Assembly: GCA_963737065.1 (NCBI GenBank)
Contig: CAVTRC010000001.1
Coordinates: 64,001-128,000 of the forward strand
DNA from: Candidatus Eremiobacteria bacterium
Lineage (GTDB): Bacteria; Vulcanimicrobiota; Vulcanimicrobiia; Vulcanimicrobiales; Vulcanimicrobiaceae
Length of the DNA: 64,000 nt
Direction of reading: 5' to 3'
Part shown: positions 1-64,000 of the stretch, in pieces
Position numbering within the stretch: position 1 is the first letter of the stretch
Layout of the letters: the number at the start of each line of letters is the position of its first letter
The notes under the pieces: model-generated
Database searches by the model: none
Told to the model about the DNA's origin: nothing
Seen by the model: only the letters and a program-made list of their open reading frames with translations
Program-made: the position numbers and the translations under genes

Positions 1-1901
1 TTCCCGGGAGACGATTACCGCGGCGATCCGCAGCGCGACGGACCCCGCTATGCTGGGCAAGCTCGTTCGTTCGATCGCGCCGAATCCACGCGCCCTGCTC
101 GATGCAGCCGCCGCGGCGATGCCGGCACATAGCCGGCTCGTTTGAAGAACTCCTCAAGCGCGGCGCGCGACACATCGTGCGCCCCACGTGCGGCCTGTGC
201 GGAGAGGCGGCGCTCTTAGAATACAAATTTCAAGACCGACGGATCTGCCGAGAATGCTACACGAAGAACCTCAAAGCGGAATGCTGCATCTGTAAACGGA
301 TGAAACAAATCTGCTCGCGCATCGATGGAAAGCCAAGGTGTGCTGCCTGTCACGTTCGCGATCCGCAAAACCACGAAATCTGCAGCATATGCAAGGCCCT
401 CGCCTATCCACGGGTGCGCCCCAACGGCCGACCAATCTGTCAGCTCTGTTACGAAGCGCCGAAGCACGTCTGCACAAACTGCGGAAAGCATGCCCCCGCG
501 CAGACGACGGAACCGCGAGTACTCTGCAAAGAGTGCTACGAAGTGATCGTCCTGGGAAAACCAGTGCGGGTCCTTCCACGCGCCAAGCACCGACCGATGC
601 GCCAGCGCGTCTGTGCAACCTGCGGTGAAAGACGGCTCTGTACCAACTTCCTTGGTGATCAGCCGAAATGCGCCGATTGCGCAGGGCGCCCGAAGCTAGA
701 ATGCGTTTCGTGCCGCAGGGAACGCCCGGTGCAGGCCATTTGGGAGATCGGTCCAGTGTGTAACACTTGCTATGACGGCAAGCGCGGTATGTGCAACCGC
801 TGCGATCATGAAGGATTGGTTATTAAGTATCGCCACAACGCAATTTGTCACGAATGCGCCGGAAAGCCGAGTCAGTCGAAATGCGGCGGCTGTGGCCATC
901 GTGAAGGGCTTTACGAACGCGGGCGCTGTGCTCGCTGTGTGCTCGACCGAAAGTTGACCGACTTGCTGCGGGACACGAGTGGGGAGTTCGCCAGCGAGCT
1001 GCTACCCCTAAAGAACCTACTTCTGGAACACCCGAGTCCTGAGTCGGTGCTCGGCTGGCTACGAAAGAGTCCAAAAGCGACTCACGTACTTGGAGCACTC
1101 GCCCGACGCGAATTGGAGGCGTCACATGTCGCATTCGACAATCTCGGCGGCGCGCCGTCCATTAGCTTCTTGCGATCTTTGTTGATGTCGAGCGCCGTTC
1201 TGCCGGAGCAGTCGCGTAACTTTTCGCTTCTGCTGCCATGGCTCGAACGTTTTCTCTCACGCTGCCCCGCGGCCCATCGACCCTTACTTTCAGCATTTGC
1301 GCAATGGCATGTCTTTCGACGACTACGCGACAAGGCGCGCTTTGGTGATATCACGGAGAGCTCCAACCGATGGGCCCGTGCGCGTTTGCGTTGCGCCGCC
1401 GTGTTCCTAAAATTTCTAGATAGCAAAGGTCATACCCTGAACACCTGTCAACAGGCCTTGCTTGATGAATGGCTAGCAGAGGGCTCGACGTCAGCGTACC
1501 TCGTGCGTGACTTCGTCTGCTGGGCATATCGCCGAAATCTGATGCGGCAACACGTTGTTCCGCTACGCAAAGTTAAGAAACCGGTCGACCCGATCGATGC
1601 GGATGCGCGGTGGGCGATCATTCGTCGCCTCATCACGGACGACACCATCCCCGTGGGTTTGCGCGTAGCCGGAGCATTAAACTTACTCTTTGGCCAGCAT
1701 GTGAGCAGAATCGTGCGCCTCACCGATGCCCATGTTATAAACATTGATGAAGAAACGTGCGTGGTGCTAGGCCGCGAACCAACTCCGCTTCCCCAACCCT
1801 TTGCTCGGCTGATCTTGGACCTCGTTAAAAGGCGGCGCAGTCAAAAGTGGAGTTGACCCGCTTCCGTGGAGACTTTCAATCTTACAGAGAAAGGTCTCCA
1901 T

Positions 1902-2213
1902 ATGGCAAAGCGCCCCACCTATCCGCCGGAATTCCGGCATAGGATCCTCGAGCTGGTTCGCTCCGGTCGCAGCGTGAATTCGATTGCCGCCGAGTTCCAA
2001 GTCGCGCGGCAATCGATCGTGAACTGGCTGAAGCAAGACGACGTTGATACGGGCCGCCGCGACGGCGGTTTAACAACGGACGAACGCAAAGAACTTGCGG
2101 CACTGCGCCGTGAAAATAAGCGCTTAAAACTCGAAGCGGAAATCCTGTCAAAAGCCGCGGCCTGGTTCGCTCGGGAAACGCACGCGGTTCCGAGCAAATC
2201 TTCGGATTCATAA
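1902..2213 (+). CDS. IS3 transposase OrfA (HTH)
   Basis: MAKRPTYPPEFRHRILELVRSG...EILSKAAAWFARE is typical IS3 OrfA. The AAAAG at 2150-2154 opens a stop-free -1 frame into OrfB. Confidence 0.9.
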   Translation: MAKRPTYPPEFRHRILELVRSGRSVNSIAAEFQVARQSIVNWLKQDDVDTGRRDGGLTTDERKELAALRRENKRLKLEAEILSKAAAWFARETHAVPSKSSDS

Positions 2214-2611
2214 AGGCGTACCAGGCCAACTATACGATTACGATGCTGTGTCATGTGCTCGACGTTTCCCCGAGCGGATACTACGCGTGGTGCAACCGAT
2301 CGCCGTCGAAGCGCCGCCAAGACGACATCGTTCTCGGCGATCAGATCGATGCGTTCTATCGGAAGTCGTATGGTATTTACGGCCGTCCGCGCTTGCATGC
2401 GGATCTTCGCGAAGCCGGCATTCGGATCTCCGGAAAGCGCCTTGCGCGGTTGATGCGCGAACGCGGAATTGTCGGCGTTTCTCGGAGGAAATCCACAGTC
2501 ACGACCATACGCGATCGGGATTCGCGTCCGGCGCCTGATCTCGTTGAGCGCAATTTCCAAGCCGATGGGCCTGACCAGCTTTGGGTCGCTGACATTACGT
2601 TGTATCTTGGA

Positions 2612-2785
2612 CCGACGCGGCGAACAACCGTCGCGAGGTGGGGATAGCACGGATATTACGTGAGGCAGCAACAGCCTGAGATGTAGATGTCGCACCCCAC
2701 TGCATTTTCAGCGCCGCAGGAGATCGGACGATAGCAAAGACGTTGCTCATCGAGCGAAGAGTCTGGATTTACAAGGCTGATCCGC
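2612..2785 (+). ncRNA. Putative bridge RNA of IS110 #1 (ends approximate)
   Basis: Non-coding left end with a 5' hairpin and two internal-loop modules. Target guides are ATATTACGT (2653-2661) and GATGTAG (2680-2686). Donor guides are ACGATAGC (2728-2735) and TTACAAG (2769-2775). Confidence 0.82.
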
Positions 2786-2821
2786 GGGTGGCGCGATTTC
2801 GATTTGAAATGTGGAGGCGCT

Positions 2822-3805
2822 GTGAAATTCATCGGGATTGATGTCTCTCGTGATAAGCTCGACTGCGCGGTAGTCGACGACTGTGGAACCGTTATTCAAC
2901 GATCGCGAGCATTTAAGAATAGCGCTGATGGCGTCGATGCGCTCCTGAAGTGGGTCGGAAAAATCGCCAGTAAGGGGCACGCGCGGTTTGTCATCGAGGC
3001 AACGGCAGCCTATCACGAGATGGCCTCACTGCGCCTTGCGAAGACCGGTGAATTCGTCGCAATCGTGAACCCATTTCACGTGCGTTCTTTAGCGCGCGGG
3101 CTAGCCATGCTCAGTAAGAGTGACGCGATTGATGCGCTCGTCCTTGCGCAATATGGGCGTCTTGCAAAGCTGCGCCGATGGGTACCGCCAGCTGCGCAGC
3201 TTGTTGATATTCAGGCTCTTTTGCTGCGGCTCGATGCGATTGAATCAGACCTCTTGCGTGAGCAGAATCGTCGCGAGCAGGCTGCAGCCAGAGAATCCGC
3301 GACGCTTGTGATTGGCTCGATTGACGCGAGTATCAAATTCCTAAAGCGTCAGCGGAAAAGCATCGAATTCGCGATCAGCAAATCGATTGAAACCGCTCCG
3401 GGTATCGCGGATGACGTCGAGCGCTTACGCTCGATCCCCGGCGTGGGCGAAAAGACAGCAAACCGCATGGCGACCATGCTGCGTATGCACGACTTTAAGT
3501 CGGCGCGTGAAGTGGCCGCCTTCTGCGGCCTCGTTCCGGTCGAGCATAAATCCGGAACGAGCGTCTATCGCAAGCCGCGACTCTCGAAGGCCGGCAACCC
3601 AAGAATGCGGGCGGCTCTATACATGGTTGCAGTCGTCGCCATGCGGTTGAACCCCGACGTCAAGGCGCTTTACGATCGACTCGTAGGACGCGGTAAAGCA
3701 AAAATGGCGGCTCTCGGTGCGTGCATGCGTAAGATCGTTCAGATATGTTTCGGCGTACTGAAGTCGGGAAAAACGTACGCCCCGCAGGCTGTTGTTAGAG
3801 CTTGA
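2822..3805 (+). CDS. IS110 DEDD recombinase/transposase
   Basis: GIDVS, IEAT and KSDAIDA (DEDD RuvC-like), SIPGVG, PVEHKSG (catalytic Ser region), SKAGN. GGAGG RBS precedes GTG 2822. Confidence 0.95.
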   Translation: MKFIGIDVSRDKLDCAVVDDCGTVIQRSRAFKNSADGVDALLKWVGKIASKGHARFVIEATAAYHEMASLRLAKTGEFVAIVNPFHVRSLARGLAMLSKSDAIDALVLAQYGRLAKLRRWVPPAAQLVDIQALLLRLDAIESDLLREQNRREQAAARESATLVIGSIDASIKFLKRQRKSIEFAISKSIETAPGIADDVERLRSIPGVGEKTANRMATMLRMHDFKSAREVAAFCGLVPVEHKSGTSVYRKPRLSKAGNPRMRAALYMVAVVAMRLNPDVKALYDRLVGRGKAKMAALGACMRKIVQICFGVLKSGKTYAPQAVVRA

Positions 3806-4679
3806 CTTCCCAGACGATATCTATATCCCGACCTGGGGTGGATTCGTATACCTCGCAATTGTGCTCGATGCTTACAGTCGTCGAGTCGTCGGCTGGGCAA
3901 CTGCTAATCACTTACGCACCGAACTTGTTCTGCAAGCGCTCAACTCATCAATCTATCGGCGACGGCCGGAAAACGTTATCCATCACTCGGATCAAGGCTG
4001 CCAATACACCTCAATCGCCTTCGGCCTGCGGTGTCGCGAAGCCAAGGTACGCCCGTCGATGGGTTCAGTCGGTGATGCATACGATAACGCGATGTGCGAG
4101 AGCTTCAACGCAACGCTCGAATGCGAACTACTTGCGCGAAGTTCGTTCAAAAGCCAGCGTGAAGCTGAACAAGCGATCTTCGCGTATATCGAGGGTTTCT
4201 ACAACCCGCATCGCCGGCATTCCGCAATCGGGTATCTCTCACCGAACAACTTCGAGCGCCGCATGAGTCATGCCGCTTGATGTCCAAGTCGCATTTCTCC
4301 GCGAAAGCGGGTCAACTCCAAAGCGCCCGAGGTTGGCATCAGGCGAATTCCTTTTGTTTCCGGGAAAGAACTACGGCAAGCCGACGACAACTGATGTGCT
4401 GAGTCATCGGTTGCAAAATATTGGAATCAGCGTACGTGCCGGCCGAAACGCTGCGCTGATGGAGATCGCGGCTAAGCTTCCCGCACCAGTGCTACGGGAT
4501 TTGCTCGGCATCCACATAAATGTGGCGGTAATTTGGAACCGCGCCGCAGGGCACAGCTATGCCAATTATGTCGGCGGTCTGAAGCGACAGAATGCTAAGA
4601 CTTAATCGGACAGTTGGCGAAGGTCGCATCGCATCCTGCCGCGTCACTGAGCGTGACGTCGGCGACGAAGGAGACGATC

Positions 4680-5714
4680 TTGACCACCGAACGCAAAGTC
4701 ATTCGTGCCAAAGTCGGCCTGCTCAACCTTGCAAAGCAGTTGGGGAACGTGCAGCAGGCCTGCAAGATGATGGGGTTTAGTCGCGATAGTTTCTATCGCT
4801 TCCAAGAGCTCTATGAAACCGGCGGTGAGGCCGCGCTCGCGGAAATCTCGCGCCGAAAACCGATCCTGAAGAACCGAATCGATCCAACGATCGAGGATGC
4901 GATCGTGACGCTCGCAATAGAACAGCCGGCGTTCGGCCAAGTGCGCGTCGCCAATGAACTCAAAAAACGTGCAATGACCGTTTCTCCCGCCGGCGTGCGC
5001 TGCGTTTGGCAGCGGCACGATCTTGAGACGATGAAGAAACGATTGAAAGCACTAGAAGCAAAAAGTGCACAGGAAGGTTTGGTTCTGACCGAAGCGCAGC
5101 TCGCAGCACTTGAGAAGGCGCAGAACGAGAAGGACGCGCACGGCGAGTTCGAGAGTGAATGCCCCGGTTATTGCGGCGCACAAGACACGTTCTACGTCGG
5201 CACGCTCAAAGGCGTCGGCCGTGTATATCAGCAGACCTTTGTCGACACGTATAGCAAAGTTGGATTCGCGAAGCTGTACCAGCAAAAGACGCCAATTACT
5301 GCAGCAGATCTGCTCAATGATCGGGTCATTCCATTCTTTGAAGAGCACGATATTCGCGTGAGCCGAATCCTCACTGATCGTGGAACCGAGTACTGCGGAG
5401 ACGTCCAGAAGCATCCTTACGAGTTGTACCTCGCAATCGAAGACATCGATCACACGCGCACCAAGGCAAAGAGCCCCCAAACAAACGGCATCGTTGAACG
5501 CCTTCACAAGACGATGCTTAACGAATTCTACCGCGTGGCATTCCGCAAGAAGATTTACCATACGGTCGACGAGCTGCAAGCCGATCTCGATGCATGGATG
5601 CGCGAGTACAACATAGAACGCACGCATCAAGGGCGCTGGTGTTACGGCAAGACGCCGATGCAGACATTTTTCGACAGCTTGGAACTCGCCAAGGAGAAGC
5701 TATTTGCAGCCTGA
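4680..5714 (+). CDS. IS481-family transposase
   Basis: N-terminal HTH ([29 protein letters not shown]) and DDE core QDTF / LTDRGTEY / [18 protein letters not shown] precedes TTG 4680. Confidence 0.9.
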
Positions 5715-5835
5715 GTTTAGCGCCATTGGAACGATCCGACACTCAGCGACGCGATCATGCGCCAACCACGACAGACAACGAAAACCCCGAAGATTATCGA
5801 TTGCGTAGCACAGCACACTGGTACCTGCCGTGCCA

Positions 5836-6114
5836 TCAACGTTGCCGCGAGTTGCCATCAAACTCGCCAAATACCTGCTGAAGCGTTGCATATGCTCTGT
5901 CTTCGCGGGCGTATGCACGCCCAACGATCCGGCAATTAAGCAGCGCGAGCAATACTGCCGCCACGAACGCAGTGCCCACGATCACCCAATGAGGAAGCGT
6001 TTTCACCGTTACCGCCTCATAGCCAAGAATGATCAAAGCCGCATTACCAGCGAGGCTCGCTATGAATATCGAAGTCAATTGCTTCCCTTCGTTCAGCCGA
6101 TTAGCCATATTCAC
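5836..6114 (-). CDS. Small hypothetical membrane protein (2 TM)
   Basis: 92-aa ORF with two hydrophobic stretches. No recognisable family. Confidence 0.4.
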   Translation of the reverse strand: MNMANRLNEGKQLTSIFIASLAGNAALIILGYEAVTVKTLPHWVIVGTAFVAAVLLALLNCRIVGRAYAREDRAYATLQQVFGEFDGNSRQR

Positions 6115-6237
6115 GCAACCGAACCCCGCTCGGTAGATGCACGTGGCTTGCGAAGTCGACGTTGAAAATGGAGGCTTGATACATCCTGTTGTTGACGCCG
6201 GGTGAAAAGTGACCCACTTTGCTAGGGGATCGCCGGT

Positions 6238-8050
<1,813 letters not shown>

Positions 8051-8100
8051 CGCGACCTTGCGTTCGCGTTAGATCAGGTGGAACGGCTTAGTCAACTCTG

Positions 8101-9174
8101 TTAGGCGGCGACTTCAATACTATTCTGACTATTGCGCGCAAGTCGGTCTTGCATCGGTTGTAACCGATAAAACACAACCGTTGCCAGCTGCCGTTTGTGA
8201 GAACGCATCGCAGCTCGATGCGTCTTGCCCTCAGCTCGCTTACGCGCATAATAGAGTTGGCCCGGATGATTGCGCGTGCGGTTTTGGACCAACGCAATAA
8301 CATGGAGTAATCGATTGAGCTGACGATCACCACCGGTGTTGACACGGACGCTCGCGTTGCGACCGCTCGAACACGGAACGGGCGCCGCCCCGGCGCGCAT
8401 CGCGAAGCTCGCGGCATTGCGATACATGCAAAGATTGCCGGCATGTCCAATGATCCCGGCAGCAACGACAATGGAAACGCCTCGAAGCTCCAGCAATTCG
8501 GGCGCAAGGCGCTTAACGAAAGGGCGCAGTTGGCGTTCCAGCTGATTCACTGCAGCATTGAGCCGGCGGATTTCCGAGATCGCCTCGTCGACCTCATCAG
8601 CAAGCGCATCACCGGTATAGCTCTTACCGCGATGACCCGTTAGAAGATCTGCTGCATTCTGCAATGCAATTTCGGTGGTCATGTTCGAGGGCAGCGGTCC
8701 AATCGCCAGCCGCAATGCGGCATCCCGCAGCCGATTTACAGCCTCCGTCCGCTGTCGCACAAGTCGATCGCGGCGATCATAACGTAACCGGACTGCTTCC
8801 TGTTCATCCAGACGTTCGCAACGCCGCAAGCGATCGGATTCGCGCAGAACTGCTTCGGCAATCGCTCGAGCGTCGAGTGGATCGGATTTTCCTCTTCGGC
8901 TTGCGTGTTTGCGGTGACGTTTAGTGAACGAACCTGGAACCTCGTATACGACGGCGTTGCTTTTCAGCAGAGCATCGGCGAAGCCACGTCCGAACGAACC
9001 ACTTCCCTCAAGACCCCATTCAACGGTGCCAAACGACCGTGCTCTTTCGATCGCAGTCGCATACCCTGCGGCGTTCGTTGCAATGGTGATCTCCGAGAGC
9101 GCTTTCCCAACTCCATCAACGAATACGATGGTGTGAGAATCCTTGTGACAATCGACGCCCGCAACGACGCGCAT
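8101..9174 (-). CDS. IS110 DEDD recombinase/transposase
   Basis: AGVDCHK, GLEGSG, GKSDPLDA, PVPCSSG, GGDRQLN. AAGGAG RBS. Confidence 0.95.
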   Translation of the reverse strand: MRVVAGVDCHKDSHTIVFVDGVGKALSEITIATNAAGYATAIERARSFGTVEWGLEGSGSFGRGFADALLKSNAVVYEVPGSFTKRHRKHASRRGKSDPLDARAIAEAVLRESDRLRRCERLDEQEAVRLRYDRRDRLVRQRTEAVNRLRDAALRLAIGPLPSNMTTEIALQNAADLLTGHRGKSYTGDALADEVDEAISEIRRLNAAVNQLERQLRPFVKRLAPELLELRGVSIVVAAGIIGHAGNLCMYRNAASFAMRAGAAPVPCSSGRNASVRVNTGGDRQLNRLLHVIALVQNRTRNHPGQLYYARKRAEGKTHRAAMRSHKRQLATVVFYRLQPMQDRLARNSQNSIEVAA

Positions 9175-9194
9175 GCGTTCTCCTTTTATGCGAG

Positions 9195-9335
9195 GTTACC
9201 GCAGACGTCGGCGATCCCTTATTGAGCATTTGCACTCGGCTTACCAGCCAAAACGCGCTGCGGAAAAGACGCGCCTGCCGGCCATTCCACCCCAAGTCAA
9301 TCCGACTGTCAATTTTGGAGCCAGAGCAGACGCAC
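9195..9335 (-). ncRNA. Putative bridge RNA of IS110 #2 (ends approximate)
   Basis: Minus-strand guides AAAATTGAC (9308-9316) and GGGGTGG (9287-9293) flank an AGTC/GACT hairpin and match the target. TAAGCCG (9237-9243) and ATAAGG (9217-9222) flank a second hairpin and match the donor junction. Confidence 0.75.
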
Positions 9336-9476
9336 CCTAATCATACATATAAGGGTCAATTTTCAACCGGCGGGGTGGGTCAACTTTACTCCGGCGCTAA
9401 CACTGTCCTTTTCTTAGTTTCGCCGCGATTCGAATTTCGAAAGAGACAGATTGCGCGAATATTGCCATTGTGCAGT

Positions 9477-9700
9477 TGGAGTTGATCGATTATCGTGGAT
9501 AGTTTTTTGATCGGAGCCTACGCAGCATGTTCCCGCTCGAAGTCGATTGGCCAGAGATAGTTGAGTCGCGAGTGCGCACGGTGCGCGTTGTACCACGATT
9601 CAATGAACGTGAAGATCGCTATACGAGCCTCACTCTGCGCTTTGAATCGCCGCCTTGCGAGCAGCTCGGCATTCGAGCGTGGCAAAGAAACTCTCGCACG
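9477..9700 (-). pseudogene. IS3 OrfB 3' fragment with degenerate terminal repeat
   Basis: ELLARRRFKAQSEARIAIFTFIESWYNAHRAHSRLNY resembles the OrfB C-terminus at ~4130-4280. TGGAGTTGA at 9477 resembles the IS3 inverted repeat. Confidence 0.75.
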
Positions 9701-9754
9701 TCGCAGTACCTTAGGATTCGGCGGACATCGTTTCAACGTTCAAGGATAACACCG

Positions 9755-9870
9755 CGTGGACGAATATCAGCGCAAACGCCTCGCATGGATTCGCTTTTTG
9801 AGCAGTGGAACGATGCTGGAAAGGTCTGCCTGAAATGCGGAATCTCTCCCCCGACGCTGCGTAAATGTCT
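9755..9870 (+). pseudogene. Transposase N-terminal HTH remnant (IS481-like)
   Basis: Reads MDEYQRKRLAWIRF / EQWNDAGKVCLKCGISPPTLRK across a frameshift, then is truncated. Confidence 0.55.
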
Positions 9871-10190
9871 GGGAGCACCATAAGGTCCATGGGATCACCA
9901 GCTGTGCCAAGGCATTCGGCCGCTCGAGCAACTCTGGCGTCGTCGATTCCGATAGGGTAACATCGTAACCGGCCACCGCTTCGTCCTCTCGGTTAAGAAG
10001 TTCGTCGTAAAGCAAATGTTCCGAACCGAAACGCTGGCTCCTCGTCTTTACAGCATTTTAAGAGACGTCATCACTGGGCACAGTACGTCGGAATTCGAGC
10101 TAACAATATTGACGTAGAACGACCAGCAGGATTCGACACGGCTTAAACGAGCGATCCTAAATGGCTTCGTAATTCCAGGAGGATCCGTAT

Positions 10191-11789
10191 TTGAAACTGG
10201 TTCGCATTGCGCTAGTGCTCGTTTCGTCGCTAATCGTGGTTGCATGCTCACACAGTTTCGGGTCCATCTCATCCAGAACAGCGCCACAGGACGACGAGTG
10301 GGTGACGTATGGCCATGATTACGGGAATAATCGCTTTTCTACATCGCAGCAGATAAATCGGACGAATGTTAGCCAGCTCGTGCCGCGTTACGTTGCTCAG
10401 ACAGGCGTCGTTGGACCGTTTGAAGCCTCCCCCATTGTTGCGGGCGGGGTAATGTATGTGTCGACCCCATACGACGGAATTATTGCGATAAATGCAACAA
10501 CGGGGAAGAGCATTTGGCGGCGCCCACCCCTCACTGGAAATTTTCTCCAGTGTTGTGGTCCGGTAAATCGCGGCGTCGCGATTTCTGGAAATCGCGTCAT
10601 CATTGGACAACTCGACGGCGTTTTGGTTGCGTTAGACGCCAAGACCGGGATGGTTCAATGGACCGCCGAGGTAGCCGACAATACAAAGGGTTACAGTATA
10701 ACGATGGCGCCTCTGATCTATCACGACACGGTGATCGTCGGAGTGGGAGGAGGCGAATTTGGAATACGAGGCTTCTTGGCGGCCTATCATGTCCGAGATG
10801 GAAAACTCAAATGGCGATGGTATGCGACGGATTCACGTCACTGGTTTGGAACGACAGCCCGACTTCGCACCGATGAAGGGCTCGCAAGTGAAGCCGAATC
10901 CCAGCAATTACGTGCACGATTTTCGAACTCATGGCAACGCGGCGGGGGCGGGATTTGGACGTCTCCAGCCATAGACCCACAAACTCGTACGATTTTCGTG
11001 GCGACCGGCAACCCGTGGCCGATGTCGCGCGGAACATCGCGGCCCGGGGACAATCTCTATACGGATTCGATCGTCGCTCTTGATGCAGACACTGGTCGCA
11101 TGAAGTGGTACTTCCAGCAAACGCCTCACGATGTCGACGACCTCGACGCGGCGTCGCCTCCCCTGCTTTTCGATACTGTTGACACTGCTGGCCATTCGTT
11201 ACGTGCTCTGGGCGAGATCGGTAAAACCGGAATCTTCTATATTCTCGACCGCTCCAATGGCCATCTCATCCGCCAGTCGCGCCCATTGCTGCGCGGTATT
11301 ACACCCATCAATAGTCGGCAGCGCTTTGCAGGCGGAAGCACGTGGTCACCAGTCTCATTCGATCCGAGGTTAGGATACGCGATAGTGACGGTGACCGCCC
11401 GTCCTCTTGCCGAAGGAAACGTCAAGAGAGGCGCGTTTGATGCGACCGCGTGGAACGCCGCATTTGGAACCGTCTCCGCGATTTCCGTCACAAGCGGACA
11501 TGTGATATGGCAAGATTGGTTCAACGAAGGAGTTGTGGGTGGCTCATTATCGACTGCCGGCGACCTCACATTTGTTGGTGAAGGGGGCGGGTACTTTGAC
11601 GCGCTTGACACGAAAACCGGAGAACGGTTGTGGCATTTCGAAACGGGCGCCGGCGTCAACGCTCCTCCGATCACTTACACGATCGACGGGCACCAATATG
11701 TTGCTGTAGCCGTTGGTGGCAACCAGCAACTTGGGACGCAGTACGGCGATGCTATTTTTGCGTTCACGCTCTTCGACGATGGACCTTAA
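10191..11789 (+). CDS. PQQ-dependent dehydrogenase (alcohol/methanol family beta-propeller), probable lipoprotein
   Basis: Lipobox VVAC, WVTYGHD, vicinal CC (CCGPVNRG), GGEFGIRG, TGNP, WYFQQTPHD, GHQYVAV and Trp-docking repeats. Confidence 0.9.
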   Translation: MKLVRIALVLVSSLIVVACSHSFGSISSRTAPQDDEWVTYGHDYGNNRFSTSQQINRTNVSQLVPRYVAQTGVVGPFEASPIVAGGVMYVSTPYDGIIAINATTGKSIWRRPPLTGNFLQCCGPVNRGVAISGNRVIIGQLDGVLVALDAKTGMVQWTAEVADNTKGYSITMAPLIYHDTVIVGVGGGEFGIRGFLAAYHVRDGKLKWRWYATDSRHWFGTTARLRTDEGLASEAESQQLRARFSNSWQRGGGGIWTSPAIDPQTRTIFVATGNPWPMSRGTSRPGDNLYTDSIVALDADTGRMKWYFQQTPHDVDDLDAASPPLLFDTVDTAGHSLRALGEIGKTGIFYILDRSNGHLIRQSRPLLRGITPINSRQRFAGGSTWSPVSFDPRLGYAIVTVTARPLAEGNVKRGAFDATAWNAAFGTVSAISVTSGHVIWQDWFNEGVVGGSLSTAGDLTFVGEGGGYFDALDTKTGERLWHFETGAGVNAPPITYTIDGHQYVAVAVGGNQQLGTQYGDAIFAFTLFDDGP

Positions 11790-12477
11790 GGACTCCCGGC
11801 GAGTCGTATAGATAACCATCTATTTTCGAGCGGCGCGCGCTGCTAAGACCGGCGCGTTGAAGGATCGAGTCGATCGCGGCGTAGTCAGCTGACACCCCTT
11901 CCGGGGCAATGTCACGGAACACACCCAACTCCAGCCGTAACATGCTCATCGCGCGTTCGTCGAGGCGCGTAATTCTGTTGTAGCGGTATTCTCGTTTTGT
12001 TTTTAACTTGTCCGCTTGGATCGCCGCGACATACTGCTCGCGCGCCTTCGTATCTTGGATATTTTTCGGGTCGGTGCAGGGCGGAAGTGATCGCCCATCC
12101 GGTTCTCGGGGTGGGATTATACAACCCTGTGGGCGGTTTTTGGGGTCGAGAGGATCATAGCCCGGTTCATAGGCCTTTTCGATCACCGCAAGCACGTTCG
12201 CCCATCCTTGCACGAAGCTTCGACGGGTCGCGATGAAGTTGTTAGGTGTCAGTAACTGAACGTCGACGGAACCATCCATCGCGTCCTCTGCAGTTTCAAG
12301 ATCATCGAGCGAGTGCGACGTTTCATATCGCTGCAACGCTTGAGCAGACGAATTGACATGAGTTGACGTAAGCGCTTCTGCTGCGACCATGCGAGTATCG
12401 GCGATAGATACACCCTCGCACCACATAGACATTATCAGGAACCCAGCAATGACGCGTGGACGTGCAATAGTAATCAT
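11764..12477 (-). CDS. Hypothetical secreted protein
   Basis: 237-aa ORF with a signal-like N-terminus and GAGG RBS. Directly follows the 12484-13455 ORF. Confidence 0.7.
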   Translation of the reverse strand: MITIARPRVIAGFLIMSMWCEGVSIADTRMVAAEALTSTHVNSSAQALQRYETSHSLDDLETAEDAMDGSVDVQLLTPNNFIATRRSFVQGWANVLAVIEKAYEPGYDPLDPKNRPQGCIIPPREPDGRSLPPCTDPKNIQDTKAREQYVAAIQADKLKTKREYRYNRITRLDERAMSMLRLELGVFRDIAPEGVSADYAAIDSILQRAGLSSARRSKIDGYLYDSPGVLKVHRRRA

Positions 12478-12483
12478 CCTCAG

Positions 12484-13455
12484 TTACTGCCCTGGATAAC
12501 TTGAAGTTGGATTATTTACCGCGCTCGTTGCGCTATTATGGTCCTTCGAGAGCGTAAGTGCACCAGCGGTGTTTCCCGTCGCCTGTTGCGTTATTGTGGG
12601 TCCGAAAGTGCGCCAATTCCCAACTAGACTGTACTGCGTCGGGATAGGAGCCGTCTCTACACTATTCTGGAATTGATTGCCTGGGCACGAGCCCGAGTAA
12701 GCGTTATCGGTTCTGCTGAGCAACGTGCCACGACCGGGCACGACCGTCGTAGTCATCGGCTGCCCTGGCGCCGGTGTAAGGGGACCGCTTTGGCACCACC
12801 AGTCGCCGGGGTTTGTTGCGGTTGTCATCGCAGAGCCTTCTTGCTCGCTTACGGCCGCGAACGAGACGCTATCCGGGTACAGGTAAACGTTAGAATTAAA
12901 GCCGATGTCTGCTAAGCCTTGCGTGTGTCGAAGGAGCCCGTCGCCAAAATAATAAGCTTGCGATGGCGCGATCACCGTGACTGTCAAATCAGTTTCTTGA
13001 CACCCTTTGGTTCCGAGCCCGTACACGGCGACGTCGATTGTCCCCGGAGTATTTACATCGGTTAAGTCCCCCGCAGTTATCGTTGCAGGGGTTCTTGAGC
13101 TGCTCAGGTGATCGGTAGTCCCTGTCGGGGTCGCAATAATCATGTTCGAGCCATTCGATGAAATCTGAACCTGCTCGCCGACGCCAATCGTCGTGCGATT
13201 CTGCGGTTGAGGCTCAGTATCGACATCAGTTAACATAAGCGTGCAAGACGGATTTCCGCCGCTGCCGCCGCTTCCGCCTCCGCATTTATAATAATTACCG
13301 TCTTTATAGCACAGTGACTGCGGCGTCACGCGAAACCTGCCGCTATCCCGGCTGGTATAATCGTGCATTACCGGGACCGAAGACTGACGGCCGCCACAAG
13401 CCACTAAAGTGGAGAGCAGGCCAAGTGCGGCTATGAGCGGCGCAATGAGTCGCAT
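12484..13455 (-). CDS. Hypothetical lipoprotein, Thr/Gly-rich
   Basis: Lipobox LVAC, GGGSGGSGG linker, GAGG RBS. Confidence 0.75.
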   Translation of the reverse strand: MRLIAPLIAALGLLSTLVACGGRQSSVPVMHDYTSRDSGRFRVTPQSLCYKDGNYYKCGGGSGGSGGNPSCTLMLTDVDTEPQPQNRTTIGVGEQVQISSNGSNMIIATPTGTTDHLSSSRTPATITAGDLTDVNTPGTIDVAVYGLGTKGCQETDLTVTVIAPSQAYYFGDGLLRHTQGLADIGFNSNVYLYPDSVSFAAVSEQEGSAMTTATNPGDWWCQSGPLTPAPGQPMTTTVVPGRGTLLSRTDNAYSGSCPGNQFQNSVETAPIPTQYSLVGNWRTFGPTITQQATGNTAGALTLSKDHNSATSAVNNPTSSYPGQ

Positions 13456-13664
13456 TTCACAACCTCGCTAACGCCACGCCCTCGCGCGGCAAACTAGCAC
13501 ATCTACGACAGGCGCTGAGGTATCAAGGAAGCCAAGGAAATTCGTTGCGGTTTGCGCGTACGCGAAATTTATTCTACGCCCACACTTTTACACCGTGCGG
13601 TGATGATATACCTAATCGGAATGTGAGGCAAGAGGACGAACCATCTTGCTTGCTAATAAGACTT

Positions 13665-14969
13665 TAGAGTAGCCCCTTAAATCCCCGGACACGGCAAGTC
13701 TCCATCTAAGTGTTAGGAGAATGCCTGTGTTTATGCCTAGTTCGAGAGAGACCATTGACGTTATGACGTCGGTCCAGCGTCGTCGCCGCTGGTCGGCGAA
13801 CGAGAAGGTGCGTATCGTCAACGAGACCTATCAGCCCCGCGCGTCAGTTTCGGCCGTCGCCCGTCGTCACGGCATCGCGCCGAACCCGCTCTTCCAATGG
13901 CGCCGTCTTGCAGCGCAGGGGGCGATATCTGCCGTCGGTGCCAGCGAAGAGCTCGTTCTGGCCTCAGAATTTTAGTCGCTGCAACTGCAGAACGGTGAAC
14001 TCCAGCGGCTGCGCGGTGAGAAACGATGGAGAACGAGATTGTTCACGAAGCGCTCGCATTCGGCGCATCAAAAAAGTGCATATCGCACGCGCCGCCATCG
14101 TTGCCGCCCATCCACGACGAACAGCAGCGACGGTTGCGCGTCCGATTGGTACTTGTCGTTCCGTACTCACGGTTAAGCTGAAGAGCGGCAAGCGTCGTGT
14201 AAAGCGTTGCCAAGTCGCGAGCTTCTCGAAGAGATTCGTGCGGTTATCGAGGAGCGCTCCAGCTATCGATATCGTGCGTGAGCATACTTCCACGTAGGCG
14301 ACGTCTGCGCGGCGAGCTTGGACGGAATCGCAAGCGCGTGTACCGCGTAATGAAGGCGAACGGGTTGCTACTGGAACGTTCCACCAGTGATACCGGCGAA
14401 CGGCACCATGATGGAAGATCGCCGTTGCGGAAAGCAACTTGCGCTGGTACTCCGACGGCTTTTACGATTTCATGCGATACTGGCGAACGCGTGAATGTTG
14501 CATTTACGCTCGATTGTTGCGATTCGCGAAGCGATGGATGGAAATCGGCACGTCCGGTGTGATCGCGGGCGATCATATCCGCTTCTTGATGATCGCGAGC
14601 ATCAAGAAGCCATTCGTCGGTGAGACGCCCGAACACGCGATTCAATGGCTTTCGAACAACGGCTCAATGTATACGGCACGCGATACGCGCAACTGCGGTC
14701 CTATGATCGGTCTCAGTCGTCGACGCAGCGTCCGTCCGAAGCCCACAATCGATCGGGATGGCCGAAGCGTTCGTCTAGACAATGAAGCGAGATTATGTCG
14801 CTGTGCACGGAGCTCCGGACGCGATCACCGTGCTTAAGAATCTTCCTCGATCGATTGAGGAGTACAACGAAAATCAGCCGCACAAGGCTCTCGGATATCG
14901 GTCGCTAAGAAAATTCAGACGCTCAAAGCTAAGTAAGATCGCCTGAACGGAATTTTACCGGCAACTCCA
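13665..14969 (+). mobile_element. Degenerate IS3-family (IS2-like) element
   Basis: OrfA RRRRWSANEKVRIVNETYQP...VARRHGI. Frameshifted OrfB pieces RWYSDGF, IQWLSNNGS and EEYNENQPHKALG. Imperfect ends TAGAGTAGCC / GGCAACTCCA. Confidence 0.8.
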
Positions 14970-15420
14970 GCCGCACCGCGCACCTGTTTGCACGGTTTGT
15001 CCGCTCTCGCGCCAGACGGTCTCGTGATCGTATCGAAGCCGAAGGTGCGCTGAACCGTAGCGAGCCGGAACTCCGAAAGGCGATTGCTTTCGCGCAGCAC
15101 AGTTTGCGCGACTGAGCGGGCATCGTTATCGTCTGACTTTCCGCGCTGCGTGCTGGCACGTCGATTATGCTTGGTGCATACGCCGGCAACTTCGACACGA
15201 GTGCGCGGCGGCGGCCCAGTGAATCGCAAACGCATATCCGTATAGAGACGGACCCTTCGACTCCCCAAACGCAACAGCCGAGCTTCGAGCTTCCGCAACC
15301 GCGCTCTCGTAGCTCTCAGTGTTCGTCAGAAATCTTAGGCTTCCAAGAGCCTGGCCGGCGGAATCGATAAAACCGGCGGTGTTCGTAGATTTATGGCAAT
15401 AAAGCCGGCAACAACTCGCA
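14970..15420 (-). pseudogene. IS110 transposase remnant related to the gene at 8101-9174
   Basis: Fragments CHKSTNTAGFIDSAGQALG, EVAGVCTKHNRRASTQRGKSDDNDARSVAQTVLRE and RDRLARERT lie in shifting frames. Confidence 0.8.
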
Positions 15421-15639
15421 AGTGTGCGTGCGCGTTCGAAGGTGTCCACGAAACTCGAACCAGCCGAGACGTCGATCACCAAGCACTTGTTGGGCGCGCC
15501 ACGAGCGTGCCATAAGAACGACACAAGAATACGGCGTGGTTTGAATAGGTGTACCTTACCAGTAATAGCTAAATTGTCGTGGTGACGTGACGTGTGCATA
15601 ATGTGACTTAAGAGTTCGTAAATTCCTAGCCGCACAAAC

Positions 15640-15672
15640 AAAAAAGGCCGAGGAAAAGCCGCCGGCTTTTTT
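15640..15672. terminator. Bidirectional terminator-like hairpin
   Basis: AAAAAAAGGCCG...CCGGCTTTTTT with A and T tails. Confidence 0.45.
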
Positions 15673-16813
15673 ATTGACGGATTCTCAGGATGCGCCCGCT
15701 ATTTGGAACGTCGCGTGTACGCCATGAGCGCATCATTGGTGAAATTAACGTTTGAAACACGGCGTGTACACGTCGAAGATCGTTAGACCGATCGCGCGAC
15801 CGTAATGCGGTTCGCTGCCTCCACCTTGGATTACGGATCCCGCCGGCAAGAGGCGCTCCGCCGATCGCGCGTGATGCTTGTCGAAACCGACCGCGAGCGT
15901 GCCGTGCAGGACCGTATATATCGCGTAAATGTTATGGTTCGTATGCCACGGATAAATGAAACCCGCGGGAAAACTTCATTCGAACCAAGTTGTCGCAGAC
16001 ATCCGAGTTCCTCCCGCGAATCACCGCATAAAAGCTTCCGGTCCCTTTCCCGGTATCAGCGATCCAGTGTACCTGGTTCGGAAGCGTATACGTGGTTTGC
16101 GAGGCGGCGCCGGCTGCACGCCAAGAGCGCAGATCGCAATCGCGGCCGGCAAAGCTAAGCGAAAACGGAAACGACCCATTTTACTCCTTTTCAAATTGGC
16201 ACTTACCCCATCTCGCAAAGCACTGGAGATTTCGCGGCGCCAAGCGTGAGCAGCGCGTACGCGCTTCGGATTCGGTGCGTCACTAGCGAAAGCGTTTCTA
16301 CTTCTCGGGAGAGATAGCGGGTGGTCTCCGTTCGGTGCGCAAGCGATGAAGCCTATCAAAACTTCGCGCATCGTAATCGACAGCAGCACTGCGCCGAAGA
16401 ACGGACGGGTCTTCTCGTCGCATTCAAACGGCTCGTGCCATCCTTCTTCGTGGTCTGTGAATCACCGAAACGAAACGATGCGAACGCGTGTTGACTCGAG
16501 GATGATAATGGGACTTAGGAGATGGGCATGCCGCATAATCGGACTTACAGTGATAATGTCACTAGCGCCTAGCTAAATAGCTAAAGAGCTTAAACGTCCG
16601 GAATCCCATTTGATGCAACGTTCTCGCCTCTGATGGGACGCTCACGAACGCATGAAGAGGCAGCGCTCGCGCTGCCTTTGTTTAGGCAGTGAAGGATGCA
16701 CAGAGACCGGGACAGGAAGCTGGTTCCGTCAGCAAGCCCAAACCTTGCGCGGGAGCGGCGCTCTATAGAAACCCCATAGAGTCAAACAACCGCTTCTGGA
16801 GAAAGAAAGTCGA

Positions 16814-17497
16814 GTGATTGATGTCACGAGTGCTAAGGCGCGCCGACGCTTCTATCTGGAGCGTGGGATGCGCAAACGACCGAGCGGGGGCGGCAGCAAT
16901 TTCGCATTTCTCATGGCGCTTCCAAGAACTCCACTTCCGATGAAGCCGGAAGAGATCTTCGAAGACGTCGCGTTCGTCGTGATAGGCGGTGTTGCAACGC
17001 GTGCTTACGCTCCCGAGCGTTCCACCAAAGACATTGACTTCATGGTTGAGCACGACCGTTTCCAAGATGCCACTACGCAACTGCGTACGCACGGGTTTAC
17101 CAAAGTAACCGAACTATTTTTTCCAAACACGACGCTTGGACTCCACGGCGAAGCGTGGACTAAGGATTCACTTGAGATAGACATTATGTCTAGTCCGCAG
17201 GAATGGTGCAAAAAGGCCTTCGGTGGACGAGTTGAAGACGAAACCGGACTTCGCGTTATTCCCCTGCCATATCTTGTGCTCATGAAATTCGACTCAGCAC
17301 GAGGTATCGATCAGGGCGATCTTACACGAATGCTAGGTCCGCTTGACGACGAGAAGATCGAACAAATCGTTAGAGTCGTCGAACGGTATTCCGGCGATCC
17401 CGGTGCAGGCGATGAAATCCGTCAATATGCTCTACTTGGTCGTTGGGAGCTTCAAAATAGCACTCGCAAAGCCAAACGAGGAGATGCTGCACGATGA
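16814..17497 (+). CDS. Nucleotidyltransferase-family protein (start uncertain)
   Basis: hGG motif (VVIGGVA) and DxD (RSTKDIDF), plus LVLMK and DQGDL. Confidence 0.75.
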   Translation: MIDVTSAKARRRFYLERGMRKRPSGGGSNFAFLMALPRTPLPMKPEEIFEDVAFVVIGGVATRAYAPERSTKDIDFMVEHDRFQDATTQLRTHGFTKVTELFFPNTTLGLHGEAWTKDSLEIDIMSSPQEWCKKAFGGRVEDETGLRVIPLPYLVLMKFDSARGIDQGDLTRMLGPLDDEKIEQIVRVVERYSGDPGAGDEIRQYALLGRWELQNSTRKAKRGDAAR

Positions 17498-17692
17498 TCC
17501 TTCTCTTGCGGTCACCGCGCAGTCGAACGTGCAATCATGCGACTTACCGCTCTCGGCGACCGCATTATGTTCCTTACGGCGTCTCAATAACCACGCGACC
17601 GAAATCGCACTTCCGTCTGTAAACGGTACGAGAGCCCACCGGTAAGGCGTGCGAAGGGCTGCGCGAGACCGCAAGCCAACGCCTATCACGTA

Positions 17693-17944
17693 ATGGCGAA
17701 ACAACATCTTCGCGCGGGTCCCGTTCACAGTATGCCTACGGACCTTCGCAAAGCGATCGACTCCGACTCGATTGCGAAGGAAATGTGGGCGGATATTACT
17801 CCGCTGGCACGCAATGAATGGATCTGTTGGGTTACGTCAGCGAAGAAAGACGAAACTCGGGAACGACGCATTACCGTCGGGCTTGATAAACTGCGCAAAG
17901 GTATGCGCCGACCGTGCTGCTGGCCGGGTTGCCCGCACCGATAG
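17693..17944 (+). CDS. YdeI/OmpD-associated family protein
   Basis: PTDLRKA...WADITPLARNEWICWVTSAKKDETRERRI...RPCCWPGC. Confidence 0.85.
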   Translation: MAKQHLRAGPVHSMPTDLRKAIDSDSIAKEMWADITPLARNEWICWVTSAKKDETRERRITVGLDKLRKGMRRPCCWPGCPHR

Positions 17945-17950
17945 CGCGTT

Positions 17951-19172
17951 TCACCGATCGCGTACAAAAGCGATTGTACGCGGGTGCCATGCAAAGCGAT
18001 CGCTGCGTGGAACGTAGCCGTAGTAGCCGATGCCACGGTCCGGCAGGTTTGCGACGTCTCGTGTCTGCCGGGTGTCTAGATCGTATTCCCGCAGCCGATC
18101 GTGCGAAACAAACAGCAGGCGACTCGCGGTGATCCACGTCGGCCAAGACACATCCGTACCTGCTTCGCTCACGGTTACCGCGCCCTCCGGAGAACGCGCA
18201 GGCGCGAGAACCAGCCGCCGTGTGTTGTTCCAAGCATCCCATCCTGCAATCGCGCGCGGTCCTTGCCCTGCGTGAAGTTCGGCGGCGCGTACGAACGCCA
18301 CGTACTCACCACTTGGCGACCACGCCGGATCCAAATCGACGAAGCCCGGCTTGTGATTCCACGACGCGCATGCCGCGGTACGAATCGTGCAGCGGACTAA
18401 ATGCTCGGAATTGAAAATTTCACGCGTCTCGCCTGCGATCGCGGCGAACGCGCGCCCGCCGGGCGCAAAGGAGATCCAATCGCGCAGAGGATATGCGGCG
18501 ATCGGAAACAGTGCGACGACCGGCGGTGCGGTTCGCGGTAACCAAACCGCGACGTCGTGGCGAACAGCGGAGAGCGAAATCATTCCGAGAGGCACGGTGT
18601 CGGACATCAATGAGGCCGAATGCTGCGGGTCGTTCCAGAAGAGCGCGGTCGCTCCGTCACGCGCAAGTCCCGGCAAGATCCAGATCATCATCATCGCTAG
18701 CGTGCACCTGAACGGAGAGCGCGCCGTTACTCGCAAGCAGCGTCGCGGGCCCGGGCAGCCCATTGGACTGCGCCGCTCCCGCTTTCACCTGGAGTAACCA
18801 ATGCCCGTCGGTTGTCCTCTGCGTACGCGTGCACATCGGCAGCGGTTCGGGACAGTAAGGCGCCGGATCCGGCACGATCTCATCGCGACGCGCGCCAATA
18901 TCGTAAACGTGGAATGCACCGGCGGAACGGAATTGTAAGCGGCTTGCATTGTGTGAGAATGCGATCGCCGTCGCATCCGTACGCGGCGTGACGACGATCG
19001 GCGTCCGTCCGGAACGGCAGAGGATCAAACCGTTTGTGCCCGCGAACGCAATACTGCCCGGCAGATTAGACGGACATGCCGGCGACGCGTGCGCGATCTT
19101 TTGTCCCGCGCAAACGAACAGCGAAATGCCCGCCACAGCGGCAAGAACCCACATCGCCTTACCTATGCCCAT
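17951..19172 (-). pseudogene. Secreted TolB/WD40-like beta-propeller protein split by one frameshift
   Basis: Signal peptide lies in ORF 18657-19172; PAWSPSG and SFAPGG repeats lie in ORF 17951-18763. The two join (DLAG|LARDG) if one base of the run at 18669-18671 is removed. Confidence 0.7.
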
Positions 19173-19392
19173 CGCTTCTCCTCGTTGACTAAAGAGCGAT
19201 GCGGTCAGGCCGGTCTGCCGTCCTGCTCATCACGACGGTATAGCAACGTCGCGATCGTCGCCGTAGCGAACTCGTCGGCAACATGCTGCCCGCCGCAAAC
19301 GACGCTCGTCGCGTACGATGTTATACGCGCAGCTTGTCGAAGAGACCACGCAACAGAAACGCCGTGTTAATTCGACAAGGAGAGCGCGGTTA

Positions 19393-21321
19393 ATGCTTAG
19401 ATCCCGATCGCTTATTGTCGCGTCGCTCGTGTTGCTAGCGGCAGTTGCGCCTCGTGCAGCCGCCGCGTTCACGCTGGCGCCGTCCGACGCGACGCAATCC
19501 GACCCGGTGATACTCGACGTCGATGCGACGCAGGCATCGCGCGGCATTCTCTTCGTGCACGAAACGATTCCCGTCAGCGCGTCGGAGTATAAACTGGTCT
19601 ATCCGAAATGGATTCCTGGCGAGCACGGCCCGACCGGACCGTTAAACGACTTAGCGGCGCTTCGCGTCAGTGCCGGCGGTAAACCGCTCGCGTGGCGCCG
19701 CGATACGATCGACATGTGGGGATTTCATGTTGCGGTGCCGCGCGGCATACGAAAGATCGATGTTGACTTCGACGTGCTGATGAACGGGCCGGACGACGTA
19801 ATGGCGTCGGGCGACGTCGCGGTCTTGAATTGGAACCGCGCCCTGCTCTATCAAGACGGCGTCAACTCGCATGAGTATTTCGTGCGTCCGTCGATCGCCT
19901 TGCCGAATGACTGGCAGTACGGAACGGCATTGCAAGGGATGCGCTCGAGCAATCGGGTCGACTTCCCGGTCACTGCGCTTAATATGCTTGTCGACTCGCC
20001 GCTCGATATGGGCCGATTCGTCAAAAAATGGACGCTTTCCGATATCAACGGGACGGATGTCGAGCTCGATGCGTTCGCGGACGCGCCGCAAGATCTCGAC
20101 GTACCCGCTAAACTGCTCGACGCATACAAGCGGGTCCCGGCCGAAGCATTTGCCCTCTATGGATCGCATCATTTCACCGCATATCATGCACTGCTGACCC
20201 TGACGAACGAGATTGGGTTCCAGGGGATCGAACATCACCAATCGAGCGACGATCGCGCTCCGGCGCAGTTCTTGACGAATCCCGACGAGTCACTTGCGAG
20301 CGGCGATCTCGTCACACATGAGTTCTCTCACTCCTGGAATGGAAAGTATCGCCGTCCCGAAGATTTGACGACGCCGAACTTCCAAGTCCCCATGCAGACG
20401 GATTTGCTCTGGGTCTACGAAGGCATGAACCAATATCTGGGCGATCTGCTCTCCTTCCGATCGGGCATTCGCCACTATAGAACGTATCCGCAATATTTGG
20501 CGATGATCTACGCCGAAATGGATACGGAGACCGGCCGCGACACGACGCCGCTCATCGATCTCACGACCGGCGCCCCATATTATTACGAAGCGGGAGGTCA
20601 GTATCACGCCATACGGCGTAGCGCGGGCGACTTCTACACCGAAGGCGAGTTGGTGTGGCTCGACGCGGACACGGTCATTCGCGAACGATCGCACGGCGCG
20701 CGATCGCTCGATACGTTCCTGCACAAGTTCACGGCGCCGGAGGTAACCGGACCGGTCACGCAAACGTACACCCGCGCCGAAGTGGAATCGCTGCTGAACT
20801 CCGTTGAGCCTTACGATTGGCACGGATTCTTCGAGAAGCGAATCTACGACGTGGCACTCCATCCGCCCACGCAAGACCTCGCTCGCGCGGGTTGGAAGTT
20901 CGTCTATACCGACAAGCCGAACGAATACATTACCGCAGATATGAGCCGCGACGATGGACCGCCGCACATCGATGCCTGGTACGATATCGGTGTCATGATG
21001 AGCGGTGAGGGCAAAGTTACCGACGTACGATACGGCTCGCCTGCGTGGCAAGCGGGGTTTGCGGTCGGCATGACGATCGACGCGATAAACCGCCAGCATT
21101 TCACCTCACGCGTGCTCGATTACGAGCTGCGCCAGGCAACGCGCACCACGGCCCCGATGACGATCGCCGTCGACATGGCGGGTTGGTTCCAAATACTCAA
21201 CCTCAATTATCATGGGGGTCCACGCTACCCGCACCTCGAGCGCGTTGCGGGCACACGGGATATGCTTGCCGACATTATGCGTCCGCACGCGGAACTTGAT
21301 GCGAGAACCCCTGCGCGGTAA
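19393..21321 (+). CDS. M61 glycyl aminopeptidase with PDZ domain
   Basis: PKWIPGEH, GIEHHQSS, HEFSHSWNGK (HExxH), LLWVYEG and a C-terminal PDZ-like GSPAWQAG. Confidence 0.92.
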   Translation: MLRSRSLIVASLVLLAAVAPRAAAAFTLAPSDATQSDPVILDVDATQASRGILFVHETIPVSASEYKLVYPKWIPGEHGPTGPLNDLAALRVSAGGKPLAWRRDTIDMWGFHVAVPRGIRKIDVDFDVLMNGPDDVMASGDVAVLNWNRALLYQDGVNSHEYFVRPSIALPNDWQYGTALQGMRSSNRVDFPVTALNMLVDSPLDMGRFVKKWTLSDINGTDVELDAFADAPQDLDVPAKLLDAYKRVPAEAFALYGSHHFTAYHALLTLTNEIGFQGIEHHQSSDDRAPAQFLTNPDESLASGDLVTHEFSHSWNGKYRRPEDLTTPNFQVPMQTDLLWVYEGMNQYLGDLLSFRSGIRHYRTYPQYLAMIYAEMDTETGRDTTPLIDLTTGAPYYYEAGGQYHAIRRSAGDFYTEGELVWLDADTVIRERSHGARSLDTFLHKFTAPEVTGPVTQTYTRAEVESLLNSVEPYDWHGFFEKRIYDVALHPPTQDLARAGWKFVYTDKPNEYITADMSRDDGPPHIDAWYDIGVMMSGEGKVTDVRYGSPAWQAGFAVGMTIDAINRQHFTSRVLDYELRQATRTTAPMTIAVDMAGWFQILNLNYHGGPRYPHLERVAGTRDMLADIMRPHAELDARTPAR

Positions 21322-21334
21322 CGACACCTCCAGT

Positions 21335-23152
21335 ATGGTGGCCACGCGAACGCTTCACGAAGCGCTCAACCATCACTTTGGTTTTGAGACGTTTCGTCCA
21401 TTGCAGCAAGAGATCATCGAAGCGGCGCTCTCGGGCGCCGATGTGCTCGCGCTTCTTCCGACGGGAGGCGGCAAATCGCTGTGTTACCAACTGCCGGCGG
21501 TCGTCTCGCAGCGTTTGACGCTCGTCGTCTCGCCGTTGATCGCGCTCATGAAGGATCAAGTCGATGCGCTACGCGCCAACGGCATCGCTGCGACCTTCTT
21601 GAACAGTTCGCTCGATGCAACGCAAGCGCGCCGGCGGATTGCTGCGCTCGACCGCGGGGAGTATCGTATCCTCTACGCCGCCCCAGAACGAATCGTCTTG
21701 CCCGGCTTCCTTGCCGCGCTCGACCGCTGGAATATCGAGCGCATCGCGATCGACGAAGCGCACTGCGTCAGCGAGTGGGGCCACGACTTCCGTCCCGAAT
21801 ACCGGCAGATTGCATCGCTGCGCTCGCGTTTCCCGAACGTACCGCTCATTGCCTTAACCGCCACGGCAACCGACCGCGTGCGTTCCGACATCGAGCGTTT
21901 CCTAGAGATGCGCTCGCCGCAACGGTTCATTGGGACCTTCAACCGTGCCAACCTTCGTTACCACGTCTTCGATAAGACGGACGCATCGAGGCAATTGCTT
22001 GCGTGGTGCGAAGCGCGCAAAACGGAAAGCGGCATCGTGTACGCGCAAAGCCGCCGCGCCACGGAACAACTCGCGGAGCGCTTGTCCGCGGCCGGAATCG
22101 CCGCGCTTCCGTATCACGCTGGACTCGCGGCCGATCAGCGTGCGCGCAATCAAGAGCTCTTCATTCGTGACGAAGTCCGCGTCATCTGCGCCACGATCGC
22201 GTTCGGCATGGGCATCGATAAGCCTAACGTGCGCTACGTCGTGCACTACGACATGCCGAAGTCGCTGGAAGGCTACTATCAGGAAACCGGCCGTGCGGGC
22301 CGCGACGGGCTCGAGAGCGATTGCATGATGCTCTTCTCCGGCGGCGACGCGGCAAAGCACCGGCACTTCATCCGGCAGATTACCGATGACCGTGAACGCG
22401 AGCAGGCGGGACGGCTTCTTACGCAGATGCTGGATTTTGCGTCCGCAACGCGTTGTAGACGCAAGCATTTGCTGGAATATTTCGGCGAGTGCGGTTCTCC
22501 GGAACGGTGCGAAAACTGCGACAACTGCATCTCGCCGCCTCAAACAATGGACGCGACGGAAGCTGCGCGCAAACTCCTCTCGTGCGTTTATCGCATTCGC
22601 GCGCAGGGCGGATTCGCAACCGGCGCGCACCATGTCGCCGACGTACTGGTCGGCAAACGCACCGAAAAGGTGACGGCGTGGAATCACGACCGGCTCTCGA
22701 CGTTCGGGATCGGCACGGAGTACGACCGTAAGGATTGGATCGCCATGGCTTCCGATCTCATTCGACTCGGCTGGATCGACCAAGACGTCCTGCGCAAGAC
22801 GCTCGCACTTACCCAAGCCGGCCTTACGGCCTTACGTGAATCGTGCCCGTTCTTCTTCGCAAAACGTTCTCGCGTTAAGGGCAAGAAGGCACGCGCCGTG
22901 GAGCGGTCGTCGACGAGCGTTGCGGATGACGTCCTCTTCGAACGACTGCGCAGCGTTCGGAAGTCCATTGCGGATGAAGCGGGTGTGCCGCCCTACGTGG
23001 TCTTTTCGGACGCAACGCTGCGCGAGCTCTCCTCGCGCAAGCCGTCCACGCTTACGGCGTTTCGCGCGATCATCGGTGTCGGCGACGTCAAGCTCGAGCG
23101 ATACGGCGAGCAGTTCGTTGCAGCCATTCGTTCGGGAATGCACGAAGAATGA
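21335..23152 (+). CDS. recQ: ATP-dependent DNA helicase RecQ
   Basis: PTGGGKS, IDEAHCVSEWGHDFR, ATIAFGMGIDK, QETGRAGRDG, Zn/RQC and HRDC domains. Confidence 0.97.
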   Translation: MVATRTLHEALNHHFGFETFRPLQQEIIEAALSGADVLALLPTGGGKSLCYQLPAVVSQRLTLVVSPLIALMKDQVDALRANGIAATFLNSSLDATQARRRIAALDRGEYRILYAAPERIVLPGFLAALDRWNIERIAIDEAHCVSEWGHDFRPEYRQIASLRSRFPNVPLIALTATATDRVRSDIERFLEMRSPQRFIGTFNRANLRYHVFDKTDASRQLLAWCEARKTESGIVYAQSRRATEQLAERLSAAGIAALPYHAGLAADQRARNQELFIRDEVRVICATIAFGMGIDKPNVRYVVHYDMPKSLEGYYQETGRAGRDGLESDCMMLFSGGDAAKHRHFIRQITDDREREQAGRLLTQMLDFASATRCRRKHLLEYFGECGSPERCENCDNCISPPQTMDATEAARKLLSCVYRIRAQGGFATGAHHVADVLVGKRTEKVTAWNHDRLSTFGIGTEYDRKDWIAMASDLIRLGWIDQDVLRKTLALTQAGLTALRESCPFFFAKRSRVKGKKARAVERSSTSVADDVLFERLRSVRKSIADEAGVPPYVVFSDATLRELSSRKPSTLTAFRAIIGVGDVKLERYGEQFVAAIRSGMHEE

Positions 23153-23156
23153 CGCT

Positions 23157-23450
23157 ATGAAACGTACACGCAAGACGTTCCTTGCCGACGCTGCCGCGGT
23201 CGGTGCAGTGACGCTCTTAGGCGCCGCTGCAGCGCCGAAAGCTTCTCCGACCGCGTCCCCGACGCCGTCGCCGGGCGCACTTGAAGCCGCTCGCGCAATG
23301 CGCCGCTTCGACCCCAATTTGAGCGACGAGCAGATCGCCGGCATCGCGCGCGGTATCGACGAGCAGAACGCCTCCGCAGCGCGCATCCGCAAGCGCATGC
23401 CGCTCCAGAACGGCAACGAGCCGACGCCGGAATTTAGGGTCGGCTCGTGA
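23157..23450 (+). CDS. Small protein with Tat-like signal, coupled to the amidase (GatC/AtzG-like partner)
   Basis: TRKTFL followed by a hydrophobic stretch, a Pro linker and a helical C-terminus ending NEP. Stop overlaps the amidase start (GTGA). Confidence 0.75.
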   Translation: MKRTRKTFLADAAAVGAVTLLGAAAAPKASPTASPTPSPGALEAARAMRRFDPNLSDEQIAGIARGIDEQNASAARIRKRMPLQNGNEPTPEFRVGS

Positions 23451-24841
23451 CGAATGACGACGTGGCATTTTCCGATGCTACAACGCTCGGTGAAATGATC
23501 GCGGGCAAGAAGATCAGTTCGACCGAGGTGACCCGCCTTTATCTTGCGCGTCTCGAGAAGTACGGCCCGCACTATAACGCGATCGTCACGATCCTTCACG
23601 AGCGCGCATTGCGCGAAGCGAAGACGGCTGATAGCGAGCTCGCGCGCGGGATTCGACGGAGCGCACTGCACGGTGTACCGTACGGCGTGAAAGATTTGCT
23701 TGCGGCGATCGGCGGTCCAACGACGTGGGGAGCCGCACCGTATCGCAATCAAGTATTCGATTATGATGCAACGATCCTCGAGCGGCTAAGAGCTGCGGGT
23801 TGCGTGCTTCTCGGTAAGCTCGCGATGGTCGAACTGGCAGGCGGCCTCGGATACAATGACGCCGACGCGTCGTTCACGGGTCCCGGACGGACGCCCTGGA
23901 ATCGCAACTATTGGAGCGGCGGAAGCTCGAGCGGACCGGGCGCATGCGTTGCCGCAGGACTCGTCGGCTTTGCAATTGGTTCGGAAACCAATGGTTCGAT
24001 CATGACGCCTTCGGCCATGTGCGGCGTCAGCGGACTTCGGCCGACGTTCGGCCGTGTCAGCCGCTACGGCGCGATGGCGCTGATGTGGAGTTCGGACAAA
24101 CTGGGGCCAATGGCGCGATCGGCCCGCGACACGGACGCAGTTCTGCGCCTGATCTCCGGAAGCGATCCGCGCGACTCGACAGCGCGCACGCAACCGTTTC
24201 ATACCGGCTCACGCCATCCGAAGATCGGCGTGATCGCGCGCAGCACTGAAAAATCACAGCCGGCCGTCGTTCGCAACTTCGATGAATCGTTGGGCGTTTT
24301 ACGCGAATTCGCCGACGTACGCACCGGCGTCGCGCTTCCGAACCACCCGTACGGCGCGGTGCTCGGTACGCTGCTCAATGGCGAATGCGCTTCGGCGTTT
24401 CGCGAGTTGATCGAGAGCGGGCGCTGCCGCGAACTACAGAGTAAAGACGATCGGATCGGCGGATACATACAGTATGCAAGTCTCGCCGTCGACTATGTCG
24501 ACGCAATGCGAGCGCGCACATCGATCGATCGCGACGTGCGCACCGTACTGTCGACGTATGATGCGCTTGTTTTTCCGACGCTTCCGACCGTCGCTTATCC
24601 CATCGGCATCCCGTTCGACCACGCTTACACAGAGGCGCCCGGCGCGGTCGATCCGATCACGCCGGGGAACCTCGCCGGTGTTCCGGCGCTGAGCGTGCCG
24701 AACGGATTCGGCGAGCACGGGCTGCCGACAGGCCTAGGCTTTCTCGGGAACGCTTGGGCCGAAATCGCGCTAACGGATATCGCCGCGCAGTATCAACAGC
24801 GGACCTCGTATCACACGAAGCGTCCGCCGTCGAGCACGTAG
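23447..24841 (+). CDS. Amidase signature family protein
   Basis: HGVPYGVKD, GGSSSG, GSETNGSI. Confidence 0.93.
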   Translation: MTNDDVAFSDATTLGEMIAGKKISSTEVTRLYLARLEKYGPHYNAIVTILHERALREAKTADSELARGIRRSALHGVPYGVKDLLAAIGGPTTWGAAPYRNQVFDYDATILERLRAAGCVLLGKLAMVELAGGLGYNDADASFTGPGRTPWNRNYWSGGSSSGPGACVAAGLVGFAIGSETNGSIMTPSAMCGVSGLRPTFGRVSRYGAMALMWSSDKLGPMARSARDTDAVLRLISGSDPRDSTARTQPFHTGSRHPKIGVIARSTEKSQPAVVRNFDESLGVLREFADVRTGVALPNHPYGAVLGTLLNGECASAFRELIESGRCRELQSKDDRIGGYIQYASLAVDYVDAMRARTSIDRDVRTVLSTYDALVFPTLPTVAYPIGIPFDHAYTEAPGAVDPITPGNLAGVPALSVPNGFGEHGLPTGLGFLGNAWAEIALTDIAAQYQQRTSYHTKRPPSST

Positions 24842-24907
24842 CCCCGTTGTCGTGCCAATAAACCAGTTATCAAGCGAAAGTTAAGGTATCCAGTGAACAA
24901 TGCTCGT

Positions 24908-25444
24908 ATGAGAACTTCCGTCTTTTTCGCGAGCATCGCATTCGCTGCAGCCGTCGCGGCGCCCGCGTTTGCGCAAAGTCCGTCCACCGAACCGTCGCCG
25001 AATCCCCAAATGCGTCAGCAATTCCGAGCGATGCATCAGCAGTTGGACGACATTCACGCGCAAGCGCGCGCGCAGATGCTTGATGCGCTCACGCCCGCGC
25101 ACCGTCAGTTACTTGCAACGATTGCCGGCGAACTGGCCACATCCTCGACGCCGGACTATCGCGGTGCGGCAGCGCGGCTCGATGCGGCGCTTTCTTCATC
25201 AGAGAAGCAAGCGATTCTTAGCGCATCGCAATCGGCCCGCGACAAGATGCGATCGGCGATGCAAAGCGCGCGCGAGCGAATGTCGCAAAACGGCGGACCA
25301 CCGATGGGTCCCGATGAACGGATGGGACCGCCCGGAGGACCGCTTCATACGCGGCACACGCCGAGCGCCGGTGAGATTCTTCTCCGCACGGCGATGGGTG
25401 GTGTTGGTATGGACATGCATATTCGAGGCTCGATGCGACCGTAA
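24908..25444 (+). CDS. Secreted helical protein (Spy/CpxP-like)
   Basis: Signal peptide (APAFA), LTPAHR motif and Met/Gln-rich helices. Confidence 0.6.
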   Translation: MRTSVFFASIAFAAAVAAPAFAQSPSTEPSPNPQMRQQFRAMHQQLDDIHAQARAQMLDALTPAHRQLLATIAGELATSSTPDYRGAAARLDAALSSSEKQAILSASQSARDKMRSAMQSARERMSQNGGPPMGPDERMGPPGGPLHTRHTPSAGEILLRTAMGGVGMDMHIRGSMRP

Positions 25445-25465
25445 CGTTCGTGATACACTGCGCGC

Positions 25466-26743
25466 ATGAGTGTATCGGTCGATCGTTCAGCGGCGGTCGC
25501 CTCAGACAATGTCTGGGAGATGGCGCAACAGCAACTTGACGAAGTCGCGCAGCTTATTGGCCTCAGCGACGCGATTCACGAATACCTGAGGGTTCCAAAA
25601 CGTGTTCTCGAAGTCTCCGTTCCCGTCAAAATGGACAACGGCGACTTCCGCATGTACGCGGGATATCGCGTGCAGCACAACATGTCGCGCGGACCGGGGA
25701 AAGGCGGCATTCGCTTTCATCCCGACGTGACGCTCGATGAAGTCAAAGCGCTCGCGATGTGGATGACGTGGAAATGCGCGCTCGTCAACATTCCGTTCGG
25801 CGGCGCAAAAGGCGGCGTCATTTGCGATCCGAAATCGATGTCGCTGCAAGAGCTCGAAAACCTGACGCGGCGGTTCACGAGCGAAATCTCGATCATCATC
25901 GGACCCGAAAAAGACATCCCGGCACCCGACGTCTATACGACGCCGCAAATTATGGCGTGGATCATGGACACGTTCTCGATGCAGCACGGTTACTCAATCC
26001 CCGGCGTCGTTACGGGCAAGCCGCTTGCGATCGGCGGCTCGCTCGGACGCGATAAAGCAACGGCGCGGGGCTGCATGTACGTCGTCGATGAAGCGATCAA
26101 CGTGCAAGGACGCGCGGTCGAAGGTACGCGCGTCGCGATTCAAGGCTTCGGTAATGCCGGGTTGCATGCCGCCGACTTGATGAGCAAACGGGGATACGTC
26201 ATCGTCGCGGCTTCCGATTCCCGCGGCGGCGTCGCAAATCCAAAGGGACTCGACGTCACGGGACTGATCGCGCACAAAGCCGAGACGGGCTCCGTCGCGG
26301 GATTCTCGGGTGCGGAACGCGTCACGAACGCGGACGTCCTCGAATACGACTGCGATGTGCTCGTTCCAGCAGCTTTAGAAAAGGTCATCACGGCTGGGAA
26401 CGCATCGCGTATTCGCGCGAAGATCGTCGCGGAAGCAGCGAACGGGCCGACGCTGCCGGAAGCCGACGACATTCTCTTCGAACGCGGCATCACGGTCTTA
26501 CCCGATATCCTCGCGAATGCGGGCGGCGTTACGGTTTCGTACTTCGAGTGGGTGCAAGATTTACAAGAAAACTTCTGGGAAGAGAACGAAATCAACGATC
26601 GGCTCAAACGCAAGATGACCCGTGCTTTCAATGAAGCGCACGAGCAATCACGGCGTCACGGCGTCAACATGCGCAAGGGCGCGTACGCGGTCGCCGTAGA
26701 CCGCGTCGCCGAAGCAACCAAACTTCGCGGATTGTATCCGTAG
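25466..26743 (+). CDS. gdhA: Glu/Leu/Phe/Val dehydrogenase (glutamate dehydrogenase)
   Basis: GPGKGGIRF, FGGAKGG, DIPAPD, QGFGNAG, EAANGP, NAGGVTVSYFEW. Confidence 0.93.
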   Translation: MSVSVDRSAAVASDNVWEMAQQQLDEVAQLIGLSDAIHEYLRVPKRVLEVSVPVKMDNGDFRMYAGYRVQHNMSRGPGKGGIRFHPDVTLDEVKALAMWMTWKCALVNIPFGGAKGGVICDPKSMSLQELENLTRRFTSEISIIIGPEKDIPAPDVYTTPQIMAWIMDTFSMQHGYSIPGVVTGKPLAIGGSLGRDKATARGCMYVVDEAINVQGRAVEGTRVAIQGFGNAGLHAADLMSKRGYVIVAASDSRGGVANPKGLDVTGLIAHKAETGSVAGFSGAERVTNADVLEYDCDVLVPAALEKVITAGNASRIRAKIVAEAANGPTLPEADDILFERGITVLPDILANAGGVTVSYFEWVQDLQENFWEENEINDRLKRKMTRAFNEAHEQSRRHGVNMRKGAYAVAVDRVAEATKLRGLYP

Positions 26744-26843
26744 CTGCGTCGAAGCCGGTCGCCCGTTGCTAAACTGCACCTTACCGCGAAGCGATGCCGC
26801 CACCAGCGGGTACACAATGCCGAGAAGGAGAGCAGCGCATAGC

Positions 26844-27452
26844 ATGACGACACAAGACAGTAACTTCGGCCGGAACTTCCAGGGCGGCGTGTACTACGAT
26901 CGCGACAGCGCCGAGAGCGCGGTGAATCGGTTGAGCAAGATGGGATATGACCGCAACGACATTAGCGTCATGGCGCGCGATCCCGAGCGCGCGCGCGCGT
27001 TTGCCGATGAAACCGGGACGAAAGCGACGGAGGGAACCATCGCCGGCGGCGTTATCGGCGGCGCACTTGGTGCGATTGTTGCCGGCCTTACCGCTACGGG
27101 AAGTATCGCAGCGATCGCCGGCACAGGCGGTGCTGCTGCTCCGCTCGTCGCCGGTCCGCTCGCCGCGGCGCTTGCCGGTTTAGGCGGCGGCGGCCTGGTC
27201 GGCGGGATCATCGGAGCGCTCGTCGGCGCAGGCATTCCCGAAGACCGCGCGCGCGAATATGAGGACGGTTTAAATCGAGGCGGTATGTTGATCGGCGTTA
27301 CGCCGCGCACCGATCACCCCGACGACGTACGTGACCTCTTCTCTGGTGCGCCCGCAACAACCAGTGAACGTGGAGATGCGGGCACCTTGTCACCCCAAAG
27401 CGCAAGCGAATATGGAGCGAGCGGCTCCACGAGCGCAAACAAAAATGTTTAG
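26844..27452 (+). CDS. General stress protein-like membrane protein
   Basis: AESAVNRL...ISV, Gly/Ala-rich TM hairpin, GIPEDRAREYE. Confidence 0.8.
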   Translation: MTTQDSNFGRNFQGGVYYDRDSAESAVNRLSKMGYDRNDISVMARDPERARAFADETGTKATEGTIAGGVIGGALGAIVAGLTATGSIAAIAGTGGAAAPLVAGPLAAALAGLGGGGLVGGIIGALVGAGIPEDRAREYEDGLNRGGMLIGVTPRTDHPDDVRDLFSGAPATTSERGDAGTLSPQSASEYGASGSTSANKNV

Positions 27453-27760
27453 CGCTTCGCGCGCCTCGGAATACTTACATCGTCAAGTAAATGTCAAAGG
27501 TTAGTCCAATGGCGTAGCAAGGCACGGAGCCGGTTCTTACCGGCTCCGTTTTCGTTGCTGCGCGTTTCGGGTACGGGTGACGCATGGCAGAAGTGTTTGG
27601 TCATCAAGGGCAGCGCGTTCCCGAGTCGGGACAATATGAATGCGCCGAGTGCGGCCACCGCGAGCACTTCAACGCGGACGACGTCTTTCCGCAAGATCAT
27701 CATCCGCAACGGCCCTGGACGCTCTACGTGCGCGACGAGGCACCAACGCGAAAGTAGCGA

Positions 27761-28654
27761 TTACTCCGGCGCTTCGCTGAGGTGTTGAGCGTAATCGCGC
27801 GGATCGAAATACCACCCCGGCAATTGAAGCGGAAAGACCAAGTCTTTGAAATCGTAATCGACGACTTGGCCGTCGCCGTCGTACCCGCCGTACACCACAC
27901 CGTGAATGTGCGTTATCACCGGAACCGAGTGAAACATCTCAAAGTTCACCGTGAACAACACGGGATAGATCGGTCCGTTTTCGACGAAGAGTTTGTCGGT
28001 TGCAACGAGTTTGCGCAGATCGAGCGTCTTTGCATCGACCCATAGCTCACGCAGACGGTTGCGGTCGGGTTGGCGGCGCGGCTGCAGCTTCACATGTATC
28101 TGGTCGCCTTCACGATTGATCTCGGTCACGCGGTAGTCGAACTCGCCGCGCGCGCGAACGGTCGCAATGACGGGTGGAAGCGACGCTTCCGGTGTTGGAA
28201 CGAAGTTCGGCGGCAGCGTATGCAGCGGCGCCGGTTCAAAGACGTCGGCCGTCGGCGGACCAGGATCCGTCGCCTGATTGAACAGCGGCCGCTCGAATCG
28301 CATTTGGCCGATATCGCCGAGCTCCGTTTCGCGCCGCTCGAGCGCAGCGTGATCGTACGAACGATACCACACGTGGTCGGTGTAACTATTCGCGTAGTCG
28401 GGATATCCGTAGTTGGTTTCTTGCTTGCGCACGATGACGTACGTTTCGAACGGCGGCGGTGGGCGATGCGACCGGAAGCGGTTGCGGATTGCTGCCAGGA
28501 GATCGTCCGGAGACATGGACGGCGCCGGCGCAGCAGCCACCGCGTGGACGGTCTGAGCGCCCGCGTGCGCAAACGCAACGAAAAATGATACGCCGAGCAA
28601 TAGCGCGACGAGCCACGGCATCACTCGAGGGCGTGAGTTCATTCCATAAGACAT
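27761..28654 (-). CDS. Hypothetical secreted protein
   Basis: Signal peptide. Beta-rich C-terminus with ELWVDAKT. Confidence 0.75.
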   Translation of the reverse strand: MSYGMNSRPRVMPWLVALLLGVSFFVAFAHAGAQTVHAVAAAPAPSMSPDDLLAAIRNRFRSHRPPPPFETYVIVRKQETNYGYPDYANSYTDHVWYRSYDHAALERRETELGDIGQMRFERPLFNQATDPGPPTADVFEPAPLHTLPPNFVPTPEASLPPVIATVRARGEFDYRVTEINREGDQIHVKLQPRRQPDRNRLRELWVDAKTLDLRKLVATDKLFVENGPIYPVLFTVNFEMFHSVPVITHIHGVVYGGYDGDGQVVDYDFKDLVFPLQLPGWYFDPRDYAQHLSEAPE

Positions 28655-28734
28655 ACTTCGCTCTTCCTAACGATTCCTGAGGGTCAGGCGTTACTTTCCA
28701 TCTGGATCCGCCTTTCGGGCGTTACCGAGGTACA

Positions 28735-29373
28735 ATGAAACGCCGAATCAGCGGAATCGCCTTTGCGCTTGCACTGCTCTTTCACCCGGTCGCGGCTGCG
28801 GCTGCTACGCAACACGTAGTTTTGGCCGGGGGCTGCTTTTGGGGAATGCAGGCCGTGTTCGAATCGCTCAAGGGCGTGCAACGCGTCGTGGCGGGGTTCT
28901 CGGGCGGAGCGGGCGCGACGGCGCATTATGCGATCGTGAGCACCGGCGCGACCGGGCACGCGGAATCGGTCGACGTCACGTACGATCCGGCGCAAATCTC
29001 ATTCGAGAAACTGTTGGACGTCTATTTTCTCGTTGCGCACGATCCGACGGAATTAAACTATCAAGGCCCCGATGAAGGAACGCAATATCGCTCCGAGATC
29101 TTCTACACGTCGGACGCGCAGCGCGCCCAAGCGCAGGCGTATATCGCGTCGCTCGAGCGCCGTCATGTCTTTCACGCGCCGATCGTCACGAAGCTCGAGC
29201 CTCTCCAGGGATTCTATGCGGCCGAAGGCTACCATCAGGACTATCTCGTGCACAATCCCGACAGTCCGTACATCGTCTACAACGACATGCCGAAGCTGCG
29301 GACGCTCGAAGAGAAGTATCCATCGCTCGTCAAAGCCGACAGCGCGCCGATGAAGGTACTAGCGCGGCGCTAG
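28735..29373 (+). CDS. msrA: Peptide-methionine (S)-S-oxide reductase with signal peptide
   Basis: [22 protein letters not shown]. Confidence 0.95.
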
Positions 29374-30123
29374 ACGGATCGCGCCATCCAGACGAATCAC
29401 TTCGCCGTTGAGCATCTGATTCTCGATGATGTGACGCATGAGCGATGCGTATTCGGCCGGACGTCCGAGCCGCGCGGGGTAGGGCGTCTGCTTTCCGAGC
29501 GATTCACGCGCGGCTTCCGGCAATCCGGCAAGCATCGGCGTATCGAAAATGCCGGGCGCAATGGAGCAAACGCGGATCCGGCTCTGTGCGAATTCACGGG
29601 CGAGCGGCAGCGTCATGCCGATCACGCCGCCTTTTGAGGCGGAATACGCGACCTGCCCGATCTGTCCGTCGAACGCAGCGACTGACGCCGTGCAGACGAT
29701 CACGCCGCGATCTTCATCAGGTTGCGACGGCTGCTCCATCATCCGCGCTGCGGCGAGCCGGATCACATTGAACGTCCCGATCAAGTTGACCGACACGACC
29801 TTCGTGAAATGCGCGAGCGGCTGCGGGCCTTCTTTGCCCACGGCGCGTTCCGCTGTTGCAATCCCGGCGCAGTTGATCGCTCCGTGCACGCCGCCGAACG
29901 CGTTCACGGCTATCGCAATCGCGTCGGAAACCTGCGCTTCATCGGTAACATCGGCCTTGCAGAAACGAACGCGCTCACCGAGTTCGCTTGCGAGCTGCGC
30001 TCCGTGGGCGCCGATATCCAAAATTACAATGCGGCCGCCCGCACCATGCAGCTCGCGCACGCAAGCGGCTCCTAAACCGGAACTTCCACCCGTGACAAGA
30101 AATGTTTTCCCCGCGATATTCAC
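29359..30123 (-). CDS. SDR oxidoreductase, 3-hydroxyacyl-CoA dehydrogenase type II-like
   Basis: [27 protein letters not shown]. Confidence 0.92.
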
Positions 30124-30168
30124 TGCAGCGATTCCCCTCTGTTCACATGAATCATCGAACCGCAGCGT

Positions 30169-31011
30169 TCATCGCACGGCCGCGATCGGGACGTCGTGTC
30201 GTTCCGCCAGCTGCTCCCATTCGCGCGCGCTCCGCCGCACGAACGCGTCGCGCAACGCGTCGCGCGTCAGATTCGTAATGCCGAGCAGCGAGCGGAGACG
30301 ATCGACGAAATGTGGCTCGAGCGCCGCGACCGCTACCCATCCGTCTTCCGCCGGATAGATCGCGTACGCCGGCAGCGCGCCGCCGAGCGATCCATCGTCG
30401 CGCGTCAAGCCCTGCACGTACGGCTGCGCGAATGCACGGGCACAATCGACGATGCTTACATTCGCAAAGGTGCCTTCACCCGTGCGCGCGCGCTTCACAA
30501 GCGACGCAAGCGCGACCGACACAACGCGTTCGGCCGCGGCCATGTCGCCGACCAGTGCGCGCGGCAGCGCCGGCGGCGTAACCGTTCCGGCACGTGCCTG
30601 ATACGTTAAATCGTGCCCAGGACGATCGTCGTCCGGCGGCGCTTCGCCGGTCAGCGAAATCATCGAGAGCGCGGGATGTTGCGCATGCAGGTGTTCCCAC
30701 TGCAATCCGATGCGCTCGAGCGATCTCGCGCGCATTGCGGTCAGCACGACATCGGCTCGTTGCAGATGCGCGTCGAGCACGGCGCGCGCCCCGCGCTCGC
30801 GAAAATCGAGTTGAACGATCTCGATTCCGGTCGCCAGGCGCGCGTACCATTGCGGGGCCGCTTCGGCGAGCGGATCGCCGCGCGCCGGTTCGATTTTCGT
30901 AACGCGCGCGCCGAACTCGCGCAGCCGCGCTGCAGCAACGGGTCCCGGAATGTTGGTCGTCAGCGCAACGACATGGACGCCGTCCAACGCGCCGGCGAGA
31001 TCATGGATCAT
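30169..31011 (-). CDS. CaiB/BaiF CoA transferase
   Basis: LDGVHVV...PGP, KIEPARGDP, GHDLTYQA. Confidence 0.88.
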   Translation of the reverse strand: MIHDLAGALDGVHVVALTTNIPGPVAAARLREFGARVTKIEPARGDPLAEAAPQWYARLATGIEIVQLDFRERGARAVLDAHLQRADVVLTAMRARSLERIGLQWEHLHAQHPALSMISLTGEAPPDDDRPGHDLTYQARAGTVTPPALPRALVGDMAAAERVVSVALASLVKRARTGEGTFANVSIVDCARAFAQPYVQGLTRDDGSLGGALPAYAIYPAEDGWVAVAALEPHFVDRLRSLLGITNLTRDALRDAFVRRSAREWEQLAERHDVPIAAVR

Positions 31012-31478
31012 CGGCTCCGTGATTCGACGCGCGCTGCACGCGACATGTAAAACGTTACCGGCAGCGCATAGAACACGATGTGCGGGATCAAGCCTTGCAC
31101 GAACGCCGGTTCCCACGGAGAGCCGGTCTTCATCGCAACGATCGACTGCATGAGCCCATCGACGACGATGCCCCACACGACTGCACCGGCAATCCAATTC
31201 TTCAACTGCCCGAGCGCGCCGAACAGATACGCGTAAAGAACGGCCCACGCGATGGAAACGATGAAGTGCACGATGAAGCCGAGCGCTGCGTACGACGGTG
31301 AGGCAAACGCGGCTTCACCCACGATCGTCGAAGCGATGAACTGCCAAATGGCGACGGGCGAACGATGCCCGGAAATTGCCAGGAATACGTCGATGACGAT
31401 CCCGCCGATAACGCCGGCGATCGCCGCGTGTCCCAAAAGTGACGTCCTGGAAATCGAGCGCGCGTTACTCGCGGCCAT
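31008..31478 (-). CDS. 4-TM membrane protein
   Basis: Hydrophobic helices with VHF and PH His residues. GGAG RBS. Confidence 0.75.
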   Translation of the reverse strand: MAASNARSISRTSLLGHAAIAGVIGGIVIDVFLAISGHRSPVAIWQFIASTIVGEAAFASPSYAALGFIVHFIVSIAWAVLYAYLFGALGQLKNWIAGAVVWGIVVDGLMQSIVAMKTGSPWEPAFVQGLIPHIVFYALPVTFYMSRAARVESRSR

Positions 31479-31578
31479 AATGCTTCTCCTTACGAATGGT
31501 AGCTTTACGCCGACTCTATAAACGTATTTATAGTAAGTCAATAGGCGCGCGATATAAAAAAGCGAACGACCGTTCGTC

Positions 31579-32544
31579 GTGCCCAAGCGTAAATCACCGC
31601 GGAGAAAACGAGCGTCGCGCGCCGGGTGGCCGGTTCTCCTTCTCCTCGTGATCATCGCAGTGGCGGCGGGCTGGTATCTGCTCGGACCGACGACCCATTC
31701 TCCGAACCAGCCGGTCGTCAGCGAAGAAACGGCCGAACCGACCGAGGCTGCGACCGAAACACCGCTGCCTACGGAGACGTCCGAAGCGAGTGAAACGCCG
31801 TCGGTGGTGACGACGCCGGCCGAAACGCCGAGCGCCGCCGCAACGGCAATAGCGTCCGTTCCGCCGCGCGCCGCGAATCCGAACGCGCCGAAACTCGCGC
31901 TCATCATCGACGATTGCGGTCAGTGGTTACCGACCGAACGCCGATTCATCGCATTGCCGGTTCCGCTGACGCTTTCGGTGCTACCCCACGTCCACGGCTC
32001 CGCCATCATCGCGGAAGAAGCGAAGGACGCAGGAAAAGGCGTCATGCTGCATTTGCCGATGGAGACGCTCTCCGGCATGAATCCGGGGCCGGGCAAAGTC
32101 ACGACCGAGATGACCGACGCACAGGTCGCTGCGCAGGTTGAAGATGACCTCGCACAAGTTCCACTTGCTGCGGGTGTGAACAATCACGAAGGAAGTAAGG
32201 CGAGCGCCGACAAGCGCGTGATGAGCGACGTTATCGGCGTACTGAAGAAACGCGGCGACCTGTTCTTTATCGATTCACGCACGAATGCGGCGTCAGTCGG
32301 CGAACAAATCGCGTCTGCCGACGGCGTTCCGACTGCGGCGCGCGACGTATTCGTCGACAACAGAGAAGACGTCGCATACTCCGAAGGGCAGCTGCGCGAT
32401 GCCGAAGAGATTGCGAAACGAACGGGTAGCGCGATTGCGATCGGTCATCCCAAAGCAACGACGCTGGAAGCGGTCAAAGCAATGATTCCGCAATTTGAAG
32501 CGGACGGCGTGCAATTCGTTCTCGCGCAGGACCTCACGCACTAA
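31579..32544 (+). CDS. Divergent polysaccharide deacetylase (YibQ family)
   Basis: LALIIDD, LHLPME, NNHEGS, FIDSRT, AIAIGHP. N-terminal TM anchor. Confidence 0.92.
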   Translation: MPKRKSPRRKRASRAGWPVLLLLVIIAVAAGWYLLGPTTHSPNQPVVSEETAEPTEAATETPLPTETSEASETPSVVTTPAETPSAAATAIASVPPRAANPNAPKLALIIDDCGQWLPTERRFIALPVPLTLSVLPHVHGSAIIAEEAKDAGKGVMLHLPMETLSGMNPGPGKVTTEMTDAQVAAQVEDDLAQVPLAAGVNNHEGSKASADKRVMSDVIGVLKKRGDLFFIDSRTNAASVGEQIASADGVPTAARDVFVDNREDVAYSEGQLRDAEEIAKRTGSAIAIGHPKATTLEAVKAMIPQFEADGVQFVLAQDLTH

Positions 32545-32548
32545 GGCG

Positions 32549-32917
32549 TTACGACGCGGCGCTTTCGTTATTCATGCTAATCCAGCGTTCGGCCCAACGT
32601 CCGAGCGCATCCATCGGCTCTTGCAATTCCGCGCCGGCGCACGTGAGTTCGTAGACGACTTTGATCGGTGAGCCCGACTCCACGTTGCGCGAAATCAGCC
32701 CCTCGCTTTCGAGTTCGCGCAAGCGTTCCGTCAACAAACGATCGGAAATACCGGGGATCAACCCGAGAAGTTCGTTGAACCGGTGCGGTCCGGAGAGCAG
32801 CACGCGAATGATCGCGCCGGTCCAGCGGCGGCCGACCAACTCGACGGCGCGGTGGAAACGCGGGCATAACGCACCGTTCGTATCTGCATCGTGGTGTGAG
32901 CTTCGGCTGGTTGCCAT
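32549..32917 (-). CDS. HxlR-family transcriptional regulator
   Basis: CP...GRRW...RFNEL...GISDRLLTERLRELE...VYELT. Confidence 0.92.
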   Translation of the reverse strand: MATSRSSHHDADTNGALCPRFHRAVELVGRRWTGAIIRVLLSGPHRFNELLGLIPGISDRLLTERLRELESEGLISRNVESGSPIKVVYELTCAGAELQEPMDALGRWAERWISMNNESAAS

Positions 32918-33049
32918 CGTTCCGATACCCCCGATACGTCCTCACCATTGAGCTTACTCAAAGTCGCCTTCGACTTCAATGCGAGCCCGCATAACTGAAA
33001 TATCGGTCGTTGTTTCGACGCGCCGGGCGCTGTGCCATAGCGCGGGCCC

Positions 33050-33835
33050 TCATCGGTCGTGGTGGGCCAGCTCTGCGCGCAGCGCTTTGAGTTCGCTCAA
33101 CACGTCGGCCAACGAAGGCTCGCTGGACGTTCCTTTTTCACTGGCGTCCTGTCGCACGAAGAAGCTCGCGATTGCCGCGGTGATGTATCCGAAAATCGAG
33201 AACGCGAACACGGAAAGCAAGAAACACAAGACGCGGCCGCCCCATGTTTGCGGATAGTATGCCGAGCCCATCGTCGTCATGATCATCCCGGTCCACCACA
33301 GCGCATAGCCGTAGCTCGGGATTGCATCTTGGCCGTGCGGCTCAACCGCATATATGCCGGCTGCGCCGGCAAACGTGACGACCGTCGCGAGCAGTAAAAC
33401 GTACGCCATGCCGCGCCGGCGCATCGTCGTGCCGAGAACGCTGACCGTTCGATTGAGTCCGGTAAGCAATCGGAAGATCAGCACTTGCCAGGACGGCAGC
33501 AATGCGAGGACACGGGTCAGACGCAGAATGCTAAGCGCAGGAAGCATGAGGCTCAGCGCTACGAGCCAGTGGTGTTTGAGAAATGAAACCTTTTTAGGTG
33601 CGAGGATAAACCGGATGGCGAAATCTATGACGAAGATCGCCCAAATTGCAACCGTGAGATCGTTGCTCCACGCGCTGGATCCATAGATCAGCTGGACGAC
33701 GAGCAACGCGAGCCACGCGACGCCGAGAACGAGCATCGGGCGGTCCAGCATCCGGTCGATCTTGCGAAGAAGATGCAGTCGTTCTTTCGCGACCGTTCGG
33801 GGATGTGGGCTTGGGGAGGAAGCGCCAGTCGCCAT
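33050..33835 (-). CDS. Potassium channel / ion transporter family protein
   Basis: Multiple TMs, S4-like ILRLTR and pore helix ALWW...MTTMGS. Confidence 0.85.
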   Translation of the reverse strand: MATGASSPSPHPRTVAKERLHLLRKIDRMLDRPMLVLGVAWLALLVVQLIYGSSAWSNDLTVAIWAIFVIDFAIRFILAPKKVSFLKHHWLVALSLMLPALSILRLTRVLALLPSWQVLIFRLLTGLNRTVSVLGTTMRRRGMAYVLLLATVVTFAGAAGIYAVEPHGQDAIPSYGYALWWTGMIMTTMGSAYYPQTWGGRVLCFLLSVFAFSIFGYITAAIASFFVRQDASEKGTSSEPSLADVLSELKALRAELAHHDR

Positions 33836-33854
33836 GCATCCTTTATTCCCGCCG

Positions 33855-34337
33855 CTACGCGCGCGGCGTGGGATAGGGCAGCGGCGTTCGTCGCGGAAGC
33901 GCCGAGCCGGTCCACACGGGCCGTGGCGTCGCGACGGGAGCCGGCGTAAACACCGCGCTCGGCGCGGCGGACGGCACCGAGCCGTTGTACGGCGTCGCCG
34001 TTGTGACGACGGCAGCGTACGGCGAGCGCACGACGATCCGGCCGAACGGCTGGTATTCGACGATTTCGCCGAGCGACCGGAGTACCGCAGCGAGCGGGAC
34101 ATACGCGTGGTCGAGCGCGTCCGGTTCGCGCGACGGAATTCGGACGATCACCGAACGTCCGTCCCGTACGATGATGAGGCTGTCACCGTCAAACCACATC
34201 GCGTCGGCAATGGTCGTCACGAACGGGCGTAGCGGAGCATAAACGCGGCCGGCGCTTTCGAACGCGCCTGTGTACGAACGCACCGTTCTGCCGTCGACGA
34301 CTACGGTCACCGGCGCTGCGGGTGGGAATACAGCCAA
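33855..34337 (-). CDS. Copper amine oxidase N-terminal-like (stalk) domain protein
   Basis: GRVYAPLR and AYVPLAAVLRSLG repeats. Confidence 0.65.
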   Translation of the reverse strand: MAVFPPAAPVTVVVDGRTVRSYTGAFESAGRVYAPLRPFVTTIADAMWFDGDSLIIVRDGRSVIVRIPSREPDALDHAYVPLAAVLRSLGEIVEYQPFGRIVVRSPYAAVVTTATPYNGSVPSAAPSAVFTPAPVATPRPVWTGSALPRRTPLPYPTPRA

Positions 34338-34361
34338 GGCACAGCGATATTACCGCATCGA

Positions 34362-35225
34362 ATGGGACGAGTCATCTCCGCGCTCCGCGAAGCGGGCTTG
34401 CGGTTCTCACGCGACGGCTGCGCATTCCTAGCACAAGCAGTCGCGTTCAATGCGCTCTTTGCGCTTTTCCCGCTCGTCGTCCTCATTCTCACGGTCGCTT
34501 CCTACGTCTATCCGATGGCGCAGACGCGCGTCCTCAGCTTCTTCGATACGTTCAGTCCGACGCTCCATGAATTCGTTGCGGCGAACCTGCAATCGTACAT
34601 CTACGGTCGCGGCATCTCGAGCATCATCGCGCTCGGTGTGCTCGTGTGGTCGGGAAAGAACCTGTTCATGGGTCTTGCGTATGCGCTTGACCGCGCGCTC
34701 GGCGTGCCCAAAGGACGCCCGCTCATTCACAATATCGCGCTGTCGATCGTCATGCTTCCCGTGATGGCGTTGTTCTTGATGGTCGCAATGGCATTACCGG
34801 TTATTCTTTCGATTGCTATGTACGTCGCGGACGTTCCCGACCAGCAAAACCTCACGCATCTTGGAGCGTATCTCATCTCAATTGCGCTCGTCTTTACGGC
34901 AACGATGATTCTCTACCGGTTTTTGCCGAATCGCAGCGGGATGACGTGGGCGTTTTCCTTGCCGGGCGCAACGGTGGTTGCGGTGCTGTGGCCCGCCGTG
35001 CAGTTTGCGTTTTCGGAGTACACGATCCACGTGAACTTCACCGGGATCTACGGCGCGCTCTCGGTTCCGCTCGTGTTATTGCTGTGGTTTTACGTTATCG
35101 GCTCGACGTTTTTCTTCGGCGCCGAATTTTCAGCAGCGTGGCACGCGCATTCCGGCAAAGCCCGGATACCATTGGTCGTCGATCCGATCGAACCGATACG
35201 CGATACGACGACCACGACTGCCTAG
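34362..35225 (+). CDS. YihY/virulence factor BrkB family membrane protein
   Basis: AVAFNALFALFP, LYRFLP, IYGAL, GAE. Confidence 0.9.
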   Translation: MGRVISALREAGLRFSRDGCAFLAQAVAFNALFALFPLVVLILTVASYVYPMAQTRVLSFFDTFSPTLHEFVAANLQSYIYGRGISSIIALGVLVWSGKNLFMGLAYALDRALGVPKGRPLIHNIALSIVMLPVMALFLMVAMALPVILSIAMYVADVPDQQNLTHLGAYLISIALVFTATMILYRFLPNRSGMTWAFSLPGATVVAVLWPAVQFAFSEYTIHVNFTGIYGALSVPLVLLLWFYVIGSTFFFGAEFSAAWHAHSGKARIPLVVDPIEPIRDTTTTTA

Positions 35226-35926
35226 TGGCCCAACTCATCTTCATTCACGGCGCGGGATGCATGCCGTCGGTCTTCTCGCAGCAACTTGCCGCGTTTCCGG
35301 ACGCGATCGCGCCGCCGTTACCCGGTCACGGCGTGCCGGGCGAACCATCATCGATCGGGGAATTCGCGGACGCAATCGCGCTGATGCTCGAATGCAACGG
35401 TGTGCACGACGCCGTGCTCGCAGGGAGTTCCATGGGAGGCGCGATTGCGCTCGATCTCGCGCTGCGCCGCAATCCGCGCGTGCGCGCAGTCGTCCTGCTG
35501 GGTTCGTCGGCAAAGTTGCGTGTTGCGCCGGCCATTTTTGATGCGATCGATCGCGACTTTGCGCAAGCGGCGCATATGCTGGCACGCTACTTTTATGCGC
35601 GGCCGACCGAGGAGCTGCTCGAACGATCCGTTGCACAGATTCTCGCGGTCGGCGCGGCGCAGACGCGGCGCGATTTCGAAGCATGCAACCGGTTTGACGT
35701 GCTCGACCGCCTCGGTGATGTCAACCTGCCTCTACTGGTGCTCAGCGGCGAGAACGACGCGATGGTGCCGCCGAAGTTTGCACTTTCAGTCGCTGACCGG
35801 GTGCCGGGTGCGCAATCGCGAATATTTGCCGGAACGGGACACTTGCTCTTCATCGAGCGGCCCGACGATACGAACGAAGCGCTTCGCACGTTCGTTAGCA
35901 GTATTGACTCGTCGTCCACGAAGTAA
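35225..35926 (+). CDS. Alpha/beta hydrolase
   Basis: FIHGAG, PGHG, GSSMGG, GENDAMVP, GH. Confidence 0.9.
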   Translation: MAQLIFIHGAGCMPSVFSQQLAAFPDAIAPPLPGHGVPGEPSSIGEFADAIALMLECNGVHDAVLAGSSMGGAIALDLALRRNPRVRAVVLLGSSAKLRVAPAIFDAIDRDFAQAAHMLARYFYARPTEELLERSVAQILAVGAAQTRRDFEACNRFDVLDRLGDVNLPLLVLSGENDAMVPPKFALSVADRVPGAQSRIFAGTGHLLFIERPDDTNEALRTFVSSIDSSSTK

Positions 35927-35935
35927 AGGAGTGCC

Positions 35936-36976
35936 GTGCGCCGCACCTTCGGTATCGTTTTGTTGTGCTCGAGCCTAGCGCTGATAGCGGCTGCGCCGCC
36001 GTCACCACAGCCCGTGCCGCTGCCGAAGCCGTCGCCAAGCGTTGCGCCCCTCTCGCCGTCCACGCCGGCAGCAGCCACACCGACGGTCGTGGTGTACCCG
36101 TTCCAGACGCCCTCAGACGTCGACGTGCGCACCGGCCAGGCGATCGCGCAAATCTATTCGCAGGTCATGGCGCAGGCCGGCGGCTTGAACGTGCTGCCGA
36201 TTCCGCAAAAGATCAAGCAAGAAGACTGGGCCAAGTACGCGCATTCGCAACGCGCCGACTACTACGTCAGCGGGTACGTGCAGCCGATCGGTAGCGGGGC
36301 GGCGATTGTTGCACGCGTCGTCGACTCCAACACGGACATCGCCGTCTATTCGGCTACAACGCAAATTCAAAGCGTCCCCGATATCGCGTCACAAGCGCTC
36401 ACCGCGCGCACGGTTGTGCTTCAAGCCGCGGGCGTGGATCGGCCCGACGTGGTTCGCGAAGGAAAATCAACGCCGGCGCCCGCAGCATCCGGACAAGGCG
36501 CATCGTACAACGTCACCAGCGTGTTGAGCCAGCTCGGCAGCGTCTTCAAGCACGGCGCGAAGAGTGTAGCGGCAGCCCCAACGCCTGCACCGGTTGCGAA
36601 GCCGCCGATGGCCGTCATCGTCGCGCGCCTAAGCGGTGATGCACCGTCAAGTGACATCAGCGTCGCGACGGATGACTTGTTTCGCGCGATGAATGCGTTC
36701 TATAAGACCTCGATGACGCACGCAACATCATCGAATTTTCCGAAGCAAGCCGACTCGATCTGCGGCGCGAATCGCCAAAACACGATTGCATCCGGCGTGT
36801 TGAACGCCTCACACGTCGGCGGACTCCATCCCCACGATTCGTACACGTTCACGCTGAACGTCTACACCTGCTTCGGCGCCGTTCTCTACACCAACACCCA
36901 AACGGACGACGATAAGCGCAAAGCCGTGCAAGACGCCGTGGCCGCCTATGTAAAGGATCACCCGCAGAACACGTAG
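35936..36976 (+). CDS. Hypothetical secreted protein
   Basis: Signal peptide, Pro-rich linker, AAGGAG RBS. Confidence 0.75.
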   Translation: MRRTFGIVLLCSSLALIAAAPPSPQPVPLPKPSPSVAPLSPSTPAAATPTVVVYPFQTPSDVDVRTGQAIAQIYSQVMAQAGGLNVLPIPQKIKQEDWAKYAHSQRADYYVSGYVQPIGSGAAIVARVVDSNTDIAVYSATTQIQSVPDIASQALTARTVVLQAAGVDRPDVVREGKSTPAPAASGQGASYNVTSVLSQLGSVFKHGAKSVAAAPTPAPVAKPPMAVIVARLSGDAPSSDISVATDDLFRAMNAFYKTSMTHATSSNFPKQADSICGANRQNTIASGVLNASHVGGLHPHDSYTFTLNVYTCFGAVLYTNTQTDDDKRKAVQDAVAAYVKDHPQNT

Positions 36977-36980
36977 GTCG

Positions 36981-39536
36981 ATGGAGCGCGATCCTTACGG
37001 CCCGTTCGTCGGAAGACGTGAAGAACTAGCGTCGCTCGAGCGCGCGCGTCGCGATTCACATCGGTACGGTCAATGTGTGATCGTCGCGGGTGAGCCGGGC
37101 ATCGGCAAGTCCCGCTTGGTCAAACAGTTTCTCGCCAAAATTCCCGGTTCGCGTGCGGTTATCGGCGTTGGCCGCGCGATCGATCACGTGCGTTCGCCGT
37201 TCACTCCATGGATCGCGGCATTCGACGCCATATCAGCACCGGCCGCGCACGCAATGCGGACGGGTGAGGCGTCGCGCGGCAAGGATGCGCTGCACGCGGC
37301 GGTCATCGAATCACTGCGCTCGAGCGCGCAGACGCGCTCGACGATCGTTGTCTTGGAAGACGTCCATTGGGCCGATGCGGCTTCGATCGAGCTGCTGCAT
37401 GCGCTTCTCGCGCACGTTCAACGGATACGGCGACTGCAGATCATCGTAACGGTTCGGCCGTCCGAAGCGACCGATGCGGTCCGGCAACTGTTTACCAACG
37501 CGGCCGCGCGCATCTTGGATTTGCGTCCGCTCGAGCAACGCGAAACGCTTGTATTGGTTCGGATGCTGTTGCCCGCCGCGCAAGCGCAGTCGGTGCGCGC
37601 GCGGCGTATCGCGACGCTCGCGGGCGGTAATCCGTTCTTCGCAATCGAGCTTGCGAAGAACCGCGAGTCGAGCGAGATCCCGCTGACGCTCAGCACGGCG
37701 ATCGACGCTCGGATCGCGCAATTGGACGCGCCCGAGATCAGCGTTCTCGAGTCTGCCGCGATCGTGGGCGAGGAATTCGATCTTGAACTCGTCGCCGACA
37801 TCATCGAATCGACGCCTGCGATGGTGGCTAGACAGCTCGAACGGGCGCAGCGTAACGGAATCGTCACCGACGAAGCGGGCCGTTCGTTCCGGTTCGCGCA
37901 CGCGCTTACGCGAAGCGTTCTTGCCGCGCGGTTGACGTCCGCACAGCGGATCGCGTTACACGAACGAGCCGCTCGAGCGCTGGAACGGCGCGAGCGTTTC
38001 GATGCGCTCGGCTTCGCGCAGCTCGCATATCATTACGACGGCGCGCACGACCGCGTGAAGGCATACGGCTATCGAATGCGCGCCGGCGCTCTCGCTTATG
38101 CCGTTCACTCGCATATCGACGCGGCACGTTTCTATACCGACGCTGCCGAAAGCGCCGAGCCGGGGTCGCTCGAGCGCGCGCGCGCACTTGCGCGTGCGGG
38201 CGATGCGCTACATCGTGCGCCGTTGTTGCACGACGCCGACCAGGCGTATATCGAGGCGATCGGCATTTACCGGGCCGCCGGTGCCGTGGAAGATGCCGCA
38301 CGATTGTATCAAAGCCTCGGGCGCAGCCTGTTCAATCAAGACCGTTTTCGCGAGGCGCTCGCGCTAATGGAGCATGCGATCGGGGAACTCGACCCGCTGC
38401 CGGTCGATGTAGCGGACGAACTCGTCTTGGAGCTTGCAATGCAGGCCGCCGAAGTAGACGCCCAGTTGGCCAGACAATGGCTCGCGCGCGTCGACGAGCG
38501 ACGGGTACACGGAACGCACACCGGCGGATTGTACTTTGCGTTGTGCGCCGCCGTCGCAGCGACGCAAGGCGCCCTCGAAGATTTCCAGCATAACGTCAAA
38601 GCATTTCAAGACAACGTCGCGACGGTACATCCGAATGCGACGTATACGGCGCACTTCGGCAACCTTGCGGCGAACGCAATGTTTCTCGGGTTGCCGGCGA
38701 TGCCGTTGTACGAGCAGTGCTTCGCGATTGCGCGCGTTCATAAGTTGGACGTGTACGAAGCGGCGTATGCTTCGCACGCCGCGTTCGAACGTTGGCTGCA
38801 TGGCGATGATGCCGCATTTGCGCGGTTCGCCGATTTTGCAACCGGCCACGACGCTCCGATTCCGGCGCTCCACGCCTACGTGCTGCTCGCAACGTTGCTT
38901 CGTGACGGGCCCGTTCCGGACATCAACGACGTCGAACGTTTGATCGCAGTCGGTCATACCGAGTTTTTCGGCCCGCTCGCCGGAACATTCGCTCGTAAAC
39001 TGCACCGTTCGGGAGATTCGCGCGCGGCCGTTAGAATACTCGATGCTGCGGCAGAGCGTCTCACGTGGCCTTACGCCGCTTGGGAAACGCTCACGGCAAT
39101 GGCGGAATTCGGCAGCTCCGCCGCGCGGACGAAAGCCGAAGCGTTGACCGAGTCGCATTACGACGCGCACGCGCCGGCCTTTGCCGCAACGGCCGCAATG
39201 GTCCGCGCGCTCGCAGCGGAGCGCGACAACGATCTCGCGACGCGCGACGTCGCGGCGGCGCGCGCAGCGGGGCTCTATGCAACGATGGGTTGGGTCCGCC
39301 ACGAGCATCGCGCTCGCGAATTCGGTAAGCCGCCGGTCCGCGAAGAACGGTTTTCCAAGCGCGAATTGCAGATCGCGCAGCTATTGCAGCAAGGAAAAAG
39401 CAATCGCGCGATGGCGGCGGACTTGTTCATCAGTGAGAAGACGGTCGAAAAGCATCTGGCGCGGCTTTATGAAAAACTCCAGGTGAATAATCGCGCCGCT
39501 GCCGTGCGCGCGCTCTCCCAGCTCGAAGCAAAGTAG
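36981..39536 (+). CDS. LuxR-family large ATP-binding regulator (AAA ATPase-TPR-HTH)
   Basis: FVGREEEL, GEPGIGKS, LEDVHWAD, GGNPFF and a C-terminal LuxR HTH (SEKTVEKH). Confidence 0.92.
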   Translation: MERDPYGPFVGRREELASLERARRDSHRYGQCVIVAGEPGIGKSRLVKQFLAKIPGSRAVIGVGRAIDHVRSPFTPWIAAFDAISAPAAHAMRTGEASRGKDALHAAVIESLRSSAQTRSTIVVLEDVHWADAASIELLHALLAHVQRIRRLQIIVTVRPSEATDAVRQLFTNAAARILDLRPLEQRETLVLVRMLLPAAQAQSVRARRIATLAGGNPFFAIELAKNRESSEIPLTLSTAIDARIAQLDAPEISVLESAAIVGEEFDLELVADIIESTPAMVARQLERAQRNGIVTDEAGRSFRFAHALTRSVLAARLTSAQRIALHERAARALERRERFDALGFAQLAYHYDGAHDRVKAYGYRMRAGALAYAVHSHIDAARFYTDAAESAEPGSLERARALARAGDALHRAPLLHDADQAYIEAIGIYRAAGAVEDAARLYQSLGRSLFNQDRFREALALMEHAIGELDPLPVDVADELVLELAMQAAEVDAQLARQWLARVDERRVHGTHTGGLYFALCAAVAATQGALEDFQHNVKAFQDNVATVHPNATYTAHFGNLAANAMFLGLPAMPLYEQCFAIARVHKLDVYEAAYASHAAFERWLHGDDAAFARFADFATGHDAPIPALHAYVLLATLLRDGPVPDINDVERLIAVGHTEFFGPLAGTFARKLHRSGDSRAAVRILDAAAERLTWPYAAWETLTAMAEFGSSAARTKAEALTESHYDAHAPAFAATAAMVRALAAERDNDLATRDVAAARAAGLYATMGWVRHEHRAREFGKPPVREERFSKRELQIAQLLQQGKSNRAMAADLFISEKTVEKHLARLYEKLQVNNRAAAVRALSQLEAK

Positions 39537-39549
39537 GGATTCTCCCCAT
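39532..39549 (+). promoter_or_regulatory. Putative operator motif AGTAGGGATTCWCCCCAT, copy 1
   Basis: 17/18 identical to 40021-40038. Imperfect palindrome upstream of the next gene. Confidence 0.5.
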
Positions 39550-39584
39550 ACGCTCCCGGTTGCGTAGGGCGTAGGCTTTGCGTC

Positions 39585-40025
39585 ATGACGGGTTTGGATT
39601 TGCGACGACACGCGCCGCGCAGCCCATACGAGCGGCTTGACGGACTCGTATTCATGCCTCGCACGATCGATAAGATCCGTGCGACCCTACCGGGCGGCGA
39701 TCTCGGGCCGTATCTCATCACGCCGGGTCTGAGCAACATATTGCTCGCGATGATCGGCATTCCGCTCAACGCATTACGCGCTGTGGTGATCGTTGCGATG
39801 CATGACGATCAGATCGCTGCGTGGCTTCGTCACCACACGGACACCGCGCAGTACGAGCCCGTAAACCGCGTGCTGGCGTCGCGTCGCAATGCTGATGTCC
39901 CCACGGGCGAGCGCGATCACTTCGAATCGCTCTATCCGCAGTATCTGCGCGCGCAATACCCGGTGCTTTTCGATTTGCTCGTTGCCGACGATCGGGAGCT
40001 CTACCCGGCGCTGCAGCACGAGTAG
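39585..40025 (+). CDS. DUF5069-like protein
   Basis: DLRRHAPRSP...LDGLVFMPRTIDKIRA...G.LG.Y. Confidence 0.8.
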   Translation: MTGLDLRRHAPRSPYERLDGLVFMPRTIDKIRATLPGGDLGPYLITPGLSNILLAMIGIPLNALRAVVIVAMHDDQIAAWLRHHTDTAQYEPVNRVLASRRNADVPTGERDHFESLYPQYLRAQYPVLFDLLVADDRELYPALQHE

Positions 40026-40038
40026 GGATTCACCCCAT
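40021..40038 (+). promoter_or_regulatory. Putative operator motif, copy 2
   Basis: AGTAGGGATTCACCCCAT upstream of the cupredoxin gene. Confidence 0.5.
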
Positions 40039-40104
40039 CCCCGCCGCGATCGGAGTCCGCTACATTTCGTCTATCAAGAGCCCAGCTATTACATCCGAGG
40101 TGCA

Positions 40105-41076
40105 ATGATGTTCGATCGTACTCTCTTGCTTGCCGCCGCTTGCACATCTCTTTTTCTTGCCGCGTGCAGCGGCGGAACGGTGAGCGCGCCGCCGGCGCAA
40201 CCTTCGCACACTCCGCAACTCCATGCGTGGAGAACGCAAGCCGGCGCATCAGCCAACGAAGAAGCCTATCAAGGCTTGCAATTCTATCCGAATGCGCTGA
40301 CGGTCGATGCCGGCGATACCGTCATCTGGTCGTTTCCGGCGGGCGAGCCGCACACGGTGACGTTGCTCGGCCCGCGTTCCTCTCCGCCACCGCCGAACGA
40401 TCCAAGTGTTCAGCAACCTGCGGGCGGCGTCACGTACGACGGGAGCACGTACACCAGTTCCGGCTTTCTTGCAGCCGGGCAAACGTACTCACTGACGTTT
40501 ACGAAACCCGGCGTGTACACGGTGTACTGTCTGATTCACGGCGGGATGATGCAAACGATTACCGTGCAGCCAGCCGGTACCGCGTATCCGCAAACACAAG
40601 CGGATGTAGATTCAAAAGGCAGCTCGATGATTCAAAGCGACATGCGAATCGCCGCGAACGCCGTGACGGAATTTCCATACGGTCCAGGCGGAACGCACGT
40701 GGCGGCCGGAATTTCAGCGGGACTAGCAAACGCGAATCCGCCATCATCAGCGAGCGTCGTGCGATTCGTCGACGGCAAATCGTTGGAGCCGACAACGACC
40801 GTACCGGTCGGGGGGACGATTACGTGGACGAATCTGTCGAGCAACTTGCCGCACACGGTGACGTTCCCGGTGGCGGGACAAAATGCGCCCGCAATGCCGC
40901 CGTTCTCGCCGCCTGCCGGTCCGACGTCGTACGACGGTACGCAGCTGGTGAATTCGGGGGTGATGATGCCCGGGCAATCGTTTAGCCTCACGTTCACGAA
41001 AGCCGGAACGTACACGTACTATTGCCTCTTCCACGACGATCTCGAAAAGATGATCGGCACGGTCGTGGTGCAGTAA
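40105..41076 (+). CDS. Two-domain plastocyanin/cupredoxin-like lipoprotein
   Basis: Lipobox LAAC. Two PHTVT...YCxxH...M type-1 copper motif sets. Confidence 0.88.
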   Translation: MMFDRTLLLAAACTSLFLAACSGGTVSAPPAQPSHTPQLHAWRTQAGASANEEAYQGLQFYPNALTVDAGDTVIWSFPAGEPHTVTLLGPRSSPPPPNDPSVQQPAGGVTYDGSTYTSSGFLAAGQTYSLTFTKPGVYTVYCLIHGGMMQTITVQPAGTAYPQTQADVDSKGSSMIQSDMRIAANAVTEFPYGPGGTHVAAGISAGLANANPPSSASVVRFVDGKSLEPTTTVPVGGTITWTNLSSNLPHTVTFPVAGQNAPAMPPFSPPAGPTSYDGTQLVNSGVMMPGQSFSLTFTKAGTYTYYCLFHDDLEKMIGTVVVQ

Positions 41077-41229
41077 ACCGCGCTTCGATCTCATCCCGAG
41101 CGAACCGTGGCCGAGCGGGCTACACGCTCGGGATGAAAGCCGGACGTGCAATAATTTTCTCTTCGCGGGGCATACAAGGTACTCGAGGGTGTCTACGTAG
41201 TGCGGTCGGCCGCCGGAGGAGCAAGCACG

Positions 41230-41832
41230 ATGAGATTACGAGCAGCCCTATTGACGTTTGCATGTACAGCCGCGATGCTCGCACCGGCGCTGTCGGTCGG
41301 TCAAGTGGAAACGATGACGGTCGTCTCTCCCGCGAATTACACGAAGCACAGTTACCGTGGAAAGCCCGACCTCGGTTTGACGCTCGCGGTCATTGAAGCG
41401 GGCGGCGGCCCGGAGCACTTCGATAGCGTACGCCTATTTCGGGTTCTGGGAGGAGCGAACGCGCGTAGCGAGGCGGCGAAATTGCAGCACGAGTACGGCA
41501 AAGCAAGAATGGCGGCGTTCGAGCAAACGTTCACGTTCGCGATGCGCGACACGGTGAAGGTGTTCTCGCTCAACCACATAGCGCTACCCTCGCAGCCGAG
41601 CGTTTCTCCACATGACGGTCGGGCCATGGCAGTTGACGTCTATCGGGACGGGGTCATGCCGACGGGCAAATTCGACTGCGGCTACATGATGGAACATATG
41701 ATGACGCATCCCGTCCACATGATCCTTATGCACGATATCAATGATGCGCGCGATCAAGGTCCGTCGCACAATGCGAATTTTCACATCATCTTGACGCGGC
41801 TGATTGCCGATCTCCACCGCACGTACGCGTAG
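41230..41832 (+). CDS. Hypothetical secreted protein, His/Met-rich C-terminus
   Basis: GGAGG RBS and signal peptide. Confidence 0.7.
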   Translation: MRLRAALLTFACTAAMLAPALSVGQVETMTVVSPANYTKHSYRGKPDLGLTLAVIEAGGGPEHFDSVRLFRVLGGANARSEAAKLQHEYGKARMAAFEQTFTFAMRDTVKVFSLNHIALPSQPSVSPHDGRAMAVDVYRDGVMPTGKFDCGYMMEHMMTHPVHMILMHDINDARDQGPSHNANFHIILTRLIADLHRTYA

Positions 41833-41867
41833 GTAGCTTACCGCGCAGCCGCCTCGCAGTCGTCGAA

Positions 41868-42998
41868 CTACCGCAGGTCGCGAAGCGCGCTCTGTACGAT
41901 CGCGAGGATCGGCAACGTTTGCGAACGGTTATCGCGATCGAGGCGATTGACACTGATCACGAACGACGCATCGTTTTTCTTTACGTAATACATATCCGTA
42001 CTGAACCCATTGATCGTCCCGGAATGTCCGCAAAATCCCGAACCGACGGCGACGCCTTCACCGTACTCCGTTTGTGTTCCGGCGAGCCGCTGACCGCGCA
42101 GTTGTTCCGCATGCGTCTGCGGCTTCAAGAGGCCGCCCGCGCAAAGGGCGCGGGAGAACGTAAGCAGGTCCGCAACGTTCGACACAACGGCTCCGGCCGC
42201 GCCGGCCAGCGGTGGATTGAAGAGCGTCTTGTCGACATAGCGTTTCGTTCTCGGATCCCAACCGTAGCCACGTAGTGGGCCCGGAATGGACGTCCCGCTC
42301 GGATACGACGTGTGCCGTAAGTGCAGTGGCCGAATGACGGTCTCGTTGATGAGCTCGCCGATATCCCTTCCCGTCGTTTCGCGTACGATTCCGGCAAGAA
42401 TGTCGTAGTTGAAGTCCGTATAGGCGCCCGACGTGTTCGGCGGCATGAAGTGCGGTGCGAGTTTTGCATACGAAGCGAGCTCTGCTGCGAGGTCCGGCGC
42501 GGGTGCGAGCGGCGCGTCATACACGCGCGCTAACACTTCATCGTCGTTCGGAGCCGGTATGCCGCTGCGCATTCGCAGGAGATCGTCGATCCTGATGCGG
42601 TTCGCATGCGGGAAAGCCGGATACCATCTCGCGACCGTTTCGTTTTTTCGTAGAACGCCGCGATCCACCAACGTTAGAATCGCGGTTGCGGCGAAGGCCT
42701 TTGTGATGCTCGCCACGCGAAACGGTTGGTCGAGCGTGCGCGGTATTCGCGCGGCGAGGTTTGCATAACCTTCCACAAACGTGAACCGCCCGCGCTTCGG
42801 CACGGAAATGCTCACCGTTACACTCGGAAGATCGTTTTTCTCGGCCACAGCCGCGATCGCGGCGGTCAGGCGTGCCGCTTCTTTGGGAGCAAACAAGCTG
42901 TTCGACGTCTCGACGCCGGCGCGTTGTGTACCGCCGGTCAATATGACGGCGCCGGCGCACATGAAAACCAGCACCCATTTTTGGCAGCCGTTTCTCAC
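41868..42998 (-). CDS. Serine hydrolase (beta-lactamase/D-alanyl-D-alanine carboxypeptidase family)
   Basis: SxxK (ASITK), LLRMRSG, YTD, HSG. Start approximate. Confidence 0.88.
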   Translation of the reverse strand: MRNGCQKWVLVFMCAGAVILTGGTQRAGVETSNSLFAPKEAARLTAAIAAVAEKNDLPSVTVSISVPKRGRFTFVEGYANLAARIPRTLDQPFRVASITKAFAATAILTLVDRGVLRKNETVARWYPAFPHANRIRIDDLLRMRSGIPAPNDDEVLARVYDAPLAPAPDLAAELASYAKLAPHFMPPNTSGAYTDFNYDILAGIVRETTGRDIGELINETVIRPLHLRHTSYPSGTSIPGPLRGYGWDPRTKRYVDKTLFNPPLAGAAGAVVSNVADLLTFSRALCAGGLLKPQTHAEQLRGQRLAGTQTEYGEGVAVGSGFCGHSGTINGFSTDMYYVKKNDASFVISVNRLDRDNRSQTLPILAIVQSALRDLR

Positions 42999-43507
42999 GA
43001 CGATACTGAATCTTCGTCTAGTAAACCCGGTGGGATGTCGACGACGACCGCTTTGTTTGCGACGTCGACGCTCTTGATGAAGGCGTCGACCATGGGCAAC
43101 ATTCGGTCGTCGACGACGAGCATGTCGCTTGCCGGATAGTGTTCCACGCGAGAGACGGTTCCGTAATGTTTTCCGCTTTCGCTGACGACGTTGCATCCGA
43201 CGAGATCGACGTCGAGATACTCGCCTTCGGCAACGTCGAGCGCTTCACGCGGCGCATAGAATGTCGCGCCGACATATTTGTCCGCGCTCGTTGCATCGGG
43301 TGCTTCATCGAGGACAATCAACAGTCGGCCCTTGTGTTCTCGTACGCTTGCGACATGGACGTTCTCGCGACGGCCGTTGACGTCGCATCGCAGTACGGCC
43401 CGCGCGAGAAACAGCGCGCGACCCGAACTCGTCGGGTCGCACTTGAGTTCTCCGCGAATCCCGAAAGTGCCGGCAATGCGGCCGATCGGGAACTCATTAT
43501 TCGCCAG
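42995..43507 (-). CDS. rimM: 16S rRNA processing factor RimM
   Basis: IGRIAGTFGIRGELK, EYLDVDLVGC. Position after rpsP-khpA. Start codon uncertain (CTG). Confidence 0.92.
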   Translation of the reverse strand: MANNEFPIGRIAGTFGIRGELKCDPTSSGRALFLARAVLRCDVNGRRENVHVASVREHKGRLLIVLDEAPDATSADKYVGATFYAPREALDVAEGEYLDVDLVGCNVVSESGKHYGTVSRVEHYPASDMLVVDDRMLPMVDAFIKSVDVANKAVVVDIPPGLLDEDSVSS

Positions 43508-44033
43508 AGTTCGACTCGTCGAATGCGGCCGCTTCTTCTTTATCCAGAATATCGACCGAGATACGGCCTTCGGCGGTTGCGCGCACGATCGTGCGGAGCG
43601 CTTGCGCAACGCGACCACTGCGCCCAATGACTTTGCCTAAGTCTTCGGGATCGACGACGAGCTCGATCACCGGTTTGCCTTCTTCGTCGGTAAAGAGCTC
43701 GACGCTCGCGTCGTCGGGCTTTTGCACGAGCTTCTTCGCAATGAAATCGAGCAATTCGCTTGCGCGCCGTTGCGATGCCCACGGATCGGACGGTTGACGG
43801 TCGCGTCGCTCGTACGCACCGCGGCGTCCACCGCCGCCACCGTAGTCGCGCCGTGGCTTGCCGACACCCGAACGCGGCGGGCGTTCTGCGCGCGCCGGAC
43901 GCGCTTCTTCCGGTTCGACGTCGTCGATGATCGTTTCGTTCGACGCGATCTTGCGCGCGCCGAGCGTGGGACGCCGTTCGGCCTCATCGGACTCCTCGCC
44001 GAACAGGCCGAATTCGTCATCGAACGATGACAT
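43497..44033 (-). CDS. khpA: KH-domain RNA-binding protein KhpA with N-terminal extension
   Basis: DLGKVIGRSGRVAQALRT. Conserved position between rpsP and rimM. Confidence 0.88.
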   Translation of the reverse strand: MSSFDDEFGLFGEESDEAERRPTLGARKIASNETIIDDVEPEEARPARAERPPRSGVGKPRRDYGGGGGRRGAYERRDRQPSDPWASQRRASELLDFIAKKLVQKPDDASVELFTDEEGKPVIELVVDPEDLGKVIGRSGRVAQALRTIVRATAEGRISVDILDKEEAAAFDESNSGE

Positions 44034-44323
44034 TACTCAGCGCCTTTGCGCGGAGCGCGTTTCGTCGTCGGAATCGGACCCCGTTCCATAATGCCCTTCT
44101 CCGCGAAGAGACGGCGAACGGTCTCGGTCGGCTGCGCGCCCTTGTCCAGCCACTCCTTCGCCTTGTCCGCATTCACTTCGAGCGTCTTTGGCTCGGTGCG
44201 CGGGTTGTAGTGACCGAGGATTTCGATAAAACGGCCGTCACGCGGCGCGCGCGAGTCGGCGACCACGAACCGGTACGTCGGTTGTTTCTTCGCGCCCATG
44301 CGGCGCAATCTGATCTTCACCAT
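44033..44323 (-). CDS. rpsP: 30S ribosomal protein S16
   Basis: [34 protein letters not shown]. Confidence 0.98.
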
Positions 44324-44418
44324 GGTGTTCTGTGACGTGTCTTTCTTCTTTTGCGAAAAGACGCGATTAAAGCACGCGACCAGCTAGAGAGCGATTCCCC
44401 AAAGTGCCCTCCACTTCA

Positions 44419-44492
44419 GGGACCCCTAGAGTTAGAACGCACTCCGCTTGCTTCGCAAGCTCCGCGCCCCCGTGCAGCCGCACGGGTCCCCC
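44419..44492. repeat. Multi-hairpin palindromic element, copy A
   Basis: GGGACCCCT...ACTCCG-hairpin-CCCCCGTGCAGCCGCACGGGTCCCCC. Similar copy at 49274-49351. Confidence 0.6.
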
Positions 44493-44503
44493 AGGAATTC
44501 TTT

Positions 44504-45859
44504 TCATCGAAACATACCGGCGGGCAGCCGCGGTCGTTTTCCGCCTTTTGCGCCGCCGAGTTGTTTCATCATTTTTTGCGCGCCTTCGAAGTTTTTGATC
44601 AACTTGTTGACGTCGCTCACTTGCGTGCCGGATCCGAACGCGATGCGTTTGCGCCGCGATCCGTTGAGGATGTGCGGATTGCGGCGTTCGGCGCGCGTCA
44701 TCGATGAGATAATCGCTTCGACCCGTTTGACTTCCGCCTCCGGAATATCGAAATCTTTCGGCAGCGCGCGCGAGAGGCCCGGAATCATCTTCATGATATC
44801 CGACATTGACCCGATTTTCTTCATCTGGCGCATCTGCTCGAGAAAGTCGTCGAGCGTGAAGGCATTCTTCTGTAGCTTCTGCTCGAGTTTTTTCGCTTGC
44901 TCTTCGGTGTAGATGCTCTGTGTTTTCTCGATGAGCGTGAGCACGTCGCCCATTCCGAGTATGCGCTGCGCGAGACGATCCGGATAGAACGGCTCGAGCG
45001 CCGCGAGCTTTTCACCGACGCCGACGAACTTGATCGGCGCGCCGGTTTCTTTGAAGATCGAGAGCGCCGCACCGCCGCGCGTATCGCCGTCCATCTTCGT
45101 CAGAATAACGCCCGTAATACCGAGCCGATCGTTGAAGCCTTTCGCAACGGCTGTCGCGGCTTGACCGGTCATCGCATCCGCGACGAAGAGAATCTCTTTC
45201 GGGTTGAGCGCAGCCTTGATCTTTTCGAGTTCGACCATCAAGTTTTCGTCGATCTCGAGACGGCCGGCCGTGTCAATGATCACCGTCGAAAGGCCCAGGC
45301 GCTTCGCCTCGTTGACGCCGTCGCGCGCAATCTTCACCGGGTCGCCGGCGCCTTCATCGAACACCGGCAGATCTATTTGCTTGCCGAGCGTCTTCAGTTG
45401 ATCGATTGCGGCCGGACGATAGACGTCGGCGGCAACCAGCAGCGTTCGCCGGCCCTGCTCTTTCAAACGCAGCGCGAGCTTGCCGGCTGTCGTCGTCTTC
45501 CCCGAACCCTGAAGACCGACCATCATGATGATCGACGGCGGCGCATCGGAGAACGTGAGCCGCCCTGAAGCCTGGCCCGAGCCGGGTCGAAGGCCACCAC
45601 CGAGCAAATCGACGAGATCGTCATGAACGATTTTGACGATCGTCTGCGCGGGCGTGAGCGACTCGAGGACGTTTTGCCCGATCGCTTTTTCTTTGACGCC
45701 GTTGACAAACTGTTTTGCCGCAGCGAGCGAAACGTCAGCCTCAAGAAGCGCCACGCGAACTTCGCGCAGTGCCTCGTTGACGTCGCTCTCACTGAGTTTC
45801 CCGCGGCCCGTCAACCGCGAGAAGATCGCGTTGAGCCGGTCGCTGAGTTGGTCGAACAC
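44504..45859 (-). CDS. ffh: Signal recognition particle protein Ffh
   Basis: GLQGSGKTT, DTAGR, TKMDGDTRGGAALS and M domain. Confidence 0.98.
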   Translation of the reverse strand: MFDQLSDRLNAIFSRLTGRGKLSESDVNEALREVRVALLEADVSLAAAKQFVNGVKEKAIGQNVLESLTPAQTIVKIVHDDLVDLLGGGLRPGSGQASGRLTFSDAPPSIIMMVGLQGSGKTTTAGKLALRLKEQGRRTLLVAADVYRPAAIDQLKTLGKQIDLPVFDEGAGDPVKIARDGVNEAKRLGLSTVIIDTAGRLEIDENLMVELEKIKAALNPKEILFVADAMTGQAATAVAKGFNDRLGITGVILTKMDGDTRGGAALSIFKETGAPIKFVGVGEKLAALEPFYPDRLAQRILGMGDVLTLIEKTQSIYTEEQAKKLEQKLQKNAFTLDDFLEQMRQMKKIGSMSDIMKMIPGLSRALPKDFDIPEAEVKRVEAIISSMTRAERRNPHILNGSRRKRIAFGSGTQVSDVNKLIKNFEGAQKMMKQLGGAKGGKRPRLPAGMFR

Positions 45860-45870
45860 GGTGGGTTAGG

Positions 45871-46110
45871 TTACGCTCCTGCGGTTGCCTGATCGATGCG
45901 ATTCACCGCATCGCCGACGGTCTTGATCTTTTCCGCTTCCTCGTCCGGAATGTCGATGTTGAACTCGGTCTCGAACGCCATGACCAACTCGACCTGATCG
46001 AGTGAGTCGGCACCAAGATCATCCGTAATCGAGGCTTCGGGCGTGACTTCGGATTCGTCTACGCCGAGCTGCTCTACGATGATCTTCTTGACTTTGTCGA
46101 ACGTGGACAT
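45871..46110 (-). CDS. acpP: Acyl carrier protein
   Basis: DDLGADSLD. Confidence 0.97.
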
Positions 46111-46139
46111 TACAGCTCCTTATCAATAGTTCGCATAGA

Positions 46140-46886
46140 TCACATCAGCACGCCGCCGTCAACAACAATCGTTTGACCGGTGACGTACGCGCTCGAATCT
46201 GAGCAGAGGAAGGCGACCACTCTGCCGACGTCCTCAGGCGTTCCCGGGCGACCCAGTGCGGCCTGTTTGATCAGAGCCTCCCTGGCGGCGTCGGGGATCT
46301 TTTCGGTCATCGCCGTTTCGATCAGACCCGGCGCAACGGCGTTGACTCTTATGTTCCTTGAACCCAACTCCTTTGCAAGCGACTTGGCAAGCGCGAGGAG
46401 CCCCGCCTTCGACGCCGCGTACGCCGCCTGACCGGCGTTTCCGGTGAGGGCCACGATACTCGATACAAGAACGATCGAACCGGCACGTTGCTTCATCATC
46501 GGCTTCGCAACCGCGTGGCACAGGTAGAACGCGGACTTCAAATTGACGTTAAGCATGTGCTCGATGACGTCCGATTTGAGGCGCAGCAACAACGAGTCGA
46601 TCGACTGTCCGGCGTTCGCAACGGCGTAATCGATGCGCCCGAAGCGTTCGAGCGTCTCGTTGACGGCGCGGTCCATCGCGGCCTGATCAGCGACGTCCGC
46701 CGTGATCGCGTGCGCGACTGCGCCCGGACGTTCGCCGGCGCAACGCTGCGCCGTTTCATCGAGCGCGGCGCGATCGCGTCCGACGAGCACAACATCGGCG
46801 CCGTGTTTGCACAACTCCGTTGCGATCGCGCGACCGATACCGCGGCTCGCGCCCGTAACGAGTCCAACGCTGCCCTCGAAACTCAC
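46140..46886 (-). CDS. fabG: 3-oxoacyl-ACP reductase
   Basis: TGASRGIG, YAASK, fab operon context. Confidence 0.93.
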   Translation of the reverse strand: MSFEGSVGLVTGASRGIGRAIATELCKHGADVVLVGRDRAALDETAQRCAGERPGAVAHAITADVADQAAMDRAVNETLERFGRIDYAVANAGQSIDSLLLRLKSDVIEHMLNVNLKSAFYLCHAVAKPMMKQRAGSIVLVSSIVALTGNAGQAAYAASKAGLLALAKSLAKELGSRNIRVNAVAPGLIETAMTEKIPDAAREALIKQAALGRPGTPEDVGRVVAFLCSDSSAYVTGQTIVVDGGVLM

Positions 46887-47827
46887 GCGGTCACGCCGGT
46901 GAGCGTCGCGCGCAACTTTTCGATGCCCGCATAATCGCTCACGATCGATGCTTTCGATGCGCCTTCCATGCGGCGCATCAGCGGGGTCAGCACGCCGCTC
47001 GCGCCAAACTCGACGATCAAATCGATGCCGTACGCGGCGATCGCGGCAGCGGTGTCATGCCAGCGCACTTCGTTCGCGATTGACAAAACGAGGTTCTTCT
47101 TGATCGTTTTGACGTCGCGATACGGCTTCGCGTCGACGTTCGAGATGACGTCGAAACGTGGCATCGAAAACGCCACGGCGTCGACCGCTTGAGCGAAGCG
47201 TTCGATTGCAGGTTCCATCAGCGCGGAATGCCACGCGCCGGAAACATTGAGCGGTACGACGCGCTTGGCCCCCGCGGCCAGCATCGCGTCGCCCGCGGCT
47301 TCGACGCCGCTCAAGTCGCCGCTGATGACGATCTGCGTCGGCGAGTTGAAATTTGCAAGTTGCACGCGTTTACCGGTCGCGACACGCGTCTCGTCGACGA
47401 CGCGGCGTATTGCGGCCGCATCGAGTCCAAGCACCGCCGACATACCGCCCGGCGCGAGCTCGGCGGCGTACTGCATCGCCTTGCCGCGTTCATCGACGAT
47501 ACGAAGCGCGTCTTCGAACGAAAGCGAACCCGCGATGCAAAGGCTACAAAACTCACCAAACGAGTGCCCCGCGCTTACAAGCGGCGCAAGGCCGTCGCCG
47601 ACCGCGTGATACAGCGCGACATTGGTCACGAAGATTGCGGGTTGACTAAATTGCGTTTCGCGCAGCTTCTCTTCGGGCCCGTTCTCCTGCAACGCGAGCA
47701 GATCGTAGCCGAGAATGGCATTCGCGCGTTCGAACAAATCGCGCGCGGTGCCGGAATTCGCAGCGACGTCGACGCCCATTCCGAGCAGCTGCGATCCTTG
47801 TCCCGGAAATACCGCTCCAACCTTCAT
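46883..47827 (-). CDS. fabD: Malonyl-CoA:ACP transacylase
   Basis: FPGQGSQ, GHSFGE, SGAWHS. Confidence 0.96.
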   Translation of the reverse strand: MKVGAVFPGQGSQLLGMGVDVAANSGTARDLFERANAILGYDLLALQENGPEEKLRETQFSQPAIFVTNVALYHAVGDGLAPLVSAGHSFGEFCSLCIAGSLSFEDALRIVDERGKAMQYAAELAPGGMSAVLGLDAAAIRRVVDETRVATGKRVQLANFNSPTQIVISGDLSGVEAAGDAMLAAGAKRVVPLNVSGAWHSALMEPAIERFAQAVDAVAFSMPRFDVISNVDAKPYRDVKTIKKNLVLSIANEVRWHDTAAAIAAYGIDLIVEFGASGVLTPLMRRMEGASKASIVSDYAGIEKLRATLTGVTA

Positions 47828-47852
47828 CTGTAATCCGGCGCCTCGCGAAGGA

Positions 47853-48833
47853 TCACTGCCACTTCCACGCTACGGCACCCCACGAGAGACCGCCGCCGAA
47901 GCCGACGAAAACAATTGTATCGCCGGGCTTTATGCGGCCGCCGGCGACGGCTTCCGAGAGCGCGATCGGAATCGACGCGGCCGACGTGTTGCCGTACTCC
48001 TGAATGTTCGTAACGCACTTTTCAGGCGGCATGTCCAGATACTTCATGGCTGCGTCGATAATGCGTTTATTCGCTTGATGGGGAATCAACACGTCGACGT
48101 CCGCCTTCGTCAAACGCGCTTTCGCGAGTGCCGCGTCGGTCGCTTCAATCATCTTGGTTACCGCGAACTTGAAGACTTCGCGGCCTTCCATATGAATGAA
48201 GTTCTGCTTATGTTCGAGCGCCGCACCATCGATCGGATGACGCGATCCGCCGGCTTCAACGAGCAGCAGCTCCGGCTTGCTTCCGTCTGCGCCCAGTTCC
48301 GAGCCGAGAAACGAGTCTTCTTCGGAGGCTTCGAGCACAACCGCACCAGCGCCGTCACCGAAGAGGATCGCGGTCGCGCGATCATCGCGATTCACAAGCT
48401 TCGAGAGGGTCTCCGCACCGATCAAGACGATGCGCTTAAATACGCCCGAGCGCACGAGCGACGACGCGACGGTGAGGCCGTAAATGAAACCGCTGCACGC
48501 AATCTCCATGTCGAACGCCGCTTTGTTTGGTGCGCCGAGTTTCGATGCGATGATGCACGCGGTCGCCGGAAAGAGAAAATCGGGGTAGACGGTGCACAAA
48601 ATGAACGCGTCGATATCGTTTGCTTCGAGCTTCGCATCGGTGAGCGCATTGCGCGCCGCCGACAATGCCAAATCGCTGGTCGCCTCGTGTTCCGAAGCCC
48701 AGTGCCGGCGTTTCATTCCCGTGCGGGTCGTGATCCACTCGTCGGACGTATCGAACCATTTTTCGAGTTCGAAGTTGTCGACGACACGCTCGGGCACGTA
48801 ATGCCCGACGCCGACGATCTTTACCCCGCTCAA
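47853..48833 (-). CDS. fabH: Beta-ketoacyl-ACP synthase III
   Basis: DTSDEWI, ACSGF, PHQAN, GNTSAAS, GFGGGL. Likely TTG start at 48833. Confidence 0.95.
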   Translation of the reverse strand: MSGVKIVGVGHYVPERVVDNFELEKWFDTSDEWITTRTGMKRRHWASEHEATSDLALSAARNALTDAKLEANDIDAFILCTVYPDFLFPATACIIASKLGAPNKAAFDMEIACSGFIYGLTVASSLVRSGVFKRIVLIGAETLSKLVNRDDRATAILFGDGAGAVVLEASEEDSFLGSELGADGSKPELLLVEAGGSRHPIDGAALEHKQNFIHMEGREVFKFAVTKMIEATDAALAKARLTKADVDVLIPHQANKRIIDAAMKYLDMPPEKCVTNIQEYGNTSAASIPIALSEAVAGGRIKPGDTIVFVGFGGGLSWGAVAWKWQ

Positions 48834-49031
48834 GACGGTTCGGCCGTCCTTCGGACGGTCGCGCGTCCTGCGCTCCGAACCTTCACGCGCGTCCTGCGCG
48901 ACGGTTCGGCCGTCCTTCGGACGGTCGCGCGTCCTGCGCTCCGAACCTTCACGCGCGTCCTGCGCGACGGTTCGGCCGTCCTTCGGACGGTCGCGCGTCC
49001 TGCGCTCCGAACCTTCACGCGCGTCCTGCGC
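48834..49031. repeat. Perfect tandem repeat, 3 x 66 bp
   Basis: Unit GACGGTTCGGCCGTCCTTCGGACGGTCGCGCGTCCTGCGCTCCGAACCTTCACGCGCGTCCTGCGC starts at 48834, 48900 and 48966. Confidence 0.97.
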
Positions 49032-49036
49032 ACGGA

Positions 49037-49243
49037 TTAGTCGTGATCGTGACCGGCGTGTTCGTCGCGGATCTCGACAACCTGACGGCCATCGTACGTC
49101 CCGCAATGTCCGCAAACAAAATGCGGGCGCTTGGGCTGATGACACTGGCCGCACTCCACGGTGGTAACCGCGCTCAGCTTCCAGTTCGCCGCACGACGGC
49201 TGCGCGTTTTACTGCGCGGCGTCTTCCATTTGAGGTTCGCCAC
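49037..49243 (-). CDS. rpmF: 50S ribosomal protein L32
   Basis: KWKTPRSKTRSRRA...CGQC...PHFVCGHCGTYDGR. Confidence 0.95.
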   Translation of the reverse strand: MANLKWKTPRSKTRSRRAANWKLSAVTTVECGQCHQPKRPHFVCGHCGTYDGRQVVEIRDEHAGHDHD

Positions 49244-49273
49244 TGCTTTTCACCCCGACGTGGTCGCCACGTT

Positions 49274-49351
49274 GGGGCCCCTTTCTCTTTAAAAAGTACT
49301 CCGGCGTTTCACGCCTGCGCACCCCCGTGCGGCTCAGCCGCATGGGTCTCC
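49274..49351. repeat. Multi-hairpin palindromic element, copy B
   Basis: GGGGCCCCT...ACTCCG-hairpin-CCCCCGTGCGGCTCAGCCGCATGGGTCTCC. Confidence 0.6.
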
Positions 49352-49812
49352 GTTTCAGATGTGCACGAGCACGCGCCCGTGTTTCTATTCGCTCCACAGA
49401 TGCCGCACAAGCCTTTGCACTCGTCGCTGCAACGCAACCCCATCGGCATCGCGCTGAGCACCAGCTGCTGCGCCAGATCGGCGAGGTCGAGGCGGTTGCC
49501 CACCAAGACGTTGCTCTCGCCGAACGGATCGTCTTCACGATCGCCGTGCGGATCGAGCCGCTCGTCGACGTCGACCCGTACGTGCCGTTCGACGTCTTCC
49601 AAGCACGAGTCGCACAGGCCCTTGGCATCCGCTTCGACAGTCCCTTCAATATGAAGGAAGCGGTCGACGTAACGCAACTCCATATGGACCGCGCCAGGCG
49701 CCGGAAATTCCGTTCCTTCGAAGTCTTCGATCGGAACGTGATCGTCGACCAGCATGATCTGCCGGCCGCCACCGAGCAGCCCACTGATATCGACCTTGTG
49801 CGAGCGGTTCAT
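49309..49812 (-). CDS. yceD: YceD/DUF177 metal-binding protein
   Basis: CDSCL and CSDECKGLCGICGAN. Lies upstream of rpmF. Confidence 0.92.
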   Translation of the reverse strand: MNRSHKVDISGLLGGGRQIMLVDDHVPIEDFEGTEFPAPGAVHMELRYVDRFLHIEGTVEADAKGLCDSCLEDVERHVRVDVDERLDPHGDREDDPFGESNVLVGNRLDLADLAQQLVLSAMPMGLRCSDECKGLCGICGANRNTGACSCTSETETHAAEPHGGAQA

Positions 49813-49932
49813 AAACGTATGCAAGTCGCAGGATGGGGGCCCCACCGGAACGGCGGGACCCCCACACGACTGAAAGATTGTAGAACCCGCCCTCACTCTT
49901 GTCAAACGGCGTCGGCCGCGTGATGGCCGGGC

Positions 49933-50589
49933 ATGAACGTAAGCTTCAGCCCTCAGATCGAAACGGCCGCGCGACGGCACGGCCTCGACCCGCGCCTGCT
50001 CGCGGCCGTCGCCGCTCAGGAGACGGGAGGCCCGGGCAGCAACAGCGGCCGGAACATCATCGGCGACGGCGGTCACGGTCACGGCCTGTTCCAGATCGAC
50101 GACCGCTACCACGCGTTTGCGCGCTCGGCCGGCGCGATGAATCCGTCAGCCAACGCCGATTATGCCGCCGGCATGATCGCCGACAACCTGAAGCGCTACG
50201 GTGGAAACGTGCGCGAGGCGCTTTCCGCTTATAATGCCGGCGATCCGAACGCGACCGGCACGACGACGCAGTGGGGTGACGGAAAGGTCCTCGGCTACGC
50301 CGACTCGGTCATGCGCCACTACACGCAAATCTGCGGCGAGTCCGGTTCCACGCCCGTCGAAGAGGCACGTGCCGATCAGCCGGAGGCTACGTCAAACGCG
50401 AATGCATTGCTCAACGCACTCCTGTCGATGAGCGCATCGAACGGCGCGTGTCAACTTCCGGCGACGCCGGCGCCGAGCGCCGGAGCGTTTGCGCAACAGC
50501 GCGGGCTAGATTCAACCGGACACCGGCGTGATAAGGCAAGCGACTTCAACAACAATGACTTCAGCATCATCGGAGGCGACAACGAATGA
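49933..50589 (+). CDS. Lytic transglycosylase (SLT domain) with low-complexity tail
   Basis: AARRHGLDPRLLAAVAAQET (catalytic Glu), GLFQI, ALSAYNAG. Confidence 0.9.
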   Translation: MNVSFSPQIETAARRHGLDPRLLAAVAAQETGGPGSNSGRNIIGDGGHGHGLFQIDDRYHAFARSAGAMNPSANADYAAGMIADNLKRYGGNVREALSAYNAGDPNATGTTTQWGDGKVLGYADSVMRHYTQICGESGSTPVEEARADQPEATSNANALLNALLSMSASNGACQLPATPAPSAGAFAQQRGLDSTGHRRDKASDFNNNDFSIIGGDNE

Positions 50590-50912
50590 GTTTTCTTGCA
50601 CCGATACTCGAGGCGGCGGCGCCGTCTCTAATCGGCGGTCTCGTCAGTGGCGGAGCAAACGCGATCCTCGGCGGATCGAACGGTGTGCTGAGCGGCGCAC
50701 TCGGCGCGAACAACGCGTTCAACACCGGTCTCGAGATCCAATCGATGGTCGCGCAAGATCAGCTCAATTTGCAATCGACCGTCTTTGACGAAGCCATGAA
50801 TCAGCAAGCTGAGAACATGCGCGAGATCAATACGTTGAGTGACGTCGCGATGCAGCAGCGTAAAGCCGATGACGGCATCACGAAGAAATTTATTGAGAGC
50901 ATCACGCAATGA
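50586..50912 (+). CDS. Small helical protein with Gly-rich N-terminus
   Basis: ATGA-coupled to the SLT gene, GGAGG RBS. Paralogous C-terminus with the next ORF. Confidence 0.8.
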   Translation: MSFLAPILEAAAPSLIGGLVSGGANAILGGSNGVLSGALGANNAFNTGLEIQSMVAQDQLNLQSTVFDEAMNQQAENMREINTLSDVAMQQRKADDGITKKFIESITQ

Positions 50913-51145
50913 TTGCTCCCGTCACGCCTGCGGCGCCGCGTCCGAAAGCGCCGCAGGGCAAAGCGGCAGACGACCCGGAGTTGAAAGCGCGTCAGGATGC
51001 GCTCGATCTTCAGCAAGCCGTCTTCAATATGGAGATGGCCGAGCAAGCCGAGTTCGAACGCGAACGCGAGGCTCTGGAAGCGCTCACGATGGCACAGCTC
51101 AAAAATGAAGACGCCATCATGAAAAAGTGGATCGAAATGATCTAA
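50909..51145 (+). CDS. Small helical protein, paralog of the upstream ORF
   Basis: ATGA-coupled. Aligns without gaps to the C-terminal ~50 aa of 50586-50912. Confidence 0.8.
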   Translation: MIAPVTPAAPRPKAPQGKAADDPELKARQDALDLQQAVFNMEMAEQAEFEREREALEALTMAQLKNEDAIMKKWIEMI

Positions 51146-51187
51146 GCGGGAGAACTCGCCTTCGCTGCCAGGAGCTGTTGCGCCGCG

Positions 51188-51196
51188 TGCTATACT
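51188..51196 (+). promoter_or_regulatory. Extended -10 promoter of tRNA-Ile
   Basis: TGcTATACT located 13 nt upstream of the tRNA. Confidence 0.55.
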
Positions 51197-51209
51197 ACTG
51201 ACTTGTCAC

Positions 51210-51286
51210 GGGCCATTAGCTCAGCTGGTTAGAGCGCATGCTTGATAAGCATGAGGTCCCTGGTTCGATCCCAGGATGGCCCACCA
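51210..51286 (+). tRNA. tRNA-Ile (GAT)
   Basis: Cloverleaf with anticodon arm CATGC-TTGATAA-GCATG, GGTTCGATCC T-loop and encoded CCA. Confidence 0.97.
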
Positions 51287-51292
51287 TAGTGG

Positions 51293-51325
51293 AAACGCCT
51301 GCATGTCGCAGGCGTTTTGTTGTTT
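51293..51325 (+). terminator. Intrinsic terminator after tRNA-Ile
   Basis: AAACGCCTGC-ATGTC-GCAGGCGTTTTGTTGTTTT. Confidence 0.75.
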
Positions 51326-51371
51326 TCCGCCGCCGCACAGCACGCCGGCGTTGCGCGTCCCGCGCAGTAAC

Positions 51372-52064
51372 TCAGATGCGCACGGAAAATGTCCATTGGC
51401 CGTATTCGTCCTGCGGATATTTTCCGTAAATGTCGTATGCGCGCCAGAGGCATGTGAACGTTTGCACGCCCGGCTTGATGCTGAATTGGAAGCGATTGAT
51501 TTCCGCGGCGATGTCGTTTGGAAATAGAATGTGGTTGTATTGCGCTGCGATAACGTGGTAATACACGCCGTTGACCGTGCGGCCTTCGGGATGGCCCGGT
51601 CGCAACGCATTGTACGCCGAATCCTGTGGAACGAGGAATTCGAATAATAACGCGGGCGTCAGTTTATCGCCTTCGTTCGCTAAACTCACAACGACCATCG
51701 CGTTGATCCAATCGCGACGATCCGACGGGTACTTGAATTCGGACCACTGCGTTGCTCGAAATCTCGGCATACGAAGCGCGTCGTCGATCATCCGGCGGTT
51801 ATTGTTTAGGTCTCGTTTAAGCAAACCCAACGAACGACGCGCCACGTAGATCTGATAGGCAACCGCAATGAGCGTAAGCACCGCAATAGCTAGCGCCCAC
51901 GTCGCAATCGTTACCGCCGTGTGCGCGATCGGCTCATGGCTAACGATATTGACGGGTATTGCCTGCTGCGTTCGCTCGATGATGACATGCTGCACGAGCG
52001 GTGAATGGTGTACGGCCGGGTGCTGAACTCGATGCACCGCATGATGCGCGACAAGGTGCCTCAT
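51372..52064 (-). CDS. Hypothetical single-TM protein
   Basis: 230-aa ORF with His-rich N-terminus and one TM. Start uncertain. Confidence 0.6.
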   Translation of the reverse strand: MRHLVAHHAVHRVQHPAVHHSPLVQHVIIERTQQAIPVNIVSHEPIAHTAVTIATWALAIAVLTLIAVAYQIYVARRSLGLLKRDLNNNRRMIDDALRMPRFRATQWSEFKYPSDRRDWINAMVVVSLANEGDKLTPALLFEFLVPQDSAYNALRPGHPEGRTVNGVYYHVIAAQYNHILFPNDIAAEINRFQFSIKPGVQTFTCLWRAYDIYGKYPQDEYGQWTFSVRI

Positions 52065-52116
52065 TGCTTAAGCGCGTCCATCATCATTCTCATTCCCATC
52101 TGCGACGCAAAACAAC

Positions 52117-52884
52117 CTAGCCATTCAACGATTGGGCGGTCACGACGAGATTATCCGGCGTAACCCGGATGAGACCTTGATGCGTGCTATCTAAATCAGC
52201 GATCATGAAGAACGAAATAGCAATGAGCACCGGCAGAACGAGGTGACGGCCGAAACGCCCGGACGGCCTTCTCGTGTCAAAACCAATAAGCGCGCAGCAG
52301 AAAAGCGCGATGACGAACATCAGCGCCCATGCTTCGAACGGGATTCGATTGTCCCAGGCAGCGGCCGCGTATGCTTGTGCATCAATCAGGTCGTTCATAC
52401 CTTGCAGAACGAGTGACGTCATACTGTTCGGCCGCGTTGCGGCTTCCTGTTCAACGATCGACCACATCGTTTGTTGAAGCGACTTGCTCGTCGAGCGATT
52501 CTCGAGTAACACGGACTCCGTTCCGCCTGCATACGTTGCGATGCGCTCGCTGATATACCGGCGCAGCACGGCACGCAGCCGCGTTGCTTCATCGGGCGCG
52601 AGCAAACCCGCACGAAGATACTCGGTCCGTATCGTCTTGGCTTCTACCGCCTCGTCGTGTTTTCGCTCGTCATAGCGACCGACGGCCATCGAGAAACTAA
52701 AACCGATGATAAGCGCAAGCAGCGTGAGCGAGCTCGTCAGGACCAGGCTCAGATCTTCACGCTCGTCAGTGGTCATTGCGCCCCGCCGACGACGCAATCG
52801 CAGCCCGGTGTATGAGGCGAGCAGCATCACGACCAGCGTAAATGCGAAGAAATACCACGGTTGATCGACGAGACTCAGCGCCAT
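52117..52884 (-). CDS. DUF4239-like membrane protein
   Basis: LLALIIGFSFSMAVGRYDERK...EA..I, IADLD. Confidence 0.8.
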   Translation of the reverse strand: MALSLVDQPWYFFAFTLVVMLLASYTGLRLRRRRGAMTTDEREDLSLVLTSSLTLLALIIGFSFSMAVGRYDERKHDEAVEAKTIRTEYLRAGLLAPDEATRLRAVLRRYISERIATYAGGTESVLLENRSTSKSLQQTMWSIVEQEAATRPNSMTSLVLQGMNDLIDAQAYAAAAWDNRIPFEAWALMFVIALFCCALIGFDTRRPSGRFGRHLVLPVLIAISFFMIADLDSTHQGLIRVTPDNLVVTAQSLNG

Positions 52885-53006
52885 AGCACGATCTTCGCAT
52901 CCGCAGCGCTGCGACGGCTATCCCGTCCGTGCAAGAAATCGCGAGGCGTGCAAGAACGTTGCACGCCTCGTCGACACGGAAGCACCCACGGGTAACGCGC
53001 TACGCG

Positions 53007-53801
53007 CTAGTCGTCATATCCGAGCGAACGACCGAATAACGTCCCGAGCGGCGGTTTTGTATCGAAATGGAATGCGTCAAACGTGTATTCGGCGCTGATG
53101 GTCGAATATTGGCTGAAGACGCGGTACGTGTACTCCCAGTTCACTTGCCGAATCACATTGTAGCCCTCGACATTTCCAACTTCGATCGTGTAGTCGATCA
53201 GTCTCTGTCCGCGTTTCCCGGAATAGTCGTAGAGAAACGTTAGCCACTGGCTTACGACCGCGCGTCGCATCGCAAACGTCTTGCGGTCGATCCAAATCGC
53301 TTTGAGCGCGGGGCGATCTCCCGGCGCGTCGGCGATGATCAAGTGCGCCGCCGGCTTTCCGTCAACGACGTCATCGCCCTGGTCGACGCATTCATGGCGC
53401 GAGTTGCGCGTATCGGCGATGACCGGCAGCGCCGTGCCGGAGGACATTTCGTCCGACGAGAGCCACGATGCGCGGTTGGGGCCGTACGGACCGAGCACCG
53501 GCGGTCCCGGTTCGAGTACGCGGCTGACGAACGGATGCACCCACCGGTCGTCGTCGACGTAGGCAAGGCCATCGTCGCGATAGGTGACATTGGCACTCGC
53601 AAACTCATAGCGATGACCGTCTTGCGTAATGTGAATCGATTCCGCATAGCTAATATACGGGGCGTGAGGAGCGGCTGCGTTGCGCTGCAAAGCCGAGTAG
53701 AGCAGTTCCCAGCACGGATCGAAGTTCGCTGCACGAGCAACGGCCGTGCAGCAGAGAAAAAGAAGTGCGGCGGCGAGGCCGCCGATCGACCGCATCGTCA
53801 T
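53007..53801 (-). CDS. Hypothetical secreted protein
   Basis: Signal peptide. GPPVLGPY and IWIDRKT resemble motifs in 27761-28654. Confidence 0.72.
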   Translation of the reverse strand: MTMRSIGGLAAALLFLCCTAVARAANFDPCWELLYSALQRNAAAPHAPYISYAESIHITQDGHRYEFASANVTYRDDGLAYVDDDRWVHPFVSRVLEPGPPVLGPYGPNRASWLSSDEMSSGTALPVIADTRNSRHECVDQGDDVVDGKPAAHLIIADAPGDRPALKAIWIDRKTFAMRRAVVSQWLTFLYDYSGKRGQRLIDYTIEVGNVEGYNVIRQVNWEYTYRVFSQYSTISAEYTFDAFHFDTKPPLGTLFGRSLGYDD

Positions 53802-53917
53802 CGGAAGTACCTCTAAGGCTTTCTATCGTCTCTCAACCGCGGCCATGTGACAATACTCTCCGATCACATATGAAAGGGTCCATTCGACCCGGCACGAATT
53901 CCGGGTGGCTCTTTCTC

Positions 53918-53990
53918 GGGGACGTAGCTCAGCTGGTAGAGCGCCTGCTTTGCAAGCAGGATGTCAGGGGTTCGAGTCCCCTCGTCTCCA
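53918..53990 (+). tRNA. tRNA-Ala (TGC), CCA not encoded
   Basis: GGGGACG/CGTCTCC acceptor with G3:U70 and anticodon arm CCTGC-TTTGCAA-GCAGG. Confidence 0.96.
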
Positions 53991-54000
53991 CATCGGCTTT

Positions 54001-54073
54001 GGGGGCATAGCTCAGCTGGTAGAGCATCACGCTGGCAGCGTGAGGGTCAGGAGTTCGAGTCTCCTTGCCTCCA
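54001..54073 (+). tRNA. tRNA-Ala (GGC), CCA not encoded
   Basis: GGGGGCA/TGCCTCC acceptor and anticodon arm TCACG-CTGGCAG-CGTGA. Confidence 0.96.
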
Positions 54074-54143
54074 CATTCCGTCATACTCGAATGCGAACCG
54101 GAAGCGATCCGGCGGCGTTTGCGCGCCGTGCTACAATGCCCGA

Positions 54144-54533
54144 GCGAAGTACGCCGGGCGATCGCGCTTGTTCCGCATCGCGGGATTGGTGAGGAAAGTC
54201 CGGGCTTCACAGGGCAAGGTGCAGGATAACGTCCTGTCGGCGCAAGTCGAAGGAAAGTGCCACAGAAACATACCGCCCCAACATCTGCGACGCAGCTTGC
54301 AGGTGATGAGGCAAGGGTGAAATCGTGAGGTAAGAGCTCACGGAGTTCCACGGTGACGTGGACTCGGGTAAACCCCACCTGAAGCAAGATCGCTCGATGC
54401 GCACCGCAAGGTGCCGGATTGCCCGTCCGTACGAGCCACATCGCATCGAGGTGCGCGGTAACGCGTGCCCCAGAGGGATGGTCGCCGCCGGTGGTAACAC
54501 CGGTACAGAATCCGGCTTATAGGCGTACTTCGC
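54144..54533 (+). ncRNA. rnpB: RNase P RNA
   Basis: GAGGAAAGTCCGGGC, AGTGCCACAGAAA and ACAGAATCCGGCTTA conserved regions. P1 stem GCGAAGTACGCC/GGCGTACTTCGC. TGcTACAAT promoter at 54129-54137. Confidence 0.97.
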
Positions 54534-54567
54534 AGTAGTTCAGCGCGCGGTCGTACAACGTTGAACT

Positions 54568-56376
54568 ATGGTGCGGTTGTGGCAAGCCGCCATTTGTGCG
54601 CTGATGCTGCTCGGACTCGTCAACATGGCGGGGCAGATTGCGCAATTACACAGTTCCGGCACATTCGGCTTCACGGTCTCATCGAACGTCGGCGCGTCTT
54701 CGCTCCGTACAGTCGACAGTGTTTCACCGGGTAGTCCCGCGTTCAACGCCGGCATCAGGCGCGGTGATGTTCTCGAACTGGATTCCGGAATTGCGAACCG
54801 CGTCGTCCTGACCGCTCCCCTCCCCGGCGATCGTCTCGTCGTCTATGACGGTAGGCGCAGGATCGATCTTACGGCGGTCGTCGATACCGGACCGCAGCCG
54901 CGTGCATTGCTCGCGCTCGTCTGGACGACGAAAATCGCGTACTTCACGATGGGCGCGCTGATTGCGTGGCGGCGACCACGTGACGCGGCTGGCCGCGCGC
55001 TCGCGTTTTTCCTCGTCTGCTTTGGCACCGCGGTAAACTTCACCGGTGCAATCCCATCGGCGATTTGGCTGCGCGCGGCAACGTTCATGGCCACGCAAAC
55101 GCTGCTCATTCTCGCGGCATGGGGATTCTATACGTTCGCCCTTCGCTTTCCGTCGGTACCCGACCGCGGACTTCGACGGACGATGGCGCGCGCAGCGGTC
55201 GCGTTAGGTGTCGTCGGCGTTGCTCTCGCCCTCGGAACGGTCATGGACTCGTTCTTCGGAACAAACGGTCCGGAGGTATTCCGGCGCGCGCTTCGCATCG
55301 GCTTCATTGTGACGCTCCTCGTGCTCGTATTCGGCGCACTGGCGTCGTTGATCGTCTCGTATCGTGACGCGCTCGGCGATCAGCGCCCACGTATGCGTTG
55401 GGTGCTCGTAACGTTTGCCGTGGGACTATCCGGGCTGGTTGTTGTTCTCGTTGCATACATGTTCGGACACGGCAACGACGTGCAATTATTCAGCGCAACG
55501 ACGCTCGTTATTCCGTTCGGCCTTGCGTACGTTATTTTGCGCCATCGGATGTTGGATATCGGTTTCGTCGTCAATCGAGCCGTGGTCTATACGATCGTCT
55601 CAATCGTCGTCGTGGGCTCATTCATCGTTTTTGAGTGGCTGTTGGGTCACGTCGTCGAAGCGAACAGCAGAGCGTCCACGATCCTGGAATTGCTCGGCGC
55701 GCTCGTGCTCGGTCTTTCGACTCGTTTTATCCATGCGCGCGTCGACCGGTACGTCGACGACCTCTTTTTTCGCGACCGCCACATTGCTGAAGCTGCAATT
55801 CGCCGATTCGCCGTCGAAACCGGACTGGTCACCGACGCCGACATCCTCATTCACCGCACGGTCGACGTTGCGGAACGCAACGCGCGCTTGATGGGCGCCG
55901 GATTCTTCGCGCGCCTCGGAAAGCACTACATACCACTGCATTCGACGTTCCGTTCGACGCCCGCCGAGATTGAGGAGAACGACGCAACGATTCTTGCAAT
56001 GCGAACGTGGAACGATCCCGTCGACATGCATGACGGCACGTCGGTTCCCGGTGTTACCGCGTTCCCTATGACCGTGCGCGGACAACTCGCCGGATTCTTA
56101 GCATGTGGCGAGAAGGCCACGCATGAAGCGCTCGCGCCCGACGAACGCGATGCGTTGCGCGTGCTCGCGCGTGACGCCGGCATCGCGCTCGACTCGTTGC
56201 GGATCGCGCGCATTAAGCAGGAGCTTGCATACTTGACCGACGACGGAGCGCTTCCGCCGGACATCCGGCTGCGTCTCACTGCGCTCCTCGATGCGGAAAC
56301 GGCATCGCAACCTGCGGGGGCCGACCTGCGTTCTATCCAATTGATTCAGGAATCAAAAACCCAGGAGTTACTGTGA
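54568..56376 (+). CDS. PDZ + multi-TM + GAF-like membrane protein
   Basis: VSPGSPAFNAGIRRGD (PDZ), many TMs, YVILRHRMLDI, AFPMTVRGQLAGFLACG (GAF). Confidence 0.8.
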   Translation: MVRLWQAAICALMLLGLVNMAGQIAQLHSSGTFGFTVSSNVGASSLRTVDSVSPGSPAFNAGIRRGDVLELDSGIANRVVLTAPLPGDRLVVYDGRRRIDLTAVVDTGPQPRALLALVWTTKIAYFTMGALIAWRRPRDAAGRALAFFLVCFGTAVNFTGAIPSAIWLRAATFMATQTLLILAAWGFYTFALRFPSVPDRGLRRTMARAAVALGVVGVALALGTVMDSFFGTNGPEVFRRALRIGFIVTLLVLVFGALASLIVSYRDALGDQRPRMRWVLVTFAVGLSGLVVVLVAYMFGHGNDVQLFSATTLVIPFGLAYVILRHRMLDIGFVVNRAVVYTIVSIVVVGSFIVFEWLLGHVVEANSRASTILELLGALVLGLSTRFIHARVDRYVDDLFFRDRHIAEAAIRRFAVETGLVTDADILIHRTVDVAERNARLMGAGFFARLGKHYIPLHSTFRSTPAEIEENDATILAMRTWNDPVDMHDGTSVPGVTAFPMTVRGQLAGFLACGEKATHEALAPDERDALRVLARDAGIALDSLRIARIKQELAYLTDDGALPPDIRLRLTALLDAETASQPAGADLRSIQLIQESKTQELL

Positions 56377-56780
56377 GCAACCAACGTTTCACCCCGGACA
56401 TGACCGTAGACCAAGCCTTCGCGCTTCACGCCGGTGCGCGGCGCGTCTTCGCGCGCTTTCACCTCGGCGGCTGCTCGAATTGCGCGATCAGCGAAACGCA
56501 CACGATCGCGGGAATCAGCGAAGACTACGGCATCCCGCTTCCGATGTTGCTCGACGGTTTGAACGCGCTCTTCGACGGCGGCACGCTGACCGTCGGCGAC
56601 AAGGTGCGCATCCCGGAAGAGATTCGCTCGAAAATTCCACAACTCGCGAACGTGCCGGAAATCGGCGAAATCACGAGCGTCGAGAACGGCGCGTATATGG
56701 CGGAGTTCGGCGAAGTTCGGCTTCAGGGGTTGTCCGAGGACTTCGTTGCCGTGGAAGCCACCGCAACAAAAGCCTCGTAG
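56373..56780 (+). CDS. DUF1858-like CxxC domain protein
   Basis: FTPDMTV...VFARFHLGGCSNCA...ETH. Confidence 0.7.
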   Translation: MSNQRFTPDMTVDQAFALHAGARRVFARFHLGGCSNCAISETHTIAGISEDYGIPLPMLLDGLNALFDGGTLTVGDKVRIPEEIRSKIPQLANVPEIGEITSVENGAYMAEFGEVRLQGLSEDFVAVEATATKAS

Positions 56781-56786
56781 GGCAGC

Positions 56787-57185
56787 TCAACCGAGCAGTT
56801 TGCGGTTCGAAAAATTCTCCTCGATCCCGTGCCAATGCGAGATCGACGGCTCGCCTGCTTTCCAACATAAATAGACCGGCTGACCGTCGCGCGTGGACGG
56901 GAAATCGATCGTCCCCAAGTCGATATCTTTAACGATGCATCCGAACGACTCGATCCGATGGATCAGCCGGACGATTTCGCTTTTGAGCTCGCCGAAGCGC
57001 GGCGGCGGAAAGGGAGAACGCAGCCCGGCGAGACGGGAGACGCGCGGCGGCGTGTTGGTGCGCAGCGCGGGGTCGTTCTCGAGGAGCTTGATCGCGAGGT
57101 CGCGCCGTTTTTCCAACAACTCTTCGACGAGCGGCGCAACTTTTGGAATGAGGGCGTTGGCCCGTTCAGGCGAAAAGAACTTCAT
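56787..57185 (-). CDS. DUF2203 family protein
   Basis: FSPERANALIP...VKDIDLGTIDFP...YLCWKAGE..I.HWH. Confidence 0.88.
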   Translation of the reverse strand: MKFFSPERANALIPKVAPLVEELLEKRRDLAIKLLENDPALRTNTPPRVSRLAGLRSPFPPPRFGELKSEIVRLIHRIESFGCIVKDIDLGTIDFPSTRDGQPVYLCWKAGEPSISHWHGIEENFSNRKLLG

Positions 57186-57212
57186 GCTCGTCCAACGCTC
57201 CCTCTGCCAACC

Positions 57213-58064
57213 ATGACGGCGGCGCGGATTATCTTCGTTGCCGGACTTTCCGGAGCCGGTAAAAGCCAAGCAATGAAGACGTTTGAGGACTTGGGCTTTT
57301 ACTGTGTAGAACACCTTCCTCCGGCAGCACTAGATCAAACCTTGAGCGTGCTCGATGCGGCGCACGTTTCCGACGTTGCGGTTACGCTCGATGTGCACGC
57401 CGATGCGTCGCTCGGCGACGCAATCGCCGCCATCGAGAGCGCGCGCGCGCGACGCGACGTTTCGGTGCTTTACATGGAGGCGCGGAACGACGCGCTCGTT
57501 CGCCGCTTCAGCGAAACGCGGCGCCGCCACCCGTTCGCTTCGCGCGGTTCGCTGCGCGAAGCGATCGCCGCCGAACGCGACGCGCTGCTTCCCATGCGCG
57601 AACGAGCGACGATGGCGATCGATACGACGGCGCTTACGCACGGCGAACTCAAGGAGCGACTCGCGGCGACCTTTGCGCCGGAACAACGCGCGCAACTCGC
57701 CGTGACGCTCGTGCCGTTCGGCTTCAAGTACGGGCTCCCACTCGATCTGGATCTCCTGTTCGACGTGCGATTTTTGCGCAACCCGAATTACGACGACGCC
57801 TTACGCCCGCTCACCGGCGACGATCCTGCGGTCGCGGCTTTTATCGAGCAGGACGCAGCATGCAAGCCGTTCGTGGCGAAACTGATCGACGTCATGGATT
57901 TCCTCTTGCCGCGGTACATCGCCGAGGGTAAGGCGCAACTAACGGTCGGCATCGGCTGTACCGGCGGCCGTCACCGTTCCGTCTATATCGCGCGCCGCTT
58001 GTACGAGCATCTCGCGGCTAACGATCGTCTCGCACTGGCGCTCGATCCACGGGATATCCGATAG
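57213..58064 (+). CDS. rapZ: RNase adapter RapZ (YvcJ)
   Basis: GLSGAGKS, RRFSETRRRHP, FGFKYG, GCTGGRHRSV. Confidence 0.95.
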   Translation: MTAARIIFVAGLSGAGKSQAMKTFEDLGFYCVEHLPPAALDQTLSVLDAAHVSDVAVTLDVHADASLGDAIAAIESARARRDVSVLYMEARNDALVRRFSETRRRHPFASRGSLREAIAAERDALLPMRERATMAIDTTALTHGELKERLAATFAPEQRAQLAVTLVPFGFKYGLPLDLDLLFDVRFLRNPNYDDALRPLTGDDPAVAAFIEQDAACKPFVAKLIDVMDFLLPRYIAEGKAQLTVGIGCTGGRHRSVYIARRLYEHLAANDRLALALDPRDIR

Positions 58065-59408
58065 TGCGTCGTCGCTTGATGAAGCCGCTGCAGTGGCTGA
58101 TCCCGGGTCTGGGCGTCAAACGCTGGCTGCTGCTCGCAATGTTCGGTCTGCTCATTCTCGTCAACGGCATCGACCGCTGGCTCGTCGCCGAAGGCGTCTC
58201 CCTTCCACTCAACGAGATGATCGACAACGTCGTCGATGACTATTTCTCGCCGTCATATCTCACGTACATCTTCGTCGCGCTCGGCATCGTGTTGATGCTC
58301 GCCGGCATCGGTCAGGGTCTTCGTTCGATCGTGCGCGCCGCGTCTTCCGGCGGCGGAATTCTCGATACGCTTCGCGCGCGCAGATTGGAACAAGGGTACA
58401 ACATCGTCGCCATCGGCGGCGGCACCGGTCTCTCGACGCTGCTGCGCGGGCTCAAACGCCGCACGTGCAATCTCACGGCGATCGTCACGGTGAGCGACGA
58501 CGGCGGTTCGTCGGGCCGGTTGCAAAAAGAATTGGGCGTCTTGCCGCCCGGCGACATTCGCAACTGCTTGGTCGCGCTTGCCGATGACGAAGCGCTCGTG
58601 ACGGATCTATTCCGCTATCGGTTCGAAGAAGGCTCAGGATTGATCGGACACTCGTTCGGTAATCTCTTTCTCGCGGCGATGACCGGTATCACGGGCAACT
58701 TCGACAAGGCCGTGAAAGAATCGAGCCGCGTGCTCAACATCGTCGGCCGCGTGCTTCCCGCTACGCTGTCGATCGTGCGCTTATGCGCTGAGCTCGACGA
58801 CGGCACGATCGTGGAGGGCGAATCGAACATTTCGAAGGCAAACCGGCCAATCCGTCGCGTATTCTTTGATCCCGACATGGTCGCGCCGCTCGATGAAGCG
58901 CTCGAAGCAATCCGCAATGCCGACGCTATCATTCTCGGGCCCGGATCGCTCTTTACGTCGATTCTGCCGAATTTCTTGATCGACCGCATCACGCAAGAGA
59001 TCGCGCGGGCGCGCGGCGTGAAAATTTACGTCTGCAACGTGATGACGCAGCCCGGCGAAACGGACAACATGACGGCCGCGGATCATGTCGACGCGCTTTT
59101 CGGAAATGCCGGTGCGCGCGTCTGCGAGTACGTCCTCGTCAATGACGAGCCGCCCTCGAAGTTACGCAAAACCTACGCCGAAGAGAATCAGATTCCCGTG
59201 GCGCCCGACGTGGACCGCATCGAAGCGATGGGATTGACCGCCGTTAAAGCCGACATGATCAGCGAAATCGGAAAACGTTCGTCACGACCCGGATCGACTC
59301 GGTGATGTGGTGCTCGGTGTCATCGATCGCGCGGTCGCCGAGCGCGCGACGTTCGTGCGGCCGGCGAGCTCCTACGCTAAGGCGGCGGTTGCTGCAGGGC
59401 GACGTTGA
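58064..59408 (+). CDS. yvcK: YvcK/UPF0052 gluconeogenesis factor, with a frameshift near the C-terminus
   Basis: IGGGTGL, DDGGSSG, GHSFGNL, GPGSLFTS. The terminal VRHDPDRL motif lies in another frame after the A-runs at 59265-59275. Confidence 0.9.
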
Positions 59409-59727
59409 GCTCGAACGGCTTTCCGGGTTCCGCGTTAGAGCTCGAATTCACATCTTTATAACCTTGTGCGCGCACGACGTAATCGATGATACCGCTCGGC
59501 ACTTTATCGATCGTAAAGTTGCCTTGCGCGTCGGTCGTCGCGGTGAGCACCGTATCGACGATGACGGTTGCATTTGCGACCGGCGCGTGCGTTGTAGCGT
59601 CGGTAACTTGTCCTTTGACGCTCGCGAACTTTGTAGCGGGCGGGAGATCGCCGTTGTCGCAAGCAGATAGCGAAAGCGCCAGAATGCCGGCGGCGAAGAG
59701 CGACCGTGCGACGTTTCTCATAGTCAT
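59377..59727 (-). CDS. Lipoprotein with carboxypeptidase regulatory-like domain
   Basis: LSAC lipobox, GQVTDATT..PVANATV, TTDAQGNF. Confidence 0.85.
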   Translation of the reverse strand: MTMRNVARSLFAAGILALSLSACDNGDLPPATKFASVKGQVTDATTHAPVANATVIVDTVLTATTDAQGNFTIDKVPSGIIDYVVRAQGYKDVNSSSNAEPGKPFELNVALQQPPP

Positions 59728-59779
59728 GGAACGTTCTAGCGCGTAGGTTCGTCCCCTCGTTACATTGAAGCGCTCCGCC

Positions 59780-61186
59780 ATGTCGACGACAGCTCCCTCG
59801 GACCGGGCAGCCGGCCCCAGCTACTGCGAAAACGCGCTCGAAGCGATCGGCAACACGCCGCTGGTGAAATTGAACAAGGTAACCGACGGCGCGCAATGTC
59901 TGGTCCTCGCGAAAATCGAGTACATGAATCCCGGCGGCAGCGTGAAAGACCGTCCCGCTATCGCGATGCTCGACCAAGCCGAGCGCGCGGGACTGCTAAA
60001 ACCCGGCGGCACGATCGTCGAACCGACGAGCGGGAACACCGGTTCGGGTCTTGCAATGGCCGCTGCAATCCGCGGCTACCGTTGCATTTTGGTCATGCCC
60101 GATAAGATGTCGAAAGAGAAAATCGATCTTCTAAAGGCATACGGAGCGGAAGTCGTCGTCACGCCGAGCAACGTGCCGGCGGATTCGGCTGAATCGTACT
60201 ACGGCGTCGCGAATCGCCTCGCATCGGAGATTCCCGGCGCCTTCCAACCAAATCAATTTCACAATCATCACAATCCCGAAGCGCACTATCACACGACGGG
60301 CCCCGAGATTTGGCGGCAGACAAGCGGGACGATCACACATTTCGTCGCGGGTATCGGAACGGGTGGAACGATCTCCGGCACGGCGCGCTATTTGAAGGAT
60401 CAAAATCCGAACATTCACGTCATCGGCGCCGATCCGGAAGGTTCCATCTATTCGGGTGATACGCCGCGTTCGTACGCCGTCGAAGGCATCGGCATGAATT
60501 ATCTGCCGGAAACCGTCGATTTGAAGGTCATCGATGAAGTCGTACGCGTCTCCGATCGCGAGTCATTTCTGACGGCGCGCCGCATCACGCGCGAGGAAGG
60601 CCTACTAGTCGGCGGATCGTCCGGAACCGCCGCGGTCGCCGCAGTCAAGCTCGCGAAGACGCTTCCTAAACATGCGATCGTCGTCGTGATCTTTCCGGAC
60701 TCGGGCCGTGGGTACATGTCAAAGATCTTCAACGACGACTGGATGATTGCCAACGGCTTTCTGTCCGAAGGCAAACGCAAGTCGACCGTCGGTGATGTCT
60801 TGCGTAACAAACGTCCACTTCCGCGGATGATCACGGTGAAACCGAACGATACCGTCAAGACGGCGCTCGATCTGCTTCGCCAATACGAAATCTCGCAGAT
60901 TCCCGTCGTGGCGGCGCACGAAATGGTCGGCAGCATCAACGACGTCGGCGTCATGCAAACCGTCTTCGATCGAGCGGACATCATTCACAAGCCCGTGAGC
61001 GACGTGATGGGGCGGCCGTTTCCAATGCTCGAACAATTCGCGGAGATTGAGAAGGCCTACAAGTTGCTCACCCTTGCAAATCCCGCCGTCGTGGTCACCG
61101 ATGACGGTGATCCGATCGGCGTCTTGACTCGCCAAGACATCATTAGCTTCTTGTCGAGCTCATCGGACGGCGGCAAAGCGCAGTAA
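59780..61186 (+). CDS. cbs: Cystathionine beta-synthase with CBS domains
   Basis: IGNTPLV, NPGGSVKDR, GIGTGGT and a C-terminal CBS pair. Confidence 0.92.
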   Translation: MSTTAPSDRAAGPSYCENALEAIGNTPLVKLNKVTDGAQCLVLAKIEYMNPGGSVKDRPAIAMLDQAERAGLLKPGGTIVEPTSGNTGSGLAMAAAIRGYRCILVMPDKMSKEKIDLLKAYGAEVVVTPSNVPADSAESYYGVANRLASEIPGAFQPNQFHNHHNPEAHYHTTGPEIWRQTSGTITHFVAGIGTGGTISGTARYLKDQNPNIHVIGADPEGSIYSGDTPRSYAVEGIGMNYLPETVDLKVIDEVVRVSDRESFLTARRITREEGLLVGGSSGTAAVAAVKLAKTLPKHAIVVVIFPDSGRGYMSKIFNDDWMIANGFLSEGKRKSTVGDVLRNKRPLPRMITVKPNDTVKTALDLLRQYEISQIPVVAAHEMVGSINDVGVMQTVFDRADIIHKPVSDVMGRPFPMLEQFAEIEKAYKLLTLANPAVVVTDDGDPIGVLTRQDIISFLSSSSDGGKAQ

Positions 61187-62352
61187 TGAAATTTAGCACG
61201 AAGGCGATTCACGTCGGCCAAGAGGCAGATCCGGCGACCGGCGCCACGATCGTGCCGGTGTATCAGACGTCGACGTACACGCAAGACGGCGTCGGCGAGC
61301 ACAAAGGATTCGACTACAGCCGTACGATCAATCCGACGCGTCTTGCGCTCGAGAAGCAACTTGCGTCGCTTGAGGGCGCGCGGTACGGATACGCGTTCGC
61401 CAGCGGAATGGCGGCGACGGCAGCGGTGTTGAATCTTCTCTCGGCCGGCGATCACGCGGTGGTCACCGACGACCTGTACGGCGGAACATACCGCTTGTTC
61501 TCACGTGTGCTCGAACGCTATGGTCTCGAATTCACGTACGTTGACATGAGCGACCTCGCCGACGTACGCGCCGCCATCAGACCGAACACGAAGTTATTCT
61601 GGGTGGAGACGCCTACGAACCCGCTGCTGAAGTTGATCGACATTAGAGGCGTCGTTGCACTTCGCAAGCCGGGGCAGGTTGTCGTCGTCGACAATACGTT
61701 TGCTTCACCATACTTCCAGCAGCCGCTGGCGCTCGGTGCGGACGTCGTCGTGCATTCGACGACGAAGTACATCGGCGGACACTCCGACGTGGTCGGCGGG
61801 GTCGCGATCACCAACGACAAAGAGATCGCCGACGTAATCAAATTTCATCAGAATGCCGTTGGCGGCGTTCCCGGCCCGCACGATGCATGGCTCACGATGC
61901 GCGGCGCGAAGACGCTCGCGCTACGGATGCGCAGGCATGCGGAGAACGCGCAGATCGTCGCCGAGTATCTCGCAGCGCATCCCGAGGTCAAACGTGTCTA
62001 CTACCCGGGGCTTCCATCGCACCCGCAGCATCAGCTTGCGCTCGCGCAGATGAGCGGCTTCGGCGGCATGGTCTCGTTCGAGCTGGAGGGCGAGCAGTCG
62101 CGCGCGCTCGATTTCGCACACCGCTTGCAGTACTTCAGTCTCGCCGAAAGTCTCGGCGGCGTTGAATCGCTAATCTGTCACCCGGCACGTATGACGCACG
62201 GGTCGATTCCGAAGGATGATCGCGAGCGGCGCGGCATAACCGACGGATTGCTTCGTCTTTCGGTCGGCATTGAAGACGTCGACGATCTACTCGACGACTT
62301 AGGTTCCGCGTTAGCCGCGGTCCCGCGGATACGCGACGGCGCTGGCGTTTGA
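61186..62352 (+). CDS. Cystathionine gamma-lyase/synthase
   Basis: YSRTINPTR, ETPTNP, DNTF, HSTTKYIGGHSD, SLGGVES. Coupled to CBS, consistent with reverse transsulfuration. Confidence 0.92.
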   Translation: MKFSTKAIHVGQEADPATGATIVPVYQTSTYTQDGVGEHKGFDYSRTINPTRLALEKQLASLEGARYGYAFASGMAATAAVLNLLSAGDHAVVTDDLYGGTYRLFSRVLERYGLEFTYVDMSDLADVRAAIRPNTKLFWVETPTNPLLKLIDIRGVVALRKPGQVVVVDNTFASPYFQQPLALGADVVVHSTTKYIGGHSDVVGGVAITNDKEIADVIKFHQNAVGGVPGPHDAWLTMRGAKTLALRMRRHAENAQIVAEYLAAHPEVKRVYYPGLPSHPQHQLALAQMSGFGGMVSFELEGEQSRALDFAHRLQYFSLAESLGGVESLICHPARMTHGSIPKDDRERRGITDGLLRLSVGIEDVDDLLDDLGSALAAVPRIRDGAGV

Positions 62353-62880
62353 GAGCAGTTGCTTTGCGGTTTCGCTGTTCATTTCGCCGACTTGCGCGGT
62401 GACCGACAACGCGACGCCGCGCACGCCGTCGACCCAACAATAAACGTACATCGTGCTCGCGTTAAAGCCCGTTCCGGACGTCATCTCGAAGTAGGCAGCC
62501 GGCATGCCGTTCTTTAACGACGCGTGCTCCTTGTTGCGGATCAAGGCATCGCCGAACGCATTGCGCAAATCTTGTTCGAACGTAGATTCGAAGCCGTCCA
62601 GCGGCCCTTGGTACGCTTGAACTTGAAGCAGCATCCGTTTGGGCCGCGACGGATCGCCGCTAACCCACGCGGCAACGACCTGCGGACTATCGCTCAGATC
62701 GTCGATGGAAATCTTGCGCTGCCCCACCGGGTGGTACGAAAGCGGAGCGACGAAGTGCATCGCGTCGTCATTGTATTCCTGGAAGTTGGGCTTGGGCGTC
62801 GGCGCTGCTTCCTGCGCAAATGCGCCGAGGGGCGTCAAAAGCAGCATCGCGCACACCAATAGACTACGTCGCGTCATCAT
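62311..62880 (-). CDS. Hypothetical secreted protein
   Basis: Signal peptide (GAFAQ). Coupled to the upstream esterase. Confidence 0.7.
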   Translation of the reverse strand: MMTRRSLLVCAMLLLTPLGAFAQEAAPTPKPNFQEYNDDAMHFVAPLSYHPVGQRKISIDDLSDSPQVVAAWVSGDPSRPKRMLLQVQAYQGPLDGFESTFEQDLRNAFGDALIRNKEHASLKNGMPAAYFEMTSGTGFNASTMYVYCWVDGVRGVALSVTAQVGEMNSETAKQLLSNASAVAYPRDRG

Positions 62881-63941
62881 TCCTCGTCGAGTACGCCGGC
62901 CAAAGCCGGCATGGAAACTTCGTACCGGTATCCCACGTTGCGATGATCGTCGTCGAACTCCTCGTGGCGCAGGTCAAGTCCAAGTTCACGAATACGCTCG
63001 GCGATGATCCGCGCGCCGATGTCGAGCGCATACTCGTCGCGTCGCCCGCAATCCAAGTAACGCAAGCGTAGCCGCCGCAGTTCCGCGTCGCGATGCGGCA
63101 CCCGTTCCACCGGATCGAAGGCGAGCCACTTCTCGAACACGTCGGCGCGAAGTTCGCCGCTTTGCGGATCGAACGGCAACTCCAAGTCGAATGCCGTGTT
63201 CGAACGTGGTGAGTAGGCTGCGGTGTAACCGAGAATTTCCATTGCGACGTACTCGCTCTGCGAGCGCTTGGGCTTCTTCTCGAACGCCTCCACAAACGAA
63301 GCGATATTGAAGTGATGCCTCTCGAGCGTTCGCTGCACGTCGGGAAACGCGCGCGTTTGCGCGTACTCAAAATACGAATCGCCGCTGTGCGACGCAAATG
63401 CGGCGAAAATACCGGGATATTCCATCACGAGATGCATCGAACCGAAACCGCCGGACGATTTTCCGAGCACCGCGCGTCCGCCCTCGTGCGCGATCGTCCG
63501 ATACTGCGTGTCGACGTGCGCGATAACGTCGCGCGTGACGTACGTCGCGTAATCGCCGTTGTGAATCGAGTTCACGTACTGCGAACCGCCGAGTCGCGTC
63601 CACCCGTCGACGACGACGAGCAGCACGGGCGGCATGCGCCGCTCGCGAATGAGGCGATCGATCCATTGCACCGCGTTGGTCTCCCACGCACGTCCGGCAA
63701 TCACACCAAGCGCATCGCCCGTATAGCCGTGCAGGAGATAGAGCGCGGGATACCGCCGCGAACCCTGCGCGTCGTATCCCGGCGGCGTGTAGACGGGCAC
63801 GGGCCGTTCGGCGGGATCACCGAGCGGATTATTGCGTAACGCTTCGCTGTCGATGCGCTCGATGTGCAGCTCGCCATGCAGTCCAAGGAGTTGCCCGTAG
63901 GTCATCTTCATAACGTGCGATAATTGGTTGGACCAATGCAT
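62877..63941 (-). CDS. Esterase (Fes-like alpha/beta hydrolase)
   Basis: VYTPPGY, LYLLHG, GKSSGG, DCGRRDE. Start uncertain. Confidence 0.88.
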   Translation of the reverse strand: MHWSNQLSHVMKMTYGQLLGLHGELHIERIDSEALRNNPLGDPAERPVPVYTPPGYDAQGSRRYPALYLLHGYTGDALGVIAGRAWETNAVQWIDRLIRERRMPPVLLVVVDGWTRLGGSQYVNSIHNGDYATYVTRDVIAHVDTQYRTIAHEGGRAVLGKSSGGFGSMHLVMEYPGIFAAFASHSGDSYFEYAQTRAFPDVQRTLERHHFNIASFVEAFEKKPKRSQSEYVAMEILGYTAAYSPRSNTAFDLELPFDPQSGELRADVFEKWLAFDPVERVPHRDAELRRLRLRYLDCGRRDEYALDIGARIIAERIRELGLDLRHEEFDDDHRNVGYRYEVSMPALAGVLDEE

Positions 63942-64000
63942 GCCTGCCTCATGCTCCTCGCTCTGCTGTGGGGCGCGTGGAAGACATCGGCGATCGCGCA

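Follow-up and report, generated by a model that had tools for sequence, protein, structure and literature searches.

IS110-family elements at conserved sites of IS3- and IS21-family transposons in a Candidatus Eremiobacteria genome, with putative bridge RNAs matching those sites

Why should two IS110-family elements at one locus each lie inside another insertion sequence, and is this chance, common descent or targeting? The stretch of DNA analysed here (the window) comprises 64,000 nt of Candidatus Eremiobacteria bacterium (GCA_963737065.1, contig CAVTRC010000001.1, positions 64,001-128,000, forward strand). A preliminary description had proposed a gene split by an IS3 element, itself split by one IS110 element (IS110#1), followed by an IS21 element that carries another (IS110#2). 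We found all of these elements as placed there, give or take a few bases, together with an IS481-family element, absent from that description, which overlaps the last codons of the split (host) gene. The features are as follows.

102..1847, +, 5' part of the host gene; open frame, Cys-rich N-terminus, colinear with an intact homologue
1845..1847 and 4321-4323, AAG target-site duplication of IS3, read from the sequence
1848..4320, +, IS3-family element, 1251 bp without its insert; splits the host gene
1902-2213, +, IS3 orfA (HTH_Tnp_1)
2243-2600 plus 3823-4280, +, IS3 orfB; the pieces carry HTH_21 and rve/rve_3
2601..3822, +, IS110#1, 1222 bp, inside IS3 orfB; limits from the junctions and an identical second copy
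2822..3805, +, IS110#1 transposase, 327 aa from GTG or 333 aa from TTG at 2804 (PF01548 and PF02371)
4324..4605, +, host gene, 3' part; continues the frame of 102-1847 when 1848-4323 is taken out
4594..5766, +, IS481-family element (NF033577, 281 bits); limits from identity with one or more further genomic copies
6186-6189 and 9403-9406, CTGT target-site duplication of IS21, read from the sequence
6190..9402, -, IS21-family element, 1940 bp without its insert; terminal repeats of type TTGACCCACC at both ends
6238-7032, -, IS21 istB (PF01695, Pfam E 2e-88)
7025-8050, -, IS21 istA (NF033546, 297.5 bits)
8080..9353, -, IS110#2, 1273 bp; ends 8080/8081 and 9352/9353
8101-9174, -, IS110#2 transposase (PF01548 and PF02371)
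9476..9720, -, IS3-family relic with an inverted-repeat-like end and an orfB C-terminal fragment (inverted repeats; tblastn 57.7% over 52 aa, E 6.7e-13)
13673..13972, +, IS3-type orfA relic (HTH_Tnp_1, Pfam E 1e-16)
14968..15398, -, decayed, frameshifted N-terminal fragment like IS110#2, residues about 9-156 (tblastn E 1.4e-12)

The claim that removing each insert restores exactly what it interrupts was borne out, either by an open frame after computed removal or by an empty site in relatives. Computationally joined, 102-1847 and 4324-4605 give 676 aa with zero stops, and the product follows an intact 732-aa homologue (L059:1204-3399:-), residues 8-579 of the N-terminal part corresponding to 69-636 and residues 1-69 of the C-terminal part to 640-710. 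The two pieces of IS3 orfB likewise join into 272 aa with zero stops, reading LWVADITYIPTWGGFV over the join, and the -1 frame is open across 2129-2600. Besides this orfA/orfB -1 arrangement the element has the TG..CA inverted repeats (IRL 1848-1872 and IRR 4296-4320, 92% complementary) and the 3-bp duplication of the IS3 family, and NF033516 matches orfA only partially (43 bits, under the cut-off) because the gene is split. IS110#1 was inserted after ..GACATTACG(T) and before ATATCCCG.., dividing orfB so that DIT is encoded on one side and YIPT on the other. IS110#2 sits between the second IS21 terminal repeat, ...AAAATTGACCC, and ACCTGATC..., 29 nt upstream of the istA ATG, with limits uncertain by 1-2 nt, since both junctions have CC. 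Its host has the IstA and IstB genes and the multiple terminal repeats of the IS21 family, in which duplications are typically 4-8 bp; those found here are CTGT and, in a second copy, CGTGC.

Both IS110 elements combine N-terminal DEDD/RuvC-like and C-terminal Tnp domains by profile matches, and both exceed the cut-off of 140 bits for NF033542, “IS110 family RNA-guided transposase” (203.3 bits for IS110#1, 159.5 for IS110#2), although there is no kinship between the two at the sequence level (best tblastn E 0.89). They are scarless and without terminal inverted repeats, with junctions (G/C)T and CC respectively. The junctions had been described as intact, but IS110#1 has GT on the left and CT on the right, so that the T alone is common and the first core position is mismatched. 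The order of insertion, also said to be recoverable, follows from the logic of nesting, yet composites can move as units (as in genome G092, below), which leaves the order at this locus short of strict proof.

In the genome-wide inventory, which the preliminary description had suggested, every well-preserved copy of either IS110 lies within IS3 or IS21, at one site for each element. Both copies of IS110#1 (2/2) occupy the identical base of both copies (2/2) of the window-type IS3, of which this genome has no intact copy, and all three IS21 copies carry IS110#2 at the same site: the window copy in IS21a, the copy at C1:1245627 in IS21b, and in IS21c a truncated element with the same right junction. 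Beside one further copy of IS110#2 (C2:574416) an IS21 end persists on the left side; C1:1-6512, 98.97% identical to it in sequence with 21 gaps, is probably the same locus. The insertions had been called recent, in agreement with the identity of the copies, 1222/1222 bases for IS110#1 and 1272/1275 (99.8%) for IS110#2 in IS21a and IS21b.

One explanation would be that each IS110 entered its host only once and that the composites then spread as units, the common site reflecting nothing but ancestry. Some of our data look like this. The two IS3::IS110#1 copies are near-identical in both their IS3 and IS110 parts and could go back to one insertion, after which the composite moved: their IS3 portions have 18 differences, 15 of them within one 52-bp patch, and the 3 outside the patch against 0 in IS110#1 are not significant. 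IS21b and IS21c, both with IS110#2, have istA genes 99.3% identical, three loci of genome G092 have 2.46 kb of IS110 plus IS3 in common, and L003/4/5 have diverged from the window to a similar degree in IS110 (70-74%) and in OrfB (76%). On the other hand, a split orfB is unable to mobilise itself, and in this genome it has no intact sister copy to rely on. The two partners can also tell different histories. The bodies of IS21a and IS21b are only 84-87% identical (istB 693/795, istA 866/1029, spacer 25/29) around an IS110#2 that is 99.8% identical, their left junctions differ by one C, and their duplications are CTGT and CGTGC. Similarly, relatives of IS110#1 (56-74% aa identity) occupy the corresponding codon in IS3 transposases only 33-52% identical among themselves, after DIT and before I(P/R/A) of OrfB in L003/4/5, L006, L007 and L008; in the last three the IS110 elements are 74-83% identical against 33-47% for their host OrfB (83% against 37% for L006 versus L008). 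This incongruence refutes descent of the composites as the sole cause, and together with the match of the guides to the flanks (see below) makes it a very unlikely account of the pattern.

The same sites are also found empty. All nine uninterrupted IS21 relatives (9/9, IstA 59-77% identical) have ...AAAATT(G/T)(A/C)CCCACC(T/C)G... at the position of IS110#2, and the target of IS110#1 is uninterrupted in the intact IS3 orfBs of L001 and L030. This is the pattern of IS110 elements that target other transposons (ISEc21, IS1383 or IS4321 type): all or most copies at one conserved site in another mobile element, a site that also occurs uninterrupted. Could this be a pile-up, in which insertion is untargeted and selection spares only the copies that have landed in DNA the cell can do without, other ISs for instance? 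The region is certainly an IS cluster (IS3, IS481, IS21 and the three relics at 9476-9720, 13673-13972 and 14968-15398), and IS481 also adjoins IS110 copies. However, survivors of random insertion would hardly agree to the base, and in orientation, in diverged hosts, and since repeats of at least 300 bp make up only 1.08% of the genome the identical insertion points are unlike random insertion. Moreover, the distant relatives L012-L022 occupy ordinary intergenic sites to which their own guides correspond, an IS domain being present in 0 of the 9 assessable flanks, and L009 and L048, though outside ISs, have sites similar to the IS targets. We therefore regard untargeted insertion as extremely unlikely. 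Homing into ISs, as had been suggested for this lineage, agrees with the inventory, the relatives and the covariation of guides with flanks, but it is not exclusive: about 17 of the 25 contexts of the IS110#2 clade are inside or adjoin other ISs, and L009 and the other 8 of these 25 (L048 included) are non-IS sites resembling the guides or are not assessable.

A third possibility is that old insertions have been kept identical by concerted evolution, their apparent recency and independence being an illusion. The 49-bp IS21 left end beside IS110#2 is identical in IS21a and IS21b (49/49), next to bodies that agree at about 85%, and the 52-bp IS3 patch with its 15 differences resembles a conversion tract; judging from these sequences, some gene conversion between the two IS21 left ends may have taken place. 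Against it as a general explanation, the tract would have to end exactly at the IS110 right end, since the second base of the flank is already mismatched. The right end of IS21 likewise exceeds the body in conservation (67/71), so that conserved ends are to be expected anyway. The same-site insertions would stand even so. All in all, we consider this reading highly improbable.

What could direct the elements to these sites is suggested by their left ends, which contain the following putative bridge RNAs and guides.

2601..2821, +, IS110#1 left end, about 221 nt, with a predicted bridge RNA (alignment of 18 relatives, guide-flank matches)
LTG 2651-2661, RTG loop 2678-2688, LDG 2726-2735, RDG 2768-2776, +, predicted IS110#1 guides
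9175-9353, -, IS110#2 left end, about 179 nt, with a predicted bridge RNA
LTG 9307-9316, RTG loop 9284-9293, LDG 9235-9245, RDG 9216-9223, -, predicted IS110#2 guides

By consensus folding, each left end carries a conserved RNA structure with a pair of internal loops. RNAalifold gave 41 pairs, 25 with compensatory changes, for the IS110#1 clade (18 sequences) and 26 pairs, 16 compensatory, for the IS110#2 clade (16 sequences); an Rfam search returned zero matches. The guides vary with the flanks. In the first clade (18 elements) nine LTG plus eight RTG positions match the element's own flanks at a mean of 14.1/17, against 8.6/17 for the flanks of other elements, and in the second (15 elements) the ten LTG positions match at 8.3/10 against 3.9/10. 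The LDG in turn co-varies with the right end, GACGATA being found with GACGATA and GACGGTA with GACGGTA. In the window, IS110#1 matches at 8/9 positions of the LTG and 6/8 of the RTG (one of the two mismatches is a G:T wobble), with an exact LDG (7 nt) and RDG (6 nt). For IS110#2 the matches are 9 nt exact (LTG), 5 nt plus a wobble (RTG), 7 nt (LDG) and 6 nt (RDG); its LTG match stops 2 nt short of the junction, and LTG and RTG share no single core dinucleotide. In both elements we predict by inspection a -35 box at the right end and a -10 box at the left end, which the predicted circle junction would bring to a spacing of 17 nt (TTGACT-17 nt-TATCTT and TTGACT-17 nt-TATGAT).

We think it very probable that the two different IS110 elements, both of the IS110 subgroup of the family, use a bridge RNA from their left end to target short sequences that other transposons must keep. 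The RNA would direct scarless insertion in a single orientation, and recombination in these two elements would then be RNA-guided. For IS110#1 the target would be the DNA for the first catalytic Asp motif of IS3-family OrfB (W..D-I-T-Y-I-P), GAYATYAC[C/G]T|AYATCC, so that insertion splits the transposase gene and presumably inactivates the IS3, which precise excision of the IS110 might restore. For IS110#2 it would be the second terminal repeat of the IS21 left end, ..AAAATTGACC|CACCTG.., which we take to be an IstA-binding site, and insertion would part that end from istA. Sequences of this kind occur in many copies, are conserved, move horizontally and do the host cell no harm. This makes them safe landing pads, and every IS110 copy would travel within its host IS. 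Disruption of IS3 orfB and occupancy of all copies may reflect competition between the elements.

Homing into transposons has already been described for a few IS110 elements; the members and the target sites found here are new. ISEc21 (Siddiquee et al., 2024, Nat Commun, PMC11187229) is reported as an IS110-type element with the guide RNA encoded in the upstream non-coding region that targets IS3 DDE codons. As described there its target is the second D, whereas IS110#1 uses the first D motif (DITY|IP), and the hosts in our case are environmental MAG-type genomes. Muller et al. (cited in PMC11208160) reported that IS1383 targets IS1384 at its inverted repeats, and targeting of Tn21 ends by IS4321/IS5075 is cited in the same place. 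They resemble IS110#2 as IS110/IS1111-family elements with specific insertion into another element's terminal repeats, the difference being that its host is an IS21 and its site the internal second repeat of the left end. Furthermore, IS4321 and IS5075 belong to the IS1111 subgroup, with the non-coding region downstream, in agreement with the introduction of PMC11187229. IS621 recombination (Durrant et al., 2024, PMC11208160; Hiraizumi et al., 2024, PMC11208158) shows further likenesses: a left-end RNA with a target-binding and a donor-binding loop, an LTG equal to the top-strand left target sequence and an RTG complementary to the top-strand right target, a CT core tolerant at its first position, and a promoter split between right end and left end, a principle given in PMC11208158. 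The tolerance described there would cover the GT target and CT donor of IS110#1. IS621 targets REP-like sites and its LTG and RTG overlap on one core dinucleotide. The core of the IS110#2 clade is instead of the TC/CC type, and LTG and RTG of the window copy differ in register. REP sequences are also the targets of ISPpu9 and ISPpu10 (Tobes and Pareja, 2006); a repeated, conserved and non-essential sequence is again the landing pad, provided by host repeats instead of other transposons.

More speculatively, and with somewhat less than even confidence, one IS110 clade in this bacterial order may have radiated as a guild of transposon hyperparasites, whose guides track conserved features of their rivals and act as an RNA-guided brake. 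Among close relatives, guides would be tuned to the codons for the first Asp and for Glu in the DDE motif of IS3, to its A7G frameshift heptamer, to the spacer preceding IS3 orfA, to a stretch directly upstream of an IS256 transposase gene and to the IS21 terminal repeat. The elements might shut down or mark all copies in a genome, and a brake on other ISs would also benefit the host. The new target classes (IS3 first-Asp motif and IS21 terminal repeat, with the IS3 frameshift site and Glu motif in relatives) provide well-resolved natural cases that lengthen the short list of RNA-guided IS110s with transposon landing pads, with evidence that includes empty sites, repeated targeting of diverged hosts and guide-target covariation. 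Judging from sequence, one IS family may inactivate another genome-wide, which bears on models of transposon load. Pairs such as L006 and L009, 94% identical as IS110 elements yet with different guides and different targets, illustrate how bridge-RNA guides get retuned in nature, and such cases are relevant for picking natural bridge recombinases with known, conserved targets.

The third, decayed IS110 that had been noticed at 14970-15420 was recovered as the minus-strand fragment listed above, whose ORFs gave zero matches in a Pfam search. As for the host gene, Pfam and NCBIfam profile searches found no domain to back the earlier label “recombinase-like”. The ESM Atlas look-alikes of its homologue do agree with the label: they are clusters auto-named XerD, tyrosine recombinase or integrase (scores 0.98-0.90), and from these names the gene is probably a divergent tyrosine recombinase.

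Four insertion sequences, two nested, are packed into the opening 9.9 kb of the window, and relics lie from 9476 on.

Mobile elements and relics at the start of the window (window coordinates)
1848-4320, IS3-family element with inverted repeats of 25 nt, 92% complementary
2601-3822, plus strand, IS110#1 (1222 bp), inside the IS3 element and interrupting its orfB
4594-5766, IS481-family element overlapping the last codons of the gene split by IS3
6190-9402, minus strand, IS21-family element (IS21a), flanked by a CTGT duplication and with IstA and IstB both intact
about 8080-9353, same orientation as istA, IS110#2 (1273 bp), inside IS21a
9476-9720 and 13673-13972, relics of IS3-type elements
14968-15398, frameshifted IS110#2-like fragment (E 1.4e-12)

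The nested anatomy put forward in the preliminary description (one IS110 in IS3, another in IS21) was borne out by the junctions, the duplications and the stop-free rejoined frames; its third, decayed IS110 corresponds to the frameshifted fragment, and the IS481-family element was absent from it. The IS3 target duplication AAG, read from the sequence, occupies 1845-1847 and 4321-4323. This IS3 has an HTH_Tnp_1 domain in orfA and HTH_21 plus rve/rve_3 in the two orfB pieces, which rejoin computationally without a stop (LWVADIT/YIPTWGGFV, the slash marking the join). IS110#2 separates the second terminal repeat at the left end of IS21 from istA, whose start codon lies 29 nt downstream of the insert. 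Both IS110 proteins pass the 140-bit cut-off of the NCBI "IS110 family RNA-guided transposase" (203.3 bits for IS110#1 and 159.5 for IS110#2), and tblastn detected no similarity between them (E 0.89). An Rfam scan of window positions 1-17000 with E up to 1 matched no family.

The Cys-rich gene split by IS3 (102-1847 and 4324-4605) gives a joined frame of 676 aa with no internal stop, its pieces aligning in order with an intact homologue of 732 aa that another genome of the family carries (L059:1204-3399). The gene is a member of a family without annotation, about 680-730 aa long and with numerous CxxC pairs at the N-terminus. A search of 150 other family genomes found it in 3, two of which (G072, G075) have it split or frameshifted. 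The gene had been called recombinase-like, for which the sole basis was found in ESM Atlas look-alikes of the homologue, in clusters auto-named XerD or tyrosine recombinase (scores 0.98-0.90); neither the pieces nor the homologue matched any Pfam or NCBIfam family, with only zinc-ribbon hints (E 0.012), and phmmer against PDB sequences gave no meaningful match for the gene.

The genome containing the window measures 3.08 Mb in two contigs (C1 and C2), and repeats of at least 300 bp make up 1.08% of it. In a genome-wide IS110 inventory, a check proposed in the preliminary description, every well-preserved copy of IS110#1 or IS110#2 was found to reside in IS3 or IS21, and IS110-free copies amounted to 0 of 2 for this IS3 and 0 of 3 for IS21.

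IS110#2 copies, related fragments and a further IS110 in the same genome
Window, IS110#2 inside IS21a
Second IS21 copy (IS21b, C1:1243750-1246970), IS110#2 inside
Third IS21 copy (IS21c), IS110#2 truncated towards its left end, with the right junction as in the others
C2:574416-575655, IS110#2 with an IS21 end remnant still on its left
C1:381875-382491, decayed IS110#2-like fragment, the flank keeping only CACCT of the target
C1:2420666-2421607, unrelated third IS110 type whose gene has two TGA codons in frame, 33 bp past an IS481-like end

In both decayed fragments (14968-15398 and C1:381875-382491) the RT-like CACCT flank is present, with only an IS3 orfA relic, 1 kb off. At C2:574416-575655 the last 60 nt of IS110#2, and whatever stood beyond, are replaced by an IS481 copy (C2:575682-576854, equal to C1:1082-2251); as this copy abuts the 3'-truncated IS110#2 with unrelated DNA beyond, an IS481-associated deletion is suggested. 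C1:1-6512 matches the end of C2 (574606-581124) at 98.97% with 21 gap openings. The start of C1 and the end of C2 are probably one locus assembled twice at overlapping contig ends, and copies there are therefore not to be counted twice.

The two copies of IS110#1 are identical in 1222 of 1222 bases; their IS3 has just two copies in the genome, and both carry the insert at the same base. These IS3 copies differ at 18 positions, 15 of which fall in a single 52-bp patch of orfA in the second copy (C1:1286182-1288654), seemingly a conversion tract or the product of rearrangement between IS copies. The second copy is without the 3-bp duplication, its flanks reading ..CTAC and GTGG... One insertion followed by movement of the composite fits this pair equally as well as two separate events, and the two histories are indistinguishable here.

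IS21a and IS21b have diverged in istB (693/795 identical), istA (866/1029) and the 29-nt spacer (25/29), whereas the IS110#2 copies within them are identical at 1272 of 1275 positions. Divergence restarts at the second base past the right end of IS110#2, the left junctions differ by one C, and the duplications are CTGT and CGTGC, respectively. This pattern agrees with IS110#2 having entered the two long-diverged IS21 elements on separate, recent occasions. Some gene conversion at the IS21 left end is possible, since its 49 nt are identical (49/49) in IS21a and IS21b; the right end (67/71) is also better conserved than the body. On the sequence comparisons, composites carrying IS110 do also appear to spread as units: the istA genes of IS21b and IS21c are 99.3% identical, and in another genome (G092) 2.46 kb of IS110 plus IS3 are common to three loci.

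Empty sites were found for both hosts. IS21 relatives from other family genomes, with IstA 59-77% identical, have a left end that is uninterrupted and without IS110 in 9 of 9 cases (a count that leaves out L071, from an unpublished genome), reading ...CCGG(T/A)TGAAAATT(G/T)(A/C)CCCACC(T/C)G.... Removal of IS110#2 gives exactly this site and restores the repeat motif TTGACCCACC, which is found at the other IS21 repeats as well. The 60-nt left end scarcely varies from genome to genome among these relatives (L068-L070 and L072-L077), and it thus constitutes a stable landing pad. In the intact IS3 orfBs of L001 and L030 the site GAYATCACGTACAT(T/C)CC is uninterrupted.

A DNA-level search of 200 other family genomes, with two candidates per genome scored, gave no close copies of IS110#1 or IS110#2, the best matches covering parts only (72% and 67% identical, respectively). 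Relatives of IS110#1 (clade 1) were collected as 25 loci from one metagenome scan. The nearest, L003, L004 and L005, are 70-74% identical in amino acids to the window element and mutually identical where they overlap; L006, L007 and L008 are at 56-58%. All six sit in the orfB of an IS3-family element, immediately past the DIT codons and ahead of I(P/R/A). When L006, L007 and L008 are compared with one another, identity is 74-83% for the IS110 proteins and 33-47% for the host OrfB pieces, so the same codon has been struck in different IS3 lineages. More distant clade 1 relatives (44-50% aa) lie between ordinary genes, with an IS domain adjoining in 0 of the 9 whose flanks were assessable, six further contigs being too short to judge.

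The relatives of IS110#2 (clade 2) were gathered by searching 353 genomes of the order at protein level, with a match in 18, and by adding two loci from a contig scan. We counted about 25 distinct contexts, the window's genome excluded, after merging L050 and L055 with L041 and L057 with L053, taking L051 as the tandem partner of L032, and examining L048 and L049 separately. About 17 of the 25 have another IS around them or no more than about 300 bp away.

Clade 2 elements in or beside other insertion sequences
L035, L037: A-rich frameshift site between IS3 orfA and orfB; L044 likewise, in the opposite orientation
L040, L041, L056: IS3 orfB, exactly at the I-E/S-F-N codons, TC common to both junctions
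L002: IS3 orfB, slightly downstream of the I-E/S-F-N site
L032, L034, L042: upstream of IS3 orfA; L038 likewise by flank similarity only
L031: directly upstream of an IS256-type transposase gene
L030: adjoins IS3 orfB
L001: adjoins IS3 orfB, with an IS256-type gene on the other side
L043: adjoins IstA
L036: adjoins IS605 TnpB
L049: adjoins an IS3 fragment and another IS110

The E of the I-E codons is the Glu of the IS3 DDE motif. No IS was found at eight contexts, L029, L033 (short contigs), L039, L045, L047, L048, L052 and L053; the neighbour of L052 is a phage-type integrase, and L048 carries the L035 element once more, here at a non-IS site whose sequence departs from the frameshift target at a few bases. 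At L032/L051 (G252:C83) two different clade 2 genes, their proteins 55% and 50% identical to that of IS110#2, stand in tandem beside an IS3 left end. L002 (3501-6889) presents the reverse nesting, an IS110#2-like gene (49-53% aa) split by an opposite-strand IS21-type istB, with this whole unit embedded in the 3' portion of an IS3 orfB.

This kind of behaviour is already known; what is added here are new members, new target sites and the clade-wide tendency. Müller et al. reportedly found that IS1383 targets the inverted repeats of IS1384. The target of ISEc21 (IS110 family) was traced to certain IS3-family members by Siddiquee et al. (2024; PMC11187229). A literature search, with the 2024 supplementary target tables outside it, turned up no IS110-family element described as inserted in IS21 terminal repeats or at the first-Asp motif, the frameshift site or the Glu motif of IS3; such sites may be listed in those tables. 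Searching for nested IS110, or IS110 in another insertion sequence, gave only unrelated papers, and the accessible part of a 2026 preprint on expanded IS110 loci makes no mention of IS3, IS21 or nesting.

Left-end alignments show a conserved RNA with two stem/internal-loop modules. In these alignment-based structures, which replace MFE folds of single left ends, RNAalifold predicts 41 pairs for 18 clade 1 sequences (25 with compensatory changes) and 26 pairs for 16 clade 2 sequences (16 with compensatory changes). Clade 1 conforms to the IS621 bridge-RNA model of Durrant et al. (PMC11208160). Its left and right target guides (LTG9 plus RTG8) match their own flanks at a mean of 14.1/17, vs. 8.6/17 for the flanks of other elements (18 elements, 306 cross pairs, duplicates L004, L023 and L024 dropped). 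Changes in the donor guide are mirrored in the right end (GACGATA/GACGATA, GACGGTA/GACGGTA), and the right donor guide (RDG), TACAAG, complements CT plus TGTA. In IS110#1 of the window the LTG (2651-2661) matches at 8/9 and the RTG loop (2678-2688) at 6/8. The core is CT in the relatives and GT in the window target, hence the junctions GT (left) and CT (right) of IS110#1; IS621 tolerates GT, AT and TT cores (PMC11208158).

For clade 2 the agreement of the 10-nt LTG with the element's own left flank is 8.3/10, vs. 3.9/10 for others (15 elements, 210 cross pairs, six duplicate or unalignable rows dropped). The LTG of IS110#2 has a 9-nt exact match (AAAATTGAC), its RTG loop pairs with CCACC(T), its left donor guide (LDG) agrees with TAAGCCG in the right end and its RDG with the start of the left end; in L035 and L037 the LTG reads TAAAAAAAGT. 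The register differs from that of IS621, in which LTG and RTG overlap on a shared core. In IS110#2 (9284-9316; junctions about 8080 and 9353) the LTG match to the left flank stops 2 nt short of the junction and the RTG covers the junction CC, and the two guides are therefore without overlap on one core. A core "AC" register, derived from the LTG alone, was rejected because the empty site it implies is shorter by 4 nt than that of 9 of 9 relatives.

Homing of IS110 elements into other ISs, as proposed, is well supported by this comparative evidence as sequence-directed and very probably RNA-guided. L009, 94% identical to L006 in its transposase, sits in an ordinary gene (..KPDYT/YVPAL..) at a site resembling the IS3 orfB motif occupied by L006, and its LTG and RTG differ accordingly, apparently a natural case of retargeting between close relatives. 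Insertion of IS110 may silence the host IS, might thereby be of benefit to the cell, and could perhaps be reversed by excision, as had been proposed. A look through public sequencing runs for window positions 1700-4500 gave no hit. In both IS110#1 and IS110#2 a TTGACT in the right end and, by inspection, a -10-like hexamer of the left end are 17 nt apart when measured across the predicted circle junction, the same arrangement of promoter-like boxes split over the two ends as described for IS621 (PMC11208158).

Follow-up and report, generated by a model that had tools for sequence, protein, structure and literature searches.

Judged by its sequence, the segment 2601-3822 of the window (the whole stretch of DNA analysed, 64,000 nucleotides of a Candidatus Eremiobacteria bacterium, in which position 1 is the first letter) is very probably an intact IS621-type insertion sequence (IS) of the IS110 family, whose bridge RNA is aimed at the first-Asp codons of IS3 transposases and whose mechanism we assign by homology to IS621. 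It adds to a known kind, since the mechanism is known and a comparable case, ISEc21, has already been published. What the locus and its relatives offer, at the level of sequence, is a complete natural set of recombinase, bridge RNA, donor ends and occupied target, together with empty targets in a relative, for an IS621-type element with a coding target. An earlier note on this DNA had read the element as an RNA-guided IS that targets IS3, and this reading is borne out by permutations of guides against flanks, none of which reached the cognate score, and by the insertion sites of the element's clade, nearly all of which lie at the same codons of IS3-type transposases.

Insertion site and host element

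The element begins with TGTATCTT (2601) and finishes with ACGATATCT (3822). The left flank terminates in GACATTACGT (2591-2600), the right flank opens with ATATCC (3823), and the two flanks, when joined by script, read ...QLWVADITYIPTWGGFVYLAIVL. The insertion had been placed in IS3 orfB at the codons for D-I-T-Y-I, and both the joined flanks and Pfam agree: orfB is split at GAC ATT ACG T|AT ATC, with HTH_21 on the left and rve (profile positions 18-101) on the right, such that the insertion falls at about rve profile position 17, within D-I-T|Y. We take the D of D-I-T-Y to be the first, catalytic Asp of the IS3 DDE triad (rve fold). The features of the site are as follows.

1848..4320, + strand: host IS3-family element, 1,251 bp once the insert is removed (Pfam HTH_Tnp_1, HTH_21 and rve; extent common to the second copy)
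1902..2213, + strand: IS3 orfA (HTH_Tnp_1; Pfam)
2243..2600, + strand: N-terminal part of IS3 orfB (HTH_21), ending ...LWVADIT and one further base, the first of the Tyr codon
2591..2600, + strand: left target and core, GACATTAC-GT (Asp-Ile-Thr codons and the T of Tyr)
2601..3822, + strand: IS110-family (IS621-type) element, 1,222 bp, intact (Pfam and sequence)
2601..2608, + strand: left end, which is the right donor, TGTATCTT (contains TATCTT 2603-2608)
3814..3822, + strand: right end, which is the left donor, ACGATAT plus core CT
3823..3829, + strand: right target ATATCCC (remainder of the Tyr codon, Ile, Pro)
3825..4280, + strand: C-terminal part of IS3 orfB (rve, rve_3 and rve_2; Pfam)

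The host IS3 has the ends TGGAGTTGACCC... and ...GGGTCAACTCCA and is bracketed by a 3-bp direct repeat, AAG (1845-1847 and 4321-4323). A second copy of the inserted element is present in the genome, 100% identical over 1,222 bp and at the same site of a second copy of the IS3, such that both of the two IS3 copies are occupied by identical elements, and neither an intact copy of the host IS3 nor an unoccupied cognate site remains in this genome. The two IS3 copies differ at 18 positions, 15 of which fall within one 52-bp patch, and the other three differences give a probability of about 0.04 for zero differences in the insert. The proposition that the two copies prove two independent insertions was weakened once these differences were mapped, and the pair is best regarded as weak evidence for two independent hits.

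The core dinucleotide of the target in the window is GT, versus the CT that is specified by the donor and by the right guide, and this is therefore a mismatched-core site. The right junction is always CT, while the left junction is GT in the window and GT, AT or CT within the clade; for GT, AT and CT cores that received a CT donor, the left junction retains the base of the target and the right junction that of the donor. The left end itself is exact in 42 of the 46 loci in which it was called and carries one mismatch in the other 4.

Recombinase and putative junction promoter

The open reading frame listed below encodes both domains of an IS110-family transposase, namely DEDD_Tnp_IS110 (PF01548, 1.2e-22, residues 4-150) and Transposase_20 (PF02371, 1.8e-25, residues 200-284), and it has full-length homology to the solved transposases of ISCro4 (5e-51) and IS621 (7e-48). 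The catalytic residues of IS621 are D11, E60, D102, D105 and S241 (Hiraizumi 2024, PMC11208158, cited here and below from part of the text). In a phmmer alignment against 8wt6, whose chain numbering we take to be offset by 2, these positions align with D7, E58, D101, D104 and S244 of the window protein.

2822..3805, + strand: recombinase CDS, 327 aa (GTG start with GGAGG before it; DEDD_Tnp_IS110 and Transposase_20)
3802..3807, + strand: TTGACT, -35 half of a putative junction promoter, overlapping the stop codon
2603..2608, + strand: TATCTT, -10 half of the putative junction promoter

Joining of the right end to the left end in a circle would bring TTGACT and TATCTT to a spacing of 17 bp, a figure given in the earlier note that the coordinates confirm. 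The same spacer is 17 bp in 48 of the 51 loci that possess a right end and 18 bp in the other three. No promoter-like site was called in the integrated state.

Bridge RNA and its guides

The non-coding region at the 5′ end of the element comprises 221 nt and can be laid out in the arrangement of a bridge RNA.

2616..2635, + strand: 5′ stem-loop (minimum free energy fold; the helix of the relatives at this place has 6 of 7 pairs compensatory; the row of the window is poorly aligned here)
2635..2703, + strand: target-binding loop module (outer stem 2635-2651/2688-2703; inner hairpin 2663-2666/2674-2677)
2652..2661, + strand: left target guide GAUAUUACGU (reads as the top strand of the target and pairs with its bottom strand)
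2680..2688, + strand: right target guide GAUGUAG (2680-2686), then AU (2687-2688) where IS621 has its handshake guide
2722..2782, + strand: donor-binding loop module (outer stem 2722-2725/2779-2782; inner hairpin 2738-2746/2754-2764)
2728..2735, + strand: left donor guide ACGAUAGC (faces the right end ACGATATC, 7/8)
2771..2777, + strand: right donor guide ACAAG, which is complementary to CT+TGT of the circle junction; GC comes next, in the handshake position

The structure is supported by comparison. From 37 distinct non-coding regions of relatives a consensus of 39 pairs was obtained, in which 95.4% of cells are paired (versus 35-48% when the partners are slid) and compensatory changes occur at 29 of the 39 pairs, a number reached by none of 500 shuffles; the window sequence forms 33 of the 39 pairs. 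All four guide segments are unpaired in this covariation-supported consensus and lie in its internal loops, whereas the earlier note would have been contradicted by guides that fall in paired stems. Folded singly, the sequence does no better than shuffles (z = -1.27), and in that fold the two target guides pair together, so it is the comparative structure alone that supports the loops. A search of Rfam 15 over 1800-4400 gave no family match at E up to 10, save an unrelated 21-nt pseudoknot model at E 4.9 (Rfam 15 may hold no bridge-RNA model), and the non-coding region had no blastn match in E. coli genomes.

The left target guide is found where it had been reported, as GATATTACGT at 2652-2661, and matches the left target at 9 of 10 positions, by nine Watson-Crick pairs and one U-G wobble. 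The sole difference, as claimed, is synonymous and G:U compatible: at the third base of the Asp codon, U faces G. By simple arithmetic, a match of at least 9/10 to the left target anywhere in 221 nt has a chance expectation of about 0.006. The right target guide, GATGTAG after a small hairpin, was likewise located (2680-2686), and it pairs with the top-strand CT+ATATC with one G-T wobble, such that both target guides show wobble. The AU that follows is complementary to donor positions 6-7 (AT), in keeping with the handshake-guide concept developed for IS621 (Hiraizumi 2024, PMC11208158), and the handshake base of the donor loop matches just one of the two target bases.

The second loop holds the reported ACGATAGC and TTACAAG, at 2728-2735 and 2769-2775 respectively. 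Within the left donor guide, position 7 is a mismatched G in nine of nine tabulated clade members, and the mismatch is probably tolerated, given that all nine carry it; position 4 covaries with the right end, being A in the window and in its near relative L015 and G in the other clade members. On the right side, ACAAGG is invariant in 37 of 37 relatives. Of the IS621 sequences named in the earlier note, the donor ACAGTATCTTGTAT is as given in Supplementary Table 2 of Durrant 2024 (PMC11208160, cited here and below from part of the paper and its supplements), while the guide segment TTTACAAGGCTG occurs in the BridgeRNADesigner example output of that paper, and the wild-type bridge RNA of the same table departs from it at two positions.

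Guides and targets across relatives

If the loops are guides, they should follow the flanks of each element, and covariation of guides with targets had been named as a check. Over the 7 non-core nucleotides of the left guide, the mean number of matches is 5.83 for cognate and 2.81 for non-cognate combinations (40 unique pairs of 45), and over 7 nt of the right guide it is 4.69 versus 2.82 (35 unique pairs of 38); the cognate score was matched by 0 of 10,000 permutations, left and right alike. Left-guide pairs with three or fewer of seven matches number 4 of 40, and these include L003, which has an extra T at the junction. The guide carries ATT, ATC, TTC or ATG in step with the codon for Ile, Phe or Met in the target, and in transposase targets each non-core mismatch of the left guide is a U opposite G at a synonymous codon position. 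The sites of the homologous copies thus match their own guides; insertion at sites unrelated to the guides or to IS3 had been listed as evidence that would speak against RNA guidance.

The window element belongs to a clade of 13 loci with 12 distinct proteins, which occupies one side of a 100/100 branch in a tree of 49 rows and whose left guide carries the signature GAY-NTN-ACK-T. Of the 13 loci, eleven interrupt an IS3-type transposase at D-x-T|Y; the remaining two lie in an IS6-type transposase and in an unrelated gene that offers a look-alike site. The IS3-type call rests on Pfam rve or HTH_21 in nine of the eleven (the window and 8 others) and, for L016 and L017, on flank translations identical to that of L015 over the residues shown. 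The IS6-type host gene (DDE_Tnp_IS240, 1.8e-28) is represented by a single contig without a left end. The look-alike locus, L023, lies in a gene without a Pfam match, at a site that agrees with the guide in all but 1 of 10 positions, and its element is near-identical to L018, which sits in an IS3. By eye, GAY-NTN-ACN-T was not seen in the flanks of the 37 proteins outside the clade.

Within the clade the recombinases have diverged to 54-59% identity. The nearest relatives of the window element, L015-L017 (70-74% at the amino acid level), are hosted by related IS3s (78% aa), and these four may therefore descend from one insertion; other clade members have host IS3s that share only 46% identity with that of the window. 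Empty sites are seen beside a filled one in the L004 genome, in which five uninterrupted paralogous IS3 copies read GACTTCACGT|ACGTCTCG and the occupied copy has exactly the element between GACTTCACGT and ACGTCTCG, inserted precisely and with no duplication at a target core of GT from a donor core of CT. One of the six cognate IS3 copies in that genome is thus filled.

The clade is sparse. No members were found among 400 other genomes of the window's own phylum or among 400 genomes of the order of L004, no relatives were found in viral contigs, and a tblastn search against plasmids returned 1,234 records that were all below 60% identity (best 43%), of which the three inspected were distant. 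The clade guide signature was not found in the part of the Durrant 2024 supplements that was searched (PMC11208160), which is no proof of absence, and the donor junction of the wider subfamily occurs at least 77 times in the bridge-RNA alignment of supplementary file 4 of the same paper.

Proposed mechanism and competing explanations

By homology to IS621, the element would excise as a circle in which the right end is joined to the left end, creating a candidate sigma-70 promoter (TTGACT-17 bp-TATCTT) that would drive the recombinase gene and a bridge RNA of about 180 nt. The donor-binding loop would then hold the circle junction ACGATAT-CT-TGTAT, the target-binding loop would hold GAY-ATH-AC-NT-AYATC, encoding D-I-T-Y-I, and the DEDD/Ser recombinase would swap strands at the core T. 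The target is the set of codons surrounding the first Asp of the IS3-family DDE triad, and insertion splits orfB there. The clade has retained this specificity while its recombinases diverged, synonymous variation in the target being absorbed by G-U wobble and by a lax core position 1, the third base of the Thr codon. We infer RNA expression, circle formation, catalysis and current activity of the element by analogy with IS621.

It is improbable, in our estimation, that the elements merely look intact and are in fact silent relics, their cognate targets exhausted and their promoter existing only in the circle. The genome does lack a free cognate site, the integrated configuration has no called promoter-like site, and the left donor guide mismatch and the imperfect handshake position point the same way. 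Yet the two copies do not differ at any of their 1,222 bp and keep an open reading frame with all catalytic residues, and the donor-guide mismatch, present in all nine tabulated clade members, is probably tolerated.

We give still less credence to the idea that the clade is a host-beneficial anti-transposon device, a domesticated defence rather than a selfish element, kept because knockout of IS3 and IS6 protects the genome. The insertion removes the catalytic core from the first Asp onward, both IS3 copies here are disabled, and a second IS110 lineage, ISEc21, likewise strikes IS3 catalytic codons (Siddiquee et al. 2024, PMC11187229, cited here and below from part of the text). Nevertheless, the features of a mobile IS (ends, junction promoter, donor loop and its own recombinase) are all kept, the clade is rare and patchy, just one in six cognate IS3 copies is occupied in the L004 genome, and a conserved multi-copy site accounts for the choice of target without any host benefit.

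Hardly credible is the notion of a passive passenger, an ancestral IS3::IS110 composite copied and inherited so that the shared site reflects descent and not targeting: it would suit the identical inserts at one site in both genome copies, the mere three differences between the IS3 copies outside the 52-bp patch and the related IS3s that house L015-L017, but it leaves unexplained both the RNA loops that spell the flanks and the codon covariation of guide and target, and it sits poorly with near-identical elements in an IS3 and an unrelated look-alike gene (L018 and L023), with hosts only 46% identical elsewhere in the clade, with five empty and one filled copy of one IS3 in the L004 genome, and with the lack of an intact host IS3 here to mobilise a composite.

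For the RNA-guided IS that we prefer, the likely rationale is that a site that is conserved, multi-copy, mobile and harmless to the host when disrupted serves as a safe harbour that also travels. A more ambitious proposal, which we regard as possible and on balance doubtful, is that this monophyletic IS621-type clade is a hyperparasite of DDE transposons, its target loop locked on first-Asp D-x-T-Y codons even as the recombinase diverged to about 55% identity, that reaches both IS3 and IS6, reads through synonymous variation and measurably lowers IS3/IS6 activity. If that were true then, with ISEc21 at the second D, DDE catalytic codons would have been chosen at least two times independently as RNA-guided landing sites. 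If the IS6-type insertion, seen at one locus, proved general, it would be of interest, since IS6 elements form a major class of mobile DNA. Because variation of the target is confined to changes that the genetic code permits, the clade also constitutes a natural experiment on mismatch rules.

Comparison with known systems

The window protein shares with IS621 and ISCro4 (PDB 8wt6 and 9t56) the domain pair and the five catalytic residues, with homology over the full length. As in IS621, the RNA comprises a 5′ stem-loop and two binding loops, one for the target and one for the donor, whose guides follow the same order and strand sense, and in both elements a promoter, putative in the window, is split over the circle junction. 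The donors agree at 12 of 14 positions (ACGATAT-CT-TGTAT in the window, ACAGTAT-CT-TGTAT in IS621). In both, G-T wobble is tolerated in the natural target and core position 1 is laxer than the T, the lesser strictness of core position 1 having been published for IS621 (PMC11208160, PMC11208158). The two differ in their natural target, which is a REP sequence for IS621 and a protein-coding motif of another transposon for the window element. Moreover, unlike in IS621, core position 1 of the left guide is G or U in the window clade and not C, and insertions occur at GT, AT and CT cores, with the caveat that the window element is known from sequence alone.

Several IS110/IS1111 elements also target conserved, repeated sites on mobile DNA. 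IS4321 and IS5075 target the terminal repeats of Tn21-type transposons. Others target the attC sites of integron cassettes or REP sequences (PMC11187229). These targets are non-coding and structural, whereas the window element targets coding sequence whose variation obeys the genetic code.

The closest parallel is with ISEc21 and ISMch6 (Siddiquee et al. 2024, PMC11187229), which are likewise IS110-family elements with a non-coding region upstream, an RNA complementary to both target strands and a target in the catalytic-domain codons of IS3-family transposases, and in which a circle forms a junction promoter and insertion occurs without target duplication. [quoted passage not shown] The ISEc21 RNA is described as a seekRNA of 58-74 nt, a description that sets the window element apart from it, and the transposases of the ISEc21 cluster measure 345-385 aa versus 315-330 aa in the IS621/IS492 branch (PMC11187229); the window protein has 327 aa. 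A second lineage with a second motif beside ISEc21 suggests that DDE catalytic codons are recurrent landing sites.

The nested insertion

The IS110-family element of the IS621 type lies inside orfB of an IS3-family element, and every sequence statement of the earlier note is confirmed, including the last five entries here:

1848–4320: host IS3-family element, with ends TGGAGTTGACCC... and ...GGGTCAACTCCA and a 3-bp AAG repeat on each side (1845–1847 and 4321–4323)
orfA of the host IS3: HTH_Tnp_1 (Pfam)
orfB of the host IS3: HTH_21, then rve, rve_3 and rve_2 (Pfam)
2601–3822: IS110-family element
2822: GTG start, preceded by GGAGG, of the 327-aa recombinase CDS
2652–2661: GATATTACGT, matching the left flank at 9 of 10 positions
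2680–2686: GATGTAG
2728–2735: ACGATAGC
2769–2775: TTACAAG
3802–3807 and 2603–2608: TTGACT and TATCTT, 17 bp apart when the ends are joined

The orfB gene is interrupted after GAC ATT ACG T by 1,222 bp and restarts as AT ATC CCG; with the flanks joined, its frame reads ...LWVADITYIPTWGGFVYL..., and positions 18–101 of the rve profile lie directly to the right of the insertion. The Asp of the W-x-x-D-x-T-Y block at this site is presumably the first of the three catalytic residues (DDE triad) of the rve fold. The IS3 itself breaks a long ORF (102–1856 and 4324–4605), which makes a three-level nest: IS110 within IS3 within a gene. The upstream part of that ORF (584 aa) is Cys-rich, with many CxxC pairs, and its frame goes on for about 95 aa beyond the IS3; neither part has a Pfam match. 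Neighbouring mobile-element genes at 4614–5714 and 6238–7032 (minus strand) include an HTH_29 plus rve transposase (Pfam) and an ORF whose GPSGVGKT motif suggests, by eye, an IstB-like ATPase; the region is an IS cluster.

The recombinase and the element ends

The recombinase, whose relatives have ATG at the alignment column of its GTG, carries DEDD_Tnp_IS110 and Transposase_20 domains (Pfam). Residues 2–319 match the solved transposases of ISCro4 (5e-51) and IS621 (7e-48), and D7, E58, D101, D104 and S244 correspond in the alignment to the catalytic residues of IS621 given in the available text of Hiraizumi 2024 (PMC11208158).

The likeness to IS621 stated in the earlier note holds in part in the supplements of Durrant 2024 (PMC11208160): the wild-type IS621 donor ACAGTATCTTGTAT and the junction here, ACGATATCTTGTAT, are near-identical (12/14); the donor-loop string given in the note comes from a designer example, and two positions are different in the wild-type RNA of Supplementary Table 2.

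For the integrated state of the element, a promoter scan calls no promoter-like site. By eye, within 2581–2608, Leu-Trp-Val codons give TTGGGT 16 bp upstream of TATCTT, a pair that the scan leaves uncalled and that might permit weak bridge-RNA transcription from the integrated copy.

Relatives were drawn from one scan of species-representative genomes (12 loci) and one of metagenome contigs (50 loci), and 60 loci were analysed: the window, the full metagenome set and nine loci of the genome set. The left end TGTATCTT is present in 46 of the 60, four of these with one mismatch at most, and the right end, TTGA(C/T)N-N15-16 ending G-N-TATCT, in 51, of which 48 have a 17-bp junction promoter spacer and three an 18-bp one.

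Predicted structure of the bridge RNA

An alignment of 37 distinct non-coding regions yields, by RNAalifold, a stem-loop at the 5′ side, a long stem that has both an internal loop and an inner hairpin, a linker, and a second such stem. In the consensus pairs 95.4% of cells are paired, as against 35–48% when partners are slid by 1–3 columns, and 29 of the 39 pairs have changes on both sides; none of 500 shuffles reached the observed values. The variable segments flanking the first inner hairpin are unpaired, as are the conserved segments GGACG(G/A)TAGC and ATNNACAAGG flanking the second. The guides lie outside paired stems in a covariation-backed consensus of 37 relatives.

The window sequence makes 33 of the 39 consensus pairs; five of the six misses fall in the 5′ stem-loop, where the window row aligns poorly and where the window's own fold has a hairpin. 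The single-sequence fold of the window was no better than shuffles (z = -1.27) and paired the two target guides together; on its own it would mislead about the loops.

Guides follow their flanks

When guides were picked by alignment column rather than by best match, the seven non-core bases of the left guide matched cognate flanks at a mean of 5.83 positions versus 2.81 for non-cognate flanks (40 unique pairs of 45), and the seven bases of the right guide at 4.69 versus 2.82 (35 unique pairs of 38). No permutation in 10,000 reached the cognate matching on either side, so that homologous copies do not sit at sites unrelated to their guides. Four of the 40 left-guide pairs have three matches or fewer, among them locus L003, where an additional T sits at the junction; left-end calls are irregular at L011 and L045.

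A clade directed at D-x-T-Y codons

At 13 loci (the window, L003, L004, L005, L007, L015–L021 and L023) a left guide GAY-NTN-ACK-T follows GCACG, and a branch with 100/100 support separates the 12 distinct proteins of this clade from the rest in a tree of 49 rows, built after removal of eight rows that had stops or were short and of three duplicates. In line with the IS3-codon enrichment that the earlier note proposed to test for, 11 of the 13 loci sit at D-x-T|Y of IS3-type genes. Pfam confirms rve right of the insert in the window, L003, L004, L015, L018, L019, L020 and L021, and HTH_21 to the left in L004, L005 and L015; L016 and L017 are IS3-type by flank translations equal to those of L015 over the residues shown. 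The L007 contig has the right end alone, reading Y-M-K-I-S-G-Q-W-K-stop in a frame that runs on into a DDE_Tnp_IS240 domain (1.8e-28); its host gene is a predicted IS6-type transposase gene carrying a stop. L023 (1268–1280, 2502–2510), whose element is near-identical to that of L018, lies in a gene without a Pfam match; the insertion site, GACTACACGT|ACGTCCC, differs from the element's own guide by one mismatch. This site is a natural off-target or alternative target, and it argues that a nucleic-acid sequence, rather than a transposase gene as such, would be what is recognised.

The left junction of L003 (130–150) reads GACATCACAT-T-TGTAT, one T more than in other clade members, and its joined host transposase is therefore off frame by one; a post-insertion indel, an imprecise event or an assembly error may account for it.

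Covariation, which the earlier note also proposed to test for, is seen in the middle guide codon, which tracks the target codon: Ile targets go with ATT or ATC, Phe with TTC and Met with ATG. In permutations confined to the clade, the observed sum was reached 46 times in 10,000 for the left guide and 442 for the right. At transposase targets all four non-core left-guide mismatches (window, L015, L018, L020) place U against G in the third base of a codon, and the right guide has two mismatches within its first five bases (window, L004), G-T and U-G. The last base of the Thr codon serves as core position 1; guides have G or U there, and targets have C in L005, L015, L018, L020 and L021, G in the window, L004 and L023, and A in L003. 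The right junction is CT throughout. The left donor guide tracks the right end (ACGAUAG/ACGATAT in the window and L015, ACGGUAG/ACGGTAT in the others), and in each of the nine tabulated clade members the G at guide position 7 is mismatched.

Empty sites and probable repeated insertion

In the genome with L004 (G401), the host IS3 also has five paralogous copies without an insert (L075–L079), 97–99% identical over a 301-base left-flank query. The sequence is GACTTCACGT|ACGTCTCG in every one of the five, and in the occupied copy the element lies exactly between the halves. These empty sites show that insertion was precise and without duplication, that the target core is GT and the donor core CT, and that the left junction retains the target's base and the right junction the donor's. 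In IS621, according to the available text of PMC11208160 and PMC11208158, the core T is nearly invariant and the C less conserved, and GT, AT and TT cores allow recombination. That five of the six cognate IS3 copies in G401 are unoccupied despite a perfect 10/10 left-guide match suggests low activity or recent arrival.

In the window's genome there are two 100% identical copies of the element, at separate loci, each at the same position in an IS3 copy of its own; no uninterrupted copy of the host IS3 and no other free cognate site was found there. The IS3 copies (the second is L001) have 18 differences, 15 of them in a 52-bp orfA patch (1958–2009) that has the look of gene conversion by a diverged IS3. 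Because the remaining three give a probability of only about 0.04 for an insert without differences, two independent insertions are likely, short of proof. Across 400 other genomes of the phylum (E up to 1e-60) the element was not found. The nearest relatives, L015–L017 (70–74% aa), have a host IS3 78% identical to the window's and may share one ancestral insertion with it; the L004 host IS3 is only 46% identical.

Relation to known systems

Known here from sequence, the element would work as IS621 does, agreeing with it in the sequence-level tests of membership with the sole exception of core position 1, at which its target and donor are different. With the sequence features directly seen, each step can be proposed by homology with IS621: the element would circularise; the circle junction would build the TTGACT-17-TATCTT promoter; bridge RNA and recombinase would then be expressed; the donor loop would bind the junction and the target loop GAY-ATH-AC-NT-AYATC; and strand exchange would adjoin the core T.

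The guides match their flanks and most of the clade sits at IS3 D-x-T|Y, which supports the interpretation in the earlier note of an RNA-guided element directed at IS3 codons, but the idea is less novel than was assumed. It has a published precedent in ISEc21, which belongs to the IS110 family and has a non-coding region upstream, and for which the available text of Siddiquee et al. 2024 (PMC11187229) reports RNA-dependent, reprogrammable transposition. By that description ISEc21 would be set apart: its cluster has transposases of 345–385 aa (315–330 aa in the IS621/IS492 branch), as against 327 aa here, and its target is around the second D of the IS3 DDE triad rather than the first. In the literature available, 2026 preprints included, no account of an IS110 element inserted at the first-D motif was found, nor was the clade guide signature in the accessible Durrant 2024 supplements (PMC11208160). 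What deserves note here is the clade-wide coding-motif target.

The donor junction of the wider subfamily occurs at least 77 times in the accessible part of the Durrant 2024 bridge-RNA alignment (PMC11208160), and the subfamily is therefore already in a published catalogue. Its sister clades (L006, L022, L024–L061) have donor ends as in the clade and left guides ending CCCU or UCCU; their sites are GC-rich, end in CCCT or TCCT followed by ACA or CCCC, and are possibly repeated extragenic sequences. At two metagenome loci (L045, 1268–1290; L053, 1–24) there is a local duplication of the left end, in which eight bases separate two left-end-like motifs; in L053 the second of these is TGTATTTT.

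Follow-up and report, generated by a model that had tools for sequence, protein, structure and literature searches.

Integration of an IS110-group element into the terminal repeats of another insertion sequence has a precedent in IS1383, which Muller, Lauf and Herrmann reportedly found in 2001 to enter the inverted repeats of IS1384. The element described here is likewise an IS110-group member aimed at the terminal repeats of another insertion sequence, with a different host element and a different bacterium. As a DEDD-transposase insertion sequence that targets the end at which another mobile element is bound by its transposase, it also resembles members of the IS1111 group. As described in PMC11187229, however, these have their non-coding region downstream of the gene and carry subterminal inverted repeats, whereas in the present element the long non-coding region lies upstream, as is characteristic of the IS110 group, and no inverted repeat joining its two ends is found among 25 of the 40 repeat pairs in the window (the whole stretch of 64,000 nucleotides that was analysed).

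In its working the element is most readily compared with IS621 of E. coli. The accounts in PMC11208160 and PMC11208158 describe for IS621 a transposase with a DEDD RuvC-like domain and a serine-bearing Tnp domain, together with a non-coding RNA upstream of the gene, and both are found in the window element. The parallels extend to a promoter apparently split between the right and left ends, to two internal RNA loops whose 5' sides read in the sense of the left target or donor and whose 3' sides are antisense to their right-hand counterparts, to extra 3' bases able to pair with the partner DNA after exchange in a handshake-like manner, and to a junction pattern of the kind that cutting of the top strand 3' of the core would produce. 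The described target of IS621 is a REP sequence, whereas that of the window element is another insertion sequence. We regard it as very probable that the window element is an IS110-family insertion sequence that is active or recently active and IS621-like in its working; it is a fresh example of the known bridge-RNA mechanism of the IS110 family, and not a new kind of system. Our literature searches returned no IS110 element aimed at IS21 ends or IS3 genes, with the supplementary tables of PMC11208160, which may list natural targets, lying outside the search; the main text of the preprint 10.64898/2026.08.14.744561 does not mention IS21.

An IS110-family element within the left end of an IS21-family element

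All features named below lie on the minus strand. The host is a 1.94 kb element (length without the insert; 6190..9402) bounded by terminal inverted repeats (I1 and I2), and it has the organization of the IS21 family: istA, with HTH and rve domains (8050-7025; NF033546, 297.5 bits), is followed by istB, of the AAA+ type (7032-6238; NF038214, 295.6 bits), and each end has two direct repeats. The repeat carried twice at each end of IS21-family elements is the IstA-binding repeat. The motif TGACCCAC, which an earlier sequence-only reading of this DNA had placed at both IS21 ends, is present in both repeats of each end (repeat families D2, I1 and I2). Using the L1/L2 and R1/R2 naming of PMC10122671, and on the evidence of the sequence repeats and of IS21 relatives, the left outer repeat L1 lies at 9374..9402 and the left part of the inner repeat L2 at 9354..9373, with the remainder of L2, CACCTG, at 8080-8075, past the insert; the right end (6190..6256) has its two repeats unoccupied.

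The insert that splits L2 in two is a 1.27 kb IS110-family element (8081..9353) comprising a left end, the transposase gene, a right end and the donor-derived core, and its limits follow from the junctions, the empty IS21 sites and the register of the right and left ends of its homologs. The earlier limits, 8080-9352, differ from these by one base, and all of the features then listed are present within at most one base of where they had been placed. The left junction reads ...AAAATTGACCC|TTATATG and the right junction ...TAAGCCGTTCC|ACCTG. Upstream of the gene is a non-coding region of about 178-179 nt (9353-9175), and the right end is 20 nt long, with just 18 nt (8100-8083) between the stop codon and the core. 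Two further characteristics of the IS110 group are seen: only CC is duplicated at the insertion, with no long target duplication, and insertion is site-specific, one type of site being used by three copies.

The transposase (357 aa; 8101..9174) has a DEDD RuvC-like domain and a Tnp domain, with matches to PF01548 in its N-terminal part (3.6e-25) and PF02371 in its C-terminal part (2.4e-11), both over their cut-offs, and to the NCBIfam model NF033542 ('IS110 family RNA-guided transposase'), where it scores 159.5 bits and the cut-off is 140. The catalytic residues D8, E56, D98, D101 and S270 do not vary among 14 homologs; S270 aligns with the serine of the ESG motif in the IS621 transposase (8wt6), and the glutamate and both aspartate positions fall on the E and D of that chain, the catalytic residues of IS621 being named D11, E60, D102, D105 and S241 in PMC11208158. 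The element had been called divergent, which is a fair description: the similarity to IS621 is recognisable only at E=2.4e-6 in the 8wt6 alignment, and a tblastn search of plasmids with the transposase gave, as the best of 1381 matches, one that is 38% identical, and no named close relative. A scan of genome contigs with the single protein yielded just two loci, and a search for relatives at the level of the order gave the same genomes as one at the level of the family. The window stretch itself is found in three soil-metagenome DNA runs, as contigs with shares of at most 0.11; no RNA runs are listed.

Uninterrupted copies of the IS21 element had been proposed as a check on the empty site, and the sequence reads straight through it in all of 15 related IS21 left ends, taken one each from 15 further genomes; 10 of these are exactly AAAATTGACCCACCTG and five have one or two substitutions. 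One further IS21 locus is cut by a contig end and lies outside the 15 counted; without L013 (G051) and L030 (G028), which come from genomes flagged as unpublished, the count is 13 of 13. Within the element's own genome all IS21 left ends are occupied and none is free. The three IS110 copies with an intact left junction all lie within IS21 left-end repeats, the window copy and the copy at C1:1245646, the latter in a second IS21, in L2, and that at C2:574427 in L1; the copy at C1:2192756 is truncated at its 5' side and shows the same right junction. The exact 10-mer AAAATTGAC+C occurs five times in the 3.08 Mb genome, and three of these occurrences are left junctions of the IS110 element, the remaining two being sites without a full right-target match. 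Over 1273 nt the window copy and that at C1:1245646 share 99.8% identity, yet the IS21 elements in which they lie share only 86%, and the insertions are therefore independent. The segments C1:1243500-1247100 and C1:2192300-2195600 share 98.5% identity over 2553 nt that span both IS110 and IS21 parts, and thus at least one composite duplication probably happened as well. In the second full copy the left junction has an additional C and the right junction a G for an A, and these differences fit the model only if a variant target is assumed.

IstA requires two complete end repeats when assayed in vitro (PMC10122671); the split left end of the IS21 element should therefore be crippled, and its function is likely lost. 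The sequence-only reading had proposed that the IS110 element may immobilise the IS21 or ride it, and the same requirement makes immobilisation the better-founded guess; some riding may nevertheless occur, as the 98.5%-identical composite pair would allow.

The predicted bridge RNA and its guides

The predicted bridge RNA is about 135 nt long (about 9199..9333), its 5' end being placed from the -10 box and its 3' end from the last conserved stem. The consensus structure of the non-coding region in 29 homologs consists of two stem-loops, in both of which an internal loop flanks a small hairpin: a target-binding stem-loop (9270..9334; stem 9334-9320 with 9282-9270, hairpin 9306-9296) and a donor-binding stem-loop (9205..9256; stem 9256-9247 with 9212-9205, hairpin 9233-9226). 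Helices 1 and 2, of the target stem-loop, are 93-94% paired in the 29 homologs, with double changes in 13 of 16 pairs, and helices 3 and 4, of the donor stem-loop, are 91-92% paired, with double changes in 7 of 10. The proposed covariation check thus finds compensatory changes in 20 of the 26 base pairs; 92.6% of the cells are paired, compared with 79.0% in shuffles, and 113 double-change cells are observed, compared with 32, none of 500 shuffles reaching either observed value. Slid controls give 29-54%. The single-sequence fold of the region is no stabler than its shuffles (z = 0.11), so that the support for the proposed structure comes from the comparison across homologs alone. Nothing in the whole window passes the Rfam gathering thresholds, and at E values of up to 10 the only hit in 9150-9420 is a chance PreQ1 fragment. 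The description of the RNA as compact is apt for its overall length, with about 135 nt compared with 177 nt in IS621 (PMC11208158) and no space for a 5' stem-loop because the -10 box lies 6 nt before stem 1, but not for its two loop modules, both of which are of ordinary size.

Guide-like segments lie around the two hairpins as had been claimed. The left target guide, AAAAUUGAC (9308..9316), has the sense of the target top strand and is identical at 9/9 positions to the 9 nt left of the insertion. The right target guide (9284..9294) consists of 9294-9288, the core-binding GA at 9287-9286 and a handshake-like AU at 9285-9284; it includes the segment GGGGUG+GA (9293-9286) and is complementary to the right junction T-TC-CACC(T), pairing at 6/8 positions, or 7/8 with a G-T wobble. 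In the donor loop, the left guide UAAGCCGA (9236..9243, including UAAGCCG at 9243-9237) agrees at 7/8 positions with the final 8 nt of the right end (8090-8083), and the right guide (9214..9222) consists of AUAAG at 9222-9218, the core-binding GG at 9217-9216 and AU at 9215-9214, its 7-mer being complementary to the left junction CC-CTTAT at 7/7 positions. The outer repeat of most of the IS21 relatives, AAAATTGA-CC-CACCCC, is a perfect match to the guides; the inner repeat used in the window matches fully on the left and imperfectly on the right, where four of the six non-core bases pair and one forms a G-T wobble.

The loop segments follow each homolog's own flanks, so that the anticipated covariation between guides and targets is present. 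With the offset left free, 11 of 29 homologs have a left target guide that matches their own flank at 9/9 positions, and 18 of 29 reach at least 8/9, compared with 3.0% of 812 cross pairs; in 27 of 29 the match ends 1-3 nt inside that of the right donor guide. In 18 of 25 homologs the best match to the core and right target lies immediately next to the right-end match. The left donor guide agrees with its own element at 6-8 of 8 positions in 25 homologs, and in 21 of 29 the right donor guide fits its own left junction at 7/7. Taken with the empty sites, the independent insertions and the covariation of the RNA structure, these results bear out the proposal of a divergent IS110 element with a bridge RNA that targets the IS21 end.

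Candidate promoter elements are divided between the two ends. The left end has a -10 box, TATGAT (9340..9345), with TATAAT-like boxes at the same place in homologs, and the right end has an outward-facing -35 box, TTGACT (8090..8095), TTGAC preceding the right-end guide match in most homologs. The spacing in TTGACT-17-TATGAT, which the sequence-only reading had derived for a joined right and left end, is 17 nt when counted at the sequence level, and arises only in that joined form; no resident minus-strand promoter for the RNA was found in the integrated state. In the cycle that we envisage, the element would leave as a circle (predicted joint ...TAAGCCGT-TC-CTTATATG...), the joined ends would build a sigma-70 promoter of this form, and the bridge RNA would be transcribed from it at the left end. 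One internal loop of the RNA would then pair with the target and the other with the joined ends as donor, UAAGCCG pairing with the right end and AUAAG+GG with the left end and core, and the DEDD/Ser recombinase would swap strands beside the 2-nt core.

The position of the core dinucleotide

The core had been read as CC rather than the CT of IS621. It is true that the duplicated dinucleotide is CC, but the mechanistic core is probably one base away; by homology it is TC on the donor side and CC on the target side. The TC lies at the right junction (8081..8082), in the position found in all readable right ends, and the CC at the left junction (9354..9355), where it is placed by the empty sites and the register of the right donor guide. 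The duplicated CC would then probably consist of one shared core C and a coincidental C, and we infer that the left junction keeps the first core base of the target and the right junction that of the donor, as cutting of the top strand 3' of the core predicts. According to the same IS621 accounts the core takes part in all four pairings, whereas here it is included in the right target and right donor guides and the left guides lack all or part of it: the left target guide pairs with the first core base only, and the left donor guide leaves the core unmatched (GU facing TC). We read this as a variant architecture and not as evidence against the mechanism. An arrangement in which the guides abut a CC core and the register of the left donor guide is off by 2 nt was dropped once the right ends and RNA columns of the homologs had been aligned.

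A different placement, with a matched CC core in both target (...TTGAC-CC-ACCTG) and donor (...GCCGTT-CC-TTATATG), one base to the right, would leave the mechanism unchanged. CC is the sole dinucleotide duplicated at both junctions of the window copy, IS621 is described as preferring a fully matched core (PMC11208160), and the left junction of the second copy (TTGAC-CC-C...) sets the left target guide directly against CC. We nevertheless consider this placement unlikely, as it would need a one-base shift in the window element alone: 24 of 24 readable right ends have eight guide-matched nucleotides followed by T and then C or G, the core-binding GA of the RNA occupies alignment columns 58-59 in the window element and its relatives, with column 59 an invariant A, and three classes of relatives with real empty sites (L156/L157, L172/L173 and L178) always keep the core in the homology register. 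In these classes target and donor have either one nucleotide (C or G) or TC in common. Across the four target classes with real empty sites the second core base is always common to target and donor and the first differs in three. Unlike IS621 as described, this clade often has a first core base that differs between target and donor, with a right donor guide that fits the target's version, and the first core base may perhaps serve as a handshake-like position matched to the recombination product.

Relatives of the element and their targets

Many relatives lie in or beside other insertion sequences (IS3, IS256 and ISL3). The nearest, L073 and L075 (63-65% identity), are located just upstream of a distant IS21-family istA (NF033546, 213.8 bits; 27% identical to the istA of the window), where the repeat they occupy is laid out in the same way and their guides differ. 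The sites used include the IstA-binding end repeats of two distant IS21 lineages, positions next to IS256 and ISL3 genes, an A-rich stretch of IS3 orfA that is a putative frameshift window, HTH codons of orfA and the codons of the rve motif I-E-S-F-N-G.

These relatives bear on two accounts that would dispense with RNA guidance. The composite pair described above, in which IS110 and IS21 parts are duplicated together, is what would be expected had a single ancestral insertion into IS21 been copied along with its host, the RNA matches being by-products; yet nearly identical IS110 copies occupy clearly different IS21 hosts, the third copy sits in the outer repeat and the other two in the inner, all 15 IS21 relatives elsewhere are empty, and homologs with other guides are found at sites that match those guides, all of which makes such hitch-hiking highly improbable. 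We give marginally less credence still to the view that the upstream region is a mere 5' UTR or translational control element, the protein alone picking the site. The unexceptional single-sequence fold and the lack of an Rfam match would suit it, but the loop segments, beyond the stems, change with the flanks across the 29 homologs, and the homolog proteins stay 50-65% identical while their targets are wholly different.

The RNA-guided reading of the window element thus offers a clean natural example of one transposon directed into another, with real empty sites and with sister lineages whose guides have been retuned, and the IS110-in-IS21 arrangement is a simple test case of transposon-transposon conflict. 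For the engineering of bridge recombinases the clade supplies compact RNAs, cores other than CT and four target classes with real empty sites. A broader generalization, which we put forward tentatively and with some doubt, is that these IS110 bridge-recombinase elements are largely transposon parasites with guides tuned to host sequences that are hard to change, and that one shared core nucleotide is enough for them. If so, the core constraint would be relaxed for engineered bridge recombinases, and, with each insertion disabling its host transposon, the clade would naturally hold back the expansion of insertion sequences.

An IS110-family element in an IS21 end

The element, 1.27 kb by the junctions read in the sequence (window 9353-8081, minus strand), has a single ORF of 357 aa (9174-8101, minus strand), which matches PF01548 (DEDD_Tnp_IS110; 3.6e-25) and PF02371 (2.4e-11) in Pfam and scores 159.5 bits, over a cut-off of 140, with the NCBIfam equivalog for 'IS110 family RNA-guided transposase'. 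The only solved structure related to this protein by sequence is the IS621 transposase (8wt6; E=2.4e-6). An alignment of 14 homologues shows no variation at D8, E56, D98, D101 or S270; against 8wt6 the E and D positions fall on E and D residues of the chain and S270 on the serine of its ESG motif, and the set corresponds to D11/E60/D102/D105/S241 as described for IS621 (PMC11208158). A non-coding region of 179 nt lies upstream of the gene, and the right end is short, about 20 nt.

The element is enclosed by an IS21-family host (6190-9402, minus strand) encoding istA (8050-7025, minus strand; NF033546, 297.5 bits) and istB (7032-6238, minus strand; NF038214, 295.6 bits). Two direct repeats with TGACCCAC are present at each end of the host, which is bordered by a 4-bp duplication, ACAG, and it is the inner left repeat (L2) that is split by the insert. 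The IS21 is itself inserted in the remnant of an rve-type (IS3-like) transposase gene (9403-9900, minus strand; rve_2/rve_3 matches), giving nested IS elements in three layers.

When 200 other genomes of the same family were searched with the IS21 body as DNA query, 51 gave a match. The sequence-only reading had predicted the boundaries of an empty IS21 allele, and these are borne out by the relatives: all 15 readable left ends among the fetched loci, from 15 genomes, are uninterrupted at the predicted insertion point (13/13 without L013 of G051 and L030 of G028, from genomes flagged unpublished; one further locus, broken off by a contig end, is outside the 15). The exact AAAATTGACCCACCTG is present in 10 of the 15 and differs by one or two substitutions in the other five; these IS21 relatives are 67-77% identical overall, with nearly identical end repeats.

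Besides the window copy, the element's own genome (3.08 Mb, contigs C1 and C2) contains a second full copy, 99.8% identical (C1:1245646-1246918). The copy at C2:574427 retains an intact 5' part, the one at C1:2192756 is 5'-truncated, contig C1 opens with a partial copy, and there is also a remnant of 90% identity. All three intact left junctions are in IS21 left-end repeats, two of them in L2; the third is in L1, the outer repeat, at an orphan IS21 end. This genome has no unoccupied IS21 left end. The two full copies differ at 2 of 1273 positions whereas their IS21 hosts are 86% identical, so that the IS110 element entered each host separately. Between the second full copy and the truncated one, identity is 98.5% over a stretch of 2553 nt that includes both IS110 and IS21 parts; one composite was therefore probably copied as a single piece. 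There are five sites with an exact match to the 10-mer AAAATTGAC+C, three of them occupied; the full right-side match is absent from both empty ones.

The second full copy (C1:1245646-1246970 with its flank) has one extra C at its left junction (TTGACCCC/TTATATG) and G in place of A just to its right (CC/GCCTG), reflecting either an unverified variant IS21 target (…TTGACCCCGCCTG) with the left guide shifted 1 nt, or a later change. Contig C1 begins within a copy of the element (C1:1-1050); close to element position 1229, both this copy and that at C2:574427-575655 are cut short by the end of a different repeat (…TGTGTAAACCGAGAC…), and the two joints are not quite alike.

Predicted bridge RNA and its guides

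Bridge RNAs have been known since 2024. No Rfam family matches the non-coding region of the window element, and its RNA folded alone is no better than shuffles (z = 0.11). Of 347 other genomes of the family, 17 supplied homologues (41-64% protein identity); metagenome contigs supplied 80 retained loci, of which 26 have 48-66% identity. Among all these, 29 distinct upstream regions align well. From these, RNAalifold predicts a pair of stem-loops, both with a small hairpin set in a large internal loop, with compensatory changes in 20 of 26 base pairs. Across the 29 regions 92.6% of cells in the 26-pair structure are paired (shuffles, 79.0%; none of 500 was as high), and 113 cells are double changes, against 32 in shuffles; slid controls are 29-54% paired. 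The -10 box (9345-9340) ends 6 nt ahead of stem 1, and there is thus no 5' stem-loop. The box and the consensus structure predict an RNA of roughly 135 nt (about 9333-9199, minus strand), as compared with the 177 nt described for IS621 (PMC11208158).

Guides were taken from fixed alignment columns and flanks were scanned without a fixed offset. Of the 29 elements, 18 match their own left flank at 8/9 or better with the 5' side of loop 1 (left target guide, 9 nt), 11 of them at 9/9; a level of 8/9 is seen in only 3.0% of 812 cross pairs, some of which are elements with a common target. In 27 of the 29 the end of this match reaches 1-3 nt into the site to which the right donor guide (3' side of loop 2) is complementary. 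The 5' side of loop 2 (left donor guide) matches 6-8 of the last 8 nt of its own right end in 25 elements, and in 18 of these the complement of the 3' side of loop 1 (right target guide) begins exactly where that match ends. For the window element, the left target guide AAAAUUGAC matches at 9/9, the left donor guide at 7/8, the right donor guide plus core at 7/7 on the left junction, and core plus right target on L2 at 6/8 (7/8 with a G-T wobble); read from aligned empty sites, the right target guide fits L1 of most relatives (…CACCCC) at 6/6 positions. The layout is that of IS621, as described in PMC11208160, where the bottom strand is the partner of the 5' sides and the top strand that of the 3' sides.

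Position of the core

The sequence-only reading had taken the core to be CC. A CC is indeed duplicated, but the homologues suggest a window one base to the left, with TC in the donor and CC in the target. All 24 readable right ends consist of a TTGAC-like motif, 8 guide-matched nt, T, and then C or G; the RNA base predicted to pair with that T is an invariant A, and next to it stands G in elements with C as the following DNA base and U in those with G. Genuine empty sites are available for three further target classes: an IS3-like 5' region (L156/L157; target …CC-AC-AG…, donor core TC), where only the C is shared; the A-rich stretch of IS3 orfA (L172/L173; …AA-AG-CC…, TG), where only the G is shared; and an rve gene at I-E-S-F-N-G (L178; …AA-TC-GT…, TC), where both bases are shared. 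In each of these classes the first core base comes from the target at the left junction and from the donor at the right, a pattern that fits top-strand cleavage 3' of the core as described for IS621 (PMC11208158).

On this homology we consider it reasonably likely that the register is target AAAATTGA-CC-CACCTG and donor …TAAGCCGT-TC-CTTATATG…, and the duplicated CC would then be the common second core base plus a C that follows by chance in both. The junction strings and promoter are unchanged whichever core holds. Across the clade the core-binding bases of the right donor guide follow the target core (GG/CC, GU/AC, CU/AG, GA/TC), thereby matching the product, like an extended handshake guide. 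Whenever target and donor differ at the first core base in an event with a known empty site, the base at the left junction is invariably that of the target and the base at the right junction that of the donor, and the reverse arrangement was found in no copy read; were the bottom strand cut on the other side of the 2-nt core, half of the progeny should carry it.

Targets of the clade and expected consequences for IS21

The nearest relatives (L073, L075, L093 and others; 63-65% identity) have the TAAGCCG right end in common with the window element, but their target guides differ (AAAACGCCC and UGGUGG). They sit just upstream of an IS21-family istA 27% identical to that in the window (NF033546, 213.8 bits), in a repeat of the same two-copy layout. 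Targeting of IS21 end repeats is thus common to the subclade, with guides following the host IS, and this is the guide-target covariation that the sequence-only reading had called for. Other homologues lie within or next to the 5' region or orfA of IS3 (L045, L047, L051, L055, L043, L095, L074), the A-rich stretch of IS3 orfA (L048, L050, L084, L090), an rve motif (L053, L062, L069, L054, L063, L068, L079), or IS256-type (L044), ISL3 (L086) and TnpB (L049) genes. Our own grouping of the guides yields about 22 target classes; in at least 12 of them the insertion is within or adjacent to another mobile element, and in three (L052, L080, L088) it is between housekeeping genes.

At one locus (L045/L064; G247:C83:80545-82591) two transposase relatives, 55% and 50% identical to that of the window, stand in tandem, head to tail, about 95 nt apart. 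L055 (G193:C3) and L045/L047/L051 use the same IS3-like 5' stretch of about 20 bp in opposite orientations, with cores 2-3 nt apart.

Another IS110 element of the window (2600-3805, plus strand; left end about 2600) has an ORF of 333 aa (2804-3805) that passes NF033542 at 203 bits and is 21% identical to that of the studied element. Its left end lies in an orfB of the IS3 family, at codons L-W-V-A-D-I-T, which directly follow the HTH_21 domain, and the element thus represents a second, unrelated IS110 lineage also sitting in another IS; a second copy is at C1:1287165. Three tRNA genes and a class A RNase P RNA (51210-54535, plus strand; Rfam, RNase P RNA 260 bits) are ordinary.

IS21 ends are described as L1/L2 and R1/R2 repeats, two complete repeats being required by IstA for in vitro integration (PMC10122671); with L2 split by 1.27 kb, the left end should therefore be disabled. 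The IS110 gene and istAB are co-oriented and 50 nt apart, and no terminator-like site was found in this gap, so that read-through into istA is possible. The composite may still be copied, judging from the 98.5% identical pair.

IS1383, of the IS110 group, reportedly integrates in the inverted repeats of IS1384, and IS4321/IS5075 are said to integrate in Tn21-family repeats, both cases being cited in PMC11208160. Like the window element, these are aimed at the ends of other mobile elements, and such targeting by the IS110 group is already published; for IS21 ends as the target of an IS110 element, our literature searches, supplementary tables aside, turned up no precedent. The features of this clade that merit attention are its bias toward other IS elements and the sharing of a single core base.
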